A stretch of 10,027 nt of DNA from Candidatus Woesearchaeota archaeon (lineage in GTDB: Archaea; Nanobdellota; Nanobdellia; SCGC-AAA011-G17; GW2011-AR18). Below, piece by piece: positions 1-10,027 of this stretch. The position numbers and the translations under genes were made by a program. The DNA lies in assembly GCA_018302765.1 (NCBI GenBank), contig JAGVZG010000018.1, positions 1 to 10,027 of the forward strand, in the 5' to 3' direction. The notes beneath the pieces are model-generated. The model was not told the origin of the DNA. It saw only the letters and a program-made list of their open reading frames with translations, and searched no databases. Numbering within the stretch: position 1 is the stretch's first letter; each line of letters starts with the position of its first letter.

Positions 1-75
1 TTGTATATTATATTTTAACGTGCTTCCTATATACTGCTGTATTATGTTATTTACATTCTCTAACTTAATAACCAT
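1..75 (-). CDS. Possible 5' end of a gene running off the window (MVIKLENVNNIIQQYIGSTLKYNIQ...)
   Basis: ATG at 75-73 opens a frame with no stop through position 1. A TATA-like TTTTTATT (104-97, minus strand) lies 21 nt upstream, the same spacing as other leaderless genes here. No recognisable homology. Confidence 0.3.
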   Translation of the reverse strand, partial: MVIKLENVNNIIQQYIGSTLKYNIQ

Positions 76-81
76 ATATTT

Positions 82-390
82 TTAGGAATTAATTTGAATA
101 AAAAGGTTTAGTTTTACAAGATGAGATTCATATAATTCACTTATTAATAATATTTTTGGAAAATATTCTTCATTAAAACACTTATCGCACATTTCATTGT
201 GCCAGTCCCTGTTGTGTGTGAATATTTTCTCATTGCATTTTGAACAATTAAAATTCATTTCCTCATCGTGTTTCATATGAAATGTTCTCATCTTTTCTGG
301 ATTTTGATCTTGGCTTATTGTTTCTGCAAAAAATCCTTCAGACCAAAGTTCTCTTCTTTGTTTTGCCTTTGAAATTTTGTGTTTCTTCAT
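82..390 (-). CDS. Small hypothetical protein with a CxxC...H...H...CxxC putative Zn site
   Basis: The ORF track starts at 459, but that overlaps the RNR 3' end. ATG at 390 (MKKHKISK...) lies 16 nt after the RNR stop. Contains CSKC-x5-HNRDWH-x3-CDKC. The last ~25 residues look low-information. Confidence 0.65.
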   Translation of the reverse strand: MKKHKISKAKQRRELWSEGFFAETISQDQNPEKMRTFHMKHDEEMNFNCSKCNEKIFTHNRDWHNEMCDKCFNEEYFPKILLISELYESHLVKLNLFIQINS

Positions 391-406
391 ACTGTTAATT
401 ATATTT

Positions 407-3400
407 CTAGCTACATTCAGAATGTCCACAATCCAAGCATGTAGGAGATGAGCAGCCATTTATATATTCTACATTAGGACTATAGCACTTTACACAATGC
501 TGTTGTTTTACTTCAACATGCATATCTGTTAATTTTTTTTGTTCTTTGTCACCTATTTTTCCTGTTTTGCTTAAATGTCTTTTTAATACTATAGCAATAG
601 CATGCGGTATTGAATCTATTCTATTAGGGCCAAAACCATAAGGACGATCACCTTTTGCTGAATTTAGATGTTTTATGGCTTTCATAGGGTCATATCCTGC
701 CTGGAATGCTTTTGACATGAATACTCCAAGAACAGAGGTCAAGCTACTTAGTTCAGTGCCTATAGGTGGAACTGAGGTAAATATTCTAGATGGACCTTCT
801 TTGTCATAAATTATATTTACATGTAAAGGGCCGTGTCCTGTTTCTATTTCATAATAGTCTGAAGATACTCCTTTGCTATAATCTAACTCTCTGTTTTTTT
901 GTTCTTCTTTTTGTTTTTTTGTTGTTTCTGCTGAAGTTAGGTTCAATACCTGAACTTCTTTACATCCATCCCTATAAACAGTCACTCCTTTGCAGCCTGC
1001 ATTGTAAGCATACAGGTAAGCTTGTTTTATGTCTTCTACGCTTACAGTGTTTGCCATGTTAATTGTTTTTGACACTGCGTTGTCTGTATGTCTCTGAAAT
1101 GCTGCTTGATGGTCTATATGGATCCTCCAATGTATGTCGTGTGAGGATGCAAATATTTTCTGCAGGTTTGTTGGAATTTCTTTTATTCCACGAACAGATG
1201 AATGATTATCTGATATTTTTTTAAGTAATATATTTTTATCTAAGCCGAACCAATTGTGTTTCTCTGCTATTTCTAAGAACAAAGGCACGACTTCGTAATA
1301 AACATATTTTGGATCTGGTTCTTTACCTTCTTTTAAGGCATCAACTGCTTCTGCTTGATAACGTTTATATGCTATAGCAAAGAAAGGCTCTATGCCACTG
1401 CCTTGTAAACCTGCAGTTATTGCTATTGTTCCTGTTGGAGCAATGGTTGTTCTTGCACAATTTCTTGGACATAATTTTTGTCCTCTGAAGTACTCTCCTT
1501 TTTCATCATAAATACTATCTTTGAAATTGTAAAATACTCCTCTTGTCTCTGCTAATTCTTCAGACGCTTCTAATGACTTCAAATTTATAAAACTCATTAT
1601 TTCTTCAGCAAGAGTTATTGCTTCATCTGAATCATATGGAATTTCCAACTTAACCAGCATTTCTGCCCAACCCATAACTCCAAGGCCTATTCTTCTATTC
1701 CCTTTTGACATTACTTCTATTTCTGGCAGTACGTAGTGACTCATATCTATTACATTATCTAAAAAATGCGTTGCCAATTTTGTAGTATATTCTAGTTTTG
1801 TATAATCTACAACATATTTTCCATCTGATTGCTTTACGTGATTTGATAAATTTATACTGCCAAGAGTGCATGGTTCCCAAGGTAGTAATGGTTGTTCACC
1901 ACAAGGATTTGTACTTTCTATTTGTCCCAACTTCGGTGTTGGGTTTGAATTTGTGTTATTTATTCTGTCAACAACTACAAAACCTGGATCTCCTGTTTCC
2001 CATGCGCATTTTGCCATTAAATCAAATAATTCTTTAGCTTTTTCTTTAGCTACTGGCTTTTTTGTTTTTGGATTCAATAAGTCTATTTCATGGTCATTTT
2101 CAACAGCCTTAATAAAATCCTCATCCAATGCTACTGAAATGTTGAAATTTTGAAGGAAGCCACGATCTTTTGATTTCGATACTATGAACTTTCTAACATC
2201 TGGATGTTTGTAGTGCATTATTCCCATATTGGCTCCTCTTCTTGTATTGTGGCTTACAAAACCATTTGCTATGTAAGTATTATTTTCTGGGACAGATAAA
2301 TCTACTGTGTAAGTTTCTCCTTTTGTTAGAGTTTCTACTTTGTCATAAAATTGGTTATTTGTTAAAAACCAATATAATTTACTCTCTTTTATTTCCTTAT
2401 GTTCTTTAGCTAATTCATTAAGTCTTTTGTAAGTTAAATTTCTTTTTTCTTTTACATTTGACATATAATGTTGTATATCTCTATATAAATTTCTATTTGC
2501 ACCTTTACTTACTTTTCCTGGAGCACAACCTCTACCTTGACCATTATATATTAACTTAAAAATCTTTTCTTGATTAGGAATTATATCATTAAATTCCCAT
2601 TTTGTCTCTTCAGTTTTTATTCTTTTATTCTTTTTATCTGATAAGAAACCTATTTCAGAAAATCTTTTTAGACCTCTCTCAGTTATTACTCTTAAAACAT
2701 AAAGAGGATTATTTCCATAACTATTTTTTCTATCTAATTTAATTGACTTACTGGTTGGTATTCCTAAAGATAACATAAGTTGTTGTGTTTCATCTATTAA
2801 TTTTTCAGAAACACTACAAACAGATGGATAACCTTCTTCAGTTATTGTTCCATCTGCTGTAAATATCCCCCTAACAAAACCTTCAGCAAAATACCTTCCG
2901 ACCCTAAATACAATTTCTGGCACTCTTGCTTGTAGAGCAGACTCTTTATTTACACCAATATTTTTTAACCAATGAACTAATGTTGTCCTGCTATAAAAAG
3001 AATTAGTGCTATTATCATTTTCTTTCCTAGTTTCACTTGGTTTTAGACCGAATAGATTTAATATTAGATTATGCATATACTCTTTTACTTCTGGTTCATC
3101 ATCTCCAAAAGATAAAATTAGTCTTCCTGTTCCATTTTCATTTATTGAAAAACAGCCATCGCCTATAAAATAACCTATAAATTCTCCTAACCCTATTGTT
3201 GGTATTTCTGGCAAGATTATGGGTCCTGCATTAAAATGCGCTTCATAATTAAATTCTGGAAATTTATAATTTGTTTCTTCTGGATAACTATCTAGTTGTA
3301 ATGCAAGCCAATCACCTTCTTTTATATTTTTAAGATGTTTCCATACATATTCTCCTTGTTCATTAATTACTCTAAACCTATGTTCTGGTGTTGCTATTAC

Positions 3401-4327
3401 ACTGTAATTATTTTTTGTCTTTATTGTAATAACTTCTGATTTTCCATTATTGTAAGCCTCATCAGAGAGCTTTGGACCTTCATCAGTCATAACAGTAATT
3501 GTGTGGCCTTTCCAATTATTTACTGCAATCTCTTTTACAGGAACGATTTCTCCTATTTGTATTAAACCTTGTTGGGTTGATACTCTTGTATCTAAAGCCA
3601 CGCAACCGCCTTGTTTTACTACTTCTGTTGAAGTATCGAATATTCTCATAAATGAAAGTGGCCCTGAAGCTATTCCTTTTGTAGACTGGACTGGATCTCC
3701 TTCTGGCCTTAATTTACTAAATGAAAAGCCTGTGCCTCCTCCAGATTGATGAATCAAAGCCATGGCAGTTATAGCATAATAAATTTCTTCAATAGAATCT
3801 CCTACAGGCACAACATAGCAAGCATGCAGGCCTTGCAGATCTCTTCCAGCGTTCATTAAACATGGGGAATTAGGCAAGAAGTCAAAGTTAGACAACATAT
3901 TATAAAACTGCTCTTCTTTTTTTCTTAATAAAATAATTGCCTTTGCATTTGTTTGTGCAAGTTTTAATAAATTCTCTTCAAATTTTCTGAAATTGTTTAT
4001 TCTTTCATTTCTAGGCAAATTTTTAAGCTGAAGTAATAACATATGTGATTTTGAATCATGTTCAGATATAATTGTTTGATGGTGCACTCCATCTAAAATA
4101 TGTTCTTTAGGAATTTCATGATCGTAAAATAAATCTGCTAATGCAATGTTTCTAGCAATTCTCCTTAACCATAATTCAACTGAGTCACCTCTTAAATATT
4201 TATTGGCCATTACTTTTAGCTGATTCTCTGTAACTTTGACTTTTGATCCTTCTACAGACAATTCTTCTATAGATTTTAATCCATCAAATGTAGAAACATA
4301 ATCCTCTTTTTTTCTTTCAACCTGCAT
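407..4327 (-). CDS. nrdJ: Class II adenosylcobalamin-dependent ribonucleotide reductase, intein-containing precursor (1306 aa; about 853 aa after splicing)
   Basis: Motifs FLPNSPCLMNAG, LHAC, SGGGTGFSFS, QGG/TRRGANMG, TNPCGEQPL (thiyl-radical Cys), EPCTLGSINL, RRIGLGVMG, TTIAPTGTI, AVSKTIN and KGVTVYRDG. C-terminal TSCPD-like domain (GFGPNRIDSIPHAIA) and a terminal CxxC...CxxC...C ribbon. No N-terminal ATP cone and no adjacent beta-subunit gene. Confidence 0.96.
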   Translation of the reverse strand: MQVERKKEDYVSTFDGLKSIEELSVEGSKVKVTENQLKVMANKYLRGDSVELWLRRIARNIALADLFYDHEIPKEHILDGVHHQTIISEHDSKSHMLLLQLKNLPRNERINNFRKFEENLLKLAQTNAKAIILLRKKEEQFYNMLSNFDFLPNSPCLMNAGRDLQGLHACYVVPVGDSIEEIYYAITAMALIHQSGGGTGFSFSKLRPEGDPVQSTKGIASGPLSFMRIFDTSTEVVKQGGCVALDTRVSTQQGLIQIGEIVPVKEIAVNNWKGHTITVMTDEGPKLSDEAYNNGKSEVITIKTKNNYSVIATPEHRFRVINEQGEYVWKHLKNIKEGDWLALQLDSYPEETNYKFPEFNYEAHFNAGPIILPEIPTIGLGEFIGYFIGDGCFSINENGTGRLILSFGDDEPEVKEYMHNLILNLFGLKPSETRKENDNSTNSFYSRTTLVHWLKNIGVNKESALQARVPEIVFRVGRYFAEGFVRGIFTADGTITEEGYPSVCSVSEKLIDETQQLMLSLGIPTSKSIKLDRKNSYGNNPLYVLRVITERGLKRFSEIGFLSDKKNKRIKTEETKWEFNDIIPNQEKIFKLIYNGQGRGCAPGKVSKGANRNLYRDIQHYMSNVKEKRNLTYKRLNELAKEHKEIKESKLYWFLTNNQFYDKVETLTKGETYTVDLSVPENNTYIANGFVSHNTRRGANMGIMHYKHPDVRKFIVSKSKDRGFLQNFNISVALDEDFIKAVENDHEIDLLNPKTKKPVAKEKAKELFDLMAKCAWETGDPGFVVVDRINNTNSNPTPKLGQIESTNPCGEQPLLPWEPCTLGSINLSNHVKQSDGKYVVDYTKLEYTTKLATHFLDNVIDMSHYVLPEIEVMSKGNRRIGLGVMGWAEMLVKLEIPYDSDEAITLAEEIMSFINLKSLEASEELAETRGVFYNFKDSIYDEKGEYFRGQKLCPRNCARTTIAPTGTIAITAGLQGSGIEPFFAIAYKRYQAEAVDALKEGKEPDPKYVYYEVVPLFLEIAEKHNWFGLDKNILLKKISDNHSSVRGIKEIPTNLQKIFASSHDIHWRIHIDHQAAFQRHTDNAVSKTINMANTVSVEDIKQAYLYAYNAGCKGVTVYRDGCKEVQVLNLTSAETTKKQKEEQKNRELDYSKGVSSDYYEIETGHGPLHVNIIYDKEGPSRIFTSVPPIGTELSSLTSVLGVFMSKAFQAGYDPMKAIKHLNSAKGDRPYGFGPNRIDSIPHAIAIVLKRHLSKTGKIGDKEQKKLTDMHVEVKQQHCVKCYSPNVEYINGCSSPTCLDCGHSECS
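2246..3604 (-). mobile_element. Intein with LAGLIDADG homing endonuclease in nrdJ (453 aa, residues 242-694)
   Basis: Inserted in KQGG|TRRGA. Starts with Cys (CVALDTRV), block B TPEH, two LAGLIDADG motifs (FIGYFIGDGCF and FVRGIFTADGTI), block F/G VDLSVPENNTYIANGFVSHN, and Thr as the +1 nucleophile. Confidence 0.96.
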
Positions 4328-4332
4328 TTATG

Positions 4333-4338
4333 CCACCT
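4333..4338 (-). promoter_or_regulatory. Shine-Dalgarno site AGGTGG for nrdJ, overlapping the nrdR stop codon
   Basis: Minus strand reads GGA TAG GTGG CATAA ATG: AGGTGG sits 5 nt before the nrdJ ATG. This suggests a nrdR-nrdJ operon with translational coupling. Confidence 0.6.
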
Positions 4339-4786
4339 ATCCTTTTTTTAATAGTCCTTGAATTTCTTTTTTGAAATCTTCTATGTCTGCAAATTCCCTG
4401 TAAACAGAGGCAAACCTTATATATGCAACTTTGTCAAGCTGCTTTAAATGTTTTGCAACCTCTTCTCCCAGAGATTTACTTTGGATTTCATTAGCGTCAA
4501 GTGTTCTTAATTTTGCTTCAATTTTGTTTACAATGTTTTCTATCTTTTCTATTTCTATTGGAAGTTTTTCGCATGCCCTTAATATGCCTTTCTTAAGTTT
4601 TTCCCTATCAAATAATTCACGCCTGCCGTCTTTTTTTATTATATAAATCTGCAGCGGCTCTGGTCTTTCATACGTTGTGAACCTTTTTTCACACTTAAGG
4701 CATTCCCTACGCCTTCTTGTTATGTCTTCACTTTCTCTTGAATCTACAACTTTTGTTTCTGTGTGACTGCAAAATATGCATTTCAT
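4337..4786 (-). CDS. nrdR: Transcriptional repressor NrdR (Zn ribbon plus ATP cone)
   Basis: MKCIFC...TKVVDSR...RRRRECLKCEKRFTTYE, ATP cone IIKKDGRRELFDREKL, and C-terminal DKVAYIRFASVYREF. Lies directly upstream of the RNR gene. Confidence 0.97.
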   Translation of the reverse strand: MKCIFCSHTETKVVDSRESEDITRRRRECLKCEKRFTTYERPEPLQIYIIKKDGRRELFDREKLKKGILRACEKLPIEIEKIENIVNKIEAKLRTLDANEIQSKSLGEEVAKHLKQLDKVAYIRFASVYREFADIEDFKKEIQGLLKKG

Positions 4787-4810
4787 TTATGTTTTGTTAC
4801 CCTTGAGTAA

Positions 4811-4826
4811 ACACCATATATTGTGC
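4811..4826. promoter_or_regulatory. NrdR box (start-codon-proximal)
   Basis: ACACCATATATTGTGC matches the bacterial NrdR-box consensus acaCwAtATaTwGtgt at 14 of 16 positions. It lies 24 nt upstream of the nrdR start codon. Confidence 0.88.
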
Positions 4827-4841
4827 TTCACTTAAGTGAAA

Positions 4842-4857
4842 ACACAAAATATGGTAT
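4842..4857. promoter_or_regulatory. NrdR box (promoter-proximal)
   Basis: ACACAAAATATGGTAT matches the consensus at 13 of 16 positions. It starts exactly 31 bp after the first box, the spacing known for tandem NrdR boxes. Confidence 0.8.
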
Positions 4858-4873
4858 TTAGTTGGTGTTCTTG

Positions 4874-4888
4874 TTTATATATTTTTCT
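4874..4888 (-). promoter_or_regulatory. Archaeal BRE/TATA promoter for nrdR-nrdJ
   Basis: Minus strand AGAAAAA-TATATAAA, with TATA at 4881-4874. This predicts a start site near 4850-4853, inside NrdR box 2. Confidence 0.62.
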
Positions 4889-4964
4889 TAACTTTGGAAT
4901 ATGTTTTGTTATATTGGTACTATTTTAGATCTAAATATGGCTAAAGATTTTAATTTGGATCTTT

Positions 4965-6101
4965 TTAGTAAAATTGTTTAGCTAATCTTGGACCTGTTTG
5001 ACCCTGATACGTACTTCCATCGCCATATAATTTATTTGGAATATCTATTGTTCTTTCTGGTTTTAAAACTGCAATAGGCTGTCTGTGGCTTATCGTTCTT
5101 GGACTCCTCGAAACAACCAGTTCAAGCACTGCAGTAGAACCTAGTATTTTTTTATTTCTGCCTTTTCCAAATGCATTGTCAAAAAAACCAGCCTCATTTG
5201 ACTTATCATCACCTAACGTTAAGTCATACTGGACCATCTTGGCACATATTGAATGAGGTATTGATGGCATTTCATACGTGGGAAGTATAATCATAGTTGC
5301 GTCCCACAATCTTAGTAAACCATCTTCTGGCTTTCTTATTTCTTGCCAATACTGCTCTTTTCTTGCTGATTGTCCTTTTTCATATTGGATTGGTAGATCA
5401 TTATAAGCAGGAATATAGCCAACAGTTTCATCAGAAAGATCTACCGTTAGTACTAAACCACCATTAATTAACTCTCTAGTTGGTGGCATAGGCCTGCCTT
5501 CCTTATCATAAACTAATGTTTCTTTTAAGTGCAGATCCATTAATTCATCGTCATCAATAGTTGCATCGCCGTTGTAAAATCTTATTTGCTCAATGCTATC
5601 GCCTTTTCTAAGAACTTCCAAAAAAGCCATTGAAGTAAATTCCAAATATAATTTCCCTTCATAGCCTGCAGGAATTTTATTATATCTTGAATTATGGTCT
5701 GTTACTAATCTACACCTAAAAAAATTCCTTCCTGCTGTGCTCTTTGTATCTGCTTCTCCATATATATTTGGCGGCAAAGATAAAAATTCATTTAATTCAA
5801 CAACATAAGTTACATTTCTTTCTACTGGTTTTGGTTCACCAACATCAATGCCTATTGTATAAAGTGAGCAATTCTTTAATACTTGCTCTACAGTTTCATT
5901 GGCAGATGGAGGTTTGAAATTTGCCACCCTGTGTATTGGCCCAAATAATCTTGTATCTAGTGTGGCTGGTTGCAGTTGATTTTCTAGCCAACTTTCATTT
6001 ACTGGACTCTGAAATTTTACTGCTTTAAATTTATCTATTAATATGTCTTTAATATGTTGGCTTGGTAAAACACCCTTTACGTCAAAACTTAATTCAGACA
6101 T
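4965..6101 (-). CDS. dcd: Two-domain dCTP deaminase-like protein (long DCD family, dUTPase fold), divergent
   Basis: VLPSQHI, QLQPATLDTRL, TKSTAGR, IPAGYEGKLYLEF, EQIRF, TVDL, AGFFDNAFG, AVLE and YQGQ..PRLAKQF match the ~370-aa bacterial-type DCD family from memory. The context is dNTP metabolism. Confidence 0.8.
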   Translation of the reverse strand: MSELSFDVKGVLPSQHIKDILIDKFKAVKFQSPVNESWLENQLQPATLDTRLFGPIHRVANFKPPSANETVEQVLKNCSLYTIGIDVGEPKPVERNVTYVVELNEFLSLPPNIYGEADTKSTAGRNFFRCRLVTDHNSRYNKIPAGYEGKLYLEFTSMAFLEVLRKGDSIEQIRFYNGDATIDDDELMDLHLKETLVYDKEGRPMPPTRELINGGLVLTVDLSDETVGYIPAYNDLPIQYEKGQSARKEQYWQEIRKPEDGLLRLWDATMIILPTYEMPSIPHSICAKMVQYDLTLGDDKSNEAGFFDNAFGKGRNKKILGSTAVLELVVSRSPRTISHRQPIAVLKPERTIDIPNKLYGDGSTYQGQTGPRLAKQFY

Positions 6102-6122
6102 AGGTTTTTAATTTTTATTTTA

Positions 6123-6130
6123 TTTATAAA
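6123..6130 (-). promoter_or_regulatory. TATA box TTTATAAA for a leaderless dcd transcript
   Basis: Lies 21 nt upstream of the ATG at 6101, with no SD in between. Confidence 0.5.
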
Positions 6131-6168
6131 GAATTATTTTGTTAGAAGTATTTTTATGAAAATAGATA

Positions 6169-7947
6169 TTAAGTGTAATAATATTCACCTTTATATCTTT
6201 GCTCTTGATCTAATTGTGAACCTGGCTTGTTAATTCTTGGCCTTCCTGTCAATTTATCCCTTCTGTAAGTTATATCTAAGTTTTTTAGAACGTGGTTCAT
6301 TCCTTCTCTTTTTTGAACTGGACCATAAACATGACCTTCTTTTGCTGGAATTCCTTCAAATATAAGCATAGAGTCTGCCAAATAATCTATAAATTGAATA
6401 TCATGGTCAACAATTATTGCCGCTATTTCCTTATTTATAACAAAATCTTTTATTATTTCTGCTGTACTTAAACGATCTTCTACGTCTATAAAAGCAGATG
6501 GCTCATCCATTGCTATTATATCAGTATTTTGTTTTGACAAGCAGGCAGCTATATGTATTTTTTGAAGCTCTCCACCAGACAATTCAGATATCTGATTATG
6601 AAGTATTGGTTCTATGTTTAATTTCTCTAGTATATTTGTCTTATACCATCCAGATAGGAATTCAGGACCAGCAATTTTCTTTAGGTGTTCTTCTACTGTG
6701 CCTTCAATATTCTGCTCAAGATATTGCGGCTTGTAACTTATTTTTAATTTTTCCATAACGCCTTTATCAGGAGTTTCTATTCCAGAAATTAATTTTAGAA
6801 ATGTAGATTTGCCTAAGCCATTCGCACCCATAATTGCCATGACTTCTCCTTTGTGAATTGCACCAGCAGCAGTTTTTAGCTTAAAAATTTCATAGTGCTT
6901 TTCTAATTCAGGAAAACTAAATAAAATATCCTTAGATACAAAACGCTCTACCGGACGTTCTGAAAATCTTATAGGATATTTTCTAAACCTTATGTTTTCT
7001 TCTGGAAACATGCCTTCCATATAATCATTAATTCCTCTTCTTACACCTTTGCTCTGGGAAAATATACCATAACATGCTGGCTCTCCATATACAATTTGTA
7101 TCTCATCTGAAATATAATCAAGAGTAGCTAAATCATGCTCTACGACAATAACAGATGCTTTTTCTGACAATTTTCTTATTAATTTTGCAGCTTTTATCCT
7201 ATGTGTAATATCTAAAAAAGAAGAAGGCTCATCAAAATAATAAACATCTGCATCTTTTGCTGCTGCAGCAACTATTGCAACTCTTTGAAGTTCTCCTCCA
7301 GACAATTCTTCTATTTTTCTTTCTGAAATATTAGAAATATCAAGTTCTGACATTAGATTTTTTATAATATTTCTTTCATCAACTTTGTTTAGCAAATCAT
7401 GAACTTTGTGGTTGTTGTATAATTGCACCAATAATTCCACTCTTTGCGGTTTATATGAAACTTTTACTTCTTTTTTTATTAATTTTTGAAAATATTCTGC
7501 TAGCCATGTATTTGAATATTTTTTAATTACTTCAGACTCTGAAATTTGTTTATCATAAAATCCTAAATTTGGCTTTATATTTCCTGTTAATATTTGCAAA
7601 GAGCTAGATTTTCCTATACCATTCCTGCCAATTATTCCAACAATTATGTTTGGTTTTATAATAGGCAAAGAAAATAATTCAAAAGAGTTCTTTCCATACT
7701 TGTGTATTGGTTCTTCTTTTAATCTTTCAGGTAGGTTTATTATATGTATTGCTTGAAACGGGCATTTTTTGGCACATATTTTGTGTACTTCCATGACAAC
7801 TTCTTCAGAAATTTCTGATTTCCCGCTTAAGCCTAAGTGAAATCCTTCGCCGCCAGATTTATTTATAGGATCATATTTCATGCATTCGTGCTGACATTTA
7901 TTTGGATGGCACTTTGATTTTTCTACTACTGCAATTACTTTTCTCAT
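6169..7947 (-). CDS. rli: ABCE1/Rli1 ribosome-recycling ATPase with a degenerate N-terminal Fe-S domain
   Basis: Two NBDs (GRNGIGKS and GANGLGKS; LSGGELQ twice; DEPSS and DEPSA; VEHD and VDHD), N-terminal CHPNKCQHEC...CAKKCPFQAI..NLP, and C-terminal TYRRD..TGRPRINKPGSQLD.EQ..GEYYY. Confidence 0.97.
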   Translation of the reverse strand: MRKVIAVVEKSKCHPNKCQHECMKYDPINKSGGEGFHLGLSGKSEISEEVVMEVHKICAKKCPFQAIHIINLPERLKEEPIHKYGKNSFELFSLPIIKPNIIVGIIGRNGIGKSSSLQILTGNIKPNLGFYDKQISESEVIKKYSNTWLAEYFQKLIKKEVKVSYKPQRVELLVQLYNNHKVHDLLNKVDERNIIKNLMSELDISNISERKIEELSGGELQRVAIVAAAAKDADVYYFDEPSSFLDITHRIKAAKLIRKLSEKASVIVVEHDLATLDYISDEIQIVYGEPACYGIFSQSKGVRRGINDYMEGMFPEENIRFRKYPIRFSERPVERFVSKDILFSFPELEKHYEIFKLKTAAGAIHKGEVMAIMGANGLGKSTFLKLISGIETPDKGVMEKLKISYKPQYLEQNIEGTVEEHLKKIAGPEFLSGWYKTNILEKLNIEPILHNQISELSGGELQKIHIAACLSKQNTDIIAMDEPSAFIDVEDRLSTAEIIKDFVINKEIAAIIVDHDIQFIDYLADSMLIFEGIPAKEGHVYGPVQKREGMNHVLKNLDITYRRDKLTGRPRINKPGSQLDQEQRYKGEYYYT

Positions 7948-8052
7948 TTTCTATAACAACTCGAAAAGGTTTATTAATGTTTTGAGAATATTTCTTAAAA
8001 TAGATTATTTTCTAGATAAAATTTTATAAATACTGTGCTTTATTTTTTAAAA
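7948..8052. promoter_or_regulatory. Divergent promoter region between ABCE1 and thymidine kinase
   Basis: TTAATAAA (minus, 7977-7970) ends 22 nt before the ABCE1 ATG. TTTATAAA (plus, 8023-8030) ends 22 nt before the ATG at 8053. Confidence 0.55.
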
Positions 8053-9231
8053 ATGATAATAGAACTAGAGGCGCTTAGAGGTGAATTGATCCTTATAACT
8101 GGCGTTATGAATTCTGGAAAAACCCAGGAAGTAATAAATACTATTGACTGTTTAATGCACAGTCCCCATAGAAGAGCATTTATGGCTTTTACAAATAGCA
8201 GAAATACAAGAGATGGAATAAAAAGATTTGTCTCTTCTAGCGGCCTTAGATCTGATGAAGTATTTGTAGCCAATGCAGAAAATCCAATAGAAATCTATGA
8301 AAAAATAAGAGAAAAAGAAGTTGTTGATGGGATGCAGAATATTTTTATTTTTGATGAAGGAAACCTACATACTTACAAATTTGTACCTGTTGTAAAGGAC
8401 TTAATGAAAAATGGTAAGGTTGTTGTTGTAGCTGGTTTGAATTTGGATTTTAGGGGAGAATTCTTTGGTCCTATGGGAAAATTAGAAGAAATAGCAAGAA
8501 GCAGAGAAGCAATTACTGGAAAAAAACTTGTAGATATGCATCATTCTTACTGCTGTATTCTTCGTGACGAGAAACAATGCGGCAAAAAGGCATCATACAC
8601 ATTTAGATTAATTAAGGCAGAAAATGATGGTAATCTTGGTTATTTTCATGAAGGGGTTTTATTTAACAGTTATATAAAAGCACCTTATCATCACCCAACA
8701 ATTTTAGTTGAGGGTTCTGTTGGAGGCATAAAATATACAACTGCATGTTCAGAATGTTTTGGTGAACTACCTGGAAAGAGTTTAGTAGCAGATTTATTAT
8801 CTTATACAATGGATCATGAGAATTCTAAATACAATGATTTAGTAGACAGGTTTTCTAAACAAGGAGATATTTGCGACGCTCTAGCATACACTATTGAAGA
8901 GAAAAGATTAGACATGTTTGACGGAATCTATAGATCAAGAATTAAATCTGGAGGTTTAAATGATAAAGAATCAAGAAAGCTAGTAGAAATAAGCAAAGCA
9001 AGAGATTCAAGCAGAGAAAGCCATGACACTTTTGATATTTATCACGAAATAAAAAGTAGAAGAAGCATATCAAGAGAAGGGTTAAAATATAAATTTGGAA
9101 AAATTATGGGTTTTGAAAGAATTCTTGCTGATTTAATAAAAGCCAGGTTTTTAATGCTTGATGACGCAATGTTAAAAACAACGCGTTATGTAAAAGACCC
9201 AGTTTCAGATATGTATATTCCTCTAGATTAA
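8053..9231 (+). CDS. tdk: Thymidine kinase (TK1-like) with a ~156-aa C-terminal extension
   Basis: Walker A GVMNSGKT, FDEG, VVVAGLNLDFRGEFFG, and Zn lasso C..QCG / YTTACSEC. ATG 8053 is preferred over GTG 8035 because of TATA spacing. Confidence 0.85.
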   Translation: MIIELEALRGELILITGVMNSGKTQEVINTIDCLMHSPHRRAFMAFTNSRNTRDGIKRFVSSSGLRSDEVFVANAENPIEIYEKIREKEVVDGMQNIFIFDEGNLHTYKFVPVVKDLMKNGKVVVVAGLNLDFRGEFFGPMGKLEEIARSREAITGKKLVDMHHSYCCILRDEKQCGKKASYTFRLIKAENDGNLGYFHEGVLFNSYIKAPYHHPTILVEGSVGGIKYTTACSECFGELPGKSLVADLLSYTMDHENSKYNDLVDRFSKQGDICDALAYTIEEKRLDMFDGIYRSRIKSGGLNDKESRKLVEISKARDSSRESHDTFDIYHEIKSRRSISREGLKYKFGKIMGFERILADLIKARFLMLDDAMLKTTRYVKDPVSDMYIPLD

Positions 9232-9263
9232 ATTTAGGTAATTTTCTTGTTTGTTTTATAACA

Positions 9264-9544
9264 ATGTTTGCCCTTTGTGTGGCAGCCTATTATTGCCAAA
9301 GGATGAGAAAATGGTTTGCGGCTGTGGTTATATGGGCACTGATACAGTGATAAAAGACAGAGCTGAGGAAAAAATGCAAGTAGGAGTTTTACAGGAGGAA
9401 ATAGAAGTTAATGGAACAAGTAGAGCAGACTGTCCTAAATGTGACAGCATTGAAGTTTATTCCTAGTTAGTACAGATCCTACCAAGTGACGAGCCAGAAA
9501 CTATGTTTTTTAAGTGCAAACATCAGTGGAGACAATATAAATAA
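9264..9544 (+). pseudogene. tfs: Transcription factor S (TFS/RpoM-like) pseudogene
   Basis: Reconstructs as MFCPLCG...CGCGY...CPKC..VYS*LVQILPSDEPETMFFKCKHQWRQYK. Lesions: the ATG at 9264 is one base out of frame, TAG at 9464 replaces the conserved Trp, and only one Cys of the final CxxC remains. Confidence 0.85.
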
Positions 9545-9634
9545 ATTTTTAACCGCAGTTTGAAAAATTTTGACCCTCCTATAACAAAATTCTTTAAACA
9601 CAAAAATTAAAAACTTTCCAATAATAAATTTACT

Positions 9635-9784
9635 ATGGTAAAGTGTGATATTTGTGGAGATAAGGCTGAAAATTTGTTTTTAGGTAAAATTAAAGGAACT
9701 TATATTAAAAAAGATAAAAAATTAAAAGCTGTTTGCAGTGGCTGTCAGAGAAAACTTGGAAATAAACTTGAGGAAAATTTATAG
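9635..9784 (+). CDS. 49-aa basic CxxC...CxxC Zn-binding protein (below the ORF-track cutoff)
   Basis: MVKCDICGDKAENLFLGKIKGTYIKKDKKLKAVCSGCQRKLGNKLEENL*. Clean ATG to TAG, two CxxC pairs, and a TATA-like ATTAAAAA 21 nt upstream. It resembles small proteins I recall from DPANN genomes (not verified). Confidence 0.78.
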   Translation: MVKCDICGDKAENLFLGKIKGTYIKKDKKLKAVCSGCQRKLGNKLEENL

Positions 9785-9813
9785 TTCGCCCTCGTAGCTT
9801 AATGGCAGAGCAA

Positions 9814-9825
9814 TTTTAAGCTTAA
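9814..9825 (+). other. 12-nt non-canonical tRNA intron at position 27/28
   Basis: The AATT repeat allows five registers, and only 27/28 yields a BHB: outer helix GGCA/TGCT, bulge AA^T, central helix GAGC/GCTT, bulge AA^T. Confidence 0.72.
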
Positions 9826-9835
9826 TTGCTTCGTA

Positions 9836-9871
9836 TACAATCTTTTGCATAAAGCTTGAGTAAAGTGAAAG
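9836..9871 (+). other. 36-nt canonical tRNA intron at position 37/38
   Basis: Central helix TTCG(32-35)/TGAA and 3' bulge AG^A against the anticodon stem. The intron-side flanking helix is imperfect, so this is a relaxed BHB/BHL. Confidence 0.8.
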
Positions 9872-9974
9872 AGCAATAGGTTGAGGGTTCAACTCCCTCC
9901 GAGGGCTATATTATTTATTTCTGTTAAGTAGGCTCTGTCCTGAATCTAAGTTCTAAGAATATTTATTAACCCAC

Positions 9975-10015
9975 GTAACCCGTTAGGGTTACAAGGGAAG
10001 GAGTTGTGGTCCTTC
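9975..10015. repeat. Two adjacent inverted repeats: GTAACCC-gtta-GGGTTAC and GAAGGA-gttgtgg-TCCTTC
   Basis: Perfect 7-bp and 6-bp GC-richer stems in an AT-rich background, directly before an ATG at 10016. Confidence 0.6.
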
Positions 10016-10027
10016 ATGAAAAAAGAA
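10016..10027 (+). CDS. Possible start of the next gene (MKKE...), truncated by the window end
   Basis: ATG preceded by an AAGGAG SD-like sequence 12 nt upstream. Only 4 codons are visible. Confidence 0.25.

Follow-up and report, generated by a model that had tools for sequence, protein, structure and literature searches.

A tandem NrdR operator predicted downstream of an archaeal TATA box at the nrdR-nrdJ operon of a DPANN archaeon

Introduction

The closest described system is the nrdRJ operon of S. coelicolor (PDB 7P37, 7P3F, 7P3Q; PMC9110341), in which an autoregulated nrdR precedes nrdJ, the gene for a class II ribonucleotide reductase (RNR). Its NrdR consists of a Zn ribbon and an ATP-cone and acts at an operator of two 16-bp boxes with a 15-16 bp linker, the boxes overlapping the site of a sigma-70-type RNA polymerase. 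In E. coli (PDB 9FVR, 9FXK; PMC12176259, PMC13584703), nrdR lies apart from the RNR operons and controls three of them, nrdAB, nrdHIEF and nrdDG, through operators with strict box spacing and the positions C4, A6, A8, T9, T11 and G13. A 2026 mutational study (PMC13584703) gave these as the conserved NrdR-box positions and a linker of 15-16 bp as required.

For archaea, the literature on NrdR is inconsistent. A 2014 review (PMC4009431) and a 2025 preprint (10.1101/2025.03.28.645925) describe NrdR or its boxes as absent from archaea, whereas NrdR has been reported in "some archaea" (PMC9110341) and, by another group, in 22% of archaeal genomes (PMC13584703). The haloarchaeal nrdR-nrdAB and nrdR-nrdBA operons, in which an archaeal NrdR gene heads an RNR operon, were acquired from bacteria, and their operators were not described (Lundin et al. 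2010, PMC3019208). A literature search combining NrdR with DPANN, TATA, Haloferax and Woesearchaeota turned up no description of operators for archaeal NrdR, or of how these relate to TATA. A first-pass annotation of the DNA studied here had called such a circuit uncharacterised in archaea; this stands for the operator, but not for the presence of NrdR itself, which is published (PMC9110341, PMC13584703). Since NrdR in archaea is already known, the novelty of the locus is modest.

Here we analyse an nrdR-nrdJ locus in a stretch of archaeal DNA of 10,027 nt, referred to as a whole as the window. The locus resembles the S. coelicolor operon in gene order, in predicted autoregulation, in its operator of two 16-bp boxes and in an NrdR with the same two domains and the DNA-contact residues kept. 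It differs in that its boxes lie after a BRE/TATA and over the predicted start, and in that its NrdJ carries an intein. With the E. coli operators it shares the six conserved positions and the strict box spacing, although the window genome has one such operator and its second NrdJ has no boxes. Unlike the class I haloarchaeal operons, which are recent transfers into Halobacteria, it encodes a class II enzyme and belongs to a phylum in which most sampled genomes have NrdR.

Results

The window is an entire contig (C8) of a metagenome-assembled genome of 1.02 Mb in 28 contigs, rated 100% complete, with a GC content of about 0.30. The host is a Woesearchaeales-type DPANN archaeon: among named records, the nearest are MAGs of Woesearchaeota, Nanoarchaeota or Nanoarchaeia, and the window's own archaeal order supplies the closest NrdRs and loci. 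No archaeal SSU rRNA was found when the assembly was searched. The first-pass annotation had considered that the contig might prove bacterial. It is archaeal, as indicated by ABCE1/RLI and an intron-containing tRNA on the contig itself, by a GC content equal to that of the rest of the genome, and by the transcription machinery of the host, which uses TBP/TFB rather than sigma factors: TBP is present, and a search of the 100%-complete genome for sigma-70 region 2 did not find it. The tRNA gene is missed by ARAGORN at default settings, and Rfam detects the same gene.

9788-9907, plus strand: tRNA-Ser with intron, 120 nt (Rfam; ARAGORN with introns allowed)

The operon and its surroundings comprise the following genes.

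6101-4965, minus strand: dcd, a bifunctional-type dCTP deaminase gene, upstream of nrdR
4337..4786, minus strand: nrdR, 149 aa, Zn ribbon and ATP-cone (Pfam PF22811, PF03477; TIGR00244)
407..4327, minus strand: nrdJ, class II (B12-dependent) ribonucleotide reductase, 1306 aa, without ATP-cone
~2246-3481, minus strand: LAGLIDADG intein in NrdJ, residues ~283-694 (Pfam Intein_splicing, LAGLIDADG_3)
82-459, minus strand: ORF of 125 aa with no Pfam match, overlapping the nrdJ 3' end by 53 nt

The intergenic region between dcd and nrdR measures 178 bp, and 9 bp separate the nrdR stop from the start of nrdJ, which has a GGTGG ribosome-binding site in front of it. Of 32 loci fetched from relatives within the order, 24 include nrdJ after nrdR.

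By its domains and residues, the window protein is a full, canonical NrdR, for which DNA binding and dATP/ATP dependence are predicted. The Zn ribbon (PF22811) covers residues 1-40 with an E-value of 3.8e-17 and contains in translation two CxxC motifs, C3/C6 and C29/C32, while the ATP-cone (PF03477) covers residues 47-134 with an E-value of 2.3e-22. The TIGR00244 score is 184.3 bits, against a curated equivalog cut-off of 124.65. Solved NrdR structures align with the protein from end to end, the best match over the full length being E. coli NrdR (E 3e-38). Of the S. coelicolor DNA contacts listed in PMC9110341, the protein retains D15 and R17; its K12, RRRR run (R24-R27) and R35 align with R12, R26-29 and R37 once a 2-residue gap is allowed for.

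The intergenic region upstream of nrdR carries the candidate regulatory features, listed here in the direction of transcription.

4896..4928, minus strand: upstream element CTA(W)3TAG-TAcTAA ... cATATT, from the family alignment, ~40 nt upstream of TATA
4882..4889, minus strand: BRE-like purine-rich stretch aagaaaaa, abutting TATA upstream; by consensus only, and A-rich in relatives too
4874..4881, minus strand: archaeal TATA box TATATAAA, of the tRNA-promoter class; TATAAA in the family alignment
4849..4853, minus strand: predicted transcription start, ~4851, 22-24 nt after the TATA 8-mer by tRNA calibration
4842..4857, minus strand: distal NrdR box ATACCATATTTTGTGT, a consensus match kept in relatives
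4827..4841, minus strand: linker of 15 bp, TTCACTTAAGTGAA, palindromic here and variable among relatives
4811..4826, minus strand: proximal NrdR box GCACAATATATGGTGT, a consensus match and the more strongly conserved of the pair
4797..4802, minus strand: Shine-Dalgarno-like GGGTAA, 10-15 nt before the nrdR ATG; GGT kept in family relatives

The two boxes are a predicted NrdR operator, lying 24 nt upstream of the nrdR ATG and 16 nt downstream of TATA. Compared with the consensus ACACWATATATWGTGT, the proximal box has 2 mismatches and the weaker distal box 3, and C4, A6, A8, T9, T11 and G13 are all kept in both 16-bp boxes, whose starts lie 31 bp apart and thereby leave the linker of 15 bp. At up to 3 mismatches the window contains 2 matches to the consensus, against 0.34 expected. 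Genome-wide, single matches number 36, and the nrdR operator is the sole tandem pair whose members lie within 60 bp of each other; chance would give about 0.005 pairs at a spacing of 30-33 bp for 36 sites in 1.02 Mb. The tandem pair that the first-pass annotation had placed upstream of nrdR-nrdJ is thus confirmed, with all six positions kept, as the only one in the genome. The loose core expression from the literature, C.W.WW.W.G repeated at 20-23 nt, gave 217 pairs genome-wide against 205 expected; such chance-level matching in an AT-rich genome makes it uninformative here, and the full 16-bp consensus was therefore used alone. As a separate observation, the linker at 4827-4841 holds a perfect 14-bp palindrome in the window genome, which turns the entire 47-bp operator into a single extended inverted repeat, unlike the operator of the closest relative (locus L010).

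The promoter was assigned by combining consensus with a calibration on the genome's own tRNA genes. In 13 of the 23 tRNA genes found, a TATA box of one class (TTTATAAA, TATATAAA, CTTATAAA) ends 22-26 nt (mode 23) upstream of the mature 5' end; the genome-wide density of the motif is 0.0037 per base. The BRE/TATA upstream of nrdR, which had earlier been placed at 4888-4874, was found at 4889-4874 on the minus strand. Because the distances at tRNA genes put transcription starts at most ~23 nt after TATA, nrdR transcription would begin at ~4851, about position 7 of the distal box, in agreement with the earlier placement of the start inside this box; the boxes would then span about -6 to +41. A scan for sigma-70 promoters at 4300-5100 was at chance level, with 3 found against 3.1 expected.

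In the element at 4896-4928, cATATT follows the CTA(W)3TAG-TAcTAA part by ~15 nt. The element is kept in relatives with or without dcd upstream, and its 12-mer has 6 copies in the genome; it is no genome-wide motif. We rejected it as a third NrdR box: its C and G are closer by one base than those of an NrdR box, a shortening that abolished NrdR binding in E. coli (PMC13584703). Possible alternatives are a second promoter (TAAAATAG, initiating near ATATT) and a site for another factor.

The box pair recurs widely among archaea. Of 41 genomes sampled as relatives, most of them from the window's family and order, 29 have the NrdR Zn ribbon, as do 233 of 301 (77%) sampled genomes of the phylum, each at least 90% complete, a tally in which the unpublished genomes G265 and G266 are counted. 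Several of the phylum's genomes have this ribbon at the start of ORFs of 770-875 aa (for example G143:C1:22696-22821, G170:C14:13875-13997 and G057:C11:15237-15359), which are presumably NrdR-RNR fusions. We collected 75 non-redundant archaeal loci with the box pair, and in 74 of these the box starts lie 31 or 32 bp apart. The box logos from these loci reproduce the bacterial rule of C4, A6, A8, T9, T11 and G13, with C4 present in 75/75, G13 in 72-74, A6 in 72-74 and T11 in 73-74. Conservation in orthologous loci, on which the first-pass annotation had made its reading depend, therefore holds, and it extends to the promoter, since TATA stands upstream of the distal box in 69/75 loci. In the alignment of the window's family, TATA and both boxes are kept while the linker and the TATA-to-box spacer vary, a pattern that constitutes a phylogenetic footprint.

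A conserved distance from TATA to box had also been raised. TATA does lie within 30 nt of the distal box in these 69 loci (2-27 nt upstream), but the gaps fall into three groups rather than one, at 8-10 nt (13 TATA matches), 14-19 nt (mode 16, as in the window) and 24-27 nt, with hardly any in between. It is conceivable, if rather doubtful, that this position is quantised by a helix-face or contact constraint of the NrdR tetramer with TBP/TFB/RNAP, combined with an exchange of the module between DPANN and CPR in which the operator stayed as it was and only the basal promoter elements around it were remade.

Five relatives without nrdR (96-100% complete) offer a comparison. None of their eight class II RNR loci carries a box pair above background, the scores being 28-32 against 43-44 at nrdR-positive loci. 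The joint absence of boxes and nrdR is partly trivial, as the boxes adjoin nrdR itself.

The most similar bacterial NrdRs sampled come from CPR bacteria (Levybacteria/Microgenomates and relatives) and are 57-60% identical to the window protein. In 46 non-redundant CPR loci the same box pair stands upstream of nrdR. A TTGAC -35 element has its first base 3-7 nt ahead of the distal box in 45/46, and a -10-like TAnnnT hexamer lies in the linker region in 45/46; an archaeal-type TATA was found upstream in 2/46. One operator thus appears to be used with two basal promoters: in CPR it covers -35/-10, whereas in archaea, the window included, it would cover the predicted start and leader downstream of TATA. 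This comparison agrees with the earlier description of the locus as a bacterial operator set on an archaeal promoter. Clostridial nrdR genes hardly ever come with their own boxes: of the 79 loci scored, 1 reached the threshold.

A quick maximum-likelihood tree of 147 NrdRs groups the non-CPR bacteria in one clade (SH-aLRT 99) and the CPR in another (SH-aLRT 98), the latter among poorly resolved archaeal rows; the window protein falls in an all-archaeal group of 48 rows (SH-aLRT 90). An AU test on a 54-row subset did not reject the placement of all archaeal rows together (p-AU 0.67). Tree and test are consistent with long vertical inheritance in DPANN and a small number of inter-domain events. 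Phylogeny, which had been proposed as a check on horizontal transfer from bacteria, thus answers in part: the archaeal rows may stand together, and the tree gives no direction, so that a bacterial origin of NrdR is an assumption from its distribution. One locus labelled Candidatus Nanoarchaeia (L054, DATBWR010000004.1) has an NrdR that groups with a Saccharimonadales sequence (SH-aLRT 99) and an operator preceded by TTGACA with no TATA box; a mislabelled bin or a bacterial contig is the probable cause.

Discussion

Taken together, the sequence evidence makes it highly probable that a canonical NrdR and a canonical tandem operator autoregulate the nrdR-nrdJ operon from an ordinary archaeal BRE/TATA promoter. 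The circuit is expected to work as follows. When dATP rises relative to ATP, the ATP-cone would favour the DNA-binding NrdR tetramer, and the tetramer loaded with dATP and ATP would occupy both boxes, as in bacteria. TBP and TFB would probably still be able to bind BRE/TATA, 16 nt upstream, while the recruitment of RNA polymerase or the formation of the open complex at the start would be blocked. The synthesis of NrdR, and with it that of the ATP-cone-less NrdJ, would then stop.

Blocking of RNA polymerase at the start site is the most likely mechanism judging by position alone, that is, by an operator that lies downstream of TATA and over the predicted start. The archaeal repressors MDR1, LrpA and Phr bind just downstream of TATA, over the start site. 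The predicted operator has the same position relative to TATA and to the predicted start, and it is from this likeness that we infer a block of polymerase recruitment. The likeness does not extend to the proteins, as these repressors belong to the DtxR, Lrp and wHTH families, whereas NrdR is a Zn-ribbon/ATP-cone tetramer that would span ~47 bp.

The strongest competing explanation, which we nevertheless regard as improbable, accepts that NrdR binds the boxes but has it displace or prevent the binding of TBP/TFB, or bend the DNA and so disrupt the pre-initiation complex. RNA polymerase in archaeal pre-initiation complexes occupies about -12 to +18. Overlap with this polymerase-occupied region is common to all the gap classes. 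The class with the distal box only 8-10 nt after TATA does come near the TFB/TBP footprint, but the gap is 16 nt in the window, and in the remaining class it is 24-27 nt, which lies past the usual footprint. The sharp bend that NrdR imposes on DNA in the solved complex (PMC9110341) would fit a disruption of the complex.

It is very unlikely, and as a main explanation we rejected it, that the paired palindromes act chiefly in RNA, as a hairpin of the 5' leader affecting stability or translation, with NrdR binding secondary or absent. The leader at 4857-4787 does fold at -22.5 kcal/mol, compared with -10.1 for shuffles (z = -4.9), and complementarity between the boxes over the 75 loci amounts to 912, compared with 881 +/- 9 in shuffled pairings. 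Yet mutual pairing is built into any two copies of a single palindromic consensus, so that box-box pairing in the leader follows from the shared consensus, and the excess in pairing is only 2.6 percentage points, which relatedness or clade-specific box preferences would explain. Moreover, the conserved positions are those that NrdR contacts in bacteria, the linker is not conserved, the predicted start cuts off part of the 5' arm, and boxes are missing where nrdR is missing. Rfam gave no match, permissive E-values yielding only chance matches far below gathering scores. A supplementary effect in RNA, on top of NrdR binding, is conceivable.

The least probable reading, that a bacterial fragment was mis-binned as this contig or that the boxes match by chance in AT-rich DNA, could appeal to a short 10-kb contig in a metagenome-assembled genome and to the chance-level performance of the loose core expression, but was tested and rejected in view of ABCE1/RLI and the intron-containing tRNA on the same contig, a GC content like that of the genome, closest NrdRs and loci from the same archaeal order, and a full-consensus pair that occurs once in the genome and is kept in 75 loci.

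An NrdR circuit in archaea is conceptually unsurprising, since most archaeal regulators are of bacterial type. If the autoregulatory reading is correct, the dATP/ATP-sensing NrdR switch is no bacterial speciality, as it would operate on TATA promoters in a phylum where 77% of 301 genomes encode it, and the same 47-bp operator would serve two unrelated basal transcription machineries through placement alone. For DPANN biology, it would belong to the small number of regulator-operator pairs open to confident prediction.

The genome encodes a second class II RNR with an ATP-cone of its own.

G000 contig C25:10499-11890 (locus L113 1381-3471), minus strand: second class II NrdJ, 696 aa, with N-terminal ATP-cone

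A gene for cob(I)yrinic acid a,c-diamide adenosyltransferase comes after this second nrdJ. A search for NrdR boxes upstream of it on contig C25 found none, so NrdR presumably does not control all ribonucleotide reduction in this organism. The arrangement suggests a division of labour in which the window NrdJ would be controlled transcriptionally by NrdR, and the second NrdJ by allosteric dATP feedback through its own ATP-cone.

A further gene in the window, at 8035-9231 on the plus strand, encodes a 398-aa protein whose C-terminal ~200 residues match no family and whose first ~195 residues match thymidine kinase, below NCBIfam cut-offs. This thymidine-kinase-like gene, together with dcd, nrdR and nrdJ, makes up a small cluster for dNTP metabolism around ABCE1.
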